DNA of 64,000 bases from Candidatus Poribacteria bacterium (GTDB lineage Bacteria > Poribacteria > WGA-4E > PCPOR2b). Position 1 is the stretch's first letter. Each line of letters opens with the position of its first letter. The notes beneath the pieces were generated by a model that was given only the letters and a program-made list of their open reading frames with translations, had not been told where the DNA came from and did no database searches. Positions 1 through 64,000 of the stretch are shown here, one piece after another. A program made the position numbers and the translations under genes. Where the stretch lies: NCBI GenBank assembly GCA_965218095.1, contig OZ244587.1:833599-897598 (forward strand), read 5' to 3'.

Positions 1-3000
1 TCGGGGCCATAACGTCGGGTCAGCTCGCTGCCTAAAATTGTACCGACAACCCGATTTGTATTCTTAATCGGTAAAGTCCCCGTAACTTTTGTCCCATCCC
101 GTAAAGCAGGCTCACAAAGATCTAAAAGGACTTCGTTATCCATAGCCTTTTCCAAACCGTGGTCTTGATCAATTTGGCGATAGCGACCAATTTCCGGTCC
201 AACTTGAGGCTGGTAGAGAACCGGCGAAAGATCGATTCCTTTTGCTTTCCAGTGGTCAACTGCCTTTTTCGGCTCAAGTAAGTCGGTGCAACCCACAAGT
301 TCGTTGACCGTGCGAACCCCCAACTGCGCCATGATTTCACGCATGTCCTGTGCAATGAAACGCATGAAATTCACTACGTGGGAAGGGGCTCCCATGAATT
401 TCTTGCGCAGTTCTGGGTTTTGAGTCGCTACACCCACCGGGCAGGTATCCAGATGGCACACACGCATCATAATGCAGCCGAGCGTCACCAGCGCCGTAGT
501 CGCAAAACCGAATTCTTCGGCACCCAACAGCGCAGCAATAACAACATCTCGACCGGTTTTAAGTTGACCATCCGTTTCCACGATAATACGAGAACGCAGA
601 TTATTCAACACTAAGGTCTGATGCGTTTCCGCCACCCCAAGCTCCCAAGGCAAGCCAGCGTGTTTAATGCTGGTCTGCGGCGAAGCCCCGGTGCCGCCAT
701 CAAGCCCGCTGATCAGCACGACATCCGCGTGTCCTTTTGCCACGCCAGCGGCGATGGTACCAACGCCGACTTCGGATACCAGTTTGACGTTAATCCGCGC
801 ATGGTGATTCGAGTTTTTCAGATCATGGATGAGTTGGGCGAGGTCTTCAATCGAATAGATGTCGTGGTGCGGCGGCGGCGAAATGAGCTCAACCCCCGGC
901 GTCGAGTGACGCACCGTGGCGATCCACGGGTAGACTTTTCGTCCGGGCAACTCACCGCCTTCACCGGGCTTGGCGCCTTGCGCCATTTTAATCTGAAGTT
1001 CCTTCGCATTCACTAGGTAGTTGCTGGTTACGCCGAATCTACCGGAGGCGACCTGTTTAATCGCGCTGTTTTTAGAGTCGCCGTTGGGTTCGAGAAAATA
1101 CCGCGCCGGATCTTCTCCTCCTTCACCGGTATTACTCTTTCCACCTATACGATTCATCGCGATCGCCAGTGCTTCGTGTGCCTCCTTGCTGATGGAGCCG
1201 TAAGACATGGCACCGCTCTTGAAACGCTTGCAGATTTCTTCAACGGGTTCTACCTCGTCGATCGGAATCGGTTCATCAGGGAACTTCAATTCTAGGAGTC
1301 CGCGTAGGGTCGCCATATTCCGAGAATAGTTATTGATTAACTCCGCGTAGTCTTTATAGACCTCATAGTTATTGGCACGGGCGGCCAATTGCAACTTATG
1401 AATCGTGGCCGGATTGAACAGATGATATTCGCCATCCTGTCGCCACTGAAAATGCCCACCGACGTCCAAAGTACGATTATCAACCGGAATTTCCGGGAAG
1501 GCTGCGTGATAACGCATCAGGGCTTCGCGAGCAATAATCTCAAGTCCAATCCCTTCCACGCGAGTATCCGTCCAGGTAAAATAACGGTCAACAACCTCTT
1601 GCTTGATGCCGATAGCTTCAAAGATCTGCGCCCCTCGATACGACTTGATGGTTGAAATTCCCATCTTCGCCATGACCTTGACCACACCTTTGGTCACTGA
1701 TTTGATGTATCCCTTGACGGCGTCTTGATACCCAATATCCGTCAGTTGCCCTTCGGCGAGCATGTCCGCTAGGCTTTCAAATGCCATGTAAGGATTAACC
1801 GCTTGGACACCATACCCGATCAGCAGACAGAAGTGATGAACTTCCCGAGGTTCACCCGATTCAAGTGCGATACCGACTTTCGCGCGCGTGCCACCCCGAA
1901 TCAGATGGTGGTGGAGGCCTGCGACAGCCAGCAGCGCGGGAATAGGTGCGGCCCCTTTGTCAACGCCGCGGTCAGACAAGATGAGAATGGTAAAGCCCTC
2001 TTCGATCGCGCGATCGGCGGCCTCAAAGAGCCCATCCATCGCTGTTTCAAGTCCGCCCTCTCCATCAGCGACGTTAAATAGGATTGGAAGGGTAGTGGAT
2101 TTGAACCCCGGTTGATCGACCTGACGCAACTGCTCTAACTCCTCGTCTGAAATAATTGGAGTATCGAGGCGAATCTGACGACAATTCTCCGGCTCCGGCA
2201 CGAGCAGGTTCCGCTCGGGGCCAATTGTTGTTTCAGATGAAGTGATGATTTCTTCCTTGAGCGGATCCAGCGGCGGATTGGTCACTTGCGCGAATAGCTG
2301 TTTGAAATAGTTGTAAAGTAGCTGCGGTCGGTTAGAGAGTACCGCCAAAGAGGCATCATTCCCCATCGAGCCAACAGGGTCACGACCGATTTTCGACATC
2401 GGGCCAAGGAAAATGCGCTGATCTTCAAATGTATACCCGAAAGTCTGTTGGCGTTGTAAAATTTTGTCGTGGTCTGTTTCGGGGGCCTTCGGTTCAACCG
2501 CCGGCAGGTCTTTCAATGAAATTAGGTGCTCATCTAGCCACTGGCGATACAGATGCTCAGAAGCAATTTTAGCCTTCGCTTCTTCATCGCTGATGATGCG
2601 TCCCTCGCTCGTATCAATCAGAAGAATCCGACCCGGTTGGAGACGCCCCTTGTAGGCAACCCGCTCGGGGGGTATGTCCAGCACCCCGGTTTCCGAAGCC
2701 AGCACGAGCAGGTCATCTTTCGTGATGTAATAACGGGAGGGGCGGAAACCGTTACGGTCTAGAGAAGCACCAACAACCGTACCATCGGTAAAAGCGATGG
2801 AGGCAGGACCATCCCAAGGCTCCATTAAACAACTATGATATTCATAAAATGCGCGTTTCTCAGCACTCATGCTCTCGTGGTTTTCCCACGGTTCCGGAAT
2901 CATCATCATCACCGAGTGGGGCAGCGACCTGCCAGAGAGTGCAAGAAATTCCAGACAGTTATCGAAAATAGCGGTATCGCTGCCATCCTCGTCAAGGATG

Positions 3001-3872
3001 GGGAAAAGTTTCGGTAAGTCATCACCAAACAACTCAGATGCCAGCATCGCCTGCCGCGTTTTCATCCAGTTCTGGTTCCCGCGCACGGTATTGATTTCAC
3101 CGTTATGAATCATATATCGGTACGGATGCGACCGTGCCCAACTCGGGAAAGTGTTCGTCGAAAATCGGGAATGAATCAGGACAATCGCCGCTTCCATCCG
3201 AGGGGCTTTCAGATCGGGGTAGAATTCGGGGACCTGCATCGGCGTGAGCATCCCCTTATAGACGATAGTTCGGCTAGATAGGCTCGGAATGTAGAAATCT
3301 TTATCCATCCCGCCGTATCGGATGATATTGGAGGCGCGCTTCCGAATCACATACAACTTGCGCTCAAAGGCGAGGTCATTTTGGATATTGGGGCTTCTGC
3401 CGATAAAGATCTGCCATACAAGAGGCTCGGAAGAGCGGGAAATCGGTCCTAAATAGAAATTATCAGTAGGGACTTTCCGCCAACCTAAAACCGTTTGTTC
3501 TTCTTCAGTAACAATTTCTTCAAGCTTCCGCTGACAGCGGTGACGTAGTTCACGGTCCTCGGCATCGGTGAAAAACACCATACCAACGCCATAGTGCTTT
3601 GGATTGGGTAGATCAATTCCCACGCTTTCGCAGGCGTGCTGTAGGAATTTGTGCGGGACTTGCATGAGAACGCCCGCTCCGTCGCCGGTGTTTTCTTCGG
3701 CACCGCGGGCCCCCCGATGGTCAAGACAAGTCAGCGCATCTAGTGCCTGACGCACGAGCACATTGGATTTTTCACCTTTGATGTTGACGATAAAACCAAT
3801 CCCACAAGCATCATGTTCGTAAGCGGGATTATAAAGTCCTTGCTTCTGCGGAATACCTATCTTTCCTTTCAT
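1..3872 (-). CDS. gltB: Glutamate synthase (GOGAT) large subunit, partial; C-terminus lies beyond the window start
   Basis: Reverse-complement translation from the ATG at 3872-3870 gives [27 protein letters not shown] (N-terminal amidotransferase domain), then the FMN-binding core ([27 protein letters not shown]) and the GXGXG domain. Absent from the ORF track because it runs off the edge. Confidence 0.92.
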
Positions 3873-4258
3873 ATCAGCCTCTCTTGTTCAACTTCGTTCC
3901 GAAAAACCTGTATCTATTTGCGACTTCTGCTGCGGTCTGTGTTATCTTATCTGTGACTTCCTTTCCGCCCTGATAGAAATCTGACCATACTTCCTCGAAT
4001 CAATGACAAACGCTTTGCCAGAAGGGATCGGCAGACACGAGGAATGTCCACCCAATAGTCCGAAACCTAACGATTACTTGCTGAAACAGTTAGGTAAGAT
4101 GAAGGTTCAGGAAGGAAAATCATTTCGTGGGGATCTGTTACGCTCGCTTCGAGAACACTGCATTCGATAAAAAATTGTGGCGAATAGACTTGTAATAATA
4201 CATCACATAAATTGCCCATGTCAAGAAAATTTCCTTGTCATCTATCCAAACGATTTTG

Positions 4259-4287
4259 GTTGACAATCCCACTGCAAATTTGCATAA
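4259..4287 (+). promoter_or_regulatory. Sigma70-like promoter for pdxJ: TTGACA, 17-nt spacer, CATAAT
   Basis: ttgacaatcccactgcaaatttgcataat lies about 35 nt upstream of the RBS GGAGGGAG and the ATG at 4323. Confidence 0.45.
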
Positions 4288-4322
4288 TAAAAATGCTAAA
4301 CACGAGATGGAGGGAGAAGCCA

Positions 4323-5048
4323 ATGATCAACCTGAGTGTGAATGTCAATAAAGTGGCAACGTTAAGAAACTCCAGAGGCAAAGATGTCCCAAATGTCATC
4401 CAAGCGGTACAAACCTGCATCAATGCGGGCGCGCAGGGGATTACTGTGCACCCGCGAGAAGATCAACGACACATCAAACTTCACGATGTTTATGGGATCG
4501 CTGAGATGGTCACGGTTGAATATAATATTGAGGGCGATCCGCGACCAGATCTGTTGGATATGGTAATAGAGGTACGCCCTAACCAATGCACCCTCGTGCC
4601 CGTTACCCCAGGCGAAGTTACGAGCGATCATGGCTGGAATCTCACGAAGGAAGGTGAAAGGGTCAGACCGGTCATTCAACGCCTCAAAGATGCCGGAATT
4701 CGGGTTAGCCTGTTCAGCGGAACAGAGCTTCATCAACTCGAATTGGCGAAGGAGGTTGGTGCGGATCGGGTTGAGTTTTACACCGCCCCTTATGCGTGGG
4801 CAAAAACGGAGCAGGAAATTGCGCGTGAATTTGGCTTGCTTGTTAAAGCCGCTGAAAAGGCGGTCAGTCTGCGACTCGGCGTGAATGCGGGGCATGATCT
4901 TAATCTGGAAAATCTGCCATGCATGTGGAATCTACCCGGCTTACTCGAGGTTTCTATTGGTCATCACCTGATCTCTCATGCGCTTTATGTCGGACTTGAG
5001 CAATCGGTTAAGGACTACCGAGCAGCATTGGGGCAGGAGGTGGAGTGA
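4323..5048 (+). CDS. pdxJ: Pyridoxine 5'-phosphate synthase
   Basis: MINLSVNVNKVATLRNSRG...GADRVEFYTAPYA matches the PdxJ family. Start chosen at the internal ATG after a GGAGGGAG RBS, giving about 241 aa. The 278-aa ORF-track start at 4212 is less likely. Confidence 0.88.
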   Translation: MINLSVNVNKVATLRNSRGKDVPNVIQAVQTCINAGAQGITVHPREDQRHIKLHDVYGIAEMVTVEYNIEGDPRPDLLDMVIEVRPNQCTLVPVTPGEVTSDHGWNLTKEGERVRPVIQRLKDAGIRVSLFSGTELHQLELAKEVGADRVEFYTAPYAWAKTEQEIAREFGLLVKAAEKAVSLRLGVNAGHDLNLENLPCMWNLPGLLEVSIGHHLISHALYVGLEQSVKDYRAALGQEVE

Positions 5049-5291
5049 TGCGTCACTAAATTGTGTTCCAATTGAGCCCATAAGCCCATCTTCGTTAATT
5101 CGCTGATTCGCCGAAAGCTGTCTAACCCAAATGCAACGATAGTGAGAGAAAATAGGAGAGGCAAGTCAGAGGAGGCACTAGCAGCAAAGCACGGTCACGT
5201 CAGCTTGAGAAGGCGGGTGGGCATAGGCATGGAGAGAATCGTGAGCACGGCGTAAGCAAGAGAACCAACAAAAATTCGTTTGGGGGCATAG

Positions 5292-5939
5292 ATGCATTCA
5301 TGCGCAATTTTCGATCTTGATGGGACAATCATCGATCATTCGTCTGAAAGGGTTTTCCTAAAATATCTATTTGAACAGGGGGAGATTCCATTTCGCAACC
5401 TGTCCCAATGGTTCTTCGATTTTATTAAGACTCAAGATCTCCGTCAAGCCAAAGCAAACAAAGTCTATCTACGAGGGCTGAACTACCAGCACATCTGTAA
5501 CTTAGCGCAGATCTGCTTTACGGAACGTCTCATGAATCGGATCTCTCCCAAAGTTTTCGACCTCATCGAATTTCACCGCGCTAATGGACGGACAATTGTT
5601 ATCTTATCGGGGTCGCTAGAATTATTAGTTAAGCTTTTCCACGAGCGCCTGGAAGCAGATCTGATGATTGGATACACCCTGGAAGTCGTTGATGGAGGAA
5701 TCACGGGGTGTCGTGTGGGCTTAAATCCCTATGGCGAGAATAAGGCAAATTTGGTCCAGCATCTTGCCCAAACACACGGTTTTGATCTCAGCCAATCCTA
5801 TGCTTATGGAAACCACCATTCGGACGCACACAAGCTCAAGCTGGTTGGACACCCCTTCGCCGTCAACCCCAATCGGAAATTGCACCAAATCGCTGCTGCC
5901 AACGGTTGGCAGATTGAACAGTTTCATATGGATAAATAA
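5292..5939 (+). CDS. HAD-superfamily hydrolase, subfamily IB (phosphoserine-phosphatase-like)
   Basis: N-terminal FDLDGTI motif (DxDGT) and a C-terminal HAD-IB-like signature around YGNHHSD; 215 aa. Confidence 0.75.
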   Translation: MHSCAIFDLDGTIIDHSSERVFLKYLFEQGEIPFRNLSQWFFDFIKTQDLRQAKANKVYLRGLNYQHICNLAQICFTERLMNRISPKVFDLIEFHRANGRTIVILSGSLELLVKLFHERLEADLMIGYTLEVVDGGITGCRVGLNPYGENKANLVQHLAQTHGFDLSQSYAYGNHHSDAHKLKLVGHPFAVNPNRKLHQIAAANGWQIEQFHMDK

Positions 5940-5989
5940 CGGGACGGGTGAATCAGAGCAATGGGTCACGTTTCACGCATCACGAAAAA

Positions 5990-6694
5990 ATGCGCCTCGA
6001 AAAATTCCTTGCTGAATCCGGTATTGCTTCTCGACGGGACACCAAAAGACACATCCACGCCGGCCGAGTCACAGTCAACGGCAAGCGGGTGTTTATCCCC
6101 GGCACCCCCATCGATCCACAGCAGGATGACATTAAATTTGATAGCAAACAGATACCTGGGAAACCGAAGAAGATTTACCTAATGCTAAACAAACCGGCGG
6201 GATACCTTACCACGGTGCGTGATGATCGGGGGCGTACGACGGTCATGGATCTGGTACGCGACATTCCTAAACGCATCTATCCGGTCGGACGGCTGGATGT
6301 CAATACGGAAGGGCTTCTGCTGATGACGAACGATGGCGTGTTCACACATCGAATCATCCACCCGAATCACGAGATCAAGAAAACATACATTGCATGGGTA
6401 GAAGGACGTCCAGGTCAGCGGGCGATTCGGCAACTGCGAGAAGGGGTAGAAATTAAGGGTGGGTTAACTGCTCCAGCAGTGGTGATTCAAATTGGGCGAA
6501 AAAAAGGGTTGACCCAATTCGAGCTCATCATCCACGAGGGAAAGAAGCGGCAGATTCGGCGCATGTTCCACGCCGTGGGGCATAAAGTGGTATACCTCAA
6601 ACGGGTTCAGATTGGATCCCTTTCACTTGGCAAGCTCCCGATTGGGAAGTATCGTCTGTTGACGGCGGCTGAAGTCGAGGGTTTACGAAACTAA
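5990..6694 (+). CDS. Pseudouridine synthase, RsuA/RluB family (S4 domain plus catalytic domain)
   Basis: MRLEKFLAESGIASRRDTKRHIHAGRVTVNGKRV (S4 domain) ... YPVGRLDVNTEGLLLMTNDG (catalytic Asp motif) ... KKRQIRRMF. The alternative GTG start at 5948 would add 14 aa. Confidence 0.85.
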   Translation: MRLEKFLAESGIASRRDTKRHIHAGRVTVNGKRVFIPGTPIDPQQDDIKFDSKQIPGKPKKIYLMLNKPAGYLTTVRDDRGRTTVMDLVRDIPKRIYPVGRLDVNTEGLLLMTNDGVFTHRIIHPNHEIKKTYIAWVEGRPGQRAIRQLREGVEIKGGLTAPAVVIQIGRKKGLTQFELIIHEGKKRQIRRMFHAVGHKVVYLKRVQIGSLSLGKLPIGKYRLLTAAEVEGLRN

Positions 6695-6730
6695 AAAAGC
6701 CCATATCGCAAAGGATATGGGCTTTTTTAT
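6695..6730. terminator. Bidirectional rho-independent terminator between convergent genes
   Basis: aaaaaaGCCCATATCgcaaaGGATATGGGCtttttt: a 9-bp perfect stem flanked by an A-run and a T-run. Confidence 0.75.
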
Positions 6731-6747
6731 GAGCGAGTCTAAGACGA

Positions 6748-7647
6748 CTACTCCATCTCGCTTTTGACACGTTGTAGCATAAGCATAGCCTGCTTTCGGA
6801 TGTCATCATCTTTGGCATTACTTAACATCTCAAGCGTTGCAATTGCCAATTGGGACTTACCTTGGATCGCGTAAGTAACTCCTAAATAATACTGCGCGGG
6901 TTCATAGGACTCGCTGTCGGAATATTTGTCGATGACGATTTGGAAATGCTTTTCAGCTTTTTGGAAATAGTCTTTCTCATTTTCGCCGGCAGCGTTCTGC
7001 CCGTACTGGAGTCCCAAATTCACATACAATTCCGGCAACAGTCCGGTTTTGTTATTCGGGTCGTGTTTCACCACTGTATCGAATAGGGGCTTTCCTTTTT
7101 CAAGTTTGCCTCGCTTGATGTAAATCAGTGCAAGTCCGGCGGTAGCCTTTAGATCGTTCGTATCCCTCTGGACCGCTTCCTTCAGCTTCTTAAATTCCTC
7201 TTCATCTTTGAGGGCGCTTTCCATCAATGTGGTAAATTCTTGGGGTGGCCGATAACCGGGATTGAGGCTTATGAAATCCCCCTCGGCACTGAGGAATACA
7301 ACTGCCGGATATCCGGTAACGCCGTATTTTCTCTGGGCATCAGCGTTTTCCGGGCGGTCTGTATCTTCAGGATTGACCTTGAGGTTGACAAACTTCTTTG
7401 AAAGCTCAATGATTTTTGAATCCGTAAATGTTTCGGCATCCAGCCGCTTACACCAGCCTCACCAATCGGTGTAGAAGTCCATCATGACTGGCTTGCCTGT
7501 TTTTTGGGCTTCTGCCAACCCTTTCTCGATTGACTCCTCCCACTGAATCTTTCCTGTTGCCAGTGCTGCCGGACTTGCAACAACAGCCAGTAACAGGGTG
7601 GCAAGCACGATGCGCCATCTTTGTCTCCAAACAGAATTTAACATCAT
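6748..7647 (-). CDS. Secreted thioredoxin-like (DsbD-gamma/Thioredoxin_7-type) plus TPR fusion protein with an in-frame TGA at 7459-7461; candidate selenoprotein with a U-G-W-C motif
   Basis: A single minus-strand frame runs from the ATG at 7647 (signal peptide MMLNSVWRQRWRIVLATLLLAVVASPAALA) through ...KPVMMDFYTDW-TGA-GWCKRLDAETF...GYPAVVFLSAEGDF... into the TPR region (6748-7227). The ORF track splits it at the TGA; both pieces share the same frame. Confidence 0.55.
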
Positions 7648-7689
7648 TTTTCTCCTTTGAAGGAAGTTTTTTCTCCTTTGAAGGAAGTT
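7648..7689. repeat. Exact tandem duplication (2 x 21 bp) containing the Shine-Dalgarno of the downstream selenoprotein gene
   Basis: ttttctcctttgaaggaagtt occurs twice; on the minus strand this reads aacttccttcaaAGGAGaaaa twice, immediately before ATGATG. Confidence 0.8.
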
Positions 7690-7771
7690 GGGGATAGAAA
7701 CTAAAGACCTAAATAAATCCGTCAATACTCTAGACGAATCGATCCGAAAAAAGTGTAATTTTGATTCCAAG

Positions 7772-7987
7772 TTAGCCTCCAGACGTCGGCTGGTCAGCAG
7801 CAGATTCTGCTTGCATCTGTTCAAGGGCTGAAGCACTAATTGTTTTGCTGCTCAATGTTGTCCGACACTTCTGGCAGGTCGTCACCAGTTTCACTAGATT
7901 GCTCCGCCTGCCGAGTTTGTTCTGCTTCTGTTCCGTTTCGACGTAACGCTTGCAGCGAGGGCACCACTGCTGTTGGGGTGTCAACAT
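7772..7987 (-). CDS. Small zinc-ribbon protein (CPRC...CQKC), hypothetical
   Basis: MLTPQQQWCPRCKRYVETEQ...TCQKCRTTL; GGAGGG RBS 7 nt upstream of the ATG at 7987. Confidence 0.5.
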   Translation of the reverse strand: MLTPQQQWCPRCKRYVETEQKQNKLGRRSNLVKLVTTCQKCRTTLSSKTISASALEQMQAESAADQPTSGG

Positions 7988-8039
7988 TTTGTATCCCTCC
8001 TTCTTCACTTCACACCTGTTGATGATGTAAAGTTTCAAT

Positions 8040-9446
8040 TTACTTACCAATACAGAATTGGGAGAAGATTCTGCCCAGAATGTCCTCGGTCGTTGTCTTG
8101 CCAACAATTTCACCGAGGCAATCTAGACTGCTGCGCAGATCGACCGCAACGAGATCTAGAGGCATTTCCTGGGTGAAGCTTTCTATCGCATGCCCAAGAG
8201 CAAGCCCGGCTCGACGCAGCGCGTCATGGTGACGAAGGTTCGTGACAATCGGAGAATCACCCAAAATGACGTCCCCTTCAAGTACCTCCTGGAGCACTGC
8301 TGATTTCAGATCTTCAATTCCTTTCACATAAAGCAGTGAGGTCTGAACGATCGGTCTCTGAGGGGCGCAGGTATGCAGATCCGCTGGAGTCATTATAACG
8401 GGCAAATCAATCTTGTTTAGAATAAGAATTGATTGACGGTCTTTCGCCGCATCCAGTAGTTCTCGATCTTCCGCCGTTAAAGGCTGAGATGCATCAAACA
8501 CCATTAAAAGCAGGTCGGCGCGGTCGAAATAGGCTTTACTCCGCGCTACCCCTTGCTGTTCGACAACATTGGTTGTTTGGTGTATCCCGGCGGTGTCGAT
8601 CAGCTTGAGCGGAATGCCGCGAAGGTTCAAGGGTTCTTCGATTGTATCTCGTGTCGTGCCGGGTATCTCCGTGACAATTGCCCGGTCCTCCTGCAACAAG
8701 GTATTTAGCAAGCTCGATTTACCGACGTTTGGCTTTCCAAGGATTGCGATGTTGATGCCTTCCCGCAGGAGTTTGCCGTCCGATGCCGTCGCGATCAATC
8801 CATTCAGGTCATCAAGGACGTCTTGCGCGGTTTGCTTCATCGTGGTTAAATCCATGAAATCGAGCTCTTCTTCAGGAAAATCGATGGAGACTTCGATTTC
8901 TGCAAGTAGATCCGCCAGCCGATCGCTGAGATCGTTGACCACTTGCGATAACCTGCCTGCTAACTGATCTATTGCTACTTGACGGCTGAGGTCTGTCTTT
9001 GATCGGATTAGATCGACGACCGCTTCTGCCTGTGCGAGGTCTAGCCGTCCGTTGAGAAAGGCACGTTTGGTAAATTCCCCCGGCTCCGCAAGACGCGCCC
9101 CAGCTTGTAATGTTAATTCGAGGACGCGCCTGAGTGGTACAATGCCGGCGTGGCAGTTAAATTCAACGACATCCTCCGCCGTATACGATTTTGGCGCACG
9201 CATGATACCGAGCATTACTTCATCGATAACCACTCCTGATAATGGATGGACGACGTGTCCGTAATTCAGCGTATGGGTCGGCAATTCAGTCGGAGAAATG
9301 CAGCGAGGCGAACGAAAGATCTGACAGGCAATGGGAATCGTAAGGTTTCCACTCACTCGGACGATGCCGATGCCGCCTTCGCCGCGTGGTGTTGCGATTG
9401 CTGCAATCGTATCCCATTTAATCATACTGCTTTGAATTTGCTTCAT
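8040..9446 (-). CDS. mnmE: tRNA uridine-5-carboxymethylaminomethyl modification GTPase
   Basis: DTIAAIATPRGEGGIGIVRVSG at the N-terminus; G domain with GKPNVGKSSLLN and DTAG; C-terminal CIGK. Start at MKQIQ after a GGGAG RBS. Confidence 0.92.
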   Translation of the reverse strand: MKQIQSSMIKWDTIAAIATPRGEGGIGIVRVSGNLTIPIACQIFRSPRCISPTELPTHTLNYGHVVHPLSGVVIDEVMLGIMRAPKSYTAEDVVEFNCHAGIVPLRRVLELTLQAGARLAEPGEFTKRAFLNGRLDLAQAEAVVDLIRSKTDLSRQVAIDQLAGRLSQVVNDLSDRLADLLAEIEVSIDFPEEELDFMDLTTMKQTAQDVLDDLNGLIATASDGKLLREGINIAILGKPNVGKSSLLNTLLQEDRAIVTEIPGTTRDTIEEPLNLRGIPLKLIDTAGIHQTTNVVEQQGVARSKAYFDRADLLLMVFDASQPLTAEDRELLDAAKDRQSILILNKIDLPVIMTPADLHTCAPQRPIVQTSLLYVKGIEDLKSAVLQEVLEGDVILGDSPIVTNLRHHDALRRAGLALGHAIESFTQEMPLDLVAVDLRSSLDCLGEIVGKTTTEDILGRIFSQFCIGK

Positions 9447-10068
9447 ACCTCTCCCGTATTGTAACGGCAACGCGCCGCATGACCCCCTCGCCCCGACTAT
9501 AGGTCCGAATATGCTCATCTGACTGTAAAGTGATATGAATGATACGCCGATCTTGAGGAGGCATCGGATCTAGAACAATCTCCTGGTTGGTCTGTTTGAC
9601 TTTCGTCGCGACGCGATAAGCTAAGTCAATTAGCATCTGCTCGCGCCGTTCACGGTATCCTTCTGCATCAACGATGACCTTTTTTTTAACAAGAGACGAT
9701 CTATTTAAGATACAGTTCAGCAAATATTCGACAGCATTAAGTGTTTGCCCATGTTTACCGATCAATACACCAGCGTTATCGGTACTCACCATGAGATGTA
9801 CACTCCCATCGATAATCTGGGTTTCAATCTGCGCTTCGATTCCCATGTGGCTTAAAATCTCATGAAGTACAACTTCTGGAGTCGAAGAAACGTCTTCTTT
9901 CAGGGTGACGCGGACTTTGGCGAGCTTGGCGCCTAATCCCAAGAGCCCCTTTGTGGCTTCGTGCATAACTTTTACACTCACTTGCTCATGACTAACACCG
10001 AGCTCTTTTAGGGCATCATCCAAAGCCTCTTCTGCTGTTTTACCTTCTGTTTCAATAAATTGTTGCAC
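9418..10068 (-). CDS. jag: Jag/KhpB RNA-binding protein (Jag_N, KH and R3H domains)
   Basis: Conserved position between yidC and mnmE. KH-like VIGKHGQTL and an R3H-type C-terminus. Overlaps the mnmE start by 29 nt. Confidence 0.85.
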   Translation of the reverse strand: MQQFIETEGKTAEEALDDALKELGVSHEQVSVKVMHEATKGLLGLGAKLAKVRVTLKEDVSSTPEVVLHEILSHMGIEAQIETQIIDGSVHLMVSTDNAGVLIGKHGQTLNAVEYLLNCILNRSSLVKKKVIVDAEGYRERREQMLIDLAYRVATKVKQTNQEIVLDPMPPQDRRIIHITLQSDEHIRTYSRGEGVMRRVAVTIRERYEANSKQYD

Positions 10069-10169
10069 GATTCATTGTCCTCCTGAACACCCCCATAATA
10101 TCGCTATTCACGGAGATTAAATGCGGGGTAAAAATTGACAATCATCATTGGCAATCAGTAATTTGCGCT

Positions 10170-12026
10170 TCATGAATTACGTTTCGCTTTTGAGGAATTT
10201 CGTTTTTTGGGTTGAGATTGCTTTTTTGTCGGTAAGCTCTTAACAGGTTCTGCTTCGTCTGAGTCTTTCAATTTGGTGACATACTGTTGTCCGATTGTAA
10301 AAACATTGTTGCATAACCAATATAGAACAAATCCCGATGCCCAGTTATAAAAGAGAAAAACAAACAAGAGGGGCATAAACTGCATAATCTTTGCCTGTAT
10401 ATTGTCGGTGGCAGGGGGCATACCGCTCCCTGTTTTCTGTTGTAACCAGGTTGTTAAACCGTTGACAATTGGTAAAAAGCGCACAGCATTTCCAAGGAAA
10501 GGAATCGTAAAGGGAAGAGTGAATAGAACATCGGGAGCGGCTAAGTCGTCGATCCATAAAAAGAAGGGGGCGCCTCGCAGTTCAACCGCATTGCCAAGAA
10601 GCGAAAATAACGCCCAGAAAATCGGAATTTGTGGAATCCAGGGAATGCATCCACCCAATGGATTGACGCCGTGTTCTTTGTATAATTGCATTGTCGCCTT
10701 ATTGAGTTTCTGCGGATCATCTCGATACTTCTCACGGAGTTCCGTGATTAAGGGCTGTAATTTCTGCATCCTCTGCATGGACTTGTAACTCTTACGTGTC
10801 AGCGGATATGAAACCACTTTGGTCAATAAGGTCAGCAAGATGATGGCGATACCGTAATTTGGGATGATGCGCTCAAAACCGTTGAGCAGCCAGAGCATTG
10901 CCCAAACCACTGGCCAGAAGAAGCCGAAATCGATAATCTTGGTGAGTCGGATTGGTACTTCCGGGGCGCCCGGACCTTCAATTCCTTTCAGAATTTTGTC
11001 TTCTTTGGGACCGACATAGATCCGAAATAGATCAGCCCGGCTTTGGTGAGAATCCAGGGAGAAACCGGGGATGATGAGGCTTGCCGCTTCCGATGGGGCG
11101 GTAATATCCATCGGCGCCATTTCCCCGTTGTCCTTGAGGATTTTGTACGCATATTGCGCCGCAAGCTGCGGATCTGGAATCATGATCGCGGCGAAATACT
11201 TGTTATTCAGACCTGCCCATAAGACAGTCTCCGTAAGCTGGGATTCCTCTAATTCTTTGACCGGTTTACCAAACCCTGTATAGGCTTTGGCTCCTTCGCT
11301 TTTCGGATTGTGCTGCCCACGTTTGCCGGTGTTGCGTTCATGGGGGAGAAGGTCTGCATTGATTCCAGGTCCCCAGCGGAGTTTATATCCGCTGCGATTA
11401 TCACTCATCGTATCAAGAGAAATTAACGGTTGATCGGATAAATTTTGAAAAGTCAATTCGAGGTCAACGTAGTAGCTATCCCAGTAAAACGTAAATTTCT
11501 TCAAAACCTTCAGGTCTTTTCCGATTTGCGTGCTGAATGTGAGGGTGCCTCGCGGATTTCGATCTGTGAGAACAAGTTCTGTCTTGTCGGCTTTCCATGT
11601 CGCCCCCATCGCATCGTGCTCCAATCCCGGGTTAAAAAAGCGAACTGACAGACAGTTTTGGGCTGTTACGGGGATCAGGTTAATCGACGATTCACCATCA
11701 CCTGATCGGTCTGGATATTCTTTAAGCATCCATTTGTGAGCGTAGGCAAATCGTCCAACCGAAAAAATAACATCATATTTTCCAGTTTCAACATGAACCT
11801 TTTCGCCTTGCTCCCAATCGGGCGTCGATTCCTCCGCTGACGCAGAAAATTCCTGATCGATTGTTGGTTCATCGGATGGTAAGGGTGAGGCTTGATCCGG
11901 TCGTTCAGTGGTTTGCTGAGTTGGTTGCGGACGATTCGGACTTGGGAGATTTCGACTATAAAACCAACTCCAGCCAAACATCACAACGATCATGAGTACG
12001 AGTGCTAAGATGTAACGTTTCTCCAT
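10170..12026 (-). CDS. yidC: Membrane protein insertase YidC (long form)
   Basis: 618 aa. N-terminal TM and periplasmic domain; C-terminal 60-kDa insertase core (KMQKLQPLITELREKYRDDPQKLNKATMQLYKEHGVNPLGGC); basic tail. Confidence 0.93.
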   Translation of the reverse strand: MEKRYILALVLMIVVMFGWSWFYSRNLPSPNRPQPTQQTTERPDQASPLPSDEPTIDQEFSASAEESTPDWEQGEKVHVETGKYDVIFSVGRFAYAHKWMLKEYPDRSGDGESSINLIPVTAQNCLSVRFFNPGLEHDAMGATWKADKTELVLTDRNPRGTLTFSTQIGKDLKVLKKFTFYWDSYYVDLELTFQNLSDQPLISLDTMSDNRSGYKLRWGPGINADLLPHERNTGKRGQHNPKSEGAKAYTGFGKPVKELEESQLTETVLWAGLNNKYFAAIMIPDPQLAAQYAYKILKDNGEMAPMDITAPSEAASLIIPGFSLDSHQSRADLFRIYVGPKEDKILKGIEGPGAPEVPIRLTKIIDFGFFWPVVWAMLWLLNGFERIIPNYGIAIILLTLLTKVVSYPLTRKSYKSMQRMQKLQPLITELREKYRDDPQKLNKATMQLYKEHGVNPLGGCIPWIPQIPIFWALFSLLGNAVELRGAPFFLWIDDLAAPDVLFTLPFTIPFLGNAVRFLPIVNGLTTWLQQKTGSGMPPATDNIQAKIMQFMPLLFVFLFYNWASGFVLYWLCNNVFTIGQQYVTKLKDSDEAEPVKSLPTKKQSQPKKRNSSKAKRNS

Positions 12027-12198
12027 TAAAAAATCTCCTCATGGAAGAAAGGTAATAGACGTCTGGGGATGGCTTCCAAGAAAGTTAGCTTGACACCTGT
12101 TGCACCCTTTGAAAAATCCCGTTGTCCGTCAATTACGCATTGCATATTTCGTATTGGGTTGTGCGCAATATGCAATATGTTCTACGCAATATGATCAG

Positions 12199-13040
12199 CT
12201 AGGTTCTGTTGACATTTGAGTATAAGGTTGTGGCATAATAGAAGAATGATGCCAATAATCTTACCCGATGACCAATGGAAAAAGATATACTCGTTTCTTC
12301 TAACTTGTCCCAACATCTATGTTGGCAACGAAGCGACAACACGCCGCTTTATCGAAGCTGTTCTCTGGGCGACCCGTAGCGGTGCTCAATGGAGACTTCT
12401 GCCAGACACCTATGGTAAATCGAACACCCTCTATAAGCGTTTTGCTCGGTGGTGCGACAAAGGGGGCTTCACACAGATGCACCACCACTTCGCCTCTGAC
12501 CCCGATATCGAGTCGCTTATTGTGGACAGTACAATCATTCGAGCGCACCCGTGTGCGGCGGGCACCTTAAAAAGCTGGCACCTTAAAAAAAAGGGTGGCA
12601 CTGAAAACCAAGCGTTAGGTCGCTCTCGCGGGGGATTCAGTACAAAAATTCACATCACAGTTGACGGCCTGGGTAATCCCCTAAGAATTCATCTGACCCC
12701 CGGTCAAAGAAACGACATAGCAGAAGCAGAAGGGTTGATACTTGGATATAAAAGCGAGTATGTGATTGGAGACAAGGGATATGACTCCGACAATTTTATC
12801 GCGGTTATTGAGGCGAATGGAGCGATTGCGGTGATACCGCCCAAAAGTCATCGTGTGGATCAAAGAGATTACGACAAACATCTGTACAAAGAGAGACATC
12901 TGGTTGAATATTTCATTAACAAGATAAAATGGTATCGCCGCATCTTCTCTCGGTTCGAGAAGTTAGCTATCCGTTATTTTGGATTTCTCAGCTTTGTCGC
13001 CACTCTTATATGGCTCCCTTGAAATGTCAACAGAACCTAG
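12199..13040 (+). mobile_element. IS5-family insertion sequence, copy A (intact), inserted between yidD and yidC
   Basis: Terminal inverted repeats ctaggttctgttgacattt ... aaatgtcaacagaacctag flanked by CTAG on both sides. Encodes a single 268-aa DDE transposase. A TTGACA-N17/19-CATAAT outward/inward promoter lies in the left end. Confidence 0.85.
12216..13022 (+). CDS. IS5-family DDE transposase (N-terminal DUF4096-like region plus DDE_Tnp_1), orfA-orfB fused
   Basis: MMPIILPDDQWKKIYSFLL...VDSTIIRAH (first D) ... GDKGYDSDN (second D) ... VEYFINKIKWYRRIFSRFEKL (E/K). Relative to copies B and C it carries a 16-nt net insertion at the A-run that fuses the frames. Confidence 0.88.
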   Translation: MSIRLWHNRRMMPIILPDDQWKKIYSFLLTCPNIYVGNEATTRRFIEAVLWATRSGAQWRLLPDTYGKSNTLYKRFARWCDKGGFTQMHHHFASDPDIESLIVDSTIIRAHPCAAGTLKSWHLKKKGGTENQALGRSRGGFSTKIHITVDGLGNPLRIHLTPGQRNDIAEAEGLILGYKSEYVIGDKGYDSDNFIAVIEANGAIAVIPPKSHRVDQRDYDKHLYKERHLVEYFINKIKWYRRIFSRFEKLAIRYFGFLSFVATLIWLP

Positions 13041-13044
13041 TATA

Positions 13045-13254
13045 TTACTTGAGGGGATGGTAGCCGCCGGGGTGATAAGGATGGCACTTTGACAGGCGTT
13101 TAAGCGTCAGCCAGCCCCCTTTCAAAACCCCATGCTTCGTGATTGCTTCGAGGGCGTATTGGGAGCATGTTGGATAGAACCGGCACGTCGGCGGAAAGAG
13201 CTGTGAAATCAGTTGACGATAGCAGTGGATGGCATAAATCAGCAATATTTTCAT
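13045..13254 (-). CDS. yidD: Membrane protein insertion efficiency factor YidD
   Basis: [31 protein letters not shown]...[11 protein letters not shown]; 69 aa. Confidence 0.9.
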
Positions 13255-13272
13255 AGCGTTAAGGAAGCCGCT

Positions 13273-13656
13273 CTAAGTTTTGAGGACATTGGCTTGCTGT
13301 AGAAGTTGCAAGAGTGAGGCTTGGACTTGCTGGCACTTCATACCAACCGCCGCAGATCTACCGACCACAATAATATCATATCTTGGACGAATTTGATGCT
13401 TTGATAATCTGAAGGATTCCCGAATCAGGCGTTTGAGGCGATTTCGTACGACGCTTTTCCCTACTTTCTTACTGACGGTGATTCCGAGACGGGTGCAACT
13501 TAGAGACTGCCTGAAAACGTATATAACAAGGTAACGATTCCAATACTTCTTTCCTCTTTTATACCCTCGTTGAAATTCCCAGCGATGCGTGAGTCGTTCG
13601 GGATGAACCTGGTGTGCCATAACTAAAATCTTTTGAGTCGAAGCCGTTCCTCCCAT
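13273..13656 (-). CDS. rnpA: Ribonuclease P protein component
   Basis: LGITVSKKVGKSVVRNRLKRLIRE. Start uncertain: M1 at 13656 or MAHQ at 13610. No rpmH upstream. Confidence 0.85.
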   Translation of the reverse strand: MGGTASTQKILVMAHQVHPERLTHRWEFQRGYKRGKKYWNRYLVIYVFRQSLSCTRLGITVSKKVGKSVVRNRLKRLIRESFRLSKHQIRPRYDIIVVGRSAAVGMKCQQVQASLLQLLQQANVLKT

Positions 13657-14291
13657 TGCTGTCCGTCAATCTGTCCGTGAAGATAAGCCCTATAATTTGC
13701 GACTTGAGCCTCTAAACTCATTTGCGGTGTTCCATCTTCTTCTTCTGCAATTCCTCGTATAACATCGATTGTATTCTCCTGCATCTGCGCCCCATGCACA
13801 ATCGCACAAATCATCAGGAATTCTTCCTTGATTGCGCGGTCCGAAAACGCACGAGGAATAAAGTTGAGCAGCACAATATTTTGTTTACCCTCAAGACGAC
13901 CATTCTTCAGCCGCCAGTGGATAACCCGAATTTGTTTCTCAACAAAGAGTTGACGCAATGCTTCTTGCTGTAGTGAAATCGGTGCCTTAGGCGCCGCAAC
14001 ATCAGTTGGTTGATCTATTGCCTGTGCATCCGGAATGTCGTAGGGAACAAAACCAAGTAACTCTGCAGGCGGTTTGCCAACTTCAAATGCAATCACAAGG
14101 GGCTTGGTGTTCTCAGGATGACGAATCACTTCATAGGGCATCCGTCCGGTTTCCCGTCGGTTGTATTTCCCCCACTCTTCCATTAGGGCGAACTGGAAGT
14201 AATAATCCTCTGGTGTTTGTAGTGTGCAAGCCAACAACAGAAAAGGAAAACTCAAAAGCAAAAAACAGGTTTTGTTGACTGAAGATTTCAT
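13623..14291 (-). CDS. Hypothetical lipoprotein
   Basis: Start at MKSSVNKTCFLLLSFPFLLLAC (lipobox LLAC). Tightly packed between the HNH gene and rnpA. Confidence 0.6.
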   Translation of the reverse strand: MKSSVNKTCFLLLSFPFLLLACTLQTPEDYYFQFALMEEWGKYNRRETGRMPYEVIRHPENTKPLVIAFEVGKPPAELLGFVPYDIPDAQAIDQPTDVAAPKAPISLQQEALRQLFVEKQIRVIHWRLKNGRLEGKQNIVLLNFIPRAFSDRAIKEEFLMICAIVHGAQMQENTIDVIRGIAEEEDGTPQMSLEAQVANYRAYLHGQIDGQQWEERLRLKRF

Positions 14292-14295
14292 CAAC

Positions 14296-14829
14296 TCAGT
14301 TGATATACAGGTACTTTTTCCAGGATTCGTCATAAGATCGACCACCACGGCTTAGGTGCAGATAGGAGATGATTGAGGGTGCCTTAGGAGAACGCTTGGG
14401 AAACATCCGCGCTTCATGAGGCTTCCGATCTCCCTTGTTGGAGTTGCATCCTTTACACGCCGTCACGACATTTTCCCACGCCGTTGAACCTCCTCTCGAA
14501 CGCGGGACGACATGATCAATTGTTAGCGTTGATGGAGGAAAATGTTCATGACAATATTGGCATGTATATTTATCGCGCACTAGGACATTCTTACGTGAAA
14601 ACTTCACAACGCAGTGAGGGATATGGACATAATTCACCAAACGGATCACCAATGGCACTTTCATCGAAGTGGTTGGCGAGCGAATTTCCCGATCAGAAAA
14701 TTCCTCCGGGCATGCAACACCCTTGACGAGCATCTTCATTGCACGCTTTAAGTTACAAACGTTAATCGCCTCATAGCTTGCATTTAAGACAAGTACACTT
14801 GCTTCCATAACCCCTGCTCCAATTACCAA
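14296..14829 (-). CDS. HNH endonuclease-family protein
   Basis: CQYCH...DHVVPRSRGGSTAWENVVTACKGCNSNKGDR is a canonical HNH/zinc-finger nuclease motif. 4 nt upstream of the lipoprotein gene. Confidence 0.8.
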   Translation of the reverse strand: MVIGAGVMEASVLVLNASYEAINVCNLKRAMKMLVKGVACPEEFSDREIRSPTTSMKVPLVIRLVNYVHIPHCVVKFSRKNVLVRDKYTCQYCHEHFPPSTLTIDHVVPRSRGGSTAWENVVTACKGCNSNKGDRKPHEARMFPKRSPKAPSIISYLHLSRGGRSYDESWKKYLYIN

Positions 14830-14945
14830 TCTGAGTCTTCCAAATTGGATAAATTAATTTTATTGTAACACACCTGTCTTTGAACCTGCAAGCAAAATTC
14901 CATTCGTCATCCCTTGAGGGGCTTGATCTCAACGGATATTTCCTT

Positions 14946-14974
14946 TGACATACAAAGGGTTTGATGATAAAATC
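14946..14974 (+). promoter_or_regulatory. Sigma70-like promoter: TTGACA, 17-nt spacer, TAAAAT
   Basis: ttgacatacaaagggtttgatgataaaat lies upstream of the VWA gene. Confidence 0.4.
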
Positions 14975-15092
14975 GCAGCCAACGAGTCAAAGTGGACTCT
15001 CAGACAACAGGCCTCAGGAAGAACTCCGCTAATGCCTGATGCCCAGGTCCTGATACCTAACATCCTGATGCTTGAAACTCCGGTGAAATCCG

Positions 15093-16202
15093 ATGTATAA
15101 CCGAACCCGAACCAGACGACGCACAGGCATCTCATTTGTCATTTCCTTGTTTTTGCACCTCGTGGCAGTCCTTGTGGTCAGCATCAATTTTCCGCGATGG
15201 TATCAACTGCTGCCACCGCCGGAGCCAATCGTTGCAGAGCCCATCGAGGTGAAGCTTTATTCCCAACTTCTCCACCCGATAGATGTCAAGAAGCCTATCT
15301 CTCACGTCAATGCACAAATCCAACGTCACGAAAAACGTGCCCCTTCCACACCACGAGTCCCTCCAAAGACTCCAGTTGAGCAGGTGGTCCAGGTGAATCA
15401 ACCTGTACGGCTGACGGCAAATCCACCGAGCACGACTGCACAATTACCACCTACGCCAGACGTTTTGCTTGCAGAGGCATTCACAGATGACTGGCGTCTG
15501 CAAGACTCAATTGGTGAACCCCTGGAAACCATAGTCGAATCCCCTCAATCTCTTAACCTCGAAATCGAGCGCGACTTTTCACAAAAACAAGAAACGGAAG
15601 AACAAGCGCTACAAACCGACGGTGATGAGGCGCAACCGCTCGATCGTGATGCGCAGATTGCATCCACACTGCAAACAATCGCTGGTGGCATCGCGAGTGG
15701 AAGGGGTTCACTGCCCGTGGATATTGTCTTTCTATTGGATGTGAGCGGAAGCATGGAGGATAACATTCGCGCGGTGGGGAGGCATCTAATCAACATGGTG
15801 GACATTTTTCAAGAAAGTCAATTGGATTTCACGGTGGGCGTTGTCAAATTCAAGTATTCTGCGCTGATCTTTCCACAAACGAAGGATTATCAAAAGTATG
15901 AGCGCTTATTAGAAAACATGGAGTGTGGTGGGGATGAGCGGGCTTATGACGCCATCGCCAAATCGATTGCACGGGTAAAATTCCGTCCGGAGGCCCGACG
16001 GCGTTTCATCCTCGTCACCGACGAGCCGTTCAAAGGATCTTATACAATTCAAGAAGTGTTGAAACGTTGCCGGGAGGCGGGAGTCACGGTGGACGTAATT
16101 GGGGGCGTAATTAACGCCGACGATCCACTCAAAGCTAAACGTGAGCAAAAGGCTCTAGCGAGTCAAACCGGTGGGATGTGGTTTCCGATACCGGGGACCT
16201 AA
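15093..16202 (+). CDS. Membrane-anchored von Willebrand factor type A (VWA) domain protein
   Basis: N-terminal TM helix, a Pro-rich linker, then a MIDAS motif DIVFLLDVSGSM with downstream VWA features. Confidence 0.78.
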   Translation: MYNRTRTRRRTGISFVISLFLHLVAVLVVSINFPRWYQLLPPPEPIVAEPIEVKLYSQLLHPIDVKKPISHVNAQIQRHEKRAPSTPRVPPKTPVEQVVQVNQPVRLTANPPSTTAQLPPTPDVLLAEAFTDDWRLQDSIGEPLETIVESPQSLNLEIERDFSQKQETEEQALQTDGDEAQPLDRDAQIASTLQTIAGGIASGRGSLPVDIVFLLDVSGSMEDNIRAVGRHLINMVDIFQESQLDFTVGVVKFKYSALIFPQTKDYQKYERLLENMECGGDERAYDAIAKSIARVKFRPEARRRFILVTDEPFKGSYTIQEVLKRCREAGVTVDVIGGVINADDPLKAKREQKALASQTGGMWFPIPGT

Positions 16203-16855
16203 TCTGCAATGGTTTTCCCATCTTCGATGCGAATCACGCGCTTACCAAGTTGTTGGACGAGCGCGAGATCATGCGTTGCAACCAATACCGTTGTACCACG
16301 GAAGTTGAAGCTCTCAAAGAGGTGCATAATTTCGAGCGATAACTTTGGATCCAAATTACCGGTCGGTTCGTCAGCAAGGACGAGTACCGGGTCATTTGCC
16401 ATTGCCCTGGCGATGGCGACACGCTGTTGTTCACCCCCCGAGATGTCTTCTGGCATCGCGTTTCTTCGATGGACAAGGCCCATCTGATGAAGGAGTTGAT
16501 TGACCTGCTGCCGAATTAGAGATCGCTTTGCTCCCGTCACCTTCATGGCGAGAGCGATGTTTTCTTGAACTGTTTTATTGGGAAGGAGCTTAAAGTCCTG
16601 AAAGATAACGCCCATTCTCCTGCGCAGGTGGGGGATTTGTGAGCGAGAAATTTGGGCGAGATTTTTCCCGGCGAGGACAATGTGACCCGAAGTCGGGACA
16701 AACTCCCGGTACAAGAGTCGAAGGATTGTTGTTTTTCCGGCCCCACTTGGGCCTACCAGGAAAACAAACTCCCCTCTCTTTACGTGAAAGCTGATTTCGT
16801 GAAGGACTTCAATGTCCTCCTTATAACTTATGGAGACATTGTAAACTTGGATCAT
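16199..16855 (-). CDS. ftsE: Cell-division ABC transporter ATP-binding protein FtsE
   Basis: MIQVYNVSISY...GPSGAGKTT (Walker A), LSGGEQQRVAIARA (signature), Walker B/H-loop. 218 aa. No ftsX adjacent. Confidence 0.88.
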   Translation of the reverse strand: MIQVYNVSISYKEDIEVLHEISFHVKRGEFVFLVGPSGAGKTTILRLLYREFVPTSGHIVLAGKNLAQISRSQIPHLRRRMGVIFQDFKLLPNKTVQENIALAMKVTGAKRSLIRQQVNQLLHQMGLVHRRNAMPEDISGGEQQRVAIARAMANDPVLVLADEPTGNLDPKLSLEIMHLFESFNFRGTTVLVATHDLALVQQLGKRVIRIEDGKTIAD

Positions 16856-16950
16856 TTTAACGTAAAACGCGATGCGTGCGTTCAAGAGTGCATAAGCCTC
16901 AAGACCTCAGTGAAGCCTATGAACTACCAATGAACCTCTAAACTACGAAT

Positions 16951-19239
16951 TTATTCATCACCCGGTAACGCTTCTGTGTAACCACACTCCTTATTGTGGC
17001 AGGCGAGACGATGTTCCTTCGTTTTTGTCGTTTTTTCAAGCAGGAACGGCACACCACACTTCGGACATGCCTTGTTCACTGGTTTATCCCATAGGACGAA
17101 GTTACACTTCGGGTAGCTACTGCAACCGTAGAAGACTTTACCGCGTCTACTGCGACGCTCACCGAGATAGCCGCCACAGCCCTCTTCGGGACAATCAACG
17201 CCAATGCTGATTGGCTTTGCGTTTTTGCACCTGGGATACGCCGAACAAGAAAGGAATTTCCCGCCGGCGCGGCTGGTTTTGATCGTCATCGGATTGCCGC
17301 ACTTGTCACAGACTTCATCGGTTGGTTCACTTTCAGCGGGCGGGGTATCGTCGGTCGTCAAACGCTTGATATTGCTGCACGCCGGATAGTTAGAACAACC
17401 GAGAAAGCGCCCATATCTGCCCCACTTGATGATCATTTTGCCGCCACATTTTTCACAGACTTCATCAGATTCTTCCTCCATTTCCTTGCGTGCTTCATAC
17501 ATTACATCTGGCGCCGCTTTTAAGGCGTGGCGAAAGGGTTGATAAAACGCGCTCAAGACGCCGACCCAGTCTGATTTTCCCGCTGCAATATCGTCAAGCT
17601 GATTTTCCATTTTCGCTGTAAACTGAACGTCAAGAATATCGGGAAATCCCTTGATTAGCAGTTGGTTGACGAGCTTGCCAACATCCGTCGGCTTAAAACG
17701 TCTCTCCTCCTTGACCACGTACTCTCGATCCTGAATCGTCGAGATAATCGCGGCATAAGTACTCGGACGACCGATTCCCTTCTCCTCCAGTGCTTTGACG
17801 AGGGGCGCTTCGGCATATCGGGGCGGTGGCTGCGTGAAGTGCTGTTTGGGGGTCAATTTGCGCAGATCAAGCTGTTCGCCAATCTCCAACATGGGCAGGA
17901 TGGCTTCCCCCTCCCCATTCCTACCGGTTTCATTGCGGTTATCGTCGCGCCCCTCCAGGTAGATTCTCATGAACCCATCGAACTTGACGATGGCTCCGGT
18001 TACGCGGAACAGGTACTTCTCAGCGGAAACATCAATCGTCGTCACATCTAAAATGGCGGGATTCATCTGACTGGCAACGAACCGTTTCCAAATCAGATCA
18101 TACAGTCGATACTGTTCAGGAGACAGGTGAGATTTCAATTTCAATGACTCAGGCGTCTGTTCAACAGTGGTTGGACGAATCGCTTCGTGCGCATCTTGTG
18201 CTCCCTGTTTGCTTCTGTAGCGCACAGGGTTGCTCGGAAGGTAATCCGCTCCGTAAGTCGCTTTGATGTATCCTCGCGCGTCTGTGAGTGCTTCCTCTGC
18301 AATGCGAGTTGAGTCGGTCCGCATGTACGTAATTAAACCGACGGAACCCTCAGCGCCGATCTCTAAACCTTCGTAGAGTTGCTGGGCAACCGCCATCGTC
18401 CGTCTGGCAGTGAACCTAAGTTTACGAGCAGCTTCCTGCTGCAAACTGCTCGTGATGAACGGTGGAACAGGTCTCCGTTTACGCTTCTGTTTCTTAATGT
18501 CTTTGACGATAAACGGCTTTGTCTTCGCGTCTTCAACGATTTCTTTTGCACGCGCTTCATCAATTGGGAATCCGTAGGTGCTGATTGAGCCCTTTTCAGA
18601 TTCAATCTGGAGCAACTTCGCGTCAAATGGGGGTGGCTTTTTCCCTTTCAGGTTCGCGGTAATTGTCCAGTATTCCTGGGGAACAAAGGCTTCAATCTCC
18701 GCTTCCCGCTCACAGATGAGTCGAACGGCGACAGATTGCACTCGTCCGGCACTTAATCCCGTTTTCACGCTACGCCACAAAATGGGGCTGATTTGATAGC
18801 CAACCAACCGATCCAGAACCCGTCGTGCTTGTTGGGAATCCACAAGCCCCTGATTGATCTGACCGGGATTATCCATTGCCGCTTGGATCGCTCCCTTTGT
18901 AATCTCGTTGTAAATGATCCGATAGATCGGCTTTTTCGAGTTTTTGAGTGTCTCAGCAAGATGCCAGCAAATCGCCTCGCCTTCGCGATCTGGGTCGGCA
19001 GCAAGGTAGATTGCATCGGCTTTGTTCGCTTCGGTCTGAAGTTCTTTGATAACTTTCCCTTTACCACGGATGGTGATATATTCCGGGGTAAATCCGTTCT
19101 CAATGTCCACAGCCAGCTTCTTTGCCGGTAAATCACGAATATGCCCCACAGAGGATTTCACAACATAATTTCGACCGAGAAATTTGTTAATCGTTTTCGC
19201 CTTCGCGGGTGATTCAACAACGACCAATGATTTAGGCAT
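16951..19239 (-). CDS. topA: DNA topoisomerase I
   Basis: 762 aa. Toprim domain MPKSLVVVESPAKAKTI; catalytic core; four C-terminal C4 zinc ribbons. Confidence 0.95.
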   Translation of the reverse strand: MPKSLVVVESPAKAKTINKFLGRNYVVKSSVGHIRDLPAKKLAVDIENGFTPEYITIRGKGKVIKELQTEANKADAIYLAADPDREGEAICWHLAETLKNSKKPIYRIIYNEITKGAIQAAMDNPGQINQGLVDSQQARRVLDRLVGYQISPILWRSVKTGLSAGRVQSVAVRLICEREAEIEAFVPQEYWTITANLKGKKPPPFDAKLLQIESEKGSISTYGFPIDEARAKEIVEDAKTKPFIVKDIKKQKRKRRPVPPFITSSLQQEAARKLRFTARRTMAVAQQLYEGLEIGAEGSVGLITYMRTDSTRIAEEALTDARGYIKATYGADYLPSNPVRYRSKQGAQDAHEAIRPTTVEQTPESLKLKSHLSPEQYRLYDLIWKRFVASQMNPAILDVTTIDVSAEKYLFRVTGAIVKFDGFMRIYLEGRDDNRNETGRNGEGEAILPMLEIGEQLDLRKLTPKQHFTQPPPRYAEAPLVKALEEKGIGRPSTYAAIISTIQDREYVVKEERRFKPTDVGKLVNQLLIKGFPDILDVQFTAKMENQLDDIAAGKSDWVGVLSAFYQPFRHALKAAPDVMYEARKEMEEESDEVCEKCGGKMIIKWGRYGRFLGCSNYPACSNIKRLTTDDTPPAESEPTDEVCDKCGNPMTIKTSRAGGKFLSCSAYPRCKNAKPISIGVDCPEEGCGGYLGERRSRRGKVFYGCSSYPKCNFVLWDKPVNKACPKCGVPFLLEKTTKTKEHRLACHNKECGYTEALPGDE

Positions 19240-19303
19240 GATTCAGTCTCCAAATGATTACGGTTATAAACGTTCTGATAAAATGGAATAATGCTACGTC
19301 GTC

Positions 19304-19327
19304 CTAGGTTCTGTCAACAGAACCTAA
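19304..19327. repeat. 24-bp palindrome made of fused IS5-family terminal repeats (a solo-IR excision footprint or an internally deleted IS)
   Basis: ctaggttctgTCAACAGAACCTAa is the first about 10 nt of the IS left end joined to the last about 14 nt of the right end (7-bp arms gttctgt/acagaac, 2-nt spacer), flanked by ctag/ctaa. Confidence 0.7.
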
Positions 19328-19384
19328 TGCGTGAGATGTGAAATGTGATAAATGCAATTACAGTTTCCAATTTTTTTGAACCAC

Positions 19385-20548
19385 CTAATCGCCAGTCGCT
19401 TCATCGACGAGCGCCGGTTGGACTTTCATCCACTGTGTGACAATAAGGGTGATAAGCGCAACAGCCGCACCGCTGATAAAGATCACTTCGTATCCGAGTT
19501 TCATCCAGACCAAACCACCCACCAATGGCGCGGTCACCGCAGCAATGTGGTTCATAGTGACGCCCATCGCAAGCGTCGGCTTGAGATCGCTTTTGGGCGC
19601 AATCTTATTCACATAAGTCATCATCGCAATCCCACCCACAAACAGGAAATTATCAATGCAGTAGAGGAGATACAAATGATGAGGATTTTTCAACAGCGCG
19701 TATCCGACGAATACGAAGATTAAGCCGATATAGCTGGCACTCAACATAATGCGCTCGCCGAGTTTGTCCACAAGTTGTCCCATCAGTGGAGAAAAGAAAA
19801 AAACGATGACCTGATTAATCAGGATGAGCGTAATAATGATACTTCGATCAGTGCCGTACACCTTGACGAGCGCGAAAACGGCAAATGTAATAAAGATTTG
19901 CCTGCGACAGCCTTGCAAAAAGGACAGCAGGTAGTAGAGCCAGTAGCATTTTCTCAGCACAAAGCGGTTTTCGCGCTCTGCCTGTAGCTGACGTGAAGCG
20001 AACATCAAAGCGACGCCGCCGATGGCAACGCTCGCGCCGCCAATTTGAAATAACCCTTCAAATTCTAACATGTTTACGGCAAACATGCACAAAATAATCG
20101 CAGCTAACATCGAAAGGCTCTCGACGCTCCTCAAGCTACCAAGCCACTTTCCCTTCTCCTCTCCCTCCGAGTAAGAGAGCGCCATTGTTCCTTGCAGCGG
20201 GATCCATGCGTGAAACCCGATGCTCCACACAAACGAATAGATGAGGACGGCCAAAAAACTGTTCGCTTGCGAGTACAATGCCAAGCCGAATCCCATCACA
20301 ATAAGGGAAATCCCAGCGAGAATGGGTGGGGCGAAGTACATCATAATCGCGATAAAGAGTGCATTGAGGAAGCCGGGGACTTCCCGAAACGCTTCCATGT
20401 AGCCCAACTCATGTGCATCAATACCGATCCGCTCGACGATAAAATTATGAAAAAGCGAGAACTGAATGCCAAAAAATACGCCTGTGCCAAAGACAGCGCA
20501 CGCCAACAATCGGAAGTTACGATTCCAAGATAGTATCCAAGAGAGCAT
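19385..20548 (-). CDS. MFS transporter
   Basis: 387 aa with about 12 predicted TM helices and typical MFS loop motifs. Confidence 0.8.
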   Translation of the reverse strand: MLSWILSWNRNFRLLACAVFGTGVFFGIQFSLFHNFIVERIGIDAHELGYMEAFREVPGFLNALFIAIMMYFAPPILAGISLIVMGFGLALYSQANSFLAVLIYSFVWSIGFHAWIPLQGTMALSYSEGEEKGKWLGSLRSVESLSMLAAIILCMFAVNMLEFEGLFQIGGASVAIGGVALMFASRQLQAERENRFVLRKCYWLYYLLSFLQGCRRQIFITFAVFALVKVYGTDRSIIITLILINQVIVFFFSPLMGQLVDKLGERIMLSASYIGLIFVFVGYALLKNPHHLYLLYCIDNFLFVGGIAMMTYVNKIAPKSDLKPTLAMGVTMNHIAAVTAPLVGGLVWMKLGYEVIFISGAAVALITLIVTQWMKVQPALVDEATGD

Positions 20549-20643
20549 AGTTTTCCTTTATTTTTCATTTCGCACCAGTAACTATGTAGTCTGGAAAAGC
20601 CTAATCAGCACGATATTCCAATCTATTCTTCAGCAGCGTCCTT

Positions 20644-21476
20644 TAGGTTCTGTTGACATTTGAGTATAAGGTTGTGGCATAATAGAAGAATGATGCCAAT
20701 AACCTTACCCGATGACCAATGGAAAAAGATATACTCGTTTCTTCTAACTTGTCCCAACATCTATGTTGGCAACGAAGCGATAACACGCCGCTTTATCGAA
20801 ACTGTTCTCTGGGCGACCCGTAGCGGGGCTCAATGGCGGATTCTGCCAGACACCTATGGTAAATCGAACACCCTCTATAAGCGGTTTGCTCGGTGGTGCG
20901 ACAAAGGGGGCTTCACACAGATCCACCCCCACTTCGCCGCCGACCCCGATATCGAGTCGCTTATTGTGGACAGTACAATCATTCGAGCGCACCCGTGTGC
21001 GGCGGGTGCCGAAAAAAAAAGGGTGGCACTGAAAACCAAGCGTTAGGCTGCTCTCGCGGGGGATTCAGTACAAAAATTCACATCACCGTTGACGGCCTGG
21101 GTAATCCACTAAGAATACATCTGACGCCCGGTCAAAGAAACGACATAGCGGAAGCAGAAGGGTTGATACTTGGATATAAAAGCGAGTATGTGATTGGAGA
21201 CATGGAGACAAGGGATATGACTCCGACAATTTTATCGCGGTTATTGAGGCGAATGGAGCGATTGCGGTGATACCGCCCAAAAGTCATCGTGTGGATCAAA
21301 GAGATTACGACAAACATCTGTACAAAGAGAGACATCGGGTTGAATGTTTCATTAACAAGATAAAATGGTATCGCCGCATCTTCTCTCGGTTCGAGAAGTT
21401 ATCTATCCGTTATTTTGGATTTCTCAGCTTTGTCTCTACTCTTATATGGCTCCCTTGAAATGTCAACAGAACCTAG
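20644..21476 (+). mobile_element. IS5-family insertion sequence, copy B (degenerate)
   Basis: Same IRs as copy A. The left flank is ttag instead of ctag. The orfA/orfB arrangement has an A9G run. orfB is additionally disrupted by an 8-bp tandem duplication (tggagaca) inside the DKGYD motif. Confidence 0.85.
20660..21458 (+). pseudogene. IS5-family transposase orfA plus disrupted orfB (ORFs 20660-21046, 20893-21270, 21267-21458)
   Basis: More than 90% identical to the copy A transposase, but split into three frames. Confidence 0.85.
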
Positions 21477-21547
21477 TTAAAAGGCAAAGGAAGTGCTATC
21501 CTTTGAGAGAAGTTACTTATCTCGAATGAAAGAGAGGAAGCATTTCA

Positions 21548-22557
21548 ATGGAGTTATGTCAAAAGCGGAGTGCCGCTTTCGCACAAGAAGGAATCACGTC
21601 GCTGAATCTCGAAGACTTGCTGAGTGTGAGTTTCATTGTTATTGATGATTTGTATGAACACCATTTCCCCGATGGAATGCCCCATCGGGGTGTCCCCAAT
21701 AGCAACCTAGCCGACAGTGAAGTAATAACCATCGCTTGGGGCGGTGAGATGGTTGGCATTGATAGTCAACGGGTTAGTATAACCTTGTCAAAAAGGAGTT
21801 CTGCCATCTATTTCCGCATTTACCTGAGTGAACTCGATTTAATCGTCGGCGTCGTAATCTGTCGGGAGTAAGTGGAAAACTTAAACAAGCACTCAACGAT
21901 GAACTTCCGTTAAATGACATCTTCATTGTCGATAGCTTGGCTGTCCCCCTCTGTGACTTTAAGCGTGCGTATTCTTCCACATCGCCTCTCAAGTGTCAGT
22001 ACCTACAGGTATTGTGAAACCAAAGGATTGGGTACATTCTTAGGATTTCGCGTTCATCTAATCATCAAGGCGTACCCCTCGCTTTTTCCGTACCCAATGC
22101 CAATGTTGATGAGCGGGAGGTGCTTTCGACGATGTGTGAAACAGGCGATTATCCCCTGATAATTGGAGACAAAGGTTACATTTCAGACCCATTGAGTGAG
22201 ATGCTCCTTGAGTTGGATGGGATTCGCTTATTCGCTATCAAGCGTGAGAATCAGAAGTCACAACATACGCCACAACTCCGGCGGAATCTCAATCGGATTC
22301 GGAGACGAATTGAAACTACCATCAATCAACTCAATGCCCAGTTTCATCTCTGTCGAATCAGAGCGCGTTATCATTGGGGCATGTTGACCCGAATTATTGA
22401 TAAGCTAGCAGGGTTCAGCTTAGCAGTTTTGCTCAACCGCAGTCTAGGACGACCGCTTATGGAAATCAAAGACTTAGTTTTCGCATACCCTATATCAACT
22501 AGCACAAGTCGTAACTTAGTGATTTTACGTCTCTTCGCCATCATACGTCAAGGATAA
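21548..22557 (+). pseudogene. Degenerate IS982/IS4-like transposase remnant (several frameshifts)
   Basis: Fragments SNLADSEVITIAWGG, GFRVHLIIKA (in a different frame), IIGDKGYISD and RRIETTINQLNAQFH...LAGFSLAVLLN match DDE_Tnp_1 family transposases. Confidence 0.6.
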
Positions 22558-22696
22558 AATCGGGATAGAATGGCATCGATTTTCGTATTGCGTGATGAGT
22601 GAAACGTGATTTAATGCGCATTTCATATTGTGTAAAACGTAAATGACTCTCCTCTCCTCTCACCCACTTCCTCCCTCCTTCCATCTTTGGCTAAAT

Positions 22697-24866
22697 TTAT
22701 ATCTTCTTCTGCAATGCTGTGACCTTCGCCTTCAAGGCACGGTAGACATATTCGTTCATCACCGCAATCGCCCCGCGGTCGGACTGGTCACGAGTAACTC
22801 GTACATATGCTTCCAGTGCACGATGCGCGGTTGCTAGAGCAGTTTCGGTGTGCTGTAACGCTTCGGCGATTTTACCATCGGCTTCTGCTATCGCGGCAGA
22901 GCGGACGGCGGATATCATGTTCAGATAACCGATACCGAACTCCAGGCGGCCAATCTAGTAGTCCACATAACCTTGCCCTGACGATTGTACCTTCTGCCGC
23001 GCCCGGCATGCAGCATCCAACGCGCGTTGGTAGCCCTGGCGGACTTCGATCAGTTCAACAGGCATTGGTTAAGGCGTCCAGTGCTTCATCAACATCCCCG
23101 GCACAGGGAAGGTCAGCCCCAATCCGTGTGTTTCCAGCGCAACCGTCGTCGCCTCGACCTCACGAAACAGCGTCAGCATATCCGCGACACACGCCTCGCC
23201 GCACACAGCGCGGATTTGGTCACGGTAAATGGTAAATGGTATCGGGTGTTGTGTCCGCGTCCCACGCCGCTCGCCCAAGATATACAACACACGGGTCGTG
23301 GTCGGCGATTATCCAGTAGCGCGTCGAGAAACCCGCCCAACCGTGTCGGCGTAAGTCTTGGGTCAACTCGTGCAAGGAGCCAGTTGTCAATTGCGGCAGC
23401 ACACCCACGTTGTCGTCGTGGAGCGTGTAAATCAAGCTGCACGGGATGTCACGACTCGGAACGTTTTCGAGGGCTTCCCGCCGTTTCACAATGCGCGACG
23501 CGGTATAATCCACGAAGTTCAGCGTTTCGCAACCGTGAGGCACAAGCCATCCAAGTACCGGGAACAGTTCATCCGCTACGCTGTTGTAGAGAAGCTTCAT
23601 GTCAGGACGCTGAGTATCCTTGAGGATTTGTAGTTCATTGAGAAGTCAGTCGTAGAAGTAGAGGGCGACGATGTCGCCTTTGACCTCCTGTAGCGCGCGA
23701 TCTGCTCCACCGGGATAACCCGTGCGCTGCGCAGCACCCGTGAGGACGTCATCAAGCGAGCGTTGAGCCGAGATATTATACTTAGTGTCGAGCGCCCCCC
23801 ACGCTCGTTCATACAGCCCCAACCACTAGCGAAACTCCGGCATCCCCAACGCCACATAATCCGCTTCGAGATAGGTGTTCACCGTCGCCTGCAACACAGC
23901 GGCGGTGAGTTCAGTCAGTGCAGGGTTGTCTATGTCCGTCTCCGCGCTCGGCACAATGGTCAACTCAGACAATTGGTGTGCTTTCTGCGAATCCTTCAAC
24001 AGTGACGTAAACTCAGGGGAAAACTCTGTCAGCGTGGCGACGATGACACATTCTATCCCGCGGCGGTGCACGTGATCCATCAGGTTGTGCACCAGTTGTT
24101 CACCTGCCGCCATAAATTCGTCATAACTCGCTTCACGCGGCAGGTCAGGATTCCAGAATTCATCCGCATCTCCGAATAGGTGCCGCCCCACCATATCGTC
24201 GGTGATGGGGTAATGGAAATTAAACCACAGCGTCGCCGGACCCCGTTTGACCCCTTTGACCTCGTAGTGCACAAACGGGTGCCATGGCCATACGGACAGA
24301 AAGATACGGTTAAACTTGAGTTTAGCCAGTTGGTCGAGCACAAGGCGATAATCCGCCATGCCCCACGATTCGGGACCCCAGGCAAAGCAATTGATGACGC
24401 GCCACTGACGCACAGGCAGCGTCGGCTCCATCACGATGTCCACATCGGGTAAATGAAAGGCGTCAAGTTCTGGTAGCACGTCGCCATGCAACAGATAGCG
24501 CACACCCCAGCGTTCGACCAGTTCATATACCGCCTACAGCATCGTACGGGGACTGCCGCCCCCGACCAGCACCGAAGGGCGCTCCTGAAATTGCACGTGA
24601 CATAGGACGAGCCCCTGCTCACTAACTTGCGGAAACGGGGCGCCTTCGGTTGCACACTTGACGGCAAGGTTTGTGTCGGAACTGCCGATAAGAAAAAGTA
24701 CATCCGCTTCGGCAGTTGCGCTTGAGGTGGGGCAGGTACGGATGCCGAAGAGCTTTTCAAGATAGTCGCAGAGTTGCGCCGCAGCAAAGTGTTCCAGTTC
24801 AGGAGCATCCCCACCGACTACCACGGCGATTTTCACATTTTCGCTACCTGTCTGATCAATTTGCAT
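22697..24866 (-). pseudogene. Decayed glycoside-hydrolase-like gene (family uncertain)
   Basis: One minus-strand frame (ORFs 24534-24902, 23826-24503, 23220-23600) is interrupted by in-frame TAG (24534-24536), TAG (23826-23828) and TGA (23646-23648). A 7-bp tandem duplication (ggtaaat x2, 23224-23237) shifts the frame. A further in-frame TAA sits at 23069-23071. Confidence 0.7.
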
Positions 24867-24988
24867 GTGGATTTTCTCCTTGTATCTTGAGAGATGGTTC
24901 ATTTACTAATTTCCGTACCGGTCTTTACGCGCCGCTTACAGTTGACACAACCGATGCAAGTCTGTATGTCTTCCGTGCTTGTGTGACG

Positions 24989-25708
24989 CTATTCTCCCAA
25001 ATACGCCTGACGGACGCGCTCATCATCAAGGAGTTCAGCCGAAGTGCCTTCAATCGAGATTTCTCCAGTCTCCATAACGTAGCCACGATGTGTGACCTGT
25101 AAGGCGAGATGGGCGTTCTGTTCAACCAGAAGGATTGTTGTTCCTTGTTTATTAATCTGCTGGATAATCTCAAAGATCTGCTCGACGAGAATCGGCGCAA
25201 GGCCAAGCGAGGGTTCATCAAGGAGCAGGAGACGTGGATGGGACATCAGCGCACGTCCGATTGCGAGCATCTGCTGTTCGCCGCCGCTTAACGTGCCGCC
25301 GTGCTGCCTTCTTCGTTCACACAAGACCGGAAAGAGATCGAAAACCTGCTCAAGGTCTTCTTTGATGACAGGCGTGTCCTTCCGCCGGAATGCGCCAAGT
25401 TCAAGATTCTCTAACACCGTCATTTCGGGGAAAATCAGCCTGCCCTCGGGAACCTGGGAAATCCCCAATTCAACTCGCTTCTCTGCTGAAACATTGCTCA
25501 GATCTTGCGCTTCAAAGGTAATTATCCCTTCTACGGGACGGTGAATTCCTGAAATCGTCATCAGTGTCGTCGATTTACCCGCCCCGTTTGCGCCGATCAG
25601 ACAAACCATCTCCCCCGCTTCAACGTGGAGCGAAACGCCTCTGACAGCGCAGATATTGCCGTAGTAGGTGTGGATATCATGAAGTTCAAGCATCATAAGA
25701 TTTTCCAA
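24989..25708 (-). CDS. livF: Branched-chain amino acid ABC transporter ATP-binding protein (LivF-type)
   Basis: GANGAGKST, LSGGEQQMLAIGRAL, LLLDEPSLGLAP; 239 aa. Confidence 0.85.
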   Translation of the reverse strand: MENLMMLELHDIHTYYGNICAVRGVSLHVEAGEMVCLIGANGAGKSTTLMTISGIHRPVEGIITFEAQDLSNVSAEKRVELGISQVPEGRLIFPEMTVLENLELGAFRRKDTPVIKEDLEQVFDLFPVLCERRRQHGGTLSGGEQQMLAIGRALMSHPRLLLLDEPSLGLAPILVEQIFEIIQQINKQGTTILLVEQNAHLALQVTHRGYVMETGEISIEGTSAELLDDERVRQAYLGE

Positions 25709-26468
25709 GGTAGGCTTTGATCACCCGTTCATCGTTCTGCACCACTTCAGGTTGACCGTGACTAATCTTTTCGCCGTGATCGATCACAGTGACCCAGTCC
25801 GAAATTTGCATGACCACCTTCATGTCATGTTCGATAAGCAAAATGGTGATACCACGTACACGAATTGCATAAATGAGATCCATCAGACGCTGCGTTTCTT
25901 GCGGGTTCATCCCCGCCGCAGGCTCATCTAAGAGGAGCAGTGTTGGTTCTGTGGCTAAAGCCCGCGCAATCTCAATTCGCCGCTGATCGCCGTAAGAGAG
26001 ATTGCCTGCGAGCTGATCGTTATACCCGTCCAATGCGACAAATTCGAGCGCATCAAATGCTTCTTCCGTGATCTCTGCTTCTTCTTGACGCTGTTTTTTG
26101 TGACGGCTGATTGCTCCCCAAAAATGGCTCTTTGATTGGCAGTGTCTACCGATCTTCACATTATCCAGGACGGTGAGTTGAGAAAACAGGCGGATGTTTT
26201 GAAAGGTCCGCGCCATTCCAATTGCCGCAATCTGATCCGGACGCAGACCAATTATGCTTCGATCTTGAAACTTGACCCTCCCTTCGGTTGGGCGTTCAAG
26301 TCCCGTGATACAGTTGAACAATGTCGTTTTTCCCGCGCCGTTAGGGCCAATGAGACTAGCAATCTGTCCTTGTTGCACAGACAAATCGATCTTTGACAGG
26401 GCAACCACGCCGCCAAAATGTTTGGTGAGGTTGGTGATTTCAAGAATGGGTGTGGTCGTATTCATCAT
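25686..26468 (-). CDS. livG: Branched-chain amino acid ABC transporter ATP-binding protein (LivG-type)
   Basis: MMNTTTPILEITNLTKHFGG...GPNGAGKTT...LSYGDQRRIEIARAL. Start at MMNTT; the 284-aa ORF-track start is less likely. No permease or binding-protein genes adjacent. Confidence 0.82.
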   Translation of the reverse strand: MMNTTTPILEITNLTKHFGGVVALSKIDLSVQQGQIASLIGPNGAGKTTLFNCITGLERPTEGRVKFQDRSIIGLRPDQIAAIGMARTFQNIRLFSQLTVLDNVKIGRHCQSKSHFWGAISRHKKQRQEEAEITEEAFDALEFVALDGYNDQLAGNLSYGDQRRIEIARALATEPTLLLLDEPAAGMNPQETQRLMDLIYAIRVRGITILLIEHDMKVVMQISDWVTVIDHGEKISHGQPEVVQNDERVIKAYLGKSYDA

Positions 26469-26526
26469 TCGTATAAAGGAACGAAACACCTTCTGTTGCT
26501 TCCTTTCCTTCCAATTGCAAAGTGTT

Positions 26527-26916
26527 TTAGGGCTCTGCACGCTTCGCTTCCTGCATCATGGTAGCAAACATCATGATATCTTGTTGAAAATCCTCCGTAA
26601 AATCTTCTGCTTTCTTTACTGTGGCAAAACGATTGAATACCGTCTCTAATGCCTGGAGGAATTGCTCTGACTTGCCTTCATCCTGTACCTCCTGCTTCAT
26701 CTGCTGAAGAACTTTCATCTTAGCCGCTTCTTCTCGTTCTGCTAGTACTTCCTGGATTGATTTGTCAAAAGTGATCTGAAGCGTTTCAACGATATGATAC
26801 GCCATTGAGCGGTTATACTTCTGCGCGTCCCGTTTTGTGCCTTCATAAATATCATGAGGTAGTAACAGGCTAATTTGTTTTTTTAGGGAATGTTTAGATT
26901 GGCGGTATTCTTTCAT
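26527..26916 (-). CDS. Ribbon-helix-helix (CopG/Arc/MetJ-like) domain protein
   Basis: KKQISLLLPHDIYEGTKRDAQKYNRSMAYHIVETL is RHH-like; helical C-terminus. Upstream is an AT-rich promoter region (26917-27053). Confidence 0.55.
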   Translation of the reverse strand: MKEYRQSKHSLKKQISLLLPHDIYEGTKRDAQKYNRSMAYHIVETLQITFDKSIQEVLAEREEAAKMKVLQQMKQEVQDEGKSEQFLQALETVFNRFATVKKAEDFTEDFQQDIMMFATMMQEAKRAEP

Positions 26917-27053
26917 TAAAATTCTCGGTGCTTTATGATGTTACATAATATGTTGAAATTTACAAGTTAAATTATTGAATTTATTATACCATAAAAAAAC
27001 GCAAGTGTGTGGAAAAATTTACAACAAAAATAATATGCCTAATTTTACAAGAT

Positions 27054-27959
27054 TTACTCCCATGATATGCTTTCCATAGTTATGGATAAATCATGTTCTG
27101 TAGGCATAGTATAAATTGCCGTTGTATTCACACTTGAATGTCCTAATATTTTCGCAACTCTATCAATTGGTTGTCCAGCATCAATTAAATTCTTGGCGCA
27201 GGTATGCCTAAACACGTGTGGAGACAGATGCTTTATCTTGGCTATATAGGCATGTTTCTGAATGATATAGCGCACCCCACGATCTGTCAACGGCATCCGT
27301 TTTTGTCCGTAAAACAGAAACCGTTCCCGCTCTGGATTTGCACCTGTTATCAATGTGGCTTGTTTATCTTCAAGCGACTCCAAGTAATCCTTTAGGATGC
27401 GCACCGCAGTTGAGTTTAACGGGATATTCCGCTGTTTAGTCCCTTTGCCTTCACGAACAGTAATCATATTACTATTTTCAGACAAAGTAACATCAGAAAC
27501 TCTTAAATTACAAAGCTCACTAACGCGCACGCCTGTATGGAGCAGCATTGTGATAATCGCCAGATCCCTGATATTCCCTGATTTACGCACGGCCCTGAGC
27601 AATGCGAGTTGCTCCTTACGCGCCAACGACCGCGGACCAAGCGGTTCCTCAGTGACAGCGCGTATGCCGTCAACAGGGTTATTCGGAATGAGATCGTTCT
27701 GTTGCGCCCATTGACAAAAACTAGAAATACTCATTAGACTGCGATTAATTGTTGACGGCTTTTTGCCCCAATCAAGCATTGCATTTCGATAGTCGATTAC
27801 GTCCATCGGTGTAATGCTTTCTGGGTGCAGCGGTTCCCCGGTCGCGAGCTGAAACCAATGTGAAAATGAGCGGAGATCCGCCATGTAAGCTTTAATGGTT
27901 TGCTCGGATTTATCTTGATCATGCAGAGAATCGCGATAATCTTGTGATAGATTGTCCAT
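27054..27959 (-). CDS. Tyrosine site-specific recombinase/integrase (XerC/XerD-like, SAM-like N-terminal domain)
   Basis: 301 aa. Box motifs ...TGVRVSEL..., HVFRHTCAKNLIDAG, LGHSSVNTTAIYT (catalytic R-H-R-Y). Confidence 0.88.
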   Translation of the reverse strand: MDNLSQDYRDSLHDQDKSEQTIKAYMADLRSFSHWFQLATGEPLHPESITPMDVIDYRNAMLDWGKKPSTINRSLMSISSFCQWAQQNDLIPNNPVDGIRAVTEEPLGPRSLARKEQLALLRAVRKSGNIRDLAIITMLLHTGVRVSELCNLRVSDVTLSENSNMITVREGKGTKQRNIPLNSTAVRILKDYLESLEDKQATLITGANPERERFLFYGQKRMPLTDRGVRYIIQKHAYIAKIKHLSPHVFRHTCAKNLIDAGQPIDRVAKILGHSSVNTTAIYTMPTEHDLSITMESISWE

Positions 27960-27973
27960 TTTTTGATGTCTCC

Positions 27974-28098
27974 TTATCGGACATTTTTTTTAAGAAGTGG
28001 GCTATTATCAAGGTTAAAACGTCCTGATTCAGAGAATCGTTTCATTTATCGGACATTTTTCAGGCGGGTTATGTCCGATAAGAATACTTATCGGACAT
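27974..28098. repeat. Cluster of TTATCGGACAT repeats: two direct copies plus a perfect inverted-repeat core (candidate recombination/att site of the adjacent integrase)
   Basis: ttatcggacat at 27974-27984 and 28046-28056. Palindrome atgtccgata-agaatact-tatcggacat at 28071-28098 (10-bp arms, 8-bp spacer). It lies 15-140 bp upstream of the integrase start. Confidence 0.6.
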
Positions 28099-29045
28099 TT
28101 TAGTATAAATATCGGGAGCATGTCTCAAATTGGCACGGTTTTTGGTTGATAGAAAACGGGAAAACAAAATTCTCAAACCGCTACCTAAGTCCGCCAATGA
28201 GAATCCTATTGGTTGTTGAGTATCAATTGCCTCAAGCAAAGCACGTGCTCTGCGCCTTTCCTGTTCCCGTTTTGTCCCCGTAACTTTGGTCGGTGGCAGA
28301 CCAACAACTCAATGGCTTTCTCGGCGAAAACAGAGCTGATGAAATAGCGCTTGTCTCTTTTCGCTTGGTAATCGACGATTAAACCAAGATTCCGCCAGAT
28401 GTATTGAAACAGAACGGGGAGGCGGGGTTCCCCTATACCTGGCGTGGAACGATGGTCTGTACGAGACTAACCTCGAAGCCACTGACAGCGCCAAGCCGGT
28501 TAAAGATGAGGAATACCGAAAGCGAAATCTCGGACGAGGGCTACCCGCAGGGCCGCTACATGCGGAACCTGACGCCCCGGAGATCCTCGCCACCTTCGTC
28601 TCAACGCGAGCTTACCACTGGCATGTGGTCGGCGAACCGGTCAGGGAGTTTGAAGATCTGCTGCTTGCCGTGGAGCTAGATCCTGTCTGCCCGGCGTATC
28701 AAAGTAACATGGTCAAAATCTGGCCGCGAGTCCGCCAGATGATTAAGAGTGCGAGGGCATTGTCGGCGAAGAAGTCATGTTGGTAGCGATGCGCGAACAG
28801 AAGCAGCAACGTGCCTACGAGCAGGCGAGAGCGGAGGCCGAAGCCCAGATGGTCGGATTAAACGACAAAGCAGCATTCCGGACGCGAAGCAGATCACTGG
28901 CAATCGGCTTCGCCACGCGCTAATTCTCAATGACTAAAATCTGGCGTAACAGGGTGAGAATCTGTTATACTTTATTTAAGGTTGATGTAGATTTGAGAAC
29001 CAACCCACGCGACTGTGGATTTTTCGTTGAACGGAGGACAATGGA

Positions 29046-29231
29046 ATGTCGGCGCAAGGTGGGACGTATATTCTTCGCGACCCTGAGGCCGGACAGATCA
29101 TGCGAACAGGGCGTACGAAAGACCTAGAGCGTTGAGCAAACGAACACAGAAGATTGGAGGAAGCAGCAGATTTAGAGTTCGTGGTCGATCGACGGACTGA
29201 TGTTTATGCTGCACAGCGTAGTCGGGAATAA
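29046..29231 (+). pseudogene. GIY-YIG nuclease-domain remnant with an internal TGA
   Basis: MSAQGGTYILRDPEAGQIMRTGRTKDLER-TGA-ANEHRRLEEA... matches GIY-x10-YIG...R...E; the stop sits where the family has a conserved Arg. Confidence 0.35.
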
Positions 29232-29882
29232 ATCCTCCACGAGAAATATCGACCATCACTGAACAAGCTTGCGCCGACTCACGCGAAAAATTAGGGATCA
29301 ACTTAACGAAAATACCTCTTTCTTCCTTGATGCTTACTTTTACCCACAAGTTTTCAACCTCCCCCGCTACGCGGGATCTTGCTCCGCTAGAGACTTGCCG
29401 GACTGTTCAGATCGGCCGAAACCCTGATTCATCGGGCGCCGTTTTCTGTAGCTCGGCGACTTCATCGCCGAGCGAAAAGATCTGGGTAAAAGTAAGACAT
29501 TGTGGAGAGGGGGTTAGGGAGTGAGTCCCGGAGAATTAACGTAAATGACCCTATGCTTTTATGCTTTCGTGAAAGGAACTCAAAATGGACAAGAAAGAAA
29601 ACTCGCATCCCAAGTAATCAGATTGCTTCCGTTGAACAGATCGAAGATCTGCAACGCCTCATCATTTCTACTGAGGGCGCAAATTTAAGCAACGACGATT
29701 TCAAAGTCATCAACGGTCAACGGACATGTTTCAGACAAGAAACTGAATCTCTCTGACCATGCTATGCGCGACATCACTCAGATTCATACAAGGGTAGGCT
29801 GGCACCTACCAAATTTACGGGGCCAGTGGGAAGTTGGTTCGCCGACACAGAATGAGCGCGTCATCAATTTGGGTGCTTCAAT

Positions 29883-31556
29883 ATGTCTTTGACCAATACA
29901 ACTCGACAGTCCCCAACTAAGTTGGGACAAAGGGAGTCGCCTCCACCCTATAAAATCATCTTCAACTGGGACGGGACGCCTGACGGTTACTCGGAATACC
30001 CTCAATCACTGGAGCAGTTGCTAGACATTGTCTACGCACCGATAGAGGACACGCAAATCGGGGCGCTGTTCTGGTGCCTGGGCGCCGAAGAAGCCAAGTG
30101 GCCCTCCGAGACCTTGCCGGTCATCGGGGAGGCGGAGAACTGCTTCTACGGCTCCGTGAAGAATATGCGCCGTGCCGAGGGGGTGCGAGCGATGTTTGAG
30201 CGCGGTGAAGAACTGTATGCGGCAATGGTCGAGCGAGGACATCAGATGGGCATCCACGTTTACTGCTCCATTCGGATGAATGACAATCACTTCTGGTCGG
30301 AGGCCGCTAGACGGGAGCCACCCCTTAATCCCGAAGAAATGGCGAAGACAGCAAGGCCCGGGCTGACACAATTTCGCAAAGACCATCCAGAATGGTGTCT
30401 CAGTGCCGACCACGCTCCCAGATGGGCGGCCACCTCCTGGAATATGGCCATCCCGGAGGTGAGAGAATACAGGTTGCGGTACATTACCGAGGCATGCCGA
30501 CTAGCAGACTGGGATGGCGTCGAGTTGGACTGGCAGCGACACGCTTTCCACCTTCCCGAAAATGATGCCTATCGACTTCATTACACCCTTACCGATTTGC
30601 AGCGGATGGTGCGCAGGCTGACAGACCAGATTGCTGCGGAGCGCGGCAGGGCCTTCTATGTAGCGGTACGCGTCGGTGCGTCAATGGAGACATGCCGGCG
30701 GGTCGGGTATGACGTTGAGACGTGGATGCAGGAAGGGCTTTGTGACATCGTTGCGACCAACGCGAACTCCGGCACCGATCCCGGGGTGGAGATCGAAACG
30801 TTCCTCGAGCTTGCTAAAGGCGGGGAGATAAAGTTGTATCCGGGCTTCGACAGTCACTGGGAGTCCGGGAAAGGACGCTTGATTGGATCGCGGGTATGGC
30901 TGGAAGCATGGTATCGCGGTTTAGCAAAGGGCTACTTCGATCGTGGCGCCGACGGGGTACACATCTTCAACTGGCATGCCAACAGATATACACATCACTC
31001 GCTTTTGACGACGATTGGCGCGCCCGAGACGCTAAAGCAGAAGGACAAAGTCTATTCCGCTGTCAAACGTCATATTCGGGCGAGGAGCGAATTGCGCTAC
31101 GGCGCAGAGCGGGATGACCGTCTCTATGGTGAAACGCCCGTCGCACTGTACCACACACTGACTGGAGATGGACCGAAGTTCCACATTCGTGTCCACGACG
31201 ATGTTGTGGCAGAAGCGAAGGCTGGCACCTTGGAAACCATCGGACTTCAAATCGAGTTGGCCCATTTCTCGCCGGCTGACAAGGTTGAGGTCACGCTGGA
31301 TGGTTGGCGACTGGCCGCCCCATCAATCCGTAACGTTGCCGGCGATGACCCCGACAACCCTTCCGATGTGGACGAGCATAGCTGGCTGGTGTGGGAACTT
31401 TCTCCAGAACAGGTTGCTTTGAATTTCGATCTTATCGGGGCAGACTGGGGCGTGCACGAAATTCAGGTCTGTTTGGTGAAGCAGGATGCGCGTATCCGTC
31501 CCCCGCTAGTTGTGGAGAATGTGGAGATCTACGTCAACTACTATGCTGTTAAATAA
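29883..31556 (+). CDS. Hypothetical protein, possibly a glycoside-hydrolase-like TIM-barrel protein
   Basis: 557-aa intact ORF in a GC-rich block next to Gfo/Idh/MocA genes. No family recognised with confidence. Confidence 0.55.
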   Translation: MSLTNTTRQSPTKLGQRESPPPYKIIFNWDGTPDGYSEYPQSLEQLLDIVYAPIEDTQIGALFWCLGAEEAKWPSETLPVIGEAENCFYGSVKNMRRAEGVRAMFERGEELYAAMVERGHQMGIHVYCSIRMNDNHFWSEAARREPPLNPEEMAKTARPGLTQFRKDHPEWCLSADHAPRWAATSWNMAIPEVREYRLRYITEACRLADWDGVELDWQRHAFHLPENDAYRLHYTLTDLQRMVRRLTDQIAAERGRAFYVAVRVGASMETCRRVGYDVETWMQEGLCDIVATNANSGTDPGVEIETFLELAKGGEIKLYPGFDSHWESGKGRLIGSRVWLEAWYRGLAKGYFDRGADGVHIFNWHANRYTHHSLLTTIGAPETLKQKDKVYSAVKRHIRARSELRYGAERDDRLYGETPVALYHTLTGDGPKFHIRVHDDVVAEAKAGTLETIGLQIELAHFSPADKVEVTLDGWRLAAPSIRNVAGDDPDNPSDVDEHSWLVWELSPEQVALNFDLIGADWGVHEIQVCLVKQDARIRPPLVVENVEIYVNYYAVK

Positions 31557-31632
31557 ATTCTGAATCCAATAAAAGGTGAGACGTGTATTTGTTGGAGCAA
31601 CGACGTAAGTCGTAACAAGGAAAGGAGCAACG

Positions 31633-32793
31633 ATGAGTAAGCCTAAGAAACCCAAATACCGGGTCGGGCTCATTGGCAGCGGCAGACAGGGAACACACCA
31701 CGCGCGGGCTTACGCGCTGCACCCGATGACTGAGGTCGGCGCCGTCGCTGATACCGACCCGGAAAATCTGGAACTATTCTGCGAACGCTTCAACGTGCCG
31801 GGCTATAGCAGCTATGAGGAGATGTTCAAGAACGAGCAGATTGACATTGCTGCGCCCACTCTACCGGTTCGAGCGAACCCCGATACCGTTGTTGCTTCGG
31901 CGCTGGCGGGCGTGAAGGCAATCTTCTGCGAGAAACCGCTTGCCGGTAGCCTAGAGGATGCCGATCGCATGGTGGAAGCATGTCGCTCTCGTGGAATCTA
32001 CTTCGCTGCGGGGCTTGTCAGTCGAAACTACCCGGAGTATTGGAAAGCCCGAGAACTTATTGAAGCAGGCGAAATTGGCGAGATAGCGAGCATCAACATC
32101 TACGATAAGAATGGTCAGGGCGGTTGCCACAGCATAAACGTGGCGTGCCATTTCGCGGGTGACGCCGATGTGGACTGGGTCGTGGGCTGGGCTGAGGGAG
32201 ACCCTTTCAGCGACTACGAAGAGGGCCATCGCGAGGGCGAAGCGGGATTCAAGGGGCTCGGCGGTTACATTCGCTTCTCCAATGGCGTCGAGTGCTTTAG
32301 CCATGTCAAGAACAGCGTCAGGAGTCGTCAAGGCGAAGCGGGGCGAGGGCTGGAAGTTGTGTGCAGCCACGGGGTGCTTTACAACGATAGCCGCGGCCTT
32401 CGCCTCTTGAAAACCACCGATGGAAACCTCGCCAATCTCGTAGAGGTCTCGGGCTTGTTCGAGGACACGCGGGCCGGTAAGATCGCTTACGATGAAGAAG
32501 GCTGGCGGATACCAACGCCGGGCACGACTGCAAGTGTGCAAGCCCTTGTCGATTCACTAGAGACGGGTGTACCGCTCAAGCTGACCACCGGCGAAGACTT
32601 GCGCAAGGCGCTGGAAATCTGCATCACCATGAGAGAATCGCACCGGCAGACCTATTCTCCGATTAAACTCCCCCTTGAGGACCGAAGTCTGAAGATGTTT
32701 CCAATCAACGCACGATGGAATTACAAAAAAGAGGTGTACGGCCGGGAACGGTACATGGCGGATATGGCAACATATATGAGCCATCCTCAATAA
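31633..32793 (+). CDS. Gfo/Idh/MocA-family NAD(P)-dependent oxidoreductase
   Basis: YRVGLIGSGRQGTHHARAY (Rossmann GxGxxG) ... AIFCEKP. Confidence 0.85.
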   Translation: MSKPKKPKYRVGLIGSGRQGTHHARAYALHPMTEVGAVADTDPENLELFCERFNVPGYSSYEEMFKNEQIDIAAPTLPVRANPDTVVASALAGVKAIFCEKPLAGSLEDADRMVEACRSRGIYFAAGLVSRNYPEYWKARELIEAGEIGEIASINIYDKNGQGGCHSINVACHFAGDADVDWVVGWAEGDPFSDYEEGHREGEAGFKGLGGYIRFSNGVECFSHVKNSVRSRQGEAGRGLEVVCSHGVLYNDSRGLRLLKTTDGNLANLVEVSGLFEDTRAGKIAYDEEGWRIPTPGTTASVQALVDSLETGVPLKLTTGEDLRKALEICITMRESHRQTYSPIKLPLEDRSLKMFPINARWNYKKEVYGRERYMADMATYMSHPQ

Positions 32794-32813
32794 TGTTAAA
32801 AGAAGGAGTCCTG

Positions 32814-33920
32814 ATGAACGAGCAGACAAAATATCGTGTCGGCGTCATCGGCTGCGGTAGGAAGGGGACCCATCACGCATTAGGTTATTGTGCGCATTCC
32901 TTAACCGAAATTGTCGCCGCGGCGGACACCGACCCCGAGAATCTGGAACTTTTTTGTGAACGATTCAATGTCCCAGGCTACGAGGATTACGAGGATATGC
33001 TCAAAAAGGAACAGATCGACATCGCCGCCCCGATTCTGCCCACTATTGCGAATCCAGAGGTTGTTCTCGGCTGTGCGGACGCGGGCGTCAAAGCCATTTT
33101 CTGCGAGAAGCCGATGTCCGCCAGCCTCGAGGATGCGGATCGGATGGTCGAGACTTGCCGCGCTCGGGGAATAAAATTCGCGGTGGGAGATGCGTTTCGG
33201 AATCTACCGCAATATTGGGCAGCAAGAGAGTTGATCCAGGCGGGTAAGATCGGCGAAGTTCTGAGCATCAATCTCTATGATGCGACAGGCACAATTTCTG
33301 GTGCCGGCTGCCAGGGCTTGAGCCTCATGCGCATGTTCGCATGGGATGCGGATGTTGATTGGGTGCTCGGGCATGTAATAACAGACCCATTCAGCGATAA
33401 TGACCAGGACATGGGTGGGTACGTCCATTTCACCAACGACATCGAGTGTTTCGTGCATGCGAGATCCGCCGCCCGACGGGGCATTGAGGTCATGGCCGAC
33501 CATGGGCTGTTCGCCAGCGACTATTATAGTTTCCACCTTTGGAAGCTAGATGAAGACGCCAACCCGCGTGCCGCAAAATTGTCAGAACTCAATGAAATTG
33601 CGGGGCCGTTTCCGGACGTAACGTATAGGCCAACCTACGATAGACAGGGAAGACGACTGCCGGGAGACCGTCAGATGGCGAGCATACAGTCCATCGTTGA
33701 CTCGATTGAGCAGGACATTGAGCCGCGGTGCAGCGGTAACAACATGCGAAAGGTACTGGAGCTCTCGATTGCACTTCGTGAATCCCACCGGCGCAATCAT
33801 GCCCCGGTCAAACTCCCCGTAGAAGACCGAAGCCTTAAAATTATACCCGTCCCCGCACGATGGCTGAACAAGAAGGAAGTCTACGGCAGGAAGTGGTACG
33901 CAGAACAGATAGGGAGTTGA
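32814..33920 (+). CDS. Gfo/Idh/MocA-family oxidoreductase (tandem paralog of 31633-32793)
   Basis: MNEQTKYRVGVIGCGRKGTHHALGY...AIFCEKP. RBS AAGGAG before the ATG at 32814. About 55-60% identical to the upstream paralog. Confidence 0.85.
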   Translation: MNEQTKYRVGVIGCGRKGTHHALGYCAHSLTEIVAAADTDPENLELFCERFNVPGYEDYEDMLKKEQIDIAAPILPTIANPEVVLGCADAGVKAIFCEKPMSASLEDADRMVETCRARGIKFAVGDAFRNLPQYWAARELIQAGKIGEVLSINLYDATGTISGAGCQGLSLMRMFAWDADVDWVLGHVITDPFSDNDQDMGGYVHFTNDIECFVHARSAARRGIEVMADHGLFASDYYSFHLWKLDEDANPRAAKLSELNEIAGPFPDVTYRPTYDRQGRRLPGDRQMASIQSIVDSIEQDIEPRCSGNNMRKVLELSIALRESHRRNHAPVKLPVEDRSLKIIPVPARWLNKKEVYGRKWYAEQIGS

Positions 33921-34090
33921 GACAAATCGTAAACCTTGACAAGGAATGGCAATCAAATAAGTCAGTCAAATGAACCACTAATGTTCAAATTTGGTCGTGG
34001 CTCAACTTACTACTAAAAACGCGAACAGAGGCGTTTAAGCGTATCGAAGCGTTTATCTCTGAGTATAGAAAAAACGCCTGCATTCGGCGG

Positions 34091-35418
34091 CTACCTGTCA
34101 CCGACCAAATTTGAGCAACAATTGTGACCTATTGAAGTATAACCCATTTCCTTCCATACCTTGTGGGCATAAGCAATAGCCACTTCACCCGGCGGATTGA
34201 ACCCCTTGACGCTGGGCGGCGGCTGACCGGGCTCACGGTGTTCAGGCCAAGGTGACCAGTAATCGTTCTCGTAAGCCTTGCGGACGGATTCCTCGCGAAA
34301 ATCGGGAATCTCAAACGGGGCACCGTTCTCCAAACAAGAACGCCACGCCTGAATGCCGACCATCGCCATCTCTAGCCCGCAATAAACGTCGAAATACGGC
34401 GGCTTGTTTTTGCGAATCGCCTTGGCGAAATGGTAGATTGTGAAGAAGTCGCCCCCGCTGTGGCCTGCCTGTCGCGCTTCCTCGGCGTAGTGGGGAAATT
34501 CGGGTTTGTAAATCTTTTCGCGTTCATCGCCCTTCCGCAGATTCCACGGTTCATGCTTCACCCGCAGGGCAGCTTTGTCCCCGGTTCGTAGGTTCTCCAT
34601 CAGTCCGCGCGTCCCATGATCTGATACCAGACGCTGTGGCCGCGCATCGTCAGCCCCATAATCCGCACGACCAATTCGTTGTCCATACGGCAGAGGATGA
34701 TGCCGCCGGGGTCGCCACGGCGGACATGCAATTTTTCGGCGTCGTTTTCGGAGCGGGGAATCGACAGCGCATTCACACTGACCGGATGGGTGTCGGTGAT
34801 GTACATAATCGGCGCAAGCGCGTGAGAGCAGTAATAGGTGGACGGAATCCAATTGCGCCAATGGTTCACCCCCGGTGATAATAAATTGATACCGCGTGAA
34901 TCGAAGGGGTGGTTATACTCTCCTTCCCCGTATTGCATCTCGCCGACCTCGCCGGCCTTGTAAAGGCGACGCATCTCCTGATTGTAGGCAAAATACGGGT
35001 AATTCTCGGCGAATAGATAGGTCTTGCCGCTCTCTTCCACGGCGCGTGCCAGAGCAACCCCGTCCGCGAGAGTCCCGCACGCCATCGTTTCACTCATCAC
35101 ATACAGCCCCGCCTCAAGGGCTTTGACAGCAAAGGGAGCGTGCTGGTGAAAGTAGTTTGCCAGAACAACGGCGTCCATGTCGTGAGAGAAAAACTGGTCG
35201 TAATCGGTGTACGTTGCGACGTTCAGCCGTTCACCTGCTTCGCGTAGCTTCGTCTCCCAAGTATCGCACAGCGCGACCAACTCCATGCCGACATGCTTCG
35301 CGCCATTCGCAAATCCTATTCCGCGTCCGACTCCAACGACGCCAACACGAATCTTATTTCTGTCTGTTTTCTTTGCCATGGACTTGTTCCTTCTATTTGA
35401 ACCTTGCGAAGGTTTCAA
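34091..35418 (-). CDS. Gfo/Idh/MocA-family oxidoreductase with an extended C-terminal domain; apparent frameshift at a C4/G4 homopolymer (34654-34657)
   Basis: The N-terminal ORF (34600-35418; RVGVVGVGRGIGF...) and C-terminal ORF (34091-34861) overlap in different frames. Adding one G restores ...VVRIMGADDARPQRLVSDHG..., which aligns with the paralogs. Confidence 0.7.
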
Positions 35419-35436
35419 ACTTTCGCAAGGTTTATC

Positions 35437-37054
35437 CTACGCGCACTGCAAGACCCGCCCGCTACGCTGCCTAGTCAACTCCCCATCTTTCAGGACGACC
35501 TTCCCATTCACGACAACATGGTGCATGCCGGCAGCGATCTGATTCGGTTCAAAGGTGGTGTCTCGCTCCGCGAAAGTCTCCGGATCGAAGATTGCCACAT
35601 CCGCCCACGCACCTCTGCGGAGAACACCCCGGTCGATCAAGCCAAGCCGGCTGGCAGCGAAGTAAGCCGCCGGATAGCTTCTGGCGGGCTGAACGTCTTT
35701 CTGTCGCGCACGAAATGGCGATAGAACCAGGCCCCCCATGTGTAGGCGCCGTGGAATGATGTTGCGCTCAACGGCCCATCCATCGCCAACGCCGTGGCGT
35801 CGGAGCCGATCATGCAGCAGGGATGCTCGAAGGCGATACGGATATCTTCTTCCCGATAGGTGAAGGCAATGACCATCAGGCTATGTAAGTGGCTTTGCAT
35901 CCCGGTCTTATCGGGGGTGTCCATTTCGGCGAGCAGGAGGTCGTAGATAGCGTCGAATGGGTCAACGCCCATTAATTCGCTGATTTCAGCGATGCTCTTG
36001 CGGGAGAATTCGGGGTGCGCCTTGCTGTCATAGAGAACGATTCTGCGCCAGTCCCTGCGTGCCAGCGCCGTGATGATACTGCGGTAGGTTTTCAACTCTC
36101 GGTGAGTGGCAACCGACCATAACCGCGCGGCAATGGCGGCCTTGTCCCCTTCCAGCGCCCAAGGCGGCAGGAGGGCGCTTAGATTGGTAGTTCCGAACAG
36201 CCGTGTGTGCATATCAAAACCAACATCTAACCCACCAGCCGATGCTTCATCGACTTGCCTGAGCGCATCTTCGACCGCCCACCGTCCATCTTCAGCCAAC
36301 CGCGCGACCACGGAGATGTGGGAAATCTGTAAAGGCAGGTTTGATGCGGTGACGGTCCGGATTGCCTCCACGATACTCTCCTGCGCTTCCCCCTCGCGAT
36401 TGCGGGTATGGGTCGCATAGAATCCCCCGGCGTTAGCAGCCACTCGACAGAGTTCGACGATCTCCGCTTCCGTACAGTCCCTTTCTGGCCCATATTCGAG
36501 CCCCGTGGAAAAACCAAACGCCCCTTCCTCCAGGCTCTGTGCCAGCAAGGTCTTCATCTGCTTAAGTTCATCCGGCGTTGAGGGACGGTCTACCAGTCCG
36601 GCGACAGCAAGGCGCAAATTGCCGTTCGGAACCAGGGATGCGACGTTGACCGCAGGCTTTCCCGCTTCAAGGCATTCGAGGTATTCAGCCATCGTGCGCC
36701 AGCTAATCTCGCGGCTCTCCTGGTGTCCGTAGATGTTCATTTTTGCCAATTCCGGGTCGCCGATGGGCGCACCCCCGTGGCCGCAGTTGCCAACGACTTC
36801 GAGGGGCACGCCCTGGGTTATTGAACTCATCGCCCGCGGATCGACGACCAGCGTAAAATCGGAATGGCTGTGAATATCAATGAAGCCGGGCGCGACAAAA
36901 AGACTTGAGCATCCAAGCATGGCACGCCCTCCCGTTTTTCGATTGCGCCAATGTCGAGGATTCGGCCATCTTTGATTGCCACATCTGCACGAAAAGGTGG
37001 GGCTGCGGTCCCATCAATAACAGTCCCATCATGAATCAGCAGATCAATGTTCAT
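35437..37054 (-). CDS. N-acyl-D-amino-acid deacylase (D-aminoacylase, amidohydrolase superfamily); two apparent frameshifts at homopolymers
   Basis: MNIDLLIHDGTVIDGTAAPPFRADVAIKDGRI...APGFIDIHSHSD...GRVLQCA is spread over three frames (ORFs 36827-37168, 35637-36920, 35437-35739). The junctions fall at an A5/T5 run (36897-36901) and a GG/CC run (35647-35651). Confidence 0.7.
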
Positions 37055-37085
37055 CTGTTTGTCCCTCCGGCTAAGATTCTGACCC

Positions 37086-37844
37086 TTACCTTGCCATCCA
37101 GCCCAGATCCATTGTCCAGTCCGCACCGGTGACGGCGCCGGCTGCCTCAGAGCACAGGTAAACGACAAGGGCTGCTACCTCCTCTGGTGTAATAAGCCGC
37201 TTGATGGTTGCTGGTTCTAACATCACTTGCTCGATCACTTCCTGGGCCGAAAGCCCGTGCGTACGCGCTTGATTAGCAATTTGGCTTTCAACCAGAGGCG
37301 TGCGCACGTAAGCCGGGCAGATAGCATTAACCGTAATACCGTGCTCGCCGCCCTCCAGTGCCGCTGCCCGCGTGAGGCCGATGAGGCCATGTTTGGCTGT
37401 CACGTAAGCACTCTTGAAGGGCGAAGCGACCCGTCCGTGAATGGAGGCGATGTTGACGATGCGTCCCCACCCACGGACTTTCATTGTCGGCCAGACATAT
37501 TTGGTCAGCAAGAAGGACGCGGTGAGCATCACTGCCAGCATTTCGTCCCAGGTGTCTTCAGGAAAGGTCTCAATGGGGTCAATATGCTGGAAACCTGCGT
37601 TATTGACCAGAATGTGAACCCCGCCGTAGTGAGCCAGTGTTTCGTCCACAAGGCGTTTGCAATCGGTCCGTTGCGAAAGATCTGCTTTCACGAAATGCCC
37701 ACCAACTGTGTCAGCGGTACCCTTTCCCTCAGCCTCATTCAAATCGGCAACGACCACTTGATTGCCGCCCTGCACAAGTGCTTCGGCGATGGCTCTGCCG
37801 ATGCCACTAGCTGCCCCGGTGACAATGGCGACACGTTCGCTCAT
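37086..37844 (-). CDS. SDR-family oxidoreductase (3-hydroxybutyrate dehydrogenase-like)
   Basis: [13 protein letters not shown] ... [14 protein letters not shown] ... SAYVTAKHG (catalytic YxxxK). Confidence 0.85.
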
Positions 37845-37957
37845 TTTCCATCTCCTCGCTGTTGTTAGCTGGCTTTGTCATGATTCAGAGAGGAGAATCT
37901 TTCAAAGCCGGTGTGTTGGGAACTTCAAGATAGAAAGAAGCGCATTCAATCTCCCAA

Positions 37958-38311
37958 TCAACCCATGACATACCATGACATAGGTTTCTCCAAAATTCCC
38001 TCAAGGCCAAAGATTAAATTCGCTTCATTATTATGTGGGAACGGTCCATCTTTCACTTTTCGCGCACTTTTGAATTGCCTCTGAATGGGCTCTCCAACAT
38101 ATTCAAAAACAGTCCGCTCAGATCTAACAACCCCCTCAAAAATCATCGTACAGTCCTTCAAATATAGGAGTCGATCCGATGGATTTAGCGGATGGTCTGG
38201 CATAATACCCAGATTATGAATTGCAACTATCAGCCGGTTGCCTTCTATCAATGGGGACTGAAGGTGACATTCAAAAAAATCATAATAATTATGATAGCCT
38301 GTTATTTTCAT
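37958..38311 (-). CDS. Hypothetical protein
   Basis: 117-aa ORF with no recognised domain; AT-rich. Confidence 0.35.
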   Translation of the reverse strand: MKITGYHNYYDFFECHLQSPLIEGNRLIVAIHNLGIMPDHPLNPSDRLLYLKDCTMIFEGVVRSERTVFEYVGEPIQRQFKSARKVKDGPFPHNNEANLIFGLEGILEKPMSWYVMG

Positions 38312-38369
38312 CTTATTTTTTCAAATATTGTTGTTCTGACTGCCAAATTCGGAATAGGAATGCCATTAG

Positions 38370-38622
38370 TCAAGCGAAAGACGAGATTAGAAAACCTCTC
38401 AGGCAGTTCCCCAAATTGTTGGATAACATATAAACCCAGCCGGTCGAGATCTTGTTGGGACGGGGATCTTCCATTTCTTGTCCCAAACCGTTGCGTGCAG
38501 TGGCATTTATGAAAACTTTTCCGCCTTTTTTCAGTACACGGGCAACTTCATCAAGAAATGCAGCACGTGGTCCACTTGCAATGATTTTATCCACCAAATT
38601 CTCATGAAAAGGCAAACTTATG
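38370..38622 (-). pseudogene. C-terminal fragment of a class I SAM-dependent methyltransferase, truncated by IS copy C
   Basis: ...FLDEVARVLKKGGKVFINATARNG. The N-terminal part of the listed ORF reads through the IS end and is artefactual. Confidence 0.55.
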
Positions 38623-39394
38623 CTAGGTTCTGTTGACATTTGAGTATAAGGTTGTGGCATATATAAGGTTGTGGCATAATAGAAGAATGATGCCAATAAC
38701 CTTACCCGATGACCAATGGAAAAAGATATACTCGTTTCTTCTAACTTGTCCCAACATCTATGTTGGCAACGAAGCGACAACACGCCGCTTTATCGAAGCT
38801 GTTCTCTGGGCGACCCGTAGCGGTGCTCAATGGAGACTTCTGCCAGACACCTATGGTAAATCGAACACCCTCTATAAGCGGTTTGCTCGGTGGTGCGACA
38901 AAGGGGTCTTCACACAGATCCACCACCACTTCGCCGCCGACCCCGATATCGAGTCGCTTATTGTGGACAGTACAATCATTCGAGCGCACCCGTGTGCGGC
39001 GGGTGCCGAAAAAAAAAGGGTGGCACTGAAAACCAAGCGTTAGGTCGCTCTCGCGGGGGATTCAGTACAAAAATTCACATCACAGTTGACGGCCTGGGTA
39101 ATCCACTAAGAATACATCTGACGCCCGGTCAAAGAAACGACATAGCAGAAGCAGAAGCGTTGATACTTGGATATAAAAGCGAGTATGTGATTGGAGACAA
39201 GGGATATGACTCCGACAATTTTATCGCGGTTATTGAGGCGAATGGAGCGATTGCGGTGATACCGCCAAAAAGTCATCGTGTGGATCAAAGAGATTACGAC
39301 AAACATCTGTACAAAGAGAGACATCGGGTTAAATGTTTCATTAACAAGATAAAATGGTATCGCCGCATCTTCTCTCGGTTCGAGAAGTTAGCTG

Positions 39395-40502
39395 AGGGGT
39401 GTGCATAAATATAGTTGACATAATCAAGCCAAAAGGGTTTCCTATTGTTATCATAGCAAAAGGAGCCCCAATATGGTACAAAGACCAATGTTGGCTGATT
39501 ATGTCACTCTTATTATGCAACTCTTTGAGCAGTTTATGCAACACCGTATTGACAAACCAGGTGTCACACACGCAAAACCATTGACATATTCAACCACCTC
39601 GTTTATCATTTTCTTCATGTTGATGCAGTTTCACGGCATCTATGGCTTCAAAACGCAATGGCGGTGGCTAATCAATCACCCAGAAGTGTTACAAATGCTG
39701 GGGTGGCAACAGCCCCCTCATCGAACCACGATTGCACGTCGCTATAAGGCATTATATGAAGTGATAGAGGCATTTGTATTGTTTATCGGTCAGTATGCCA
39801 CTGACTTGTCCCAACAATTCAACTTGGCTCATCTGGTAGCCGACAAAAGTTTATTTAAGGCACGAGGACCCGTCTGGCATCAAACTGACCGCAAAGCAGG
39901 AAAAGCACCTAAACATCTACGCAACCTCGACACCGATGCCACGTGGAGCAAGAGTGGTTATCATGGCTGGGTCTATGGCTACGGACTTCACATTATCTGC
40001 ACACAAGGTGCGTTCCCAACACTGATAACTGTGCACCGTGCGTCGGTCTCCGAAAGTTGGGCGATAGATGCTAAAGCGTCTGAGATTCTGACACAACTTT
40101 CACCGCAGACACTCACTGCCGATGATGCCTATACCCAAGCAGACCGTATCCGTCGTTGGGCGAAAGCACAAGTCGCTTTGATTACCCCGGCACTTAGATG
40201 GACAAAGGGACGGTTTGCCAAGGCGTATCATCGATTTATCAACCAACCCAAGCAGCGTCTCTGTTTAAGCAAACGTCGCAGTTCGGTTGAACCGTTGTTT
40301 GACTTGATTGCTAAAGTGATAGGCACCACTCCTCAACAGAAGCAGTTACCGGTCAAGGGGTTTTTCAATGTACGCTGTTGTTTAGCTATCGGGGTGTTAT
40401 CAGTGCAAGTGGCTATGATTGCCAATGCCATATGGAAGTTACCTGCTCGCAATATCTCTCATATGGCGGCTGTTTTCCAATGAACTACTATGCACACCCC
40501 TC
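39395..40502 (+). mobile_element. Compact IS (1108 bp) nested inside IS5 copy C
   Basis: Perfect 14-bp IRs gaggggtgtgcata / tatgcacacccctc. An 8-bp target duplication agttagct from the host IS. Encodes a single 336-aa transposase. Confidence 0.75.
39473..40483 (+). CDS. DDE transposase (IS4/IS701-like, DDE_Tnp_1 superfamily)
   Basis: DTDATWSKSGYHGWVYGYGLHI (first D region) ... TADDAYT ... RRSSVEPLFDLIAKVIG (Y-R-E-K signature). Confidence 0.75.
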   Translation: MVQRPMLADYVTLIMQLFEQFMQHRIDKPGVTHAKPLTYSTTSFIIFFMLMQFHGIYGFKTQWRWLINHPEVLQMLGWQQPPHRTTIARRYKALYEVIEAFVLFIGQYATDLSQQFNLAHLVADKSLFKARGPVWHQTDRKAGKAPKHLRNLDTDATWSKSGYHGWVYGYGLHIICTQGAFPTLITVHRASVSESWAIDAKASEILTQLSPQTLTADDAYTQADRIRRWAKAQVALITPALRWTKGRFAKAYHRFINQPKQRLCLSKRRSSVEPLFDLIAKVIGTTPQQKQLPVKGFFNVRCCLAIGVLSVQVAMIANAIWKLPARNISHMAAVFQ

Positions 40503-40583
40503 AGTTAGCTATCCGTTATTTTGGATTTCTCAGCTTTGTCTCCACTCTTATATGGCTCCCTTGAAATGTCAACAGAACCTAGT

Positions 40584-41118
40584 TTAGAGACTAAATTGAG
40601 CAATAGATAAAGGCACAAAGCCATCGTCATCAACGGGTAAGCCATCCCACTGCACCAACAGATTAAACACCGCCATCGTGAAACCGAGTCGTGTTTTGAA
40701 ATAAGCCCAACACCGATGCCCCACTTTCTTCAAATGACAGACTCGGGTCAACATTGATAAAACGGTCTCAACCCGCATCCGACCGTTCCACTCCCCACGG
40801 TGGCACAGCCGCAGGTTACAAGACACCCCATCAGCTTTGGCAAACCCTGTATCGGCAAAAACAACCATCTGCGCCTCAATCCCGATCTTATCGGGACAGG
40901 TGGAAGCGACTACCATCGTGTACATTGGCACTATCACAATCCCAGTCCACAATCAGCCCCAAATGGTTGAGTAGCAAACACAGCTTGCCGCCTACAATCC
41001 AGCGTTGATTGGATAGCCCTTTTCTACCGATTTGCTGCTGAGAGCGACCTTCTCGACGGGGGTGAATCAGTTCAATACCATAAGTGTCAATCACGCCGAT
41101 GAGTGAAGGATTTTCCAT
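40584..41118 (-). pseudogene. Remnant of a third DDE transposase type (IS4-like), frameshifted and truncated at the IS5 copy C boundary
   Basis: GVIDTYGIELIHPRREG...GRKGLSNQRWIVGGKLCLLLN...ANVHD (ORF 40888-41118) and ...RVETVLSMLTRVCHLKK... (40584-40952) lie in different frames. Confidence 0.55.
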
Positions 41119-41303
41119 GAAAATATCATCAGATGTTGATGATTGTTGAACAATCGAAACAAGCGGCTTCGCTCGGGTAAATTGGGGAACAAGGGTTTAT
41201 AATTGTTTTAACACCTTATAAGCGCAAACAGCAAGGCGATGGTAACCCCTTCAGAGGGATAGAGATTGGCTTGGCTATGCTTTTGGTTTTTGTTTTGTTG
41301 TGT

Positions 41304-41357
41304 GAGTTTATCATCTACACGACAGAACATGAGTTTATCATCTACACGACAGAACAA
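41304..41357. repeat. Tandem duplication, 2 x 27 bp
   Basis: gagtttatcatctacacgacagaaca(t/a) occurs twice in direct succession. Confidence 0.8.
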
Positions 41358-41518
41358 TTGTGTGATAAAATCTACAGTGGTCATGAGTTTGGGTTCCTCC
41401 CGTTAATCGAGTATGGTTTGTCACCCCGATTAACGATAGAATTGAGGAAACCGTCTCATGACCTCTCATTAAACTTGCACCACTGGTTATAACAATCTCA
41501 GCTTCACAAAAATTTGAT

Positions 41519-41547
41519 TTGACTACTTCATGTTTGTGTGGTATAAT
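41519..41547 (+). promoter_or_regulatory. Consensus sigma70 promoter: TTGACT, 17-nt spacer, TATAAT
   Basis: ttgactacttcatgtttgtgtggtataat lies about 55 nt upstream of the small zinc-ribbon ORF. Confidence 0.55.
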
Positions 41548-41604
41548 TTCACACATAAAAAACTTGAAATTATCTTACCGTGAACACAAAGAAAGGAAAT
41601 TCAG

Positions 41605-41781
41605 ATGAAAACTTCATCTTCGTTGAAGATTACTGACTCGATTCGTGCAATCAAAAATCAAGTGTGTGAAGAGTGTGGCACGCAAGCAAAGGGTTTTGTC
41701 TATCGCAAGGCGCACCCGATCTACTACTGCCACAAGTGCTTGCGCGATAAGATTAGCAGTAATGGACGACTGGTGGCATAG
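41605..41781 (+). CDS. Small zinc-ribbon protein (58 aa), hypothetical
   Basis: MKTSSSLKITDSIRAIKNQVCEECGTQAKGFVYRKAHPIYYCHKCLRDKISSNGRLVA. RBS AAAGGAAA 7 nt upstream. Not in the ORF track (under 60 aa). Confidence 0.45.
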   Translation: MKTSSSLKITDSIRAIKNQVCEECGTQAKGFVYRKAHPIYYCHKCLRDKISSNGRLVA

Positions 41782-41829
41782 GTGAATCGTTCAACATTAC
41801 GTTTTACGTTCTTGGTGGTTGCCCCAGTT

Positions 41830-42340
41830 CTACAAACTCATGGACGAGGTGGACGTGCGAACCGCTATGCCTGCCCAGATCTGCCGCGAGGGGCTCTGGC
41901 AGAATTCATGTTCTTTTGGCGGGTGAACAATCTTCTTCCCATTTTTATCCGCCCAGACTGCTCCGGCTAGATTGTGTTCAAAACTCCCTTCCGCCCCGTA
42001 AATCCCACTGCTCGTTCGCTGCCGGGGTATAGGGCATCGGAATGCTCCCCGTTTTATCCTGTCCTCACTGATTACCCCACCGGTTTTTCGCCACATCGTA
42101 CAGTCTGTGACTCATGTCGTGGAAATACTCTGCCTGACAGTAGACAAACTCGCCAAACGCGCCCTCCCCCGCTTTCTGACGAGAAAACGCAGTCTCAGGG
42201 CAAAAGAAATTGGTCTCGCCATTCATGTAAATCATACCTGTTCGTCTTACCGCTTCTAGCAGATCGTCACATTCGTCCAACGAATGCGCCGCGGGGACAG
42301 CAGTGTAGACATGTTTGCCTGCTCCCAACCTTTGAACATG
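41830..42340 (-). pseudogene. Internal/C-terminal fragment of a Gfo/Idh/MocA oxidoreductase, continuing the N-terminal fragment at 44740-45066
   Basis: ...AGKHVYTAVPAAHSLDECDDLLEAVRRTGMIYMNGETNFFCPE... is paralogous to ...KTYLFAENYPYFAYNQEMRRLYKAGEVGEMQYGEGEY... of the 34091-35418 gene. Two frames. Confidence 0.5.
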
Positions 42341-43150
42341 ACGGATATGCAGCCATGGTTGGGTGATAATCGCTAACCTTGAGAATTTCTGATTGACACA
42401 ATTTTCATTTACTGCTAGAATGGTGGTGCATAGCTATCAGAAAATCTACAAGGAAGTCAACATGAAAGAAACGATTGTCAAGATTCAGGTTTTATGGCTA
42501 TTTATTTTTCTGCTGTTAGGCTGCGGCGCCGCCAAACCGTACATCAATAAAAACAAACAAAGCAGCCTGTTGGTGACCTTTAACGAGAAGAGTCCCGATT
42601 CCTCAGAGATCATCACTTTCTACGCGCTGGGAGATTGGGGCACAGGGAACCGAGCACAACAAGCTGTCGCAAAGGCATTGAAAGATGATATTGAGAAGCT
42701 TGGAGACCGAGAGATTTTCCCGTTTGTCATCGGTCTGGGGGATAATGTGTACCCTCGCGGATTGCCGGATAAGCCCTGGGGCAGTCCCATAGTTTTTGAC
42801 CTTCTGAATCGTACCTTTGGGCATATTTACGAAGGTATCAAATACAAAGGGCAAGCGTTAACATTTCATATAATCCCAGGAAACCATGACTATGCAGGGG
42901 CATACAAAAAGAAAGTCGGTTGGGGGAATATATCCCATTGGGAAGCGACAGCGACATCCCGCATTTGAAGTACTATCCCATTGATCACCAACATTTTTCT
43001 GACACCAATGATGAACAGGAGTTCAACTCCTTAGAATCAAAAAGAAAAAGTGGTGAACTTTACCAGTTAACCCTTCCGGAAAAAATGTACATAGAACACT
43101 TGAATTCAGTCACCTTCATTGCCCTGGACACACAAATTCTATTAGAGTTA

Positions 43151-44074
43151 ACCCAAGTTGCTAGTAATTGAAAATCCATGGGTTTTCCGTTAAAGTAGAG
43201 GTAATCCAAACCATAATACCTCAAAGGAGAAACCCATGGACATCCAAATTGCAACCATTTTCTATCTCTGTGACAAGCTCTTAGAAGCACTCAACTCAAA
43301 ACCACACCCACAAACGCAGATGTCTGATGCCGAAGTCATGACCACCGGCATCGTCGCTGCGTTGTTCTTCGGGGCAAACTTGCAAACCACTTGTGACTTT
43401 CTAAAGACTCATGGCTATATACCCAAGATGCTTTCAAAAAGTCGATTCAACCGACGACTTCATCGAATTAAACCGATGTTCACCACATTGTTCAAAATCT
43501 TGGGACGAAGCTATGTGCAACTTAATCAACAGAAAATCTATGCACTGGATACCATACCAATTGCTGTTTGTTCCGCATTCGTCGGTCAAAAATCTACACC
43601 GATAAGGCATATCGAGGCTATCAAGCGTCCAAACGTCGGTATTTCTATGGCTTGAAAGTTCATCTGCTAGTGACTGCGAGTCGACACCCTGTTGAATTTT
43701 TTGTGACCCCAGCCAGTACAGGGGACGTTGAAGGGTTACAGTGGTTTGACTTCGACTTGCCACCGGGCTATGGTGACAAAGCATACAATAATTATGAGAT
43801 AGAAGATATTGTTACATCAGTCGGAGTCGAATTAAAGCCAGTACGCAAGAAGAATTCCAAGCGGCTGTATCCACCATGGGAGACCTACTTGGCTAATTAC
43901 CATCGTAAGTCTGTTGAGACGGCTGGCAGTTTGATTAACAAACTGCTTCCACGTTCAATCCATGCAGTAACGCAACACGGATTTGAATTGAAAGTGGTCT
44001 TGTTTGTATTGGCTAGCAGTATCAATCAGCTCTGAGTTCACTCACATATTCGATGAATAGGTCGCAACTTGGGT
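43151..44074 (+). mobile_element. IS982-family insertion sequence (924 bp)
   Basis: IRs acccaagttgc / gcaacttgggt (ACCC ends typical of IS982). An 8-bp direct repeat TAGAGTTA flanks the element. Confidence 0.8.
43236..44035 (+). CDS. IS982-family transposase; apparent frameshift at an A5 run (43588-43592)
   Basis: MSDAEVMTTGIVAALFF...LDTIPIAVCSAF | SKIYTDKAYRGYQASKRRYFYGLKVHLLV...GDKAYNN... One extra A fuses ORFs 43236-43655 and 43568-44035. Confidence 0.7.
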
Positions 44075-44739
44075 TAGAGTTATATAAAGAGCCAAAACAA
44101 AATGAGGGCATAATAAATCAACACTGGCGGAAGCTCGAAACACTGTTGAAGGGAGATAAAGCTGACTGGAAATTTATTCTCGGACATCACCCTATTAAAA
44201 CCTACGGTGCCCACAGAGACCGGTATACCAATAATAACCCGTCACTTCAGGATTTATCCCACCCGGCTTATAAAAGTTTAAGTGGCGCTTAAAGCATCTT
44301 ATGAAACGTTATAATGTCAACATGTATCTAGCAGGACACGATCATAGCTTACAATTTCTAGATTTAGGGAGAGGTTTAGGGGAGGGACCTTTTCAAATTG
44401 TTTCCGGGTCGGCAGGTAAGAAATCGTCTGTGAGACCTAATGATAAGGGAAGCACGCATTTTGCCCATGGCGTTTACGGCTTTGTGCGTTTTGATGTGAC
44501 AGAGCAAGCGATATGGATAGAATTTCTTCATGTCAATGTTAAGGAATTTACTCATAAGTCGTCTGCTGTATTTCGCATCCCCCAAATATAGAGCGTGTCG
44601 GACTGAGTTGAGCCAGAATCACACTCATTAAATACTTTATCATTCTATCTTCCTGACATTGGTTGATGCTTTCTCAAGTTTATCTTTGCGTTCTATTGCA
44701 AGTTGAGGTGAGCAACTTCAGTACCAAATTCTTTGAAAG

Positions 44740-45066
44740 GAACATCAAGTCGCTTTGTGGCAGGTGAGGAGAGCTTTCCAGTACGAATGCTGAAATGTGG
44801 TGATAGGACTGCGGTGTGCAGATGTCCGCCCCGTTCAAATCCTCTATCTTTAGCATATCTTCGACGTCGTCATAAACGTGGGGCACCCTTCCTTGAAACT
44901 CGGCGATTTTTTCCGCGGAAGCCTGTGCTGCCTCCCTATGTACATCACACATTGCTTCGATTGAAAAGGTACCCACCCCTTTTTCCACTAGCGCTTGATA
45001 TCCTCGCAGATGCGCGTTTGCGATTCCGCCGCAACCAATGATTGCTAAACGAACCTTATCTGACAC
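44740..45066 (-). pseudogene. N-terminal fragment of a Gfo/Idh/MocA oxidoreductase
   Basis: MSDKVRLAIIGCGGIANAHLRGY...ADICTPQSYHH, then diverges into the inserted sequence. The matching continuation (AGKHVYTAVP...) is at 42340, on the other side of the 2.4-kb phosphatase/IS982 block. Confidence 0.5.
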
Positions 45067-45331
45067 AGTTTTCCTCCCTAAGATAAATGGCTAAATAGTA
45101 ATATGTGCTGCAAAGGTTTTCAAGCAATCGGTTTCAGAGACAGAAGAATTATCCGGTGATGATGTTGTTTCGACACCCCTTCCGGATATAACCGAAGATG
45201 AATTATCCGCGCTTTTACAAGATTCGGATCTGTTTCCTGTTGAAAAAGGGGATTTCCCTGAAGTTCCCGACGGATTTCCCTCAGATCTCACTCCAGTTTG
45301 GATCCAATTCCCCAATTATCAAAAGGGGGAT

Positions 45332-45679
45332 ATGTATGAGCGTGAGATGCTTTACCGTGTTTTGATAAAACTGTGGAATCAGGGAGACCACGATTTTGTG
45401 AGTGGTGTCTATCAGGATGACAACGGTAGAGTCTACTCGCTCTATTCCGACGTGGCATATGTTGAATGGGGGGAGGTTGTTAGTGATGATGGACAGGTTA
45501 TCAGATTTCCAAGGTTCTCCCTTATGACTCATGCGAGAGAGGAAGATGACTTAGGGGGGCTTTATACGGAAGAAGAGGTGCTTTCAGGTGCTTATAAGAC
45601 GAAGTATCCCGATCTAAAAATTGTTGAGTATTCCAATGCAGGGTTTAACCCTGAAACCTTTCTTGATGACTATTCTTGA
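45332..45679 (+). CDS. Hypothetical acidic protein, possibly a remnant
   Basis: The open frame extends upstream to about 45113 without an ATG. No recognised domain. Confidence 0.25.
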   Translation: MYEREMLYRVLIKLWNQGDHDFVSGVYQDDNGRVYSLYSDVAYVEWGEVVSDDGQVIRFPRFSLMTHAREEDDLGGLYTEEEVLSGAYKTKYPDLKIVEYSNAGFNPETFLDDYS

Positions 45680-46092
45680 TGACTATTAGAAGCTTCTCTG
45701 TTTTGAAAAAGCTTCCATCAAAAATAGCAGAGCCATTCTGCAAGGAGGAAAATTATGGTGCGTTAGTGTACATGCCTATGGTGCCTTAACCGTTTGCCTG
45801 AGAATCCATGGCCCTTGGGGCTTGGTTAGAAAAAATACTGCATTTGCAACAATGGGTACTCCAGGGCTTAAAAACGGTACTTACAATGTATATGCTAAGG
45901 TTGATAACGCTAGCAACTAGGCTGGTGCTTTTGGTAGTAACGTAGTCGTAGCGACTGCTTCCGATACAGGTGATTATTACCTTCCAGGTACCGCAAATGC
46001 TTATGTCGGTGGTTATGATAGAGATGACAGATATCAGTCCGATACTGATAGCGATTCAAACTAACATTTTACGTGAGAAGTCACAACAAAGT

Positions 46093-46125
46093 CCCATCCG
46101 TTTAATTCGGGTGGGGCTTTTTTTA
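46093..46125 (+). terminator. Rho-independent terminator
   Basis: CCCATCCGtttaattCGGGTGGGGcttttttt; follows a degraded secreted-protein fragment (45760-46070) that carries an in-frame TAG. Confidence 0.6.
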
Positions 46126-46464
46126 TGCGACAAATCGACAAGACGCCGCAGTTTCTCGGCATTGATTGTAAGCATTGGTATATGGAAAAGCATACCGCAC
46201 CTTCCCATCTGTCTCTTGACTGATTTGTACAGATTCAACTGTCGCTTGTTTATTCATTAGAATTCATGAACCTTTGACAGGTTGGCCTGGAATAAAATCT
46301 TGACTTTTCGAGATCTTCAGTTTACTATACCCCTGTGGTTTTGTCAATAATGTTTTCATTACGCATTACATTTTACGCGATTTGCGTTTCTCTGTACGGA
46401 CAAAAGATCTTTTGTCCCTAAATAAACAGACCCGAGACCATAAATAAACGGGGAAAGATTTCGT

Positions 46465-46752
46465 ATGACGCTTGGAAAAGTTGTGGGAACGGTCGTTGCA
46501 ACACGGAAAGATGAGAAATTAATCGGCAGTAAGTTGCTGATTGTGCAGGAGACAGATCTCAATGGAAACCCGGTCAGTAAATACACGGTTGCTGTCGATG
46601 CTGTTGGCGCAGGTGTGGGTGAACTAGTACTCACCGCATCAGGCAGTTCAGCGCGTCAAACAAGCATCACCAAAGACAAGCCTGTTGATGCGGTGATTAT
46701 GGCTATCGTTGATTCGATTGAAGTTCACAGGGAAATTCGGTTTCAGAAGTGA
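46465..46752 (+). CDS. Bacterial microcompartment vertex (pentamer) protein, EutN/PduN/CcmL family
   Basis: MTLGKVVGTVVATRKDEKLIGSKLLIV...TVAVDAVGAGVGELVLTASGSSARQT...PVDAVIMAIVDSIEV closely matches the EutN_CcmL fold (compare PduN: VAVDAVGAG.GEWVL..GSSARQ...DAAI.GIVDSI). Promoter-like TTGACT-N17-TACTAT and RBS GGGGAAAG upstream. Confidence 0.8.
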   Translation: MTLGKVVGTVVATRKDEKLIGSKLLIVQETDLNGNPVSKYTVAVDAVGAGVGELVLTASGSSARQTSITKDKPVDAVIMAIVDSIEVHREIRFQK

Positions 46753-46761
46753 GTTGAAGAC

Positions 46762-46956
46762 ATGAAGACTCACCCCCCCCAAACTGATTCTATTGAAGAA
46801 CTTACCAGATTTTGGGACACGCATGACCTGACCGATTTTGAAGACCAATTGGAGGAAGTTGCTGAACCCATCTTTGTATGCGAAGCGGAAGCCGCGATGC
46901 AGATCCACTTGCCGCCCAAAATGGTTGAGGCGGTTAAGCGGATTGCGAAGTCTTAG
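46762..46956 (+). CDS. BrnA/CopG-like antitoxin-family protein (orphan; no BrnT-like toxin adjacent)
   Basis: DSIEELTRFWDTHDLTDFEDQLEEV... is typical of BrnA antitoxins. Starts 10 nt after the EutN-like stop. Confidence 0.6.
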   Translation: MKTHPPQTDSIEELTRFWDTHDLTDFEDQLEEVAEPIFVCEAEAAMQIHLPPKMVEAVKRIAKS

Positions 46957-46967
46957 GGAAAACTCTC

Positions 46968-47255
46968 GTGGTTTATTCTATATCTATCGTCCGGTCGGAG
47001 TGCATCCACAACGCAACCGATGTTACGTCGGTTTGGATGTCAAGGATACAAAATCCTGAACTTCGCATCCGTGAGTTTACGTTTCAGCCTGATGCCCTGA
47101 TCAAACTGACTGTTCGGAATTTTGAGTCGGGCGTGACGCTCAAAATTAATGATGAAGGAGTCAGTCGTTTTCGTGAACCAGAATTACGTCACAGCAAAGT
47201 TGGTGTCTATGGATGTTCTTTACATTTGGACGGAACTCTAGTAACGGAACTCTAG
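46968..47255 (+). CDS. Hypothetical protein
   Basis: 95-aa ORF followed by a 2 x 14-bp tandem repeat (acggaactctagta, 47233-47260). No recognised domain. Confidence 0.3.
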   Translation: MVYSISIVRSECIHNATDVTSVWMSRIQNPELRIREFTFQPDALIKLTVRNFESGVTLKINDEGVSRFREPELRHSKVGVYGCSLHLDGTLVTEL

Positions 47256-47307
47256 TAATCGTTAAGTTCAATAGCCTTCATATCCATGACCTGCATTAGT
47301 TTTCCAA

Positions 47308-49050
47308 ATGCAAGCAAATTCAACAGACATACCCCTCAAAATCGAACTCATCAAGCGCATCGGTTGGCTCGTCAAGCTCCGTTGGATCGCTATCACGGGT
47401 GTCTTGCTGACCGTGAGCATTGCGAGTTGGGGACTCCATATCATTGAAAATCCGATGCCGCTCTACATCATCGCAGCGTTAATGGTGCTCTACAATTTTG
47501 AGCCGCAGATCTATCCTAAGCATATCACTGAAAAGCCCCTCGCATCGATTCAGCGGCATGCTCGCACGCATATCATTCTGGATCTGTTTTCGCTCACCGC
47601 CCTGATCCATTTTAGCGGCGGCGTCGAAAATCCGTTCATTTTCTACTTTATCTTCCACCTCGTCATAGCGAGCATTCTCCTCTCCAGAAAAGTCAGTTAC
47701 ATCCTCGCCACACTCAACACCGCCCTGTTAAGCTCTCTCATCTTCCTTGAGTATTATCACATCTTGCCTCATTACCATCTGGAACATTTCTTGCCTGAAA
47801 CGCTCTGGCGGGATGCAATCTACATTTCAAGCGTGCTGTTCGTTTTCACAAGCACGCTGTTTTTCTCCGTCTATATGGCGACATCGATTATGGATACTGC
47901 GAGAGCCCGTGAGGAGGAAACCCGCGAGTTGAAGGAAAACCTCGAAGAAAAGGTAATCGAACTGGAAAATGCGCGGAAAGCGGTACTTTTCGAGCGAAAC
48001 AAGCTCAAGTCGATCATCGAGTGCATGCAAGAAGGGGTTGTCTTTGTTGACGACAAAAACCGGGTGTCGCTCTTTAACAAGGCTGGGCAACAGATCGGAA
48101 AAGAGCAATTCGGGCTTGATACAGAAGGCATTGAATCGCCGGTGGCTTATGGCAGCCTTCCACAAATTGCAGCAGATTTATCGAACGGAGAGGCAATTAT
48201 CGAACAGCAAAGCCTGCAGATTAAGGATAAATTTTTCGAGAACACCTATGCCGCCGTGCGCGACGATAGCGGTAACTATTTAGGCACAGTTTTAGTTTGC
48301 CGCGATGTGACTGATCGGAAGCGGATGGAACAGCAGATGATCCAATCTGAGAAGATGGCGGCGATTGGTGAGTTAGCGGCAGGGGTTGCGCATGAGATCA
48401 ACAACCCCCTCGACGGTCTACTCAATTGCATCCATCGGATTAAGCGCGACCCACAGAATGAGGGGCAGACAAAAGAATACTTGAATCTCATGGAGGAAGC
48501 CCTCCGGCGGATTGAATCAACGGTCGGACAACTTCTCAATTTTTCGCGTCAACATGAGCTTGCGCTCACCTTAGTTTCGCTCAATCAGGTGGTCAATGAA
48601 GTTGTCGGCCTGATTGAATACAGCGCTGAAGAAAAGAGTGTCCGGATTGAGCAGCATTTCCAGAAAGACCTCGATCTGATCCTTGGGGACAAACATCTCT
48701 TAGAACAGGTTGTCCTGAATCTTGCGCTAAATGCGATTGGGGCTATGCCCGATGGTGGCGTGTTGACTTTCAAAACCGGGAAAATTGAATTTGATGCGCT
48801 GTTTGGTGAAGCGGCGACTTTCGTTCAAGTGACAGACACAGGGATCGGCATCCCTCAGTCCGTTCAGGATCGGATCTTTGACCCATTTTATACCACGAGG
48901 ATAACGGAGAAAGGCACAGGACTTGGGCTCTCCGTATCCAACCGAATCGTCACGCAACATGAAGGTGTCATCGAATTTGAAAGCGAGATTGAGCGCGGTT
49001 CTACCTTCACTGTTAAATTACCGATAAGGAGGGTTCTAGAGGAGGTATGA
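47308..49050 (+). CDS. Membrane sensor histidine kinase (multi-TM N-terminus, PAS, HisKA, HATPase_c)
   Basis: Five or six N-terminal TM helices; PAS-like segment; H-box AHEINNPL; N, G1 and G2 boxes (DTGIGIP, GTGLGLS). Confidence 0.85.
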   Translation: MQANSTDIPLKIELIKRIGWLVKLRWIAITGVLLTVSIASWGLHIIENPMPLYIIAALMVLYNFEPQIYPKHITEKPLASIQRHARTHIILDLFSLTALIHFSGGVENPFIFYFIFHLVIASILLSRKVSYILATLNTALLSSLIFLEYYHILPHYHLEHFLPETLWRDAIYISSVLFVFTSTLFFSVYMATSIMDTARAREEETRELKENLEEKVIELENARKAVLFERNKLKSIIECMQEGVVFVDDKNRVSLFNKAGQQIGKEQFGLDTEGIESPVAYGSLPQIAADLSNGEAIIEQQSLQIKDKFFENTYAAVRDDSGNYLGTVLVCRDVTDRKRMEQQMIQSEKMAAIGELAAGVAHEINNPLDGLLNCIHRIKRDPQNEGQTKEYLNLMEEALRRIESTVGQLLNFSRQHELALTLVSLNQVVNEVVGLIEYSAEEKSVRIEQHFQKDLDLILGDKHLLEQVVLNLALNAIGAMPDGGVLTFKTGKIEFDALFGEAATFVQVTDTGIGIPQSVQDRIFDPFYTTRITEKGTGLGLSVSNRIVTQHEGVIEFESEIERGSTFTVKLPIRRVLEEV

Positions 49051-50372
49051 AAGTACTGGTTGTTGACGATGAAAAAATCAAACTCATTACACTGCGCGAT
49101 GGTCTACGCGAGGTAGGCTACGATACAATCGCAGTTGAGTCTCCAACGCTCGGGCTACAGCTTTTGCAAAACGAACATTTTGACGTCCTTGTCACCGATC
49201 TGCGCATGCCGAAGATGCACGGCATTGACTTCCTCAAGCACGTCAAGAAGGAATATCCCCATATCACCGTGATTGTCATGACTGCTTATGCTAGTGTTGA
49301 AACCGCAGTGGAAGCAATGAAATTTGGGGCGTACAACTACATCAAAAAGCCATTTTCTAGTGAAGAACTGATCCAAATACTGGATAAACTGAAAATGCTT
49401 CGTGATAAAGATGAGCCGCGCGCAAAGTTAAAAGCTCGTATTGAGGGACGTTCTCCATACCAAAATATCGTTGGGAAAAGCCGAGCGATGCAAGAAATCC
49501 TTAACCTGCTTGAAAAGATTTCTGATGCTCATAGCACCGTATTAATCTACGGAGAGCGTGGCACGGGGAAATCGCTCGTTGCAAAATCGATCCATTTCAA
49601 CGGTTCGCGCAGACACCACCCCGTTGTTATTGTCAATTGCTTGGGGACATCTACAGAAGCGTTAGATCTGCAACTCTTTGGAGATAAGAAGGAAGAAGAT
49701 GAGTCAGCGCATAAAGGTACGCTTTTCCTCAAAGACGTGGATGAACTTCCCGCCGAACTGCAGATCAAACTTCTACGGATGTTGGAAGAGCAGCAGCTTG
49801 ATTCGGACAGAAGCGTAGAAATTGATCAAGTACAGGCACGGGTGATTGCTGCAACGACAAAAAATTTGCGTACGAAAGTCCAAAGCGGAGAATTTCGAGA
49901 CGACCTCTTCTATCGGTTGAGCGTTGTCCCAATCTTTCTACCGCCACTGCGTGAACGAGTGAAAGATATTCCGCTCTTAATCAATCACTTTTTAGATCTC
50001 TTCTCCTCGAATCACCCTATCCGCATTGACTCCGAAGCTATTGATTTGCTCACGGAATACCCATGGCCAGGCAATGTCCGCGAATTAGAAAATGTCATTG
50101 AACGGCTCGTAACGGTTGGCGGCGGCGGGGATATTACTGTCGAAGATATTCCGCTTGAATTGAAACTGCCGACCCATATCAGCTTGAATGAAACGTTGAG
50201 TGAGATTTCATTTCAAGAGATTATCCGAACCACGGAGCGAGAGCTCATTGCCTGGGCGATGAAAAGGGCGCAGGGGAATAAAAGCCGAGCTGCGAGACTA
50301 CTCAAAATGAAGCCTTCAACCTTCCGCGATGCCCTCGCCAAGCATATTGATCAGATCGAGTGGAGGAGTTAG
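49047..50372 (+). CDS. NtrC-family response regulator (REC, AAA+ sigma-54-interaction domain, Fis-type HTH) lacking the GAFTGA motif
   Basis: REC: DDEKIKL...D at 54. AAA+: GERGTGKS, ...LFGDKKEEDESAHKGTLFL... (GAFTGA replaced), FRDDLFYRL. C-terminal HTH ...NKSRAARLLKM... Overlaps the kinase gene by 4 nt. Confidence 0.85.
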   Translation: MKVLVVDDEKIKLITLRDGLREVGYDTIAVESPTLGLQLLQNEHFDVLVTDLRMPKMHGIDFLKHVKKEYPHITVIVMTAYASVETAVEAMKFGAYNYIKKPFSSEELIQILDKLKMLRDKDEPRAKLKARIEGRSPYQNIVGKSRAMQEILNLLEKISDAHSTVLIYGERGTGKSLVAKSIHFNGSRRHHPVVIVNCLGTSTEALDLQLFGDKKEEDESAHKGTLFLKDVDELPAELQIKLLRMLEEQQLDSDRSVEIDQVQARVIAATTKNLRTKVQSGEFRDDLFYRLSVVPIFLPPLRERVKDIPLLINHFLDLFSSNHPIRIDSEAIDLLTEYPWPGNVRELENVIERLVTVGGGGDITVEDIPLELKLPTHISLNETLSEISFQEIIRTTERELIAWAMKRAQGNKSRAARLLKMKPSTFRDALAKHIDQIEWRS

Positions 50373-50663
50373 AAATTTCCTGCAAATGATGACAGCATAC
50401 AACGCTGTGCTATCACTATATTCATGAGGAAATTTGTTCCATGTGACGTATCCACCCAACGGCCAGGGGGTTGAGTTGAGAAGTTCATCGGTTCAAGCGT
50501 TCAATGAACTCATGGACTCTTGAACGTCCTGAAGGATCGGGGAACTTTTTGCGGCGTTAGTTATCTAGTCACGATGCGGTTTCTCAAAGGTTTAGTGATA
50601 GCACATCCATTGAGGGGCAAGCCTGTGATTTGTGGCGCCCCTGGCGTAAGGGATAGAAACCCA

Positions 50664-51251
50664 GTGAGCAGACAGCAGAAACGCCAACGCCTTCGTGCAG
50701 AGGCCAAACACAGGCGCGACAATATTCCGCCTGTCGTGAGATCTGAATTGAGCCGACGGATCATCAAACGGGTGATCGATTGGATTGAGATGAACCAGGC
50801 CAATGCCGTTTTGCTCTATCTCAGCATGCGGAGTGAGGTGGAAACGGATAGTTTGCTCAAGTACCTGTTGGCTCAGAACAAAACTGCACTTGCCCCCATA
50901 ACCAATATGAAACGACGGACGCTCACGCCGCGCCGCATCACCGATGTGCAAAGGGATCTTGTTCTCCACCCTTATGGCATGCGGGAACCGAACAGGAAAA
51001 CCTGCCCATCATTTCCGCTAGACCAGATTGATCTGATCCTCGTCCCCGGGGTCGCTTTTGATCGCAAAGGCTTCCGCCTCGGCTACGGTGGGGGTTTCAA
51101 TGATCGATTCCTTCCGCAATGCCCACAGGTAGCTTGGATCGGATTGGCTTACGAAGTGCAAATTGTGGAAGATACATTCCCACAAGCGTGGGATGTTCCA
51201 CTGCCCCAGATCTTCACGGAGAATGGTGACGTGATGCGCGATGTGCCTTGA
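50664..51251 (+). CDS. 5-formyltetrahydrofolate cyclo-ligase
   Basis: ...AVLLYLSMRSEVETDSLL...LVPGVAFDRKGFRLGYGGGFNDRFL. GTG start with AAGGGA 9 nt upstream (196 aa); alternative ATG starts at 50571 or 50520. Confidence 0.7.
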   Translation: MSRQQKRQRLRAEAKHRRDNIPPVVRSELSRRIIKRVIDWIEMNQANAVLLYLSMRSEVETDSLLKYLLAQNKTALAPITNMKRRTLTPRRITDVQRDLVLHPYGMREPNRKTCPSFPLDQIDLILVPGVAFDRKGFRLGYGGGFNDRFLPQCPQVAWIGLAYEVQIVEDTFPQAWDVPLPQIFTENGDVMRDVP

Positions 51252-51363
51252 TTTTCCGCTTGACATGGGATACGCCTGTGATATAATACCCACACCAGAT
51301 AGGTACGGAAGAGGAGGGCATGGGTGATTGTGCAGAAAGAAAACCGGAAGATCTCAGGGAGAG

Positions 51364-52323
51364 ATGAATAGAGTCCACACGCCTGTCTTAGTTGATGAAG
51401 TAGTTGGATTCTTGCAACCGAAAAGTCATAGTTTTTATGTGGATGGCACGGTTGGATTAGGTGGGCATGCCGCTGCTATTTTACAAGCCTCTGCGCCAGA
51501 CGGGCGCCTTTTGGGTATTGATTTGGATTCAGAAGCGTTGGCCATTGCCAGGGAGAGGCTGAGTGAATACAAAGGACAGTTAACCCTCGTTCAGGGAAAT
51601 TTTGTCCACTTAGATCGGCTGCTTGAAACGATGGCCCCTCAACTGAAATCGCGGGCTGAAGTTGATGGGGTTTTACTCGATTCAGGGGTTTCATCTTTGC
51701 AACTCGATACGCCGGAGAGAGGGTTCAGTTTTACCCACCTCGGTCCCTTAGATATGCGCATGAATCAAAGCCAGTCGTTGTCAGCGGCACAAGTCGTGAG
51801 CCACAGCCGAGAAGCTGAACTTGCTGATATTTTTACGCGCTTCGGTGAAGAACGCTGGGCGAAAAGAATAGCTCAGCAGATTGTTCAAGCCAGAAAGATT
51901 CAGCCTATCTCGACAACCCAACAACTTGCCGAAATTATCCGGCAGGCAATTTCCAAAAAATCGACCCGACCGCGTATCCATCCCGCGACAAAGGTTTTTC
52001 AGGCATTACGCATCTATATTAACGATGAGCTCAACAACCTGCATTCCGGTATAAATTGTGCGGTTTCCACCTTAAAGTCTGGTGGACGCATCTGCGTTAT
52101 TTCATTCCACTCTCTCGAAGATCGAATCGTTAAAGAACAGTTTCGCACCCTATCGCGCACCTGCATCTGCCCACCGGGAACACCTGTCTGTGTGTGTCAT
52201 CATACACCATCCCTTCAGATATTAACCAAACGTCCAATTACTCCGAAGCCTGACGAAATTCGACAAAATCCTCGGTCTCGAAGTGCGAAATTGCGCGTCG
52301 CTATGAAGATCCGCGAATCTTAA
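51364..52323 (+). CDS. rsmH: 16S rRNA (cytosine1402-N4)-methyltransferase
   Basis: MNRVHTPVLVDEVVGFL...DGTVGLGGHA...VISFHSLEDRIVK. An alternative TTG start at 51328 has a strong GAGGAGGG RBS. No mraZ upstream. Confidence 0.88.
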   Translation: MNRVHTPVLVDEVVGFLQPKSHSFYVDGTVGLGGHAAAILQASAPDGRLLGIDLDSEALAIARERLSEYKGQLTLVQGNFVHLDRLLETMAPQLKSRAEVDGVLLDSGVSSLQLDTPERGFSFTHLGPLDMRMNQSQSLSAAQVVSHSREAELADIFTRFGEERWAKRIAQQIVQARKIQPISTTQQLAEIIRQAISKKSTRPRIHPATKVFQALRIYINDELNNLHSGINCAVSTLKSGGRICVISFHSLEDRIVKEQFRTLSRTCICPPGTPVCVCHHTPSLQILTKRPITPKPDEIRQNPRSRSAKLRVAMKIRES

Positions 52324-52427
52324 ACCGAAAATTTAGCGTTTCTTAAAAACAGGACGAAATTGGTTGCTATCACTAAATGCGTGGTGCGCTCGATTTGGCG
52401 CATGGATCCAACTACCAGCGATTTGAG

Positions 52428-52469
52428 TTCAAGGGTTCAAAATTCAATCAACCCCCTGAACCCTTGAAT
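52428..52469 (+). other. Stable hairpin in the 246-nt rsmH-ftsL spacer
   Basis: ttcaagggttca ... tgaacccttgaa: a 12-bp stem with an 18-nt loop. Confidence 0.4.
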
Positions 52470-52569
52470 CCGTGTACGCTTGCAATGTTAACCAATGCCG
52501 TGTGTGGGGGTTCTCAAAAGTTTAGTAATAGAACCCTCAGTCAATCTCTAAACATCGCGTGTTATAATC

Positions 52570-52863
52570 ATGAAATATAAAAAACCGAGTCGGTCGACAA
52601 AGTTTCATCCGTTTGCATACTTCGCTCTTGTCACTTACATCTGCATCTTTTTTGCGAGCGCATGGTTTTCGTCATACCAGCACAGGGTTGCCCTGCAAAT
52701 GCGTGAGGGTTTTGAGCAGCGGAGAGATCAACTTCGCGACGAAATTAACAAACTAAAAATACAGGAAGCAAAGCTAACTTCAATTGAACGCATTCACGAA
52801 ATTGCGAAAGAGCTCCAGATGGTTCAACCCTCCGAGCCAGCCTACGTGTTGCGAAATGATTAA
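52570..52863 (+). CDS. ftsL: Cell division protein FtsL-like (single TM plus coiled coil)
   Basis: Short cytoplasmic N-terminus, TM helix FAYFALVTYICIFFASAWF, periplasmic coiled coil. Sits between rsmH and ftsI. Confidence 0.7.
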   Translation: MKYKKPSRSTKFHPFAYFALVTYICIFFASAWFSSYQHRVALQMREGFEQRRDQLRDEINKLKIQEAKLTSIERIHEIAKELQMVQPSEPAYVLRND

Positions 52864-53107
52864 ACTCGGTGAATCGACGCATCTGCAAATTCGCAAAACA
52901 AGGAATGTCCTCCCTTCGACAGACTCAGTGCTCCGATCCCTTTGGTAGATGTCGTCTCAATGGATCCCTTTTTGGGAGCCATTGAGTGAATCCGCAAAAA
53001 TTTCGAGCTTCACATCCGTCCATTTGCCCCGATAGATCGGGGGATCTCGTTTCGATAGCGACTTGATTGCAAATTTCTGTTGAATCCCTTTATCCATTGA
53101 CAAGCGT

Positions 53108-54862
53108 ATGAAAAATACACCTTCTTTCCGAATTATAATCGTATTGGTCGGTTTGGAGATCTGCTTAGGAATGTTGATAGGTCGCCTATTCCTGATTCAG
53201 TATGTGCACGGTGAGACGTTGCGCGAACGCTCTGCGGGCCAGCGTAAAGTTCAGGTGGGCTCTCAGGCCAAGCGCGGCAAGATTCTCGATAGGCACGGAA
53301 GCGTCTACGCCATCAATCGAGATCTGGTTTCAGTCTATGCGGATCCGAAAACGATGAAAGCCGAACTCTACGAAGTGGCTCGCGAACTTGCTCCGCTGCT
53401 CAATGTCCCGGAGGCTAAACTTCTGTCAGCGCTTCAGCGGAAAAACAGACGTTTTGTTTGGCTTCAGCGAAATCTGGACTATGAGTGTCTGAAGGACATT
53501 CGCGAAGTCATTAAAAGTATTCATGGGGTATGGTATCAGATCCACGGAAAGCGGTTTTACCCAAAAGATGAACTGGCATGCCACATTATCGGACATACGA
53601 ATTTCGCAAATGAGGGTATAGACGGAATCGAGCATCAGCATGATACTTACTTGAATGGGATTGCGAAAAACCTCCTTCCCGCCTCAAAACCGAAAGAGAA
53701 ACCGGCGATCATCGATGGGAAGAGACGTTCGATGAGCCCACCACAACTCTATCAAGAAGGAGCAAACTACGGCTATAACATCGTCCTTACGCTTGATGAA
53801 TATATTCAACATATTGCAGAAACAGAACTGATTGCCGGTTGCGAAAAGTGGCGCGCGAAAGCGGGGACTGCAATCGTCATGCACTCCAAAAGCGGTGAGA
53901 TTTTGGCATTAGCAAATTATCCGAAGTACAACCTGAATCGCTATTCAAACAGCAAAGAGTCAGCCAAGCGCAATCGTGCCATCTGGATGCAATACGAACC
54001 CGGTTCTGTGTTTAAAATCGTCACAGCCTCTGCCGTCCTCAACGAGAAACTAATGTCTCCGCACTCGCGTGAGTATTGCGAGATGGGGAAATATCGTCTG
54101 TCCAATGGACATGTCATTCATGATGTTAAACCGAATGCGTGGCTAACACTTAGCGAGATTATCGCGAAGTCCAGTAATATCGGTATCATCAAGGTTGCGA
54201 GTCAGCTCGACAGAGAGCAGTTAGAAGCTTACACGCGCCGGTTCGGTTTTGGCAAAAAAACCGGCATCGATCTTCCTTATGAACAAGTCGGTAGCTTGAG
54301 GGGCATCCGAAAATGGGATAGCTATTCGATTGCTTCTGTTCCTTTTGGGCAAGGCATTTCTGCGACACCCCTCCAGATGTTGAACGCCATCAACGCAATT
54401 GCTACCAACGGCGTTCTTTTACAGCCGTATGTCACTCGACAAATTATTGATAAGGATGGAAGACCACTAGAACAATCACACCCAAAGCCGATTCGTCGCG
54501 TCATTTCCGCAGAAACGGCACAGGAGATGACACGAATGCTTGTCGGTGTGACGGAAGCCGGTGGCGGGATGAAGGCGCGTGTCAAAGGATACGCTGTTGC
54601 AGGCAAAACCGGCACGGCGCAGAAAGCACAAAGAGGAAAGGGGTATGTAAAGGGTAAGGTGGTCAACACATTTGCAGGGTTCCTGCCGGCGGAAGACCCC
54701 TTAATCTCAATCATTGCTGTCGTTGATGAGCCGGCTGGCGCGCCGTTGAGTAGCCACGTTACAGCCCCAATTTTCCAGAAGATTGCCGATCAAGCGATGC
54801 GCTATTTGAGCCAGAAGAATCTGTTTGCCCAGGGCTTAACAGAGAATTATGAGGAAAACTAA
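53108..54862 (+). CDS. ftsI: Peptidoglycan D,D-transpeptidase FtsI (PBP3-type class B PBP)
   Basis: N-terminal TM, dimerisation domain; transpeptidase motifs STFK-like (SVFKIV), SSN (KSSNIG), KTGT (AGKTGTAQ). Confidence 0.92.
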   Translation: MKNTPSFRIIIVLVGLEICLGMLIGRLFLIQYVHGETLRERSAGQRKVQVGSQAKRGKILDRHGSVYAINRDLVSVYADPKTMKAELYEVARELAPLLNVPEAKLLSALQRKNRRFVWLQRNLDYECLKDIREVIKSIHGVWYQIHGKRFYPKDELACHIIGHTNFANEGIDGIEHQHDTYLNGIAKNLLPASKPKEKPAIIDGKRRSMSPPQLYQEGANYGYNIVLTLDEYIQHIAETELIAGCEKWRAKAGTAIVMHSKSGEILALANYPKYNLNRYSNSKESAKRNRAIWMQYEPGSVFKIVTASAVLNEKLMSPHSREYCEMGKYRLSNGHVIHDVKPNAWLTLSEIIAKSSNIGIIKVASQLDREQLEAYTRRFGFGKKTGIDLPYEQVGSLRGIRKWDSYSIASVPFGQGISATPLQMLNAINAIATNGVLLQPYVTRQIIDKDGRPLEQSHPKPIRRVISAETAQEMTRMLVGVTEAGGGMKARVKGYAVAGKTGTAQKAQRGKGYVKGKVVNTFAGFLPAEDPLISIIAVVDEPAGAPLSSHVTAPIFQKIADQAMRYLSQKNLFAQGLTENYEEN

Positions 54863-54898
54863 GAGCGTCTGTGAGAAGTCTTACGATCGGGGTTAGAG

Positions 54899-56365
54899 GT
54901 GCAATCGATTGTGAACCTTCAACGCTTACTCCAACATGTAAACATTGTCTCATCAATTGGGGCACTCAATAAAAACATCGCTGGCATTGCAAGCGATTCT
55001 CGATCCGTGCGGCCGGGGTATGCTTTCATCTGCTATGAAGGTGTCAAAGTTGATGGACATGCCTTTATTCCCCAGGCGATCCAAAATGGCGCAGCGGCGA
55101 TTATTGGAGAAAAGCTACCGCTAATAGATCTCCCACCCGATGTGACCTATATCCATACGCCGAGTGGACGTATCGCGCTCTCGCTTATCGCGGCAAACTG
55201 GTACGGAAATCCGGCTAATCGGCTGAAGTTGATTGGTATCACCGGCACAAACGGAAAGACTTCGACAGCACACCTTGCGCACGCGATCTTTGAATCGGCA
55301 GGTCTGAAAGCAGCAATCATGGGCACCGTTGGGACGCGCTATGGTGATGTTGTTGTGCCGCCTTCTATAACGACGCTTGAGCCCTTGATGCTTGCCCAAC
55401 TGTTCCGGAACATTGTCGATGCGGGCATGGATTATGTCATCATGGAAACCTCGTCGCAAGGCCTGGCGCAGCATCGGCTGGTGGGACTCACCTTTGAAAC
55501 GGCTGTTTTCATGAATCTGACGCAGGATCATTTGGATTACCATCAAACGATGGAAGAATATCTGAATGCCAAACTGATGTTATTTCAGCAACTCAATCCT
55601 GATAGCGGCTTGGCAGTTCTCAATGTAGATGACCCTGCTTCTGATGCACTTCATCATCAAACCAACCTCTCAACTCTCACTTTTGGTCTTGAGCAGCAAG
55701 CGGATCTGACAGTTCGCGACGTGGAATCGGCGCTTAGAGGGCTTGCGTTCACCGCAATCATGCCACAAGGAGAAATCCGTGTGAAGCTCCGTCTGTTGGG
55801 GGATTACAACCTTTATAATGCCCTCGCCGCAATCGGGGTGGGGCTGCATCACGGTTGCCCGCTTGATGCGATTAAAGTAGGGCTTGAATCAACAGTCGTG
55901 CCGGGACGATTTGAGTTGGTCAATCGGGGACAGGATTTTGCTGTCGTTGTGGATTATGCGCATACGCCTGACGGTTTGGAAAACCTGTTGACCGCTGCCC
56001 GGAAAGTTACGTATGGACGTTTAATCTGCGTCTTTGGCTGCGGCGGAGATCGCGATCGTGGCAAGCGCCCGAAGATGGGCAAAATCTCCACAACCATCGC
56101 CGATCACAGCGTTATCACCTCCGACAACCCACGCACCGAAGCACCAGACCAGATCATCGTCGACATCGTGGAAGGCTTACCCAACGGCGCAAGTTATGAC
56201 CGAATTCCAGACCGCCGGGATGCCATCGGTCATGCAATTGAGTTGGCAAAGGCGGGCGATCTTGTTGCCATTGCAGGCAAGGGGCATGAGCCGTACCAAG
56301 AAATCAACGGCGTGCGATTTGATTTCGATGACCGGGAAGTTGCAGCGGAATTTCTTGAGCCGTAG
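54899..56365 (+). CDS. murE: UDP-N-acetylmuramoyl-L-alanyl-D-glutamate--2,6-diaminopimelate ligase
   Basis: GITGTNGKTST, DYAHTPDGLEN, and a DNPR motif (ITSDNPRTE) indicative of meso-DAP specificity. Confidence 0.92.
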   Translation: MQSIVNLQRLLQHVNIVSSIGALNKNIAGIASDSRSVRPGYAFICYEGVKVDGHAFIPQAIQNGAAAIIGEKLPLIDLPPDVTYIHTPSGRIALSLIAANWYGNPANRLKLIGITGTNGKTSTAHLAHAIFESAGLKAAIMGTVGTRYGDVVVPPSITTLEPLMLAQLFRNIVDAGMDYVIMETSSQGLAQHRLVGLTFETAVFMNLTQDHLDYHQTMEEYLNAKLMLFQQLNPDSGLAVLNVDDPASDALHHQTNLSTLTFGLEQQADLTVRDVESALRGLAFTAIMPQGEIRVKLRLLGDYNLYNALAAIGVGLHHGCPLDAIKVGLESTVVPGRFELVNRGQDFAVVVDYAHTPDGLENLLTAARKVTYGRLICVFGCGGDRDRGKRPKMGKISTTIADHSVITSDNPRTEAPDQIIVDIVEGLPNGASYDRIPDRRDAIGHAIELAKAGDLVAIAGKGHEPYQEINGVRFDFDDREVAAEFLEP

Positions 56366-56423
56366 AGGTCGCACTGATGAGGTCAATTTCATTCAATTAC
56401 AGTGTCAGGAGATGGTGCTCGAC

Positions 56424-56573
56424 ATGGAAACAGGTTTCGAACTTTTTGTGATGGTAATCGCACCAGTATTTTATGCGATTCTCTTTTGGCTTGTTATACG
56501 ATTCGTTCGTGCAATAGAAAGAATCGCGGACAACGTGGAGAGAATCGCATCCAACGAGAACATCAGAGAGTAG
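56424..56573 (+). CDS. Small hydrophobic protein (49 aa), hypothetical, in the murE-murF spacer
   Basis: METGFELFVMVIAPVFYAILFWLVIRFVRAIERIADNVERIASNENIRE: one TM helix; AGGAG 12 nt upstream. Confidence 0.3.
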   Translation: METGFELFVMVIAPVFYAILFWLVIRFVRAIERIADNVERIASNENIRE

Positions 56574-56638
56574 GGGCGACCTACCTGTTCGACCGTTTGG
56601 CCCCATAGCAACCTCCTATACAAATCACGCATTACGCC

Positions 56639-58057
56639 ATGAATCTCACAATTGCTGAAATCCTGAAGGCAACCGACGGCAAACTCATTCGAGGGGACGC
56701 CAACACAACTGCAACACAGATTTCGACGGACTCGCGCACGCTGAAAAAGGGAGCTCTTTTTGTCGCATTGGTCGGCGAAAAATTCGATGGACATAACTTC
56801 CTGGATGGCGTGTGTCAGCAAGGCGCCATCGGTGCGGTTGTATCGAAACAGGTCGCCGATGTCTCCCGACTGGCGCTGCCGATCATTGTCCAGGTAAACG
56901 ACACGCTAGTTGCGCTGGGAGATATTGCCAATTGTCACCGTCGCAAGTTCGAGCTTCCAGTCGTCGCTATCACGGGCAGCAGCGGCAAAACCACGACAAA
57001 AGATATGACAGCTTCTGTGTTGGCGCAACGGTTTTCCGTATTCAAATCCGAGGACAGTTACAATAATCAAATTGGTATTCCCTCGCGATTGATGCAACTC
57101 AGCGAAGCAGATGAGATTGCTGTATTAGAGATTGGCACAAGTTGGCCCGGCGAGATCGAGCGGCTGTCGCGGATAACGGTGCCGACTGTTGGCGTGATCA
57201 CGAACATCGGACCGACGCATCTGGAATTGCTCGGTTCGATTGAAGGGGTCGCTGAGGAGAAAGGTGCATTGCTGGCCCATGTCAAACATGCCATTCTCAA
57301 CGCCGAGGATCCGATGATGCCGAGGCTTGCCCGCCGCATGCGTGGTCATACGACCACATTTGGTTGGCAGACTGATGCGGATGTTTCTGCGCACGAGATT
57401 GAAATCGACGGTTTCGGAAAGCCCGCGTTCACGTTGAAGATTAGGGGGAAGGCAGTCGAAAGAGTTCATTTACCCTGCTTGGGAAAACACAACATCTGTA
57501 ACGCCCTCGCTGCTGCATGCGTTGGCGTCTGGGCGGGCTTAACGCTGACAGAAATTCGTGCAGGGCTAGAGCGTTTTCAGCCGGCGGACATGCGGATGCA
57601 GCCGATTGTACACAACGACTTGCATATCATCAACGATGCCTATAACTCAAATCCGGATTCTCTCAAGTATGTGCTGGAATTCTTCAGCAATATGGAAACC
57701 GATGGCAGGCGGATTGCGATACTTGGTGACATGCTTGAACTCGGCGACCATTCTCACAGGTTCCACTTAAAAGCTGGACAGGATATCCCCACCAATATCA
57801 ACTTGCTGATCACCGTTGGTTCACATAGTCATGAAATCGCTCGTGGTGCAAAGGGCAGAGTCAAATCCATCATCTCCTGCGAGACTCCGAAGGAGGCTGT
57901 ACAGCAACTCCGCAAATCCGCCCAACCTGGTGACGCCGTTTTAATCAAAGGTTCGCGCGGTATGAAGTTGGAGCAGATCCTGGAAGAAGTGATGCGTAAT
58001 ACGCAAAATGCAAATGCGCTTTATCATAGCCCACATCTAATTTCCTCATTTTTCTGA
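56639..58057 (+). CDS. murF: UDP-N-acetylmuramoyl-tripeptide--D-alanyl-D-alanine ligase
   Basis: ITGSSGKTTTKDM ... DAYNSNPDS; 472 aa. Confidence 0.92.
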   Translation: MNLTIAEILKATDGKLIRGDANTTATQISTDSRTLKKGALFVALVGEKFDGHNFLDGVCQQGAIGAVVSKQVADVSRLALPIIVQVNDTLVALGDIANCHRRKFELPVVAITGSSGKTTTKDMTASVLAQRFSVFKSEDSYNNQIGIPSRLMQLSEADEIAVLEIGTSWPGEIERLSRITVPTVGVITNIGPTHLELLGSIEGVAEEKGALLAHVKHAILNAEDPMMPRLARRMRGHTTTFGWQTDADVSAHEIEIDGFGKPAFTLKIRGKAVERVHLPCLGKHNICNALAAACVGVWAGLTLTEIRAGLERFQPADMRMQPIVHNDLHIINDAYNSNPDSLKYVLEFFSNMETDGRRIAILGDMLELGDHSHRFHLKAGQDIPTNINLLITVGSHSHEIARGAKGRVKSIISCETPKEAVQQLRKSAQPGDAVLIKGSRGMKLEQILEEVMRNTQNANALYHSPHLISSFF

Positions 58058-58063
58058 ACGATT

Positions 58064-59167
58064 ATGTTCTATTATCTGTTTTTTGAACAGTTCACAGATA
58101 CGTTTTCACCATTCAACGTTTTCCGTTACATTAGCTTTCGATCCATCTACGCAACGGTGACAGCACTGTCAATCTCCTTGATTTTGGGCCCGTTCGTCAT
58201 TCGGCATTTGAAGCGGTTGCGGATTGGTGAACAGATTCGGGAGGATGGTCCCGCAGCCCATCAGAGCAAGGCGGGTACACCGACGATGGGCGGGGTCCTC
58301 ATTATCTCGTCCGTGTTGATTTCAATCTTTCTGTGGGCTCGGTTAGATCAGCCCTACATTTTCGTCCTCACTTTCAGTCTTGTGTGGTTTGGTGGACTCG
58401 GTTTTCTTGATGACTATCAGAAGATTACCCAACAACAGTCGCTGGGTTTGCGCGGCTGGCATAAGATCATGCTGCAAACACTTGGCGCGCTAGCCATCGC
58501 CTACTACCTTTACCGTTGGGGGCCTATCCCCACAGATGGTTTGACAAAAAAGACATCGATTATCATTCCTTTCTTCAAGCAACTTCGTCCCGATTTAGGC
58601 ATTTGGTTTATTCCGTTTACCGTGCTTGTAATTGTTGGCACCTCCAACACCGTTAACCTCACAGATGGCATGGATGGATTAGCGATCGGCTGTACCCTGT
58701 TTGTCGCAACAACATTTGGGGTTTTAGGTTACCTGACCAGTCATCAGCAGTTGGCAAGTTATCTCGATATCGCCCACATTCCAGCGAACGGAGAAGCCGC
58801 GACTATTTTTTGTGCAGCATTGATTGGAGCCGGCTTAGGTTTTTTATGGTATAATTGCCATCCAGCGCAGATATTCATGGGCGACACCGGCTCATTAGCG
58901 CTTGGCGCCGCTCTTGGATTGGTTGCCGTTTTAACCAAAGAGGCGCTCTTGCTCGTGATTGTCGGTGGGATTTTCGTTGCAGAGGGGCTCTCCGTTATCA
59001 TTCAGGTCTGGTCCTACAAGACGAGAAAAAAACGGGTGTTCAAGATGTCGCCGCTGCACTACCATTTTTTGCTGCTCGGTTGGAAAGAATCGAAGGTGGT
59101 GATCCGATTCTGGATTATTGCCCTAATTCTGATGCTAATGGCATTGAGTACCCTCAAGCTGAGATAA
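58064..59167 (+). CDS. mraY: Phospho-N-acetylmuramoyl-pentapeptide transferase
   Basis: Ten TM helices; NTVNLTDGMDGLA; HH motif near the C-terminus. Confidence 0.93.
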   Translation: MFYYLFFEQFTDTFSPFNVFRYISFRSIYATVTALSISLILGPFVIRHLKRLRIGEQIREDGPAAHQSKAGTPTMGGVLIISSVLISIFLWARLDQPYIFVLTFSLVWFGGLGFLDDYQKITQQQSLGLRGWHKIMLQTLGALAIAYYLYRWGPIPTDGLTKKTSIIIPFFKQLRPDLGIWFIPFTVLVIVGTSNTVNLTDGMDGLAIGCTLFVATTFGVLGYLTSHQQLASYLDIAHIPANGEAATIFCAALIGAGLGFLWYNCHPAQIFMGDTGSLALGAALGLVAVLTKEALLLVIVGGIFVAEGLSVIIQVWSYKTRKKRVFKMSPLHYHFLLLGWKESKVVIRFWIIALILMLMALSTLKLR

Positions 59168-59352
59168 GACGCGAAACGTAGAATATATAAATGGAATAGA
59201 AAACATAAAAGTATGGACTTATTTCTGTAGGGAGGCATTCTCAATGGAAAGGATGATTTTGGATCCGCAAGAAGAAAATTTAATCGGGTTATATTGAGAA
59301 CTCTCATTCAGCAAACAGTAGAGGAATTTCATGAATTCGCCGATTTAATCTT

Positions 59353-60771
59353 ATGACATTCACAGGAAAACAGATCTCCGTCTTCGGACTCCATCGTAGC
59401 GGTGTTGCCGTCGCCAAACTACTGGACGACCTTGGCGCAAAGGTTCGCGTTACCGATCCAAAATCCGCCGATGAACTTCAAGGGGACATCGAGGCGCTGA
59501 AGGATCGAGAGATCGACTTCATTCTCGGCGGACATGGTCACCGTTGCATCAAGAAGGCGGATCTGATTGTCGTTTCGCCGGGCGTACCATTGGACATTCC
59601 CATTCTACAAAAAGCGCGTTCAATGGGAATCCCGATCATTGGTGAGTTGGAGGTCGCTGCAAGCATATCTCCCGCACCGATTGTTGGGATTACGGGGACA
59701 AAAGGTAAGTCGACAACCACAATTTTAACCGCTGAGATTCTCAAGCGAGGAGGTTTCCGCAAAGTTTGCGTCGCAGGTAACATTGAGCCGCCGCTATCGA
59801 GCGAAGTCCAAAATTTAACGGCCGAAGATCTCGTCGTCCTCGAAGTCAGCAGTTTTCAGCTTGAAACGACGGTGAGGTTTCGACCAATGGTGAGCGTTGT
59901 TCTAAATCTCTCACGTGATCATTTGGATCGGCATCGGACGATGGAAGCGTATCGGGCGGCAAAGCTGAAAATCTGTGCAAACCAGACAGCGGCGGACTGG
60001 ATTGTGCTGAATGCGGCGGATGAAGACGTTGCAGTCTTTGCCGACGAGACACAGGCGCAAGCGATTTACTTTACGGACGTGACTGCCTCTGAAATGGGAA
60101 CTTATGTGCGAGGTGATCAGGTCTTTGCAAAGTGCGAGGGTGAATCCCACCGGATCTGTGATGTCGCAGACATCCCGCTGCTTGGACAACATAACCTCCA
60201 AAATGTTCTCGCTGCGACGGCGGTCGGGCAGATTTTCGGCATCTCACCGAATATGATGGGCGCGGCGATTCGTGGTTTCTCCCCCGCAGAATACGCCGCG
60301 CTTGAACACGCCTTTGAACCAGTCAAAACGATCAACGGTGTTCGATTCATCAACGATTCCAAAGCCACGAATGTCGCCGCAGTCAAAGCCGCGCTCGAAT
60401 CGTTGTCGGATCCAATCCTGCTGATCATGGGCGGATACGATAAGGGCAATGACTACCAACCGTTGGTTGATCTCGTTCGATCTAAGGTCAAAGGATTAAT
60501 ATTGCTTGGTTCGCACACGCAAATAATCCGAAACGCACTTGCTTCACAGGTCGTTACGTGGGATGCAGCGACGATGAGCGACGCTGCCAGGATTGCGTAC
60601 TCGCACGCTGTGCCAGGTGACATCGTGCTTTTGTCACCCGCGAATGCAAGTTTCGATATGTTCACGGATTATAAGACACGTGGTCGAGTTTTTCGGGAGG
60701 CGGTCAACCAACTTGAATCAACAGAGGCAAGCCAAAGATCCGATATTAATCTGGAAACATTATCCGCTTAA
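59353..60771 (+). CDS. murD: UDP-N-acetylmuramoylalanine--D-glutamate ligase
   Basis: GITGTKGKSTTT; N-terminal Rossmann VFGLHRSGVAVAKLL. Confidence 0.92.
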   Translation: MTFTGKQISVFGLHRSGVAVAKLLDDLGAKVRVTDPKSADELQGDIEALKDREIDFILGGHGHRCIKKADLIVVSPGVPLDIPILQKARSMGIPIIGELEVAASISPAPIVGITGTKGKSTTTILTAEILKRGGFRKVCVAGNIEPPLSSEVQNLTAEDLVVLEVSSFQLETTVRFRPMVSVVLNLSRDHLDRHRTMEAYRAAKLKICANQTAADWIVLNAADEDVAVFADETQAQAIYFTDVTASEMGTYVRGDQVFAKCEGESHRICDVADIPLLGQHNLQNVLAATAVGQIFGISPNMMGAAIRGFSPAEYAALEHAFEPVKTINGVRFINDSKATNVAAVKAALESLSDPILLIMGGYDKGNDYQPLVDLVRSKVKGLILLGSHTQIIRNALASQVVTWDAATMSDAARIAYSHAVPGDIVLLSPANASFDMFTDYKTRGRVFREAVNQLESTEASQRSDINLETLSA

Positions 60772-61882
60772 AGGAGAGATAGACCACTTTCTGCTCTTCA
60801 TCACGTTATGCCTCGTCGCAATCGGGGTCGTGATGGTCTACAGTTCAAGCAACATACTTGCTTATGAACTGCATAACGAAAATAGTTATCACTACCTGAG
60901 GGCACAGCTAATCGCCTGTATACTTGGATTGATCAGCATGTTTGCAGCTTCATACTTCCCCTACCAGTATTATCAAAAGTATGCAAAGCAGATTTTATTT
61001 CTGGCGCTGATCAGCCTGCTGCTGGTATTTTCTCCGATTGGGCATGGCATTCGTTCGGTCGATGGCATTAAATTCCATCGATGGATGCGGATTGCTGGAA
61101 TGCAATTTCAGCCGGTTGAGTTGGCAAAACTTGGCCTGGTGATTTATATTTCTCATTTCCTTGTCAGCAAATGCAACCAGATTCGCAGCCTCACTCGCGG
61201 GGTGCTTCCCACCATTTTTATACTTTCTATCACGTTTATTCTCTTGTACAAACAACCGGATTTCGGATCTGCGGTTTTATTAAGTTTAGTGGTCTTTGTG
61301 TTGTTGTTCGTGGGAGGCGCACGTCCATCACAGATCATCCTGGTCATTGGAATTGCCTGTTTCTTTATCTACGCTTCAATCCAGGGCGATGCCTATAAAA
61401 TGCAGCGGATTCATGATTTTCTGAGCGCACTGAAGCCTCCCTATGTGACGAATTATCAAGTCACCCAATCCTTAAATTCACTCGCACTTGGCGGATTATT
61501 CGGCGCAGGCATCGGCAACAGCATTTATAAACTCTTTTATCTTCCCTATCCGCATACGGATTTTATCTTTGCAATTCTCGGTGAAGAACTCGGTTTTATC
61601 GGCGGGTTCGGCGTGATTGTCCTTTTTATGTTGCTCATCTGGAGGGGCATCCATATCGCGCAGCATGCCACTGATGAGTTTGCGGGTTTGGTTGCCATTG
61701 GAATTACCACACTGATTGGATTGCAAACGATTATCAATATTGGCGTGGTAACCAGTGTGTTGCCAACGAAAGGAATTACGCTTCCGTTCATCAGTTACGG
61801 TGGTTCATCGCTCTTAATCAGCTTGGTGAGCGTCGGGATTCTGCTCAATATTTCACGCGGAATGGGAGAGGAGGCCAACTGA
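60713..61882 (+). CDS. ftsW: Peptidoglycan glycosyltransferase FtsW (SEDS family)
   Basis: Ten TM helices; SEDS motifs ...PHTDFIFAILGEELGFIGG... No in-frame ATG after the murD stop. Putative TTG start at 60713 with GGGAGG 12 nt upstream; the ORF-track ATG at 60593 would overlap murD by 179 nt. Confidence 0.85.
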   Translation: MNQQRQAKDPILIWKHYPLKGEIDHFLLFITLCLVAIGVVMVYSSSNILAYELHNENSYHYLRAQLIACILGLISMFAASYFPYQYYQKYAKQILFLALISLLLVFSPIGHGIRSVDGIKFHRWMRIAGMQFQPVELAKLGLVIYISHFLVSKCNQIRSLTRGVLPTIFILSITFILLYKQPDFGSAVLLSLVVFVLLFVGGARPSQIILVIGIACFFIYASIQGDAYKMQRIHDFLSALKPPYVTNYQVTQSLNSLALGGLFGAGIGNSIYKLFYLPYPHTDFIFAILGEELGFIGGFGVIVLFMLLIWRGIHIAQHATDEFAGLVAIGITTLIGLQTIINIGVVTSVLPTKGITLPFISYGGSSLLISLVSVGILLNISRGMGEEAN

Positions 61883-62988
61883 TGTCACTAATCGTGATTT
61901 CAGGCGGCGGCACCGGCGGTCACATTTATCCGGCGATCGGGATTGCTAAAGAACTCACACAACTCGACACGGAGATCGATGTTGTCTTCATCGGTGGGGT
62001 AGACCGCCTTGAATCAACACTTGTTCCGCAGCATGGGTTTCGGTTTCTGCCGATTTCCGTCGCAGGCTTCCCACGAAAGCTAGCGTGGCGGTGGATACCC
62101 GTTATCGGCAAGGTATGCTCTGGCTTTGCGCGATCATTATGGCTGCTCAAAAATTTGAAACCCAGCGTTGTCGTGGGGACAGGTGGTTACGTTTGTGGTC
62201 CGGTACTTTTCGCCGCCGTATTGCTTGGTATTTCCACACTCATACAGGAGCAGAATGCCGCTCCCGGCCTGACAAATCGCATCCTGGCGCGTTGGGCAAA
62301 AGCGATTTATCTCGCATTTGGAACGGCTGCGACGCACTTTCCGGTTCAAAAAACGAAAGTGATAGGCAACCCAATCCGCCGAACGATCGGGGCGGTTGAA
62401 CGGGATTGCCAAACTTACGAAGCACTTGAACTAGATCCAGACCGGAAAACCGTGTTTGTTATGGGCGGCAGTCAAGGTGCACACGCCATTAACCAAACTG
62501 TAATGGATGCCCTGAATGATTTAGAGCCCTTCCATCAGCAACTCCAAATCATCCATCAGACGGGAAAAGCGGATTACAAGGAAGTGAAAGCACGGTACAT
62601 TGCCTCGTCACTGCGATATCTGGTGCAACCGTACTTCGATCCCATTGAGGCAGTTTACAGCATCACTGACTTGATGGTGTGTCGAGCAGGCGGGATGACA
62701 ATCTCCGAGATTACCGCCTGTGGCCTTCCAGCAATTTTTATCCCTTTGCCGACGGCTGCCGGCGATCATCAGACGCTGAACGCCCGGGCAGTTGCAGACG
62801 CAGGTGGGGCAATTGTGTTGAATCAACACATATTGACCGGATCTGAACTGGCTAGGGAAATCGTGCAAATCATCGCCGATCCCCAAAAGCACCAACGCCT
62901 AGCAAACGCAAGCTGCAAGTTAGGCAATCTACACGCTGGCGAAGATATTGCGAAATCGATCTATTCTATCGTAATGCGTAATACGTAA
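61882..62988 (+). CDS. murG: UDP-N-acetylglucosamine--N-acetylmuramyl-(pentapeptide) pyrophosphoryl-undecaprenol N-acetylglucosamine transferase
   Basis: ISGGGTGGHIYPAI ... GGSQGA ... C-terminal GT-B domain. The start overlaps the ftsW stop (ATGA). Confidence 0.92.
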   Translation: MSLIVISGGGTGGHIYPAIGIAKELTQLDTEIDVVFIGGVDRLESTLVPQHGFRFLPISVAGFPRKLAWRWIPVIGKVCSGFARSLWLLKNLKPSVVVGTGGYVCGPVLFAAVLLGISTLIQEQNAAPGLTNRILARWAKAIYLAFGTAATHFPVQKTKVIGNPIRRTIGAVERDCQTYEALELDPDRKTVFVMGGSQGAHAINQTVMDALNDLEPFHQQLQIIHQTGKADYKEVKARYIASSLRYLVQPYFDPIEAVYSITDLMVCRAGGMTISEITACGLPAIFIPLPTAAGDHQTLNARAVADAGGAIVLNQHILTGSELAREIVQIIADPQKHQRLANASCKLGNLHAGEDIAKSIYSIVMRNT

Positions 62989-63011
62989 GGCATTACGCAT
63001 TACGGGAAAAA
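62977..63011 (+). other. Perfect inverted repeat (13-bp arms) overlapping the murG stop codon
   Basis: cgtaatgcgtaat-acgtaaggc-attacgcattacg. The motif CATTACGCATTAC also occurs upstream of the EutN-like gene at 46357-46369. Confidence 0.6.
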
Positions 63012-63070
63012 TGTTTTACGCAATACACCTTACATTTCAATTTCACGTTTCAATCATCACGTATTCTACG

Positions 63071-64000
63071 ATGTTCGGGAAAACACGTCATATTCACATC
63101 ATTGGTATCGGTGGTGCAGGACTCAGCGGGATTGCCGAGATTTTGTTGAGCCTCAACTTTCAGGTGTCCGGATCGGATCTGCACCATACGGAAACCACTG
63201 AACGCCTGGCGGACCTGGGTGCCAAGGTTTATTATGGCCACGCAACTGAACAGATCGGGGGTGCGGACGTTGTCGTCATGTCTCCCGCTGTTCCTCTCCA
63301 GAATCCCGAAGTGATTTCGGCGAAGAAACGCAAGATCCCTGTCATTCGTGGCGCCGAAATGCTCGCAGAAATCATGCAGATGAAATTCAGCGTCGCGATC
63401 AGTGGTACACACGGTAAAACCACAACAACGGCGATGACAGCAGCAGTGCTGGAAAAACTTGATCCAACCGTTGTCGTCGGCGGGAAGCTAGTCAGCCTGG
63501 GCAGCCATGCGCGAATCGGGCATGGGGAAATGATGGTCGTTGAGGCGGACGAGGCCTACGGCTCGATTGAGAAATTCTTCCCGACAATCGCTGTAGTGAC
63601 ATCAATTGATGCTGATCACCTTGACTATTACAACAACGTTGAAGAGATCGGCGAGACGTTTCTAAAATTTATTAACAAAATTCCTTTCTACGGTGCCGCG
63701 GTACTATGCTTGGATCAGGAAAACATCCAGCAACTCATCCCCCGAATCGAAAAACGCTATGTGACCTACGGTATTGAGACGCGCGCAGATTTGATGGCGG
63801 AGCGGTTGCGGGCTGATGGCCCAACTTCGCACTACCGGGTCCGCGCAAACGGGGAGGTTTTAGGAAAAGTTCACCTGAAGATGCCGGGCGACCACAATAT
63901 CTCAAACTCGTTGGGAGCAATCGCTGTTGGACTTGAATTAGGAGTACCATTCGATCAGATTCGAGATGCCCTGGAATCTTTTCGTGGGGTCCACCGTCGT
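63071..64000 (+). CDS. murC: UDP-N-acetylmuramate--L-alanine ligase, partial; continues beyond the window end
   Basis: MFGKTRHIHIIGIGGAGLSGIAEIL...AISGTHGKTTTT...; runs off the 3' edge, so absent from the ORF track. Confidence 0.9.
   Translation, partial: MFGKTRHIHIIGIGGAGLSGIAEILLSLNFQVSGSDLHHTETTERLADLGAKVYYGHATEQIGGADVVVMSPAVPLQNPEVISAKKRKIPVIRGAEMLAEIMQMKFSVAISGTHGKTTTTAMTAAVLEKLDPTVVVGGKLVSLGSHARIGHGEMMVVEADEAYGSIEKFFPTIAVVTSIDADHLDYYNNVEEIGETFLKFINKIPFYGAAVLCLDQENIQQLIPRIEKRYVTYGIETRADLMAERLRADGPTSHYRVRANGEVLGKVHLKMPGDHNISNSLGAIAVGLELGVPFDQIRDALESFRGVHRR

Follow-up and report, generated by a model that had tools for sequence, protein, structure and literature searches.

Within the 64-kb stretch of DNA that we analysed (hereafter the window), a minus-strand reading frame runs from an ATG at 7647 to a TAG at 6748-6750 with a single interruption, a TGA at 7461-7459 that forms codon 63. 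The translation around this codon reads ...GKPVMMDFYTDW*GWCKRLDAETFTD..., confirming the preliminary description of the locus, in which two minus-strand open reading frames had been recognized as lying in the same frame with the TGA between them. Beyond the TGA the frame is open from the very next codon, and the start of the open reading frame at 6748-7227 is merely the first TTG start in a mechanical list of open reading frames. The features of the locus are as follows.

6748-7647, minus strand: whole gene, 299 codons including one UGA (proposed selenocysteine, Sec), with the TAG terminal stop at 6750-6748

7647-7689, minus strand: exact tandem repeat of a 21-bp unit that contains the Shine-Dalgarno sequence, which is thereby present twice (TRF: period 21, 2.0 copies, 100% match)

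7558-7647, minus strand: predicted Sec-type signal peptide, residues 1-30, read by eye from the sequence

7225-7545, minus strand: thioredoxin-fold domain of the DsbD-gamma / DsbH / Thioredoxin_7 type, residues 35-141, from Pfam, PDB sequence search and Foldseek

7459-7461, minus strand: in-frame TGA (codon 63), where selenocysteine is proposed, in the column of the N-terminal nucleophilic Cys of CxxC

7450-7461, minus strand: redox motif U-G-W-C, codons 63-66, from the alignment of orthologues and Cys homologues

7424-7462, minus strand: full candidate SECIS region with a possible lower helix, from RNAalifold, pairing counts and energies

7434-7446, minus strand: apical candidate SECIS hairpin, with CGGC at 7446-7443, loop UGGAU at 7442-7438 and GCCG at 7437-7434

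7306-7308, minus strand: Pro114 of the G-Y-P triplet, at the position that thioredoxin folds conserve for the cis-Pro loop, from the alignment and the model

6763-7209, minus strand: C-terminal all-helical TPR domain, residues about 147-295, from Pfam, the model and Foldseek

6693-6728, no strand assigned: hairpin of a bidirectional intrinsic terminator (A-run, GCCCAUAUC / GAUAUGGGC, U-run), separating the gene from the convergent rluB-like gene

The TRF result bears out the earlier claim that the ribosome-binding site is duplicated by a 21-bp tandem repeat. The two copies of AAGGAG lie at 7657-7652 (proximal) and 7678-7673 (distal), and orthologous loci carry one copy of the 21-bp unit against two in the window gene. 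The orthologues start with MLNSVW, matching the second ATG (7644), which may be the true start. Gene order is conserved across Poribacteria, with jag, mnmE and a Zn-ribbon gene followed by the candidate selenoprotein gene, and with rluB, a HAD gene and pdxJ convergent with it. The terminator hairpin has a folding energy of -22.5 kcal/mol (z = -6.06), and none of 200 shuffled sequences was as stable. It is absent from a simple terminator scan, probably because the A and U runs lengthen the stem.

The predicted signal peptide begins with a basic n-region (RQRWR), which is followed by the hydrophobic core (IVLATLLLAVVA) and by A-L-A, with the cut predicted before TGK, and homologues have an N-terminus of the same kind. 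For the structural analysis we used an AlphaFold model of the orthologue P0001, which is 72% identical to the window protein. In this model (pLDDT 91.8) an N-terminal helix (residues 4-21) is of low confidence and stands apart from the fold. A Pfam search with Cys substituted at codon 63 matched residues 31-159 to Thioredoxin_2 (1e-15, 58.4 bits), Thioredoxin_7 (1.3e-15, 57.7 bits) and Thioredox_DsbH (46.2 bits), all above the gathering threshold (27 for each). A PDB sequence search returned 2kuc at 2.1e-13, together with DsbD C-terminal domains, among the 60 best of 145 matches, and Foldseek aligned the thioredoxin domain with DsbH (2ju5) and DsbD-gamma at target-normalised TM scores of 0.70-0.79 and an rmsd of 2.3-2.8 Å. 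The Thioredoxin_7/DsbD-gamma-like fold first proposed for this protein is thus backed by Pfam, by the PDB sequence search and by Foldseek on the P0001 model. In that model, the recoded residue (62) comes between strand 53-57 and helix 63-72, so that C/U-x-x-C stands at the start of the first long helix beyond the strand. Pro114 is invariant in 23 sequences and precedes strand 114-118 of the model. The in-frame C-terminal TPR domain that had been described is also recovered: Pfam assigns residues 147-280 to TPR_19, TPR_1, TPR_2 and other TPR families, and the corresponding part of the P0001 model is all-helical, with eight helices at pLDDT above 90.

We collected 79 orthologous loci, all from Candidatus Poribacteria and sharing 32-73% identity. 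TGA is present at the column of interest in 78 of the 78 loci that cover the site, and TGC or TGT in none. Each of the 79 open reading frames contains exactly one in-frame TGA, and the terminal stops are TAA (50), TAG (27) and TGA (2). The redox motif across the phylum is U-[G/S/P]-x-C, with C66 nearly invariant. Homologues of the same architecture from other phyla have the sequence DFYTDW-C-GWC-KRLDA, and TGC occupies the column in six Cys homologues; the alignment shows Cys in other phyla and TGA in every informative Poribacteria sequence. The TGA accordingly sits at the catalytic Cys, as the U-G-W-C reading had held. The gene is also found in complete Poribacteria chromosomes, for example OY282444.1, OZ244042.1 and OZ242335.1.

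Variation on the two sides of the TGA was compared by codon position. Mean entropy at positions 1, 2 and 3 was 0.63, 0.36 and 1.12 upstream (codons 32-62), and 0.62, 0.46 and 1.30 downstream (codons 64-140). The dominance of third-position variation on both sides indicates that both are translated in frame and are under purifying selection.

The candidate SECIS hairpin places 16 nt between the UGA and its loop, which has G at position 2 followed by a second G. Nucleotides +15 to +28 past the TGA are nearly invariant among orthologues. The hairpin codons are fixed or nearly so (all 71 Arg codons are CGG and all 79 Leu codons are CTG, with GAT for 77 of 79 Asp codons), and the mean third-position entropy of codons 68-72 is 0.26, the lowest of 287 five-codon windows (median 1.30). 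Consecutive columns with at least 97% nucleotide identity extend over 9 nt at the hairpin, the longest such run, and over at most 4 elsewhere in the gene. As a control, the six Cys homologues spell RLDA variously (CGG/CGA/CGC/AGG, CTC/CTG, GAT/GAC, GCG/GCC). The hairpin is 100% paired in the 63 distinct sequences, of which 8 have A:U in place of G:C and 1 has G:U. The A:U variant is a double change, Arg to Gln together with a silent GCC to GCT, and the clade that carries it has an extra U:A pair that preserves stability (-6.7 versus -6.8 kcal/mol). The covariation thus amounts to about one evolutionary double change, in a single clade, plus one G:U. A search of the window and all loci with the hairpin sequence found it in the candidate selenoprotein gene and in one Cys homologue (L086) only. 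The freeze at synonymous sites and the one compensatory change support a functional RNA at this position.

The preliminary description had drawn a longer stem for this hairpin, extended by GUAA/UUAC. The hairpin itself stands, at 7446-7434 and conserved at synonymous sites, but its stem has four base pairs (CGGC/GCCG), the G before them facing an A in the window sequence, and of the two lower helices that could form, GUAA/UUAC is the weaker. The first of these, chosen by RNAalifold, pairs (G)UGAG (7462-7458) with UUUAC (7428-7424) and so includes the UGA; it is paired in 99% of cells. The second pairs GUAA (7451-7448) with UUAC (7427-7424) and is paired in 88%, with 30 unpaired cells. Their energies are -7.3 and -5.6 kcal/mol, respectively. 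Neither contains a double change, and coding constraint keeps the two from being decisively separated.

Published rules for bacterial SECIS elements cover loop, stem and spacing and set an energy limit of -7.5 kcal/mol (PMC13188914). The 5-nt loop, the upper stem of 4-5 bp and the 16-nt spacing lie within these rules, at their lower limits. The energy is borderline: -6.8 kcal/mol for the hairpin alone, -7.3 when the lower helix is added and -9.5 as the minimum free energy of 46 nt, against the model limit of -7.5. When the region downstream of the UGA was folded, as had been suggested, the 65 nt past the TGA folded no better than shuffled sequences (z = 0.24). In view of this z value, we argue for the hairpin from comparative data and make no use of folding energy. 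Rfam returned no SECIS or other relevant family, either in a scan of the whole window at gathering thresholds or in a permissive scan of 7370-7480.

No selA, selB, selD or tRNA-Sec gene was found in the window, which has no tRNA gene of any kind. Table S4 of Slaby et al. (2017) lists the COGs SelA (score 2), SelB (1) and SelD (1) for Ca. Poribacteria WGA-3G, and one of our loci with the TGA gene (L056) comes from the WGA-3G genome. Sec-type group 4 hydrogenases have been reported in Poribacteria, and SelA and SelB have been reported to be enriched in sponge symbionts. The other pairs of open reading frames separated by an in-frame TGA in the window yielded no second selenoprotein candidate. 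Four of them lie outside annotated genes and were translated: one proved to be the normal end of a EutN/CcmL gene, and three appear non-coding, as judged from their translations. The remaining pairs are antisense to annotated genes or are neighbouring genes, such as murF and mraY.

We consider it highly likely that the product of the locus is a single exported protein with a mass near 30 kDa, composed of a cleavable signal peptide, a DsbD-gamma/DsbH-type thioredoxin domain with the motif UGWC and a TPR domain, with UGA63 read as selenocysteine. The selenoprotein gene is very probably real; selenocysteine insertion is what we infer from the sequence comparisons. Those checks named in the preliminary description that we ran all favoured the selenoprotein reading. 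In the mechanism we propose, the UGA at codon 63 would be decoded as selenocysteine when the mRNA hairpin CGGC-UGGAU-GCCG, whose loop begins 16 nt past the UGA, recruits SelB and Sec-tRNA(Sec) to the ribosome, and UGA elsewhere in the genome would remain a stop. Outside the cytoplasm, Sec63 would make the nucleophilic attack and Cys66 would resolve it, the two residues forming a selenenylsulfide/selenol-thiol couple. Substrates of the enzyme would be envelope proteins, whose disulfides or otherwise oxidised cysteines it would reduce or isomerise, and the TPR domain would serve as a module for binding clients or partners. That the protein is exported, and in which direction its redox chemistry runs, is inferred from features of the sequence and from related proteins, and so is the part assigned to the TPR domain.

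The conserved TGA and hairpin demonstrate recoding and not the identity of the inserted residue. The same pattern could arise if the UGA were recoded at this site as something other than selenocysteine, either as Cys by a SelC*-like tRNA (tRNA-ReC) with SelB acting at the hairpin, or as Trp or Cys through near-cognate read-through stimulated by the hairpin. The first route has a precedent in tRNA-ReC, which inserts Cys at UGA with a SECIS in several phyla (PMC13582414). However, a need for Cys could be met by TGC, as it is in other phyla, and the retention of a costly UGA and hairpin in 78 of 78 species argues that the inserted residue is not Cys. Trp at the catalytic CxxC position would abolish redox activity, and the SelA, SelB and SelD reported for WGA-3G, a genome that carries the gene, also speak against recoding to another residue. 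We regard such recoding as quite improbable.

A second alternative to a single selenoprotein is that the locus holds two genes, a secreted 62-residue peptide that ends at the TGA and an independently initiated TPR protein. Public gene calls that we sampled split the gene, truncate it or translate the UGA as Trp. Some are divided just as this alternative requires: one locus (L089) is called as open reading frames of 61 and 235 amino acids, and C-terminal fragments of 175-235 amino acids are common, one of them named 'tetratricopeptide repeat protein' by NCBI. However, the called starts of the downstream piece are scattered, giving products of 235, 216, 204, 186, 185 and 175 amino acids, which indicates that there is no conserved restart site. 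In the window, the first in-frame start lies 78 codons past the TGA, beyond most of the thioredoxin domain. Conservation in the protein is highest in the residues that immediately flank the TGA, and these can be aligned to the single-chain Cys homologues with no gap. As the preliminary description had anticipated, two genes would also leave part of the fold missing, since the P0001 model puts the cut between strand beta-1 and the active-site helix. We judged two separate genes highly improbable and excluded them, given that no restart site is conserved and that both flanks of the TGA vary in the manner of coding sequence.

A third alternative, that the gene is a pseudogene recently disabled by a nonsense mutation or that TGC or TGT was misread in sequencing or assembly, is suggested by a lone in-frame stop in an otherwise intact gene when a single genome is considered, but has practically no chance of being correct: the phylum-wide conservation of the TGA, seen in 78 independently assembled genomes at 32-73% protein identity, refutes it, and the purifying selection on both sides, the conserved terminal stop and the conserved synteny also stand against it. 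An ordinary gene in a genetic code with sense TGA (Trp in code 4 or Gly in code 25) is equally remote. It could account for the W found at this codon in some public calls (P0001-P0005, P0049 and P0053), but those residues are TGA in the DNA, as checked directly for P0001, in which table 11 gives a stop at the column; the W calls most likely come from gene calling with table 4 on short contigs. In the window, TGA ends 11 of the 31 Pfam-supported genes at the expected length, including pdxJ, yidC and murF. TGA is thus a normal stop in neighbouring genes and has not been reassigned here, and the single in-frame TGA in each orthologous open reading frame likewise argues against a sense codon.

UxxC proteins with a thioredoxin fold are the commonest type of selenoprotein, and the single-protein reading would place the Poribacteria gene among them. 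Like it, they have a SECIS hairpin (here a candidate) in the coding region right after the UGA. [quoted passage not shown] On that reading, both have selenocysteine in place of the N-terminal Cys of CxxC in a thioredoxin fold, and the best Pfam match of the window protein is PF13098 itself (Thioredoxin_2, 1e-15). The established likeness lies in the Pfam domain and the UxxC motif, and the Poribacteria protein differs in adding a C-terminal TPR domain and in being confined, in our search, to Poribacteria.

Among solved structures, those of the periplasmic disulfide reductases DsbD (its C-terminal gamma domain) and DsbH come nearest to the catalytic domain, at 21-27% identity; both share its predicted export and have CxxC at the same position. 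They differ in having Cys instead of selenocysteine and in lacking a TPR domain, DsbD-gamma being part of a membrane electron-transfer protein and DsbH a single domain. The NCBIfam scores are far under the respective cut-offs (62 versus 330 for DsbD and 45 versus 190 for DsbH).

The best match of the whole P0001 chain in Foldseek, which also returned designed TPR proteins, is YbbN/CnoX (3qou; E = 7.8e-07, 296 aligned columns). The chaperedoxin CnoX/YbbN, represented by the E. coli (3qou) and Salmonella (3qdn) structures, shares the order of an N-terminal thioredoxin-like domain and TPR and has a similar total length. However, the global superposition is poor (TM 0.29, rmsd 21 Å, 14% identity), so the domain arrangement differs, and 3qou is absent among the 60 best of 145 PDB sequence matches. 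CnoX is cytoplasmic, and that of E. coli has SxxC; the Poribacteria protein, in contrast, has a predicted signal peptide and UxxC. The resemblance to CnoX is one of analogous architecture only. Some distant homologues are named 'thioredoxin-like negative regulator of GroEL' by JGI.

None of the curated selenoprotein models of NCBIfam reaches its cut-off with the Poribacteria protein. TsoB (NF045694; 81.6 bits versus 805) matches in part, through its C-terminal DsbD-like region, but is a rhodanese fusion with a UxxxxU motif. Trx7/PDZ (NF041199; 30.2 versus 300) gives a partial match to the thioredoxin domain, but has selenocysteine in second position (CxxU) and a PDZ domain in place of TPR. The remaining scores are 23 versus 275 for VPGUxxT type 2 (NF041383) and 17.8 versus 185 for PDO_seleno_TRX (TIGR02187).

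At the RNA level, the candidate SECIS resembles that of E. coli fdhF: both are hairpins that lie within the coding region directly downstream of the UGA, and both carry G residues in their small apical loop. The lower helix of the fdhF element includes the UGA, as does one of the two possible lower helices here. The Poribacteria hairpin is, however, far smaller, with an upper stem of 4-5 bp, no evident bulged U and no sequence similarity.

A bolder extension of the selenoprotein reading, which we think rather unlikely, is that selenocysteine has become fixed in this protein, with no Cys form in 78 species, and that the protein is an exported counterpart of CnoX, in which a selenocysteine thioredoxin domain and client binding by TPR would rescue proteins of the envelope that suffer oxidative or halogenating stress within the sponge host. 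The phylum-invariant 13-nt SECIS would then be minimal and mark the lower size limit of SelB recognition.

Our literature search found no description of a bacterial selenoprotein that combines thioredoxin and TPR domains, nor any description of this gene in work on Poribacteria with selenocysteine or selenium or on selenoproteins of sponge symbionts. If the gene is what it very probably is, a thioredoxin-TPR architecture that curated NCBIfam models do not capture would be added to the catalogue of bacterial selenoproteins. No general principle would be altered. The locus offers a compact, strongly conserved candidate SECIS with natural variants, and L086, a Cys homologue that already has almost the same hairpin, provides material for the study of switches from Cys to selenocysteine. 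The gene could also serve as a simple marker for mending Poribacteria gene calls. The reading that we favour, if correct, implies selenocysteine decoding across Poribacteria, a phylum of uncultured sponge symbionts, in agreement with the enrichment of SelA and SelB.

The proposed selenoprotein gene occupies one minus-strand frame that is broken once, by a TGA at codon 63, as the preliminary description had it. Its parts are as follows.

7647 to 6748, minus strand: frame of 299 codons, from ATG at 7647 to TAG at 6750-6748
7461-7459, minus strand: in-frame TGA, the sole interruption
7644, minus strand: second ATG of the frame
7647-7689: exact 21-bp tandem duplication, two copies of ACTTCCTTCAAAGGAGAAAAA, giving the gene two Shine-Dalgarno sequences
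6693-6728: bidirectional terminator hairpin, A6-GCCCAUAUC-loop-GAUAUGGGC-U6

The frame translates as GKPVMMDFYTDW before the TGA and GWCKRLDAETFTD after it. With Cys set at codon 63, Pfam assigned residues 31-159 to Thioredoxin_2 (1e-15) and Thioredoxin_7 (1.3e-15), and also to Thioredox_DsbH and Thioredoxin, and assigned residues 147-280 to a series of TPR families, in agreement with the two domains proposed earlier; the boundary of the ORF then listed at 6748-7227 was merely the first start codon found by a mechanical ORF list. Because orthologous proteins start MLNSVW, translation may in fact begin at the second ATG. The 21-bp repeat over the ribosome-binding site is present as first described, and since just one copy of the unit occurs at the orthologous loci L003, L009 and L016, its duplication is recent and specific to the source genome. 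The terminator (-22.5 kcal/mol, z = -6.06) separates the convergent selenoprotein and rluB-like genes and closes the former; a simple terminator scan did not detect this hairpin.

We searched one genome per GTDB species for orthologues, using tblastn alignments that pass through the stop. All 79 loci returned are from Candidatus Poribacteria, at 32-73% protein identity. As to whether homologues carry Cys or TGA at this column, TGA is found in 78 of the 78 loci covering the region and TGC or TGT in none of them, and the DNA of six distant Cys homologues has TGC. Every orthologous ORF contains exactly one in-frame TGA, the terminal stops being TAA (50), TAG (27) and TGA (2), and the redox motif conforms to U-[G/S/P]-x-C throughout Poribacteria. 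Codon entropies at positions 1, 2 and 3 are 0.63, 0.36 and 1.12 upstream of the TGA (codons 32-62) and 0.62, 0.46 and 1.30 downstream of it (codons 64-140). Thus, ordinary coding constraint acts on both sides. The gene order jag, mnmE, small Zn-ribbon gene and selenoprotein gene, convergent with rluB-like, HAD and pdxJ genes, is retained across the phylum, with up to 82% identity between MnmE of the window and that of the orthologous locus L001, which points to a Poribacteria member as the source of the window.

Other features of the neighbourhood are listed here.

7772-7987, minus strand: 71-residue Zn-ribbon-like ORF with two CxxC pairs (MLTPQQQWCPRCKRY...CQKCR...), directly upstream of the selenoprotein gene
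3-3887, minus strand: ORF running off the window start, 1295 residues visible (...CGIGF...)
12216-13022, 38890-40483, 43568-44035, 27054-27959 and 14296-14829: mobile-element genes or remnants
46465-46752, plus strand: isolated EutN/CcmL microcompartment vertex-protein gene (Pfam 2.1e-31)
34091-35418, minus strand: GFO_IDH_MocA-type oxidoreductase, apparently split over two ORFs that overlap in different frames (34600-35418 and 34091-34861)

The 71-residue ORF adjoins the selenoprotein gene in 67 of the 79 Poribacteria loci, with identities reaching 91%, and has no match in Pfam or NCBIfam. By eye, the ORF at the window edge looks like the N-terminal part of the glutamate synthase large subunit; because it runs off the edge, the mechanical list has no long ORF there. 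The mobile elements comprise IS4/IS5-type DDE transposases (one of them full, the rest in fragments), a tyrosine integrase and an HNH endonuclease, and sit among the housekeeping clusters yidC-jag-mnmE and mraW-ftsI-murE-murF-mraY-murD-ftsW-murG. Around the EutN/CcmL gene is a 3-kb stretch of small ORFs without other Pfam matches. The apparent split of the oxidoreductase may reflect a frameshift, due either to pseudogene decay or to a sequencing error.

Public gene calls obscure the gene. In a protein search, the five best full-length matches read FYTEW-W-GWCKRLD, and dozens of other matches are C-terminal fragments of 175-235 residues, several beginning just past the TGA column. The DNA was checked for one record of each kind. 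The residue shown as W in the protein record P0001 is TGA in the DNA, most likely because the gene, on a short contig, was called with translation table 4. Where the gene is split, a 61-aa ORF is followed by a 235-aa ORF that starts from a TTG right after the TGA; P0007, for example, begins at the TTG directly after TGA-GGC, its upstream 61 codons being called as a separate gene. The sampled calls therefore show three errors: TGA read as Trp, a split gene, and a 3' fragment that carries the NCBI name 'tetratricopeptide repeat protein [Candidatus Poribacteria bacterium]'. The records affected are these.

L088 (locus of a relative), 85-981: mis-called gene
L089 (locus of a relative), 412-1308: mis-called gene
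P0001-P0005, P0007 and P0017: protein records of mis-called genes

More distant homologues, one of which is annotated as Planctomycetota, share the layout of the selenoprotein (signal peptide, thioredoxin domain and helical repeats in 270-310 residues) and read DFYTDW-C-GWC-KRLDA; the six with TGC in their DNA belong to this group. In the thioredoxin fold, the nucleophilic Cys classically sits at the N-terminus of the helix following a strand. An AlphaFold model of the orthologue P0001 (mean pLDDT 91.8, pTM 0.79) has the recoded residue at the N-terminal end of helix 63-72, after strand 53-57, and alignment and model together place an invariant Pro114 in a G-Y-P loop ahead of strand 114-118. 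Model and alignment indicate that the TGA column is the catalytic cysteine position.

Downstream of the UGA, nucleotides +15 to +28 (CGGCTGGATGCCGA) are nearly invariant among 75 distinct sequences, third codon positions included. The codons are CGG for Arg68 (71/71), CTG for Leu69 (79/79), GAT for Asp70 (77/79), GCC (70) or GCT (9) for Ala71 and GAA for Glu72 (70/70), and three to six codons are used at other Leu, Arg and Ala columns of the same gene. Mean third-position entropy over codons 68-72 is 0.26, the lowest of 287 five-codon windows (median 1.30), and nucleotide columns with at least 97% identity form an unbroken run of up to 9 nt at the hairpin but of no more than 4 nt elsewhere in the gene. 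As a control, the six Cys homologues encoding the same K-R-L-D-A use CGG/CGA/CGC/AGG, CTC/CTG, GAT/GAC and GCG/GCC. The hairpin of the preliminary description is present at 7446-7434 (CGGC-UGGAU-GCCG), its stem reduced to 4 bp in the window, and all four pairs are standard in every one of 63 distinct sequences. Eight sequences carry a G:C to A:U double change (the Arg codon CGG becomes Gln CAG, and GCC changes silently to GCT), and one has a G:U pair; the A:U group gains an extra U:A pair and is predicted to be as stable as the rest (-6.7 versus -6.8 kcal/mol). Because the eight share a G-A/V-C-S/R-Q motif, the double change is probably a single evolutionary event, so that covariation lends real but thin support. 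The freeze of synonymous sites is the stronger argument for an RNA element.

Compared with the published bacterial SECIS model, the candidate stays within the rules on loop, stem and spacing, at the lower limit of each, and its energy is borderline (-6.8 kcal/mol when the hairpin is taken alone, -7.3 when a lower helix is added and -9.5 for the 46-nt MFE). Below the apical hairpin a lower helix may exist: the GUAA/UUAC stem first proposed is 88% paired, but RNAalifold favours (G)UGAG with UUYAC, the UGA itself inside, with 99% of cells paired, and coding constraints preclude a choice between the two. The region after the UGA folded no better than shuffles and had no Rfam match. One of the six Cys homologues used as a control (L086, 1175-1187), which is from outside Poribacteria, follows its TGC codon with a hairpin almost identical to the Poribacteria one (CGGCUGGACGCCG). 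This suggests that the peptide K-R-L-D-A predisposes to the hairpin, and hints that the sequence coding for it is pre-adapted to become a SECIS.

No tRNA gene, selA, selB or selD lies within the 64-kb window. Slaby et al. (2017, PMC5649159) reported SelA together with SelB in most bins of sponge symbionts, and Table S4 of that study gives COG1921 SelA = 2, COG3276 SelB = 1 and COG0709 SelD = 1 for Ca_Poribacteria_WGA3G, a column that we assigned by counting from the header. Locus L056, from the same WGA-3G genome, carries the TGA. A 2026 study (PMC13582414) also names Poribacteria as one of nine phyla that have Sec-type group 4 [NiFeSe] hydrogenases. The same work describes SelC*-type tRNAs (tRNA-ReC), which are able to decode a UGA as Cys where a SECIS is present. 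Insertion of Cys in this way is the one rival reading that keeps a real, if small, probability; it is unattractive because a gene in need of Cys could use TGC, as homologues elsewhere do.

The two-gene reading of the preliminary description, in which an upstream peptide ends at the TGA and the downstream piece starts independently, meets three problems. There is no conserved restart, the called downstream starts being scattered and the first in-frame start in the window lying 78 codons past the TGA; the thioredoxin fold would be cut ahead of its active-site helix; and the high conservation of the residues flanking the stop, the best conserved of the protein, would be left unexplained. A recent nonsense mutation, also raised there, cannot explain the same TGA in 78 independently assembled genomes, which likewise rule out assembly error, and a reassigned codon is ruled out by the 11 of 31 Pfam-supported genes in the window, including pdxJ, yidC and murF, that end in TGA at the expected length.

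As read from sequence, the N-terminus (MMLNSVWRQRWRIVLATLLLAVVASPAALA, followed by TGK) is built like a Sec-pathway signal peptide. In Foldseek, the catalytic domain is nearest to the exported reductases DsbH and DsbD-gamma (TM 0.70-0.79, rmsd 2.3-2.8 A); the matches listed in a PDB sequence search include 2kuc (2.1e-13) and DsbD C-terminal domains, and NCBIfam adds partial matches to DsbD, DsbH and TsoB, the last at its DsbD-like end. The C-terminal half forms a TPR domain of eight helices, as seen from Pfam and the P0001 model. The best whole-chain Foldseek match is E. coli YbbN/CnoX (3qou, E = 7.8e-07), which likewise joins a thioredoxin domain to TPR but superposes poorly on the model (TM 0.29, 14% identity), and we therefore regard it as an analogous architecture and not as evidence of membership. 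We infer an exported selenol/thiol oxidoreductase, both export and reaction direction being putative: Sec63 would act as nucleophile on disulfides or oxidised cysteines of substrates, the selenenylsulfide would then be resolved by Cys66, and the TPR domain may bind clients or a presumed redox partner.

The commonest bacterial selenoproteins are those with a thioredoxin fold and a UxxC motif. [quoted passage not shown] The PF13098 family has its domain and UxxC motif in common with the Poribacteria protein, the likeness being one of these features only. The protein scores far below the cut-off of every curated NCBIfam selenoprotein model, and our literature search found no account of a thioredoxin-TPR selenoprotein or of this gene. 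In summary, the selenoprotein interpretation is supported, and one recoded gene very probably yields a Sec-containing thioredoxin-TPR protein. Two features are worth a specialist's attention: Cys forms are lacking altogether among 78 species, and the candidate SECIS is very small and almost invariant. The Poribacteria gene is real, well supported, unannotated and phylum-wide, and its mechanism is conventional.

Follow-up and report, generated by a model that had tools for sequence, protein, structure and literature searches.

A stand-alone gene for a microcompartment vertex protein in Poribacteria and the truncated BrnA-like ORF next to it

A gene for a vertex protein of bacterial microcompartments (BMC) lies in poribacterial DNA immediately upstream of a short ORF resembling an antitoxin gene. 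Five copies of such a protein, BMC-P, form the pentamer that closes one vertex of a microcompartment shell. The question is why a vertex protein should be encoded at a place remote from the other components of the shell, and whether the antitoxin-like ORF is its partner or an accidental neighbour. The stretch of 64,000 nucleotides that contains both ORFs is referred to below as the window. The original prediction, based on the letters of this window, considered the vertex gene an orphan, and suggested that the two ORFs may form a repurposed pair of a structural protein and a regulator. The observation of both ORFs is confirmed, and the interpretation is partly supported.

The vertex gene (46465..46752, plus strand) starts with ATG and encodes a protein of 95 amino acids. 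The protein matches the EutN_CcmL profile PF03319 over its whole length (positions 1-83 of 83), with E-value 2.1e-31 and 108.7 bits, the cutoff being 25; thus the proposed family assignment was upheld by the profile search. The best solved relative is the shell BMC-P of Haliangium ochraceum (PDB 5V74, 6MZX, 6MZY), aligned end to end (residues 1-95 with residues 1-95, E-value 1.4e-29), and the structures of CcmL and EutN were matched as well. Given the match to the whole profile and the end-to-end alignment with 5V74, the product is, as far as sequence similarity can tell, unambiguously a genuine full-length BMC-P vertex protein, as had been claimed. On the other hand, its scores against the NCBIfam equivalogs are all under the cutoffs (CcmL, 104.3 vs. 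125; EutN, 71.1 vs. 118; CsoS4A, 47 vs. 120), and therefore it is a BMC-P outside the named carboxysome or Eut types.

The homologs of the vertex protein form at least 120 clusters with 66-100% identity, and nearly all of them have 95-96 residues. The named ones come from Candidatus Poribacteria, and so do the three nearest records in the scan of the genome collection. The identical protein is also encoded on metagenome-assembled contigs of 5.3 and 6.27 Mb. Comparison of the gene with eight poribacterial orthologs yielded pN of 0.09-0.19 and pS of 0.63-0.79, the latter being saturated, and dN/dS of roughly 0.03-0.14, which points to strong purifying selection. The monomer structure predicted with 32 poribacterial homologs is a poor model (mean pLDDT 53.5). 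The protein may be expected to pentamerise and to cap a shell made of BMC-H proteins encoded elsewhere.

No BMC-H genes were found in the 64-kb window by tblastn with PduA, CcmK2, EutM and CsoS1A (best E-value 0.067). No BMC enzymes were seen by Pfam among the genes examined, that is, among the 30 larger ORFs upstream of the two ORFs and the downstream genes covered by the precomputed tables of the near-identical loci L001 and L002. The upstream ORFs represent only housekeeping, transporter and transposase genes, with matches to PdxJ, MnmE, YidC, TopA, ABC ATPases, GFO_IDH_MocA oxidoreductases, a tyrosine recombinase, and several DDE transposase genes or their fragments. This agrees with the claim that the window holds no other BMC genes: any shell gene must be 17 kb or more away from the vertex gene on the downstream side and 46 kb or more on the upstream side.

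The position of the two ORFs at the edge of an IS-rich island was also described correctly. The IS-rich stretch spans positions 38890-45066 upstream of the vertex gene. Transposase genes and fragments occupy 38890-44035, including an intact gene of a 336-aa DDE transposase (39473-40483) and DDE_Tnp_1 fragments (38890-39408 and 43236-44035). They are followed by a GFO_IDH_MocA gene (44680-45066) cut to 128 aa, whereas full-length poribacterial versions have 341-352 aa. In the poribacterial loci L007 and L009 the region upstream of the vertex gene contains a divergent FAD/DAO oxidase gene; the window has the transposase fragments and the truncated GFO_IDH_MocA gene instead.

Loci of this type have been described in Poribacteria. 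Kamke et al. 2014 (PMC3909097) reported four poribacterial regions with BMC shell genes; each single-cell genome had one or two pfam00936 genes and up to three pfam03319 genes, situated at separate loci, SAG 4E having two and three, respectively. Group A of that study is a BMC-H gene beside PduL, and group B is a tandem BMC-P pair beside another NtrC/kinase pair. Group C (PMC3909097, Text S1 and Table S4) consists of a pfam03319 gene and the gene of 5-formyl-THF cyclo-ligase. They are direct neighbours in SAG 3G; in SAG 4E, a PAS_10/HisKA/HATPase_c kinase and an NtrC-family regulator are interposed, MraW comes after, and transposases are nearby. The window has the same gene order as SAG 4E, with the kinase and NtrC pair between the pfam03319 gene and the cyclo-ligase gene, and with the cyclo-ligase and MraW/RsmH genes downstream. 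The window differs in having an extra segment of ~0.5-0.55 kb before the kinase gene, formed by brnA and PEGA-like fragments, which is unlisted in the published description of 4E (PMC3909097). That BMC shell genes are present elsewhere in the genome is true of both single-cell genomes, SAG 3G and SAG 4E (PMC3909097), and such genes are the kind of finding named in advance as going against an orphan.

In the same year, Axen et al. 2014 characterised every poribacterial locus as "satellite-like". In the later catalogue of Sutter et al. 2021 (PMC8217296), FRAG types are BMCs with shell genes in up to six genomic places. The type FRAG2 comprises 33 loci, 21 of them from Poribacteria, and is characterised by a BMC-P triplet, which is scattered, together with two BMC-H genes (PMC8217296, supplement). 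According to the same supplement, FRAG loci lie far from enzyme genes, encapsulation peptides were not found, and the entries include a poribacterial BMC-P of 95 aa labelled 'FRAG2 (sat)', green clade. The window resembles FRAG2 (PMC8217296) in the poribacterial host, the position of the shell gene away from BMC-H, the scarcity of enzymes nearby and the 95-aa BMC-P, and no difference of substance was noticed; BMC-H is absent both from the 64-kb window and from the 10-kb neighbourhoods of the vertex gene in 18 poribacterial loci. From its length, phylum and similarity, the BMC-P of the window probably belongs to the FRAG2 satellite clade.

Thus the reading of the vertex gene as a true orphan is not supported, as the gene retains a conserved poribacterial position upstream of the cyclo-ligase gene, published as group C (PMC3909097), and shell genes of FRAG2 are scattered by rule (PMC8217296). 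A lone vertex gene is the normal condition in Poribacteria, and the oddity of this phylum is the scattering of shell genes rather than this gene. The locus type has been known since 2014 from poribacterial single-cell genomes and has been catalogued as FRAG2 since 2021, and hence it carries little discovery weight.

The genes downstream in the window are all on the plus strand. The sensor histidine kinase gene (47308..49050) has the domains 6TM_PilS, PAS_10, HisKA and HATPase_c, as given by the precomputed Pfam data for the identical protein of L002. The gene of the NtrC-type sigma-54-dependent response regulator (49047..50372) has a start overlapping the stop of the kinase gene by 4 nt, so that a two-component system does lie beside the two ORFs, as was noted originally. 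The gene of 5-formyltetrahydrofolate cyclo-ligase (PF01812, 50520..51251) has an uncertain start codon, the candidates being 50520, 50574 and 50626. RsmH/MraW (51328..52323) starts the dcw cell-division and cell-wall cluster, which anchors the locus, and is followed by FtsL, FtsI and MurE. No terminator-like sites were found on the plus strand of the scanned region among the vertex, kinase, NtrC regulator and cyclo-ligase genes, and hence these four genes are likely to be co-transcribed.

The gene order was compared in 18 poribacterial loci representing nine lineages, including the window. The cyclo-ligase gene is downstream of the vertex gene in eight lineages out of nine. It follows directly in L007/8, L009/10, L016, L017 and L018 (69-73% identity), with a 15-nt gap in L007 and a 4-nt overlap in L009. 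Three lineages, L011 (83%), L014/15 (73%) and the window itself, have the order vertex gene, kinase, NtrC regulator, cyclo-ligase. The vertex gene is separated from the called kinase gene by 64 nt in L011 and by 43 nt in L014, and the BrnA-like ORF is absent there. In L012/13 (77% identity) the vertex gene stands alone. Comparison of the lineages demonstrates that the vertex gene is conserved, under selection, full-length and situated at a conserved position. Judging from gene order, its conserved downstream partner is the cyclo-ligase gene, not the antitoxin-like ORF. The operon link between the vertex and cyclo-ligase genes was remarked on by Kamke et al. too (PMC3909097).

Outside Poribacteria, 77 loci with BMC-P relatives at 48-67% identity were considered. 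A BMC-H gene is located on the same strand at most 500 nt upstream in 63 of these 77 loci, whereas in the 18 poribacterial loci, covering nine lineages, there is none within 10 kb of the vertex gene. Therefore the gene in the window would be the H-adjacent member of a BMC-P triplet, separated from its shell neighbours in the poribacterial ancestor. Most of the 77 loci also have a tandem pair of further BMC-P genes 0-4 kb downstream, and the link of the vertex gene with cyclo-ligase was seen in none of them. The Myxococcales locus L025 has the order BMC-T, BMC-H, BMC-P, aldehyde dehydrogenase (AldDH). The likeness of the window protein to the H. ochraceum BMC-P (PDB 5V74, 6MZX, 6MZY), which has related Myxococcales loci with this order, covers all 95 residues. 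However, in loci of the H. ochraceum type the BMC-P gene directly follows BMC-H in the main locus, whereas the window gene is far from any shell gene.

Several further observations concern these relatives. Loci L020, L026, L029, L035, L040, L044 and many more have a BMC-H gene, a BMC-P gene, a gap of ~2-3.5 kb, and then two tandem BMC-P paralogs with 30-48% identity. In L025 the corresponding gap of the triplet is filled by the aldehyde dehydrogenase gene. The gene order of the non-poribacterial relatives agrees with the published 'BMC-P triplet' pattern. Eight non-poribacterial loci (L032, L043, L056, L061, L063, L067, L073 and L074) have no BMC-H near the BMC-P gene. Their hosts are Rhodothermales, Bacteroidota, Cytophagia, a KSB1-like MAG and unclassified bacteria. 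They are probably other fragmented loci of the FRAG type, because all but L073 have a second BMC-P gene directly downstream.

The best explanation, to which we assign a probability of about 0.85, is that the window contains a functional stand-alone poribacterial BMC-P gene at its ancestral place, the rest of the shell being encoded elsewhere, and that the BrnA-like ORF is debris and not a partner. The gene would encode a functional BMC-P subunit of a FRAG2-type microcompartment shell, and would be the single member of the BMC-P triplet, the one similar to 5V74 of H. ochraceum. The tandem BMC-P pair and one or more BMC-H genes, one of them beside PduL, would reside at other loci, as the literature on poribacterial genomes suggests. 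The vertex gene would still occupy its ancestral position in Poribacteria, as the first gene of a short operon that precedes the dcw cluster; the next gene there is cyclo-ligase or, in the sub-lineage of the window, the PilS-like kinase and the NtrC-type regulator with cyclo-ligase after them. In the species of the window only, an IS-associated rearrangement may have left ~0.5 kb of mosaic debris downstream of the vertex gene, ahead of the kinase gene. In this debris a 5' portion of a brnA antitoxin gene would be fused to a 3' portion of a gene with PEGA domains, and any translation of the brnA fragment would be an accident of its position 9 nt past the stop codon of the vertex gene.

Another possibility is that the vertex homolog works outside a microcompartment, in folate metabolism, cell division or the two-component system, and has been kept through the cyclo-ligase operon. 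This would fit the operon link observed in eight of the nine lineages and the overlap of the two genes by 4 nt in L009. Expression data point in the same direction: in a metatranscriptome table, the vertex ortholog of SAG 3G and the adjacent cyclo-ligase gene have practically equal transcript levels, 300 and 307 FPKM respectively, the level of the BMC-H gene being 1047 (Jahn 2016, supplement). Further, FRAG loci are remote from enzymes, and encapsulation peptides were not found (PMC8217296, supplement). There are no reports of polyhedral bodies in Poribacteria, and BMC-H was localised near the cell membrane (Jahn 2016); these two facts also weigh against the preferred explanation, in which a canonical shell would be formed. 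However, the protein has a typical BMC-P sequence, which is closest to the pentamer of a real shell, and its relatives in other phyla belong to canonical BMC-T/H/P/AldDH loci. Moreover, BMC-H, PduL and two further BMC-P genes have been retained in Poribacteria (PMC3909097, PMC8217296), and synteny with a housekeeping gene can be a historical accident. On balance, a role outside the shell seems improbable.

We have a similarly low expectation of two related proposals, namely, that the operon of the vertex and cyclo-ligase genes is functional rather than historical, or that the shell proteins assemble into a non-canonical structure associated with the membrane and not into a closed polyhedron. 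The functional link is proposed because the two genes overlap or nearly overlap in several lineages and have equal transcript levels in hospite. If it were true, the FRAG2 vertex protein would be co-regulated with, or would act on, folate and one-carbon metabolism or the adjacent cell-division cluster. The phylum-wide operon link of a vertex-protein gene with 5-formyl-THF cyclo-ligase is the sole curiosity that the locus retains under the preferred reading, that of a functional stand-alone BMC-P gene.

The ORF downstream of the vertex gene (46762..46956, plus strand, ATG start, 64 aa) corresponds to a BrnA/CopG-type antitoxin gene without its 3' third, and probably represents the remnant of a pseudogene. 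It was originally placed 10 nt after the vertex gene; the ORF is indeed at this place, but the spacer (GTTGAAGAC) has 9 nt. The score of its product against PF12441 (CopG_antitoxin) is 27.9 bits with the cutoff of 28, and the match covers profile positions 4-62 of 79. The homology is clear from identities of 63-78%, along the whole ORF, with PF12441 proteins of 83-109 aa. In the alignment, it retains the acidic N-terminal FWDTHDLTDFEDQLEEV motif and the beta-strand of the ribbon-helix-helix (RHH) domain. However, all 119 other homologs listed for it have 83-109 aa. The ORF stops after ...AVKRIAKS, whereas the aligned homologs go on for ~21 residues, KGV....LIREWVLEKL, which form RHH helix 2. 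Thus of the complete fold (strand, helix 1, helix 2) the second helix is missing, and no remnant of it was found in any frame of the DNA past the stop codon. The PDB search with the 64-aa product yielded only chance matches to coiled coils.

The claim that the antitoxin-like ORF has no toxin next to it held as well, since neither the ORF list nor the Pfam tables contain a BrnT-like match within the window. The window ORF is thus similar to the antitoxin of the BrnTA type II module (BrnA being PF12441) at the level of 63-78% identity, but differs from it in being cut before RHH helix 2 and in having a BMC-P gene at the place of the toxin gene. In locus L097, a CopG_antitoxin homolog of full length is immediately preceded by a BrnT-like ORF, which is the usual arrangement of a toxin-antitoxin module. 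This latter ORF (positions 2585-2899 of L097, BrnT-like sequence FIWPKERIDHTARHDVHPEEVEEA) is uncalled, which suggests that gene tables miss small toxin genes.

The BrnA-like ORF is confined to L001-L006, which are near-identical strains of the species of the window, and none of the other poribacterial lineages examined has it. It is intact and identical in the six strain contigs. As these contigs are ~99% identical overall, this identity neither supports nor excludes selection. The DNA that follows resembles a different gene. For residues 25-93 of the mechanically called ORF 46968..47255, the aligned regions are positions 157-225 in a protein of 234 aa and the repeats in a protein of 2317 aa, which has 19 PEGA domains. 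The ORF contains a fragment of a PEGA-like beta-sandwich domain (47037..47246, plus strand), apparently derived from the 3' portion of a longer gene. The frame of this small ORF is shifted by a tandem duplication of 14 bp (ACGGAACTCTAGTA, two copies, 47230..47257, plus strand). In the strain alignment the duplication is polymorphic, with two copies in the window, L002 and L006, and one copy in L001, L004 and L005. The intergenic DNA of L011 and L014 is too diverged for the alignment to inform on the boundaries of the insertion.

These data bear on the suggestion that the vertex protein and the RHH-like protein are a repurposed, translationally coupled pair of a structural protein and a regulator. 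Such coupling would agree with the 9-nt gap, in which there are no terminator-like sites, with the intact state and identity of the 64-aa ORF in six contigs, and with the conservation of the acidic motif and the beta-strand. However, the arrangement is seen in one of the nine poribacterial lineages. About 21 residues at the C-terminus, RHH helix 2 among them, are missing from the ORF although all 119 other listed homologs have them, and the score of the ORF falls under the Pfam gathering threshold. The next 300 bp are a fragment of another gene with a frame-breaking polymorphism, and the full-length homolog in L097 stands behind a BrnT-like ORF in the ordinary toxin-antitoxin arrangement. The suggestion is thus largely refuted by comparative data, and we regard it as very improbable. 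The antitoxin-like ORF, as the alignments demonstrate, is truncated and lineage-specific. It is probably pseudogene debris at the edge of the IS-rich island, and the supposed meaningful pairing with the vertex gene did not survive, as the ORF is missing from the other poribacterial lineages, shortened at its C-terminus, and joined to an unrelated gene fragment. A note of caution is that a lone vertex-protein gene is normal for Poribacteria, and that a tidy pair of genes can consist of a functional gene and pseudogene debris.

It is hardly credible that the vertex gene is decaying after the loss of the microcompartment to which it belonged: it does have an isolated position next to an IS-rich region, where several genes are truncated, and a possible loss of function at BMC loci with transposases was raised by Kamke et al. 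(PMC3909097), but the ORF is intact and full-length, its ortholog is transcribed in hospite (SAG 3G, Jahn 2016), and this reading already appears contradicted by the selection data, that is, by dN/dS of ~0.03-0.14 across lineages with saturated synonymous sites.

The vertex gene had also been credited with its own promoter-like element. A sigma-70-like match, TTGACT-17-TACTAT, is indeed present upstream of the gene (46300..46328, plus strand) and agrees with the consensus at 9 positions of 12. However, the frequency of such matches in the region is not above chance, as two were found against 2.8 expected from shuffles, and hence this site is weak evidence of a promoter. Candidate sigma-54 sites (TGGCAC-N5-TTGCW with at most two mismatches) also occur at about the expected number, 38 vs. 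34.5, and none of them is in the intergenic region upstream of the vertex gene. No RNA family of Rfam scored at threshold within the window, and thus 6S RNA was not detected beside the cyclo-ligase gene.

Two other parts of the window deserve mention. The gene of the tyrosine recombinase (27054-27959, minus strand), with the Phage_integrase and N-terminal SAM-like domains, adjoins a stretch of low GC content, 43% at 26-28 kb, and the next ORF after it (29883-31556), encoding 557 aa, has no Pfam match. At the left end, positions 3-3887 of the minus strand form 1295 stop-free codons running off the window. The N-terminal sequence of this stretch looks like the large subunit of glutamate synthase, and its presence explains the apparent shortage of ORFs in the first 4 kb.
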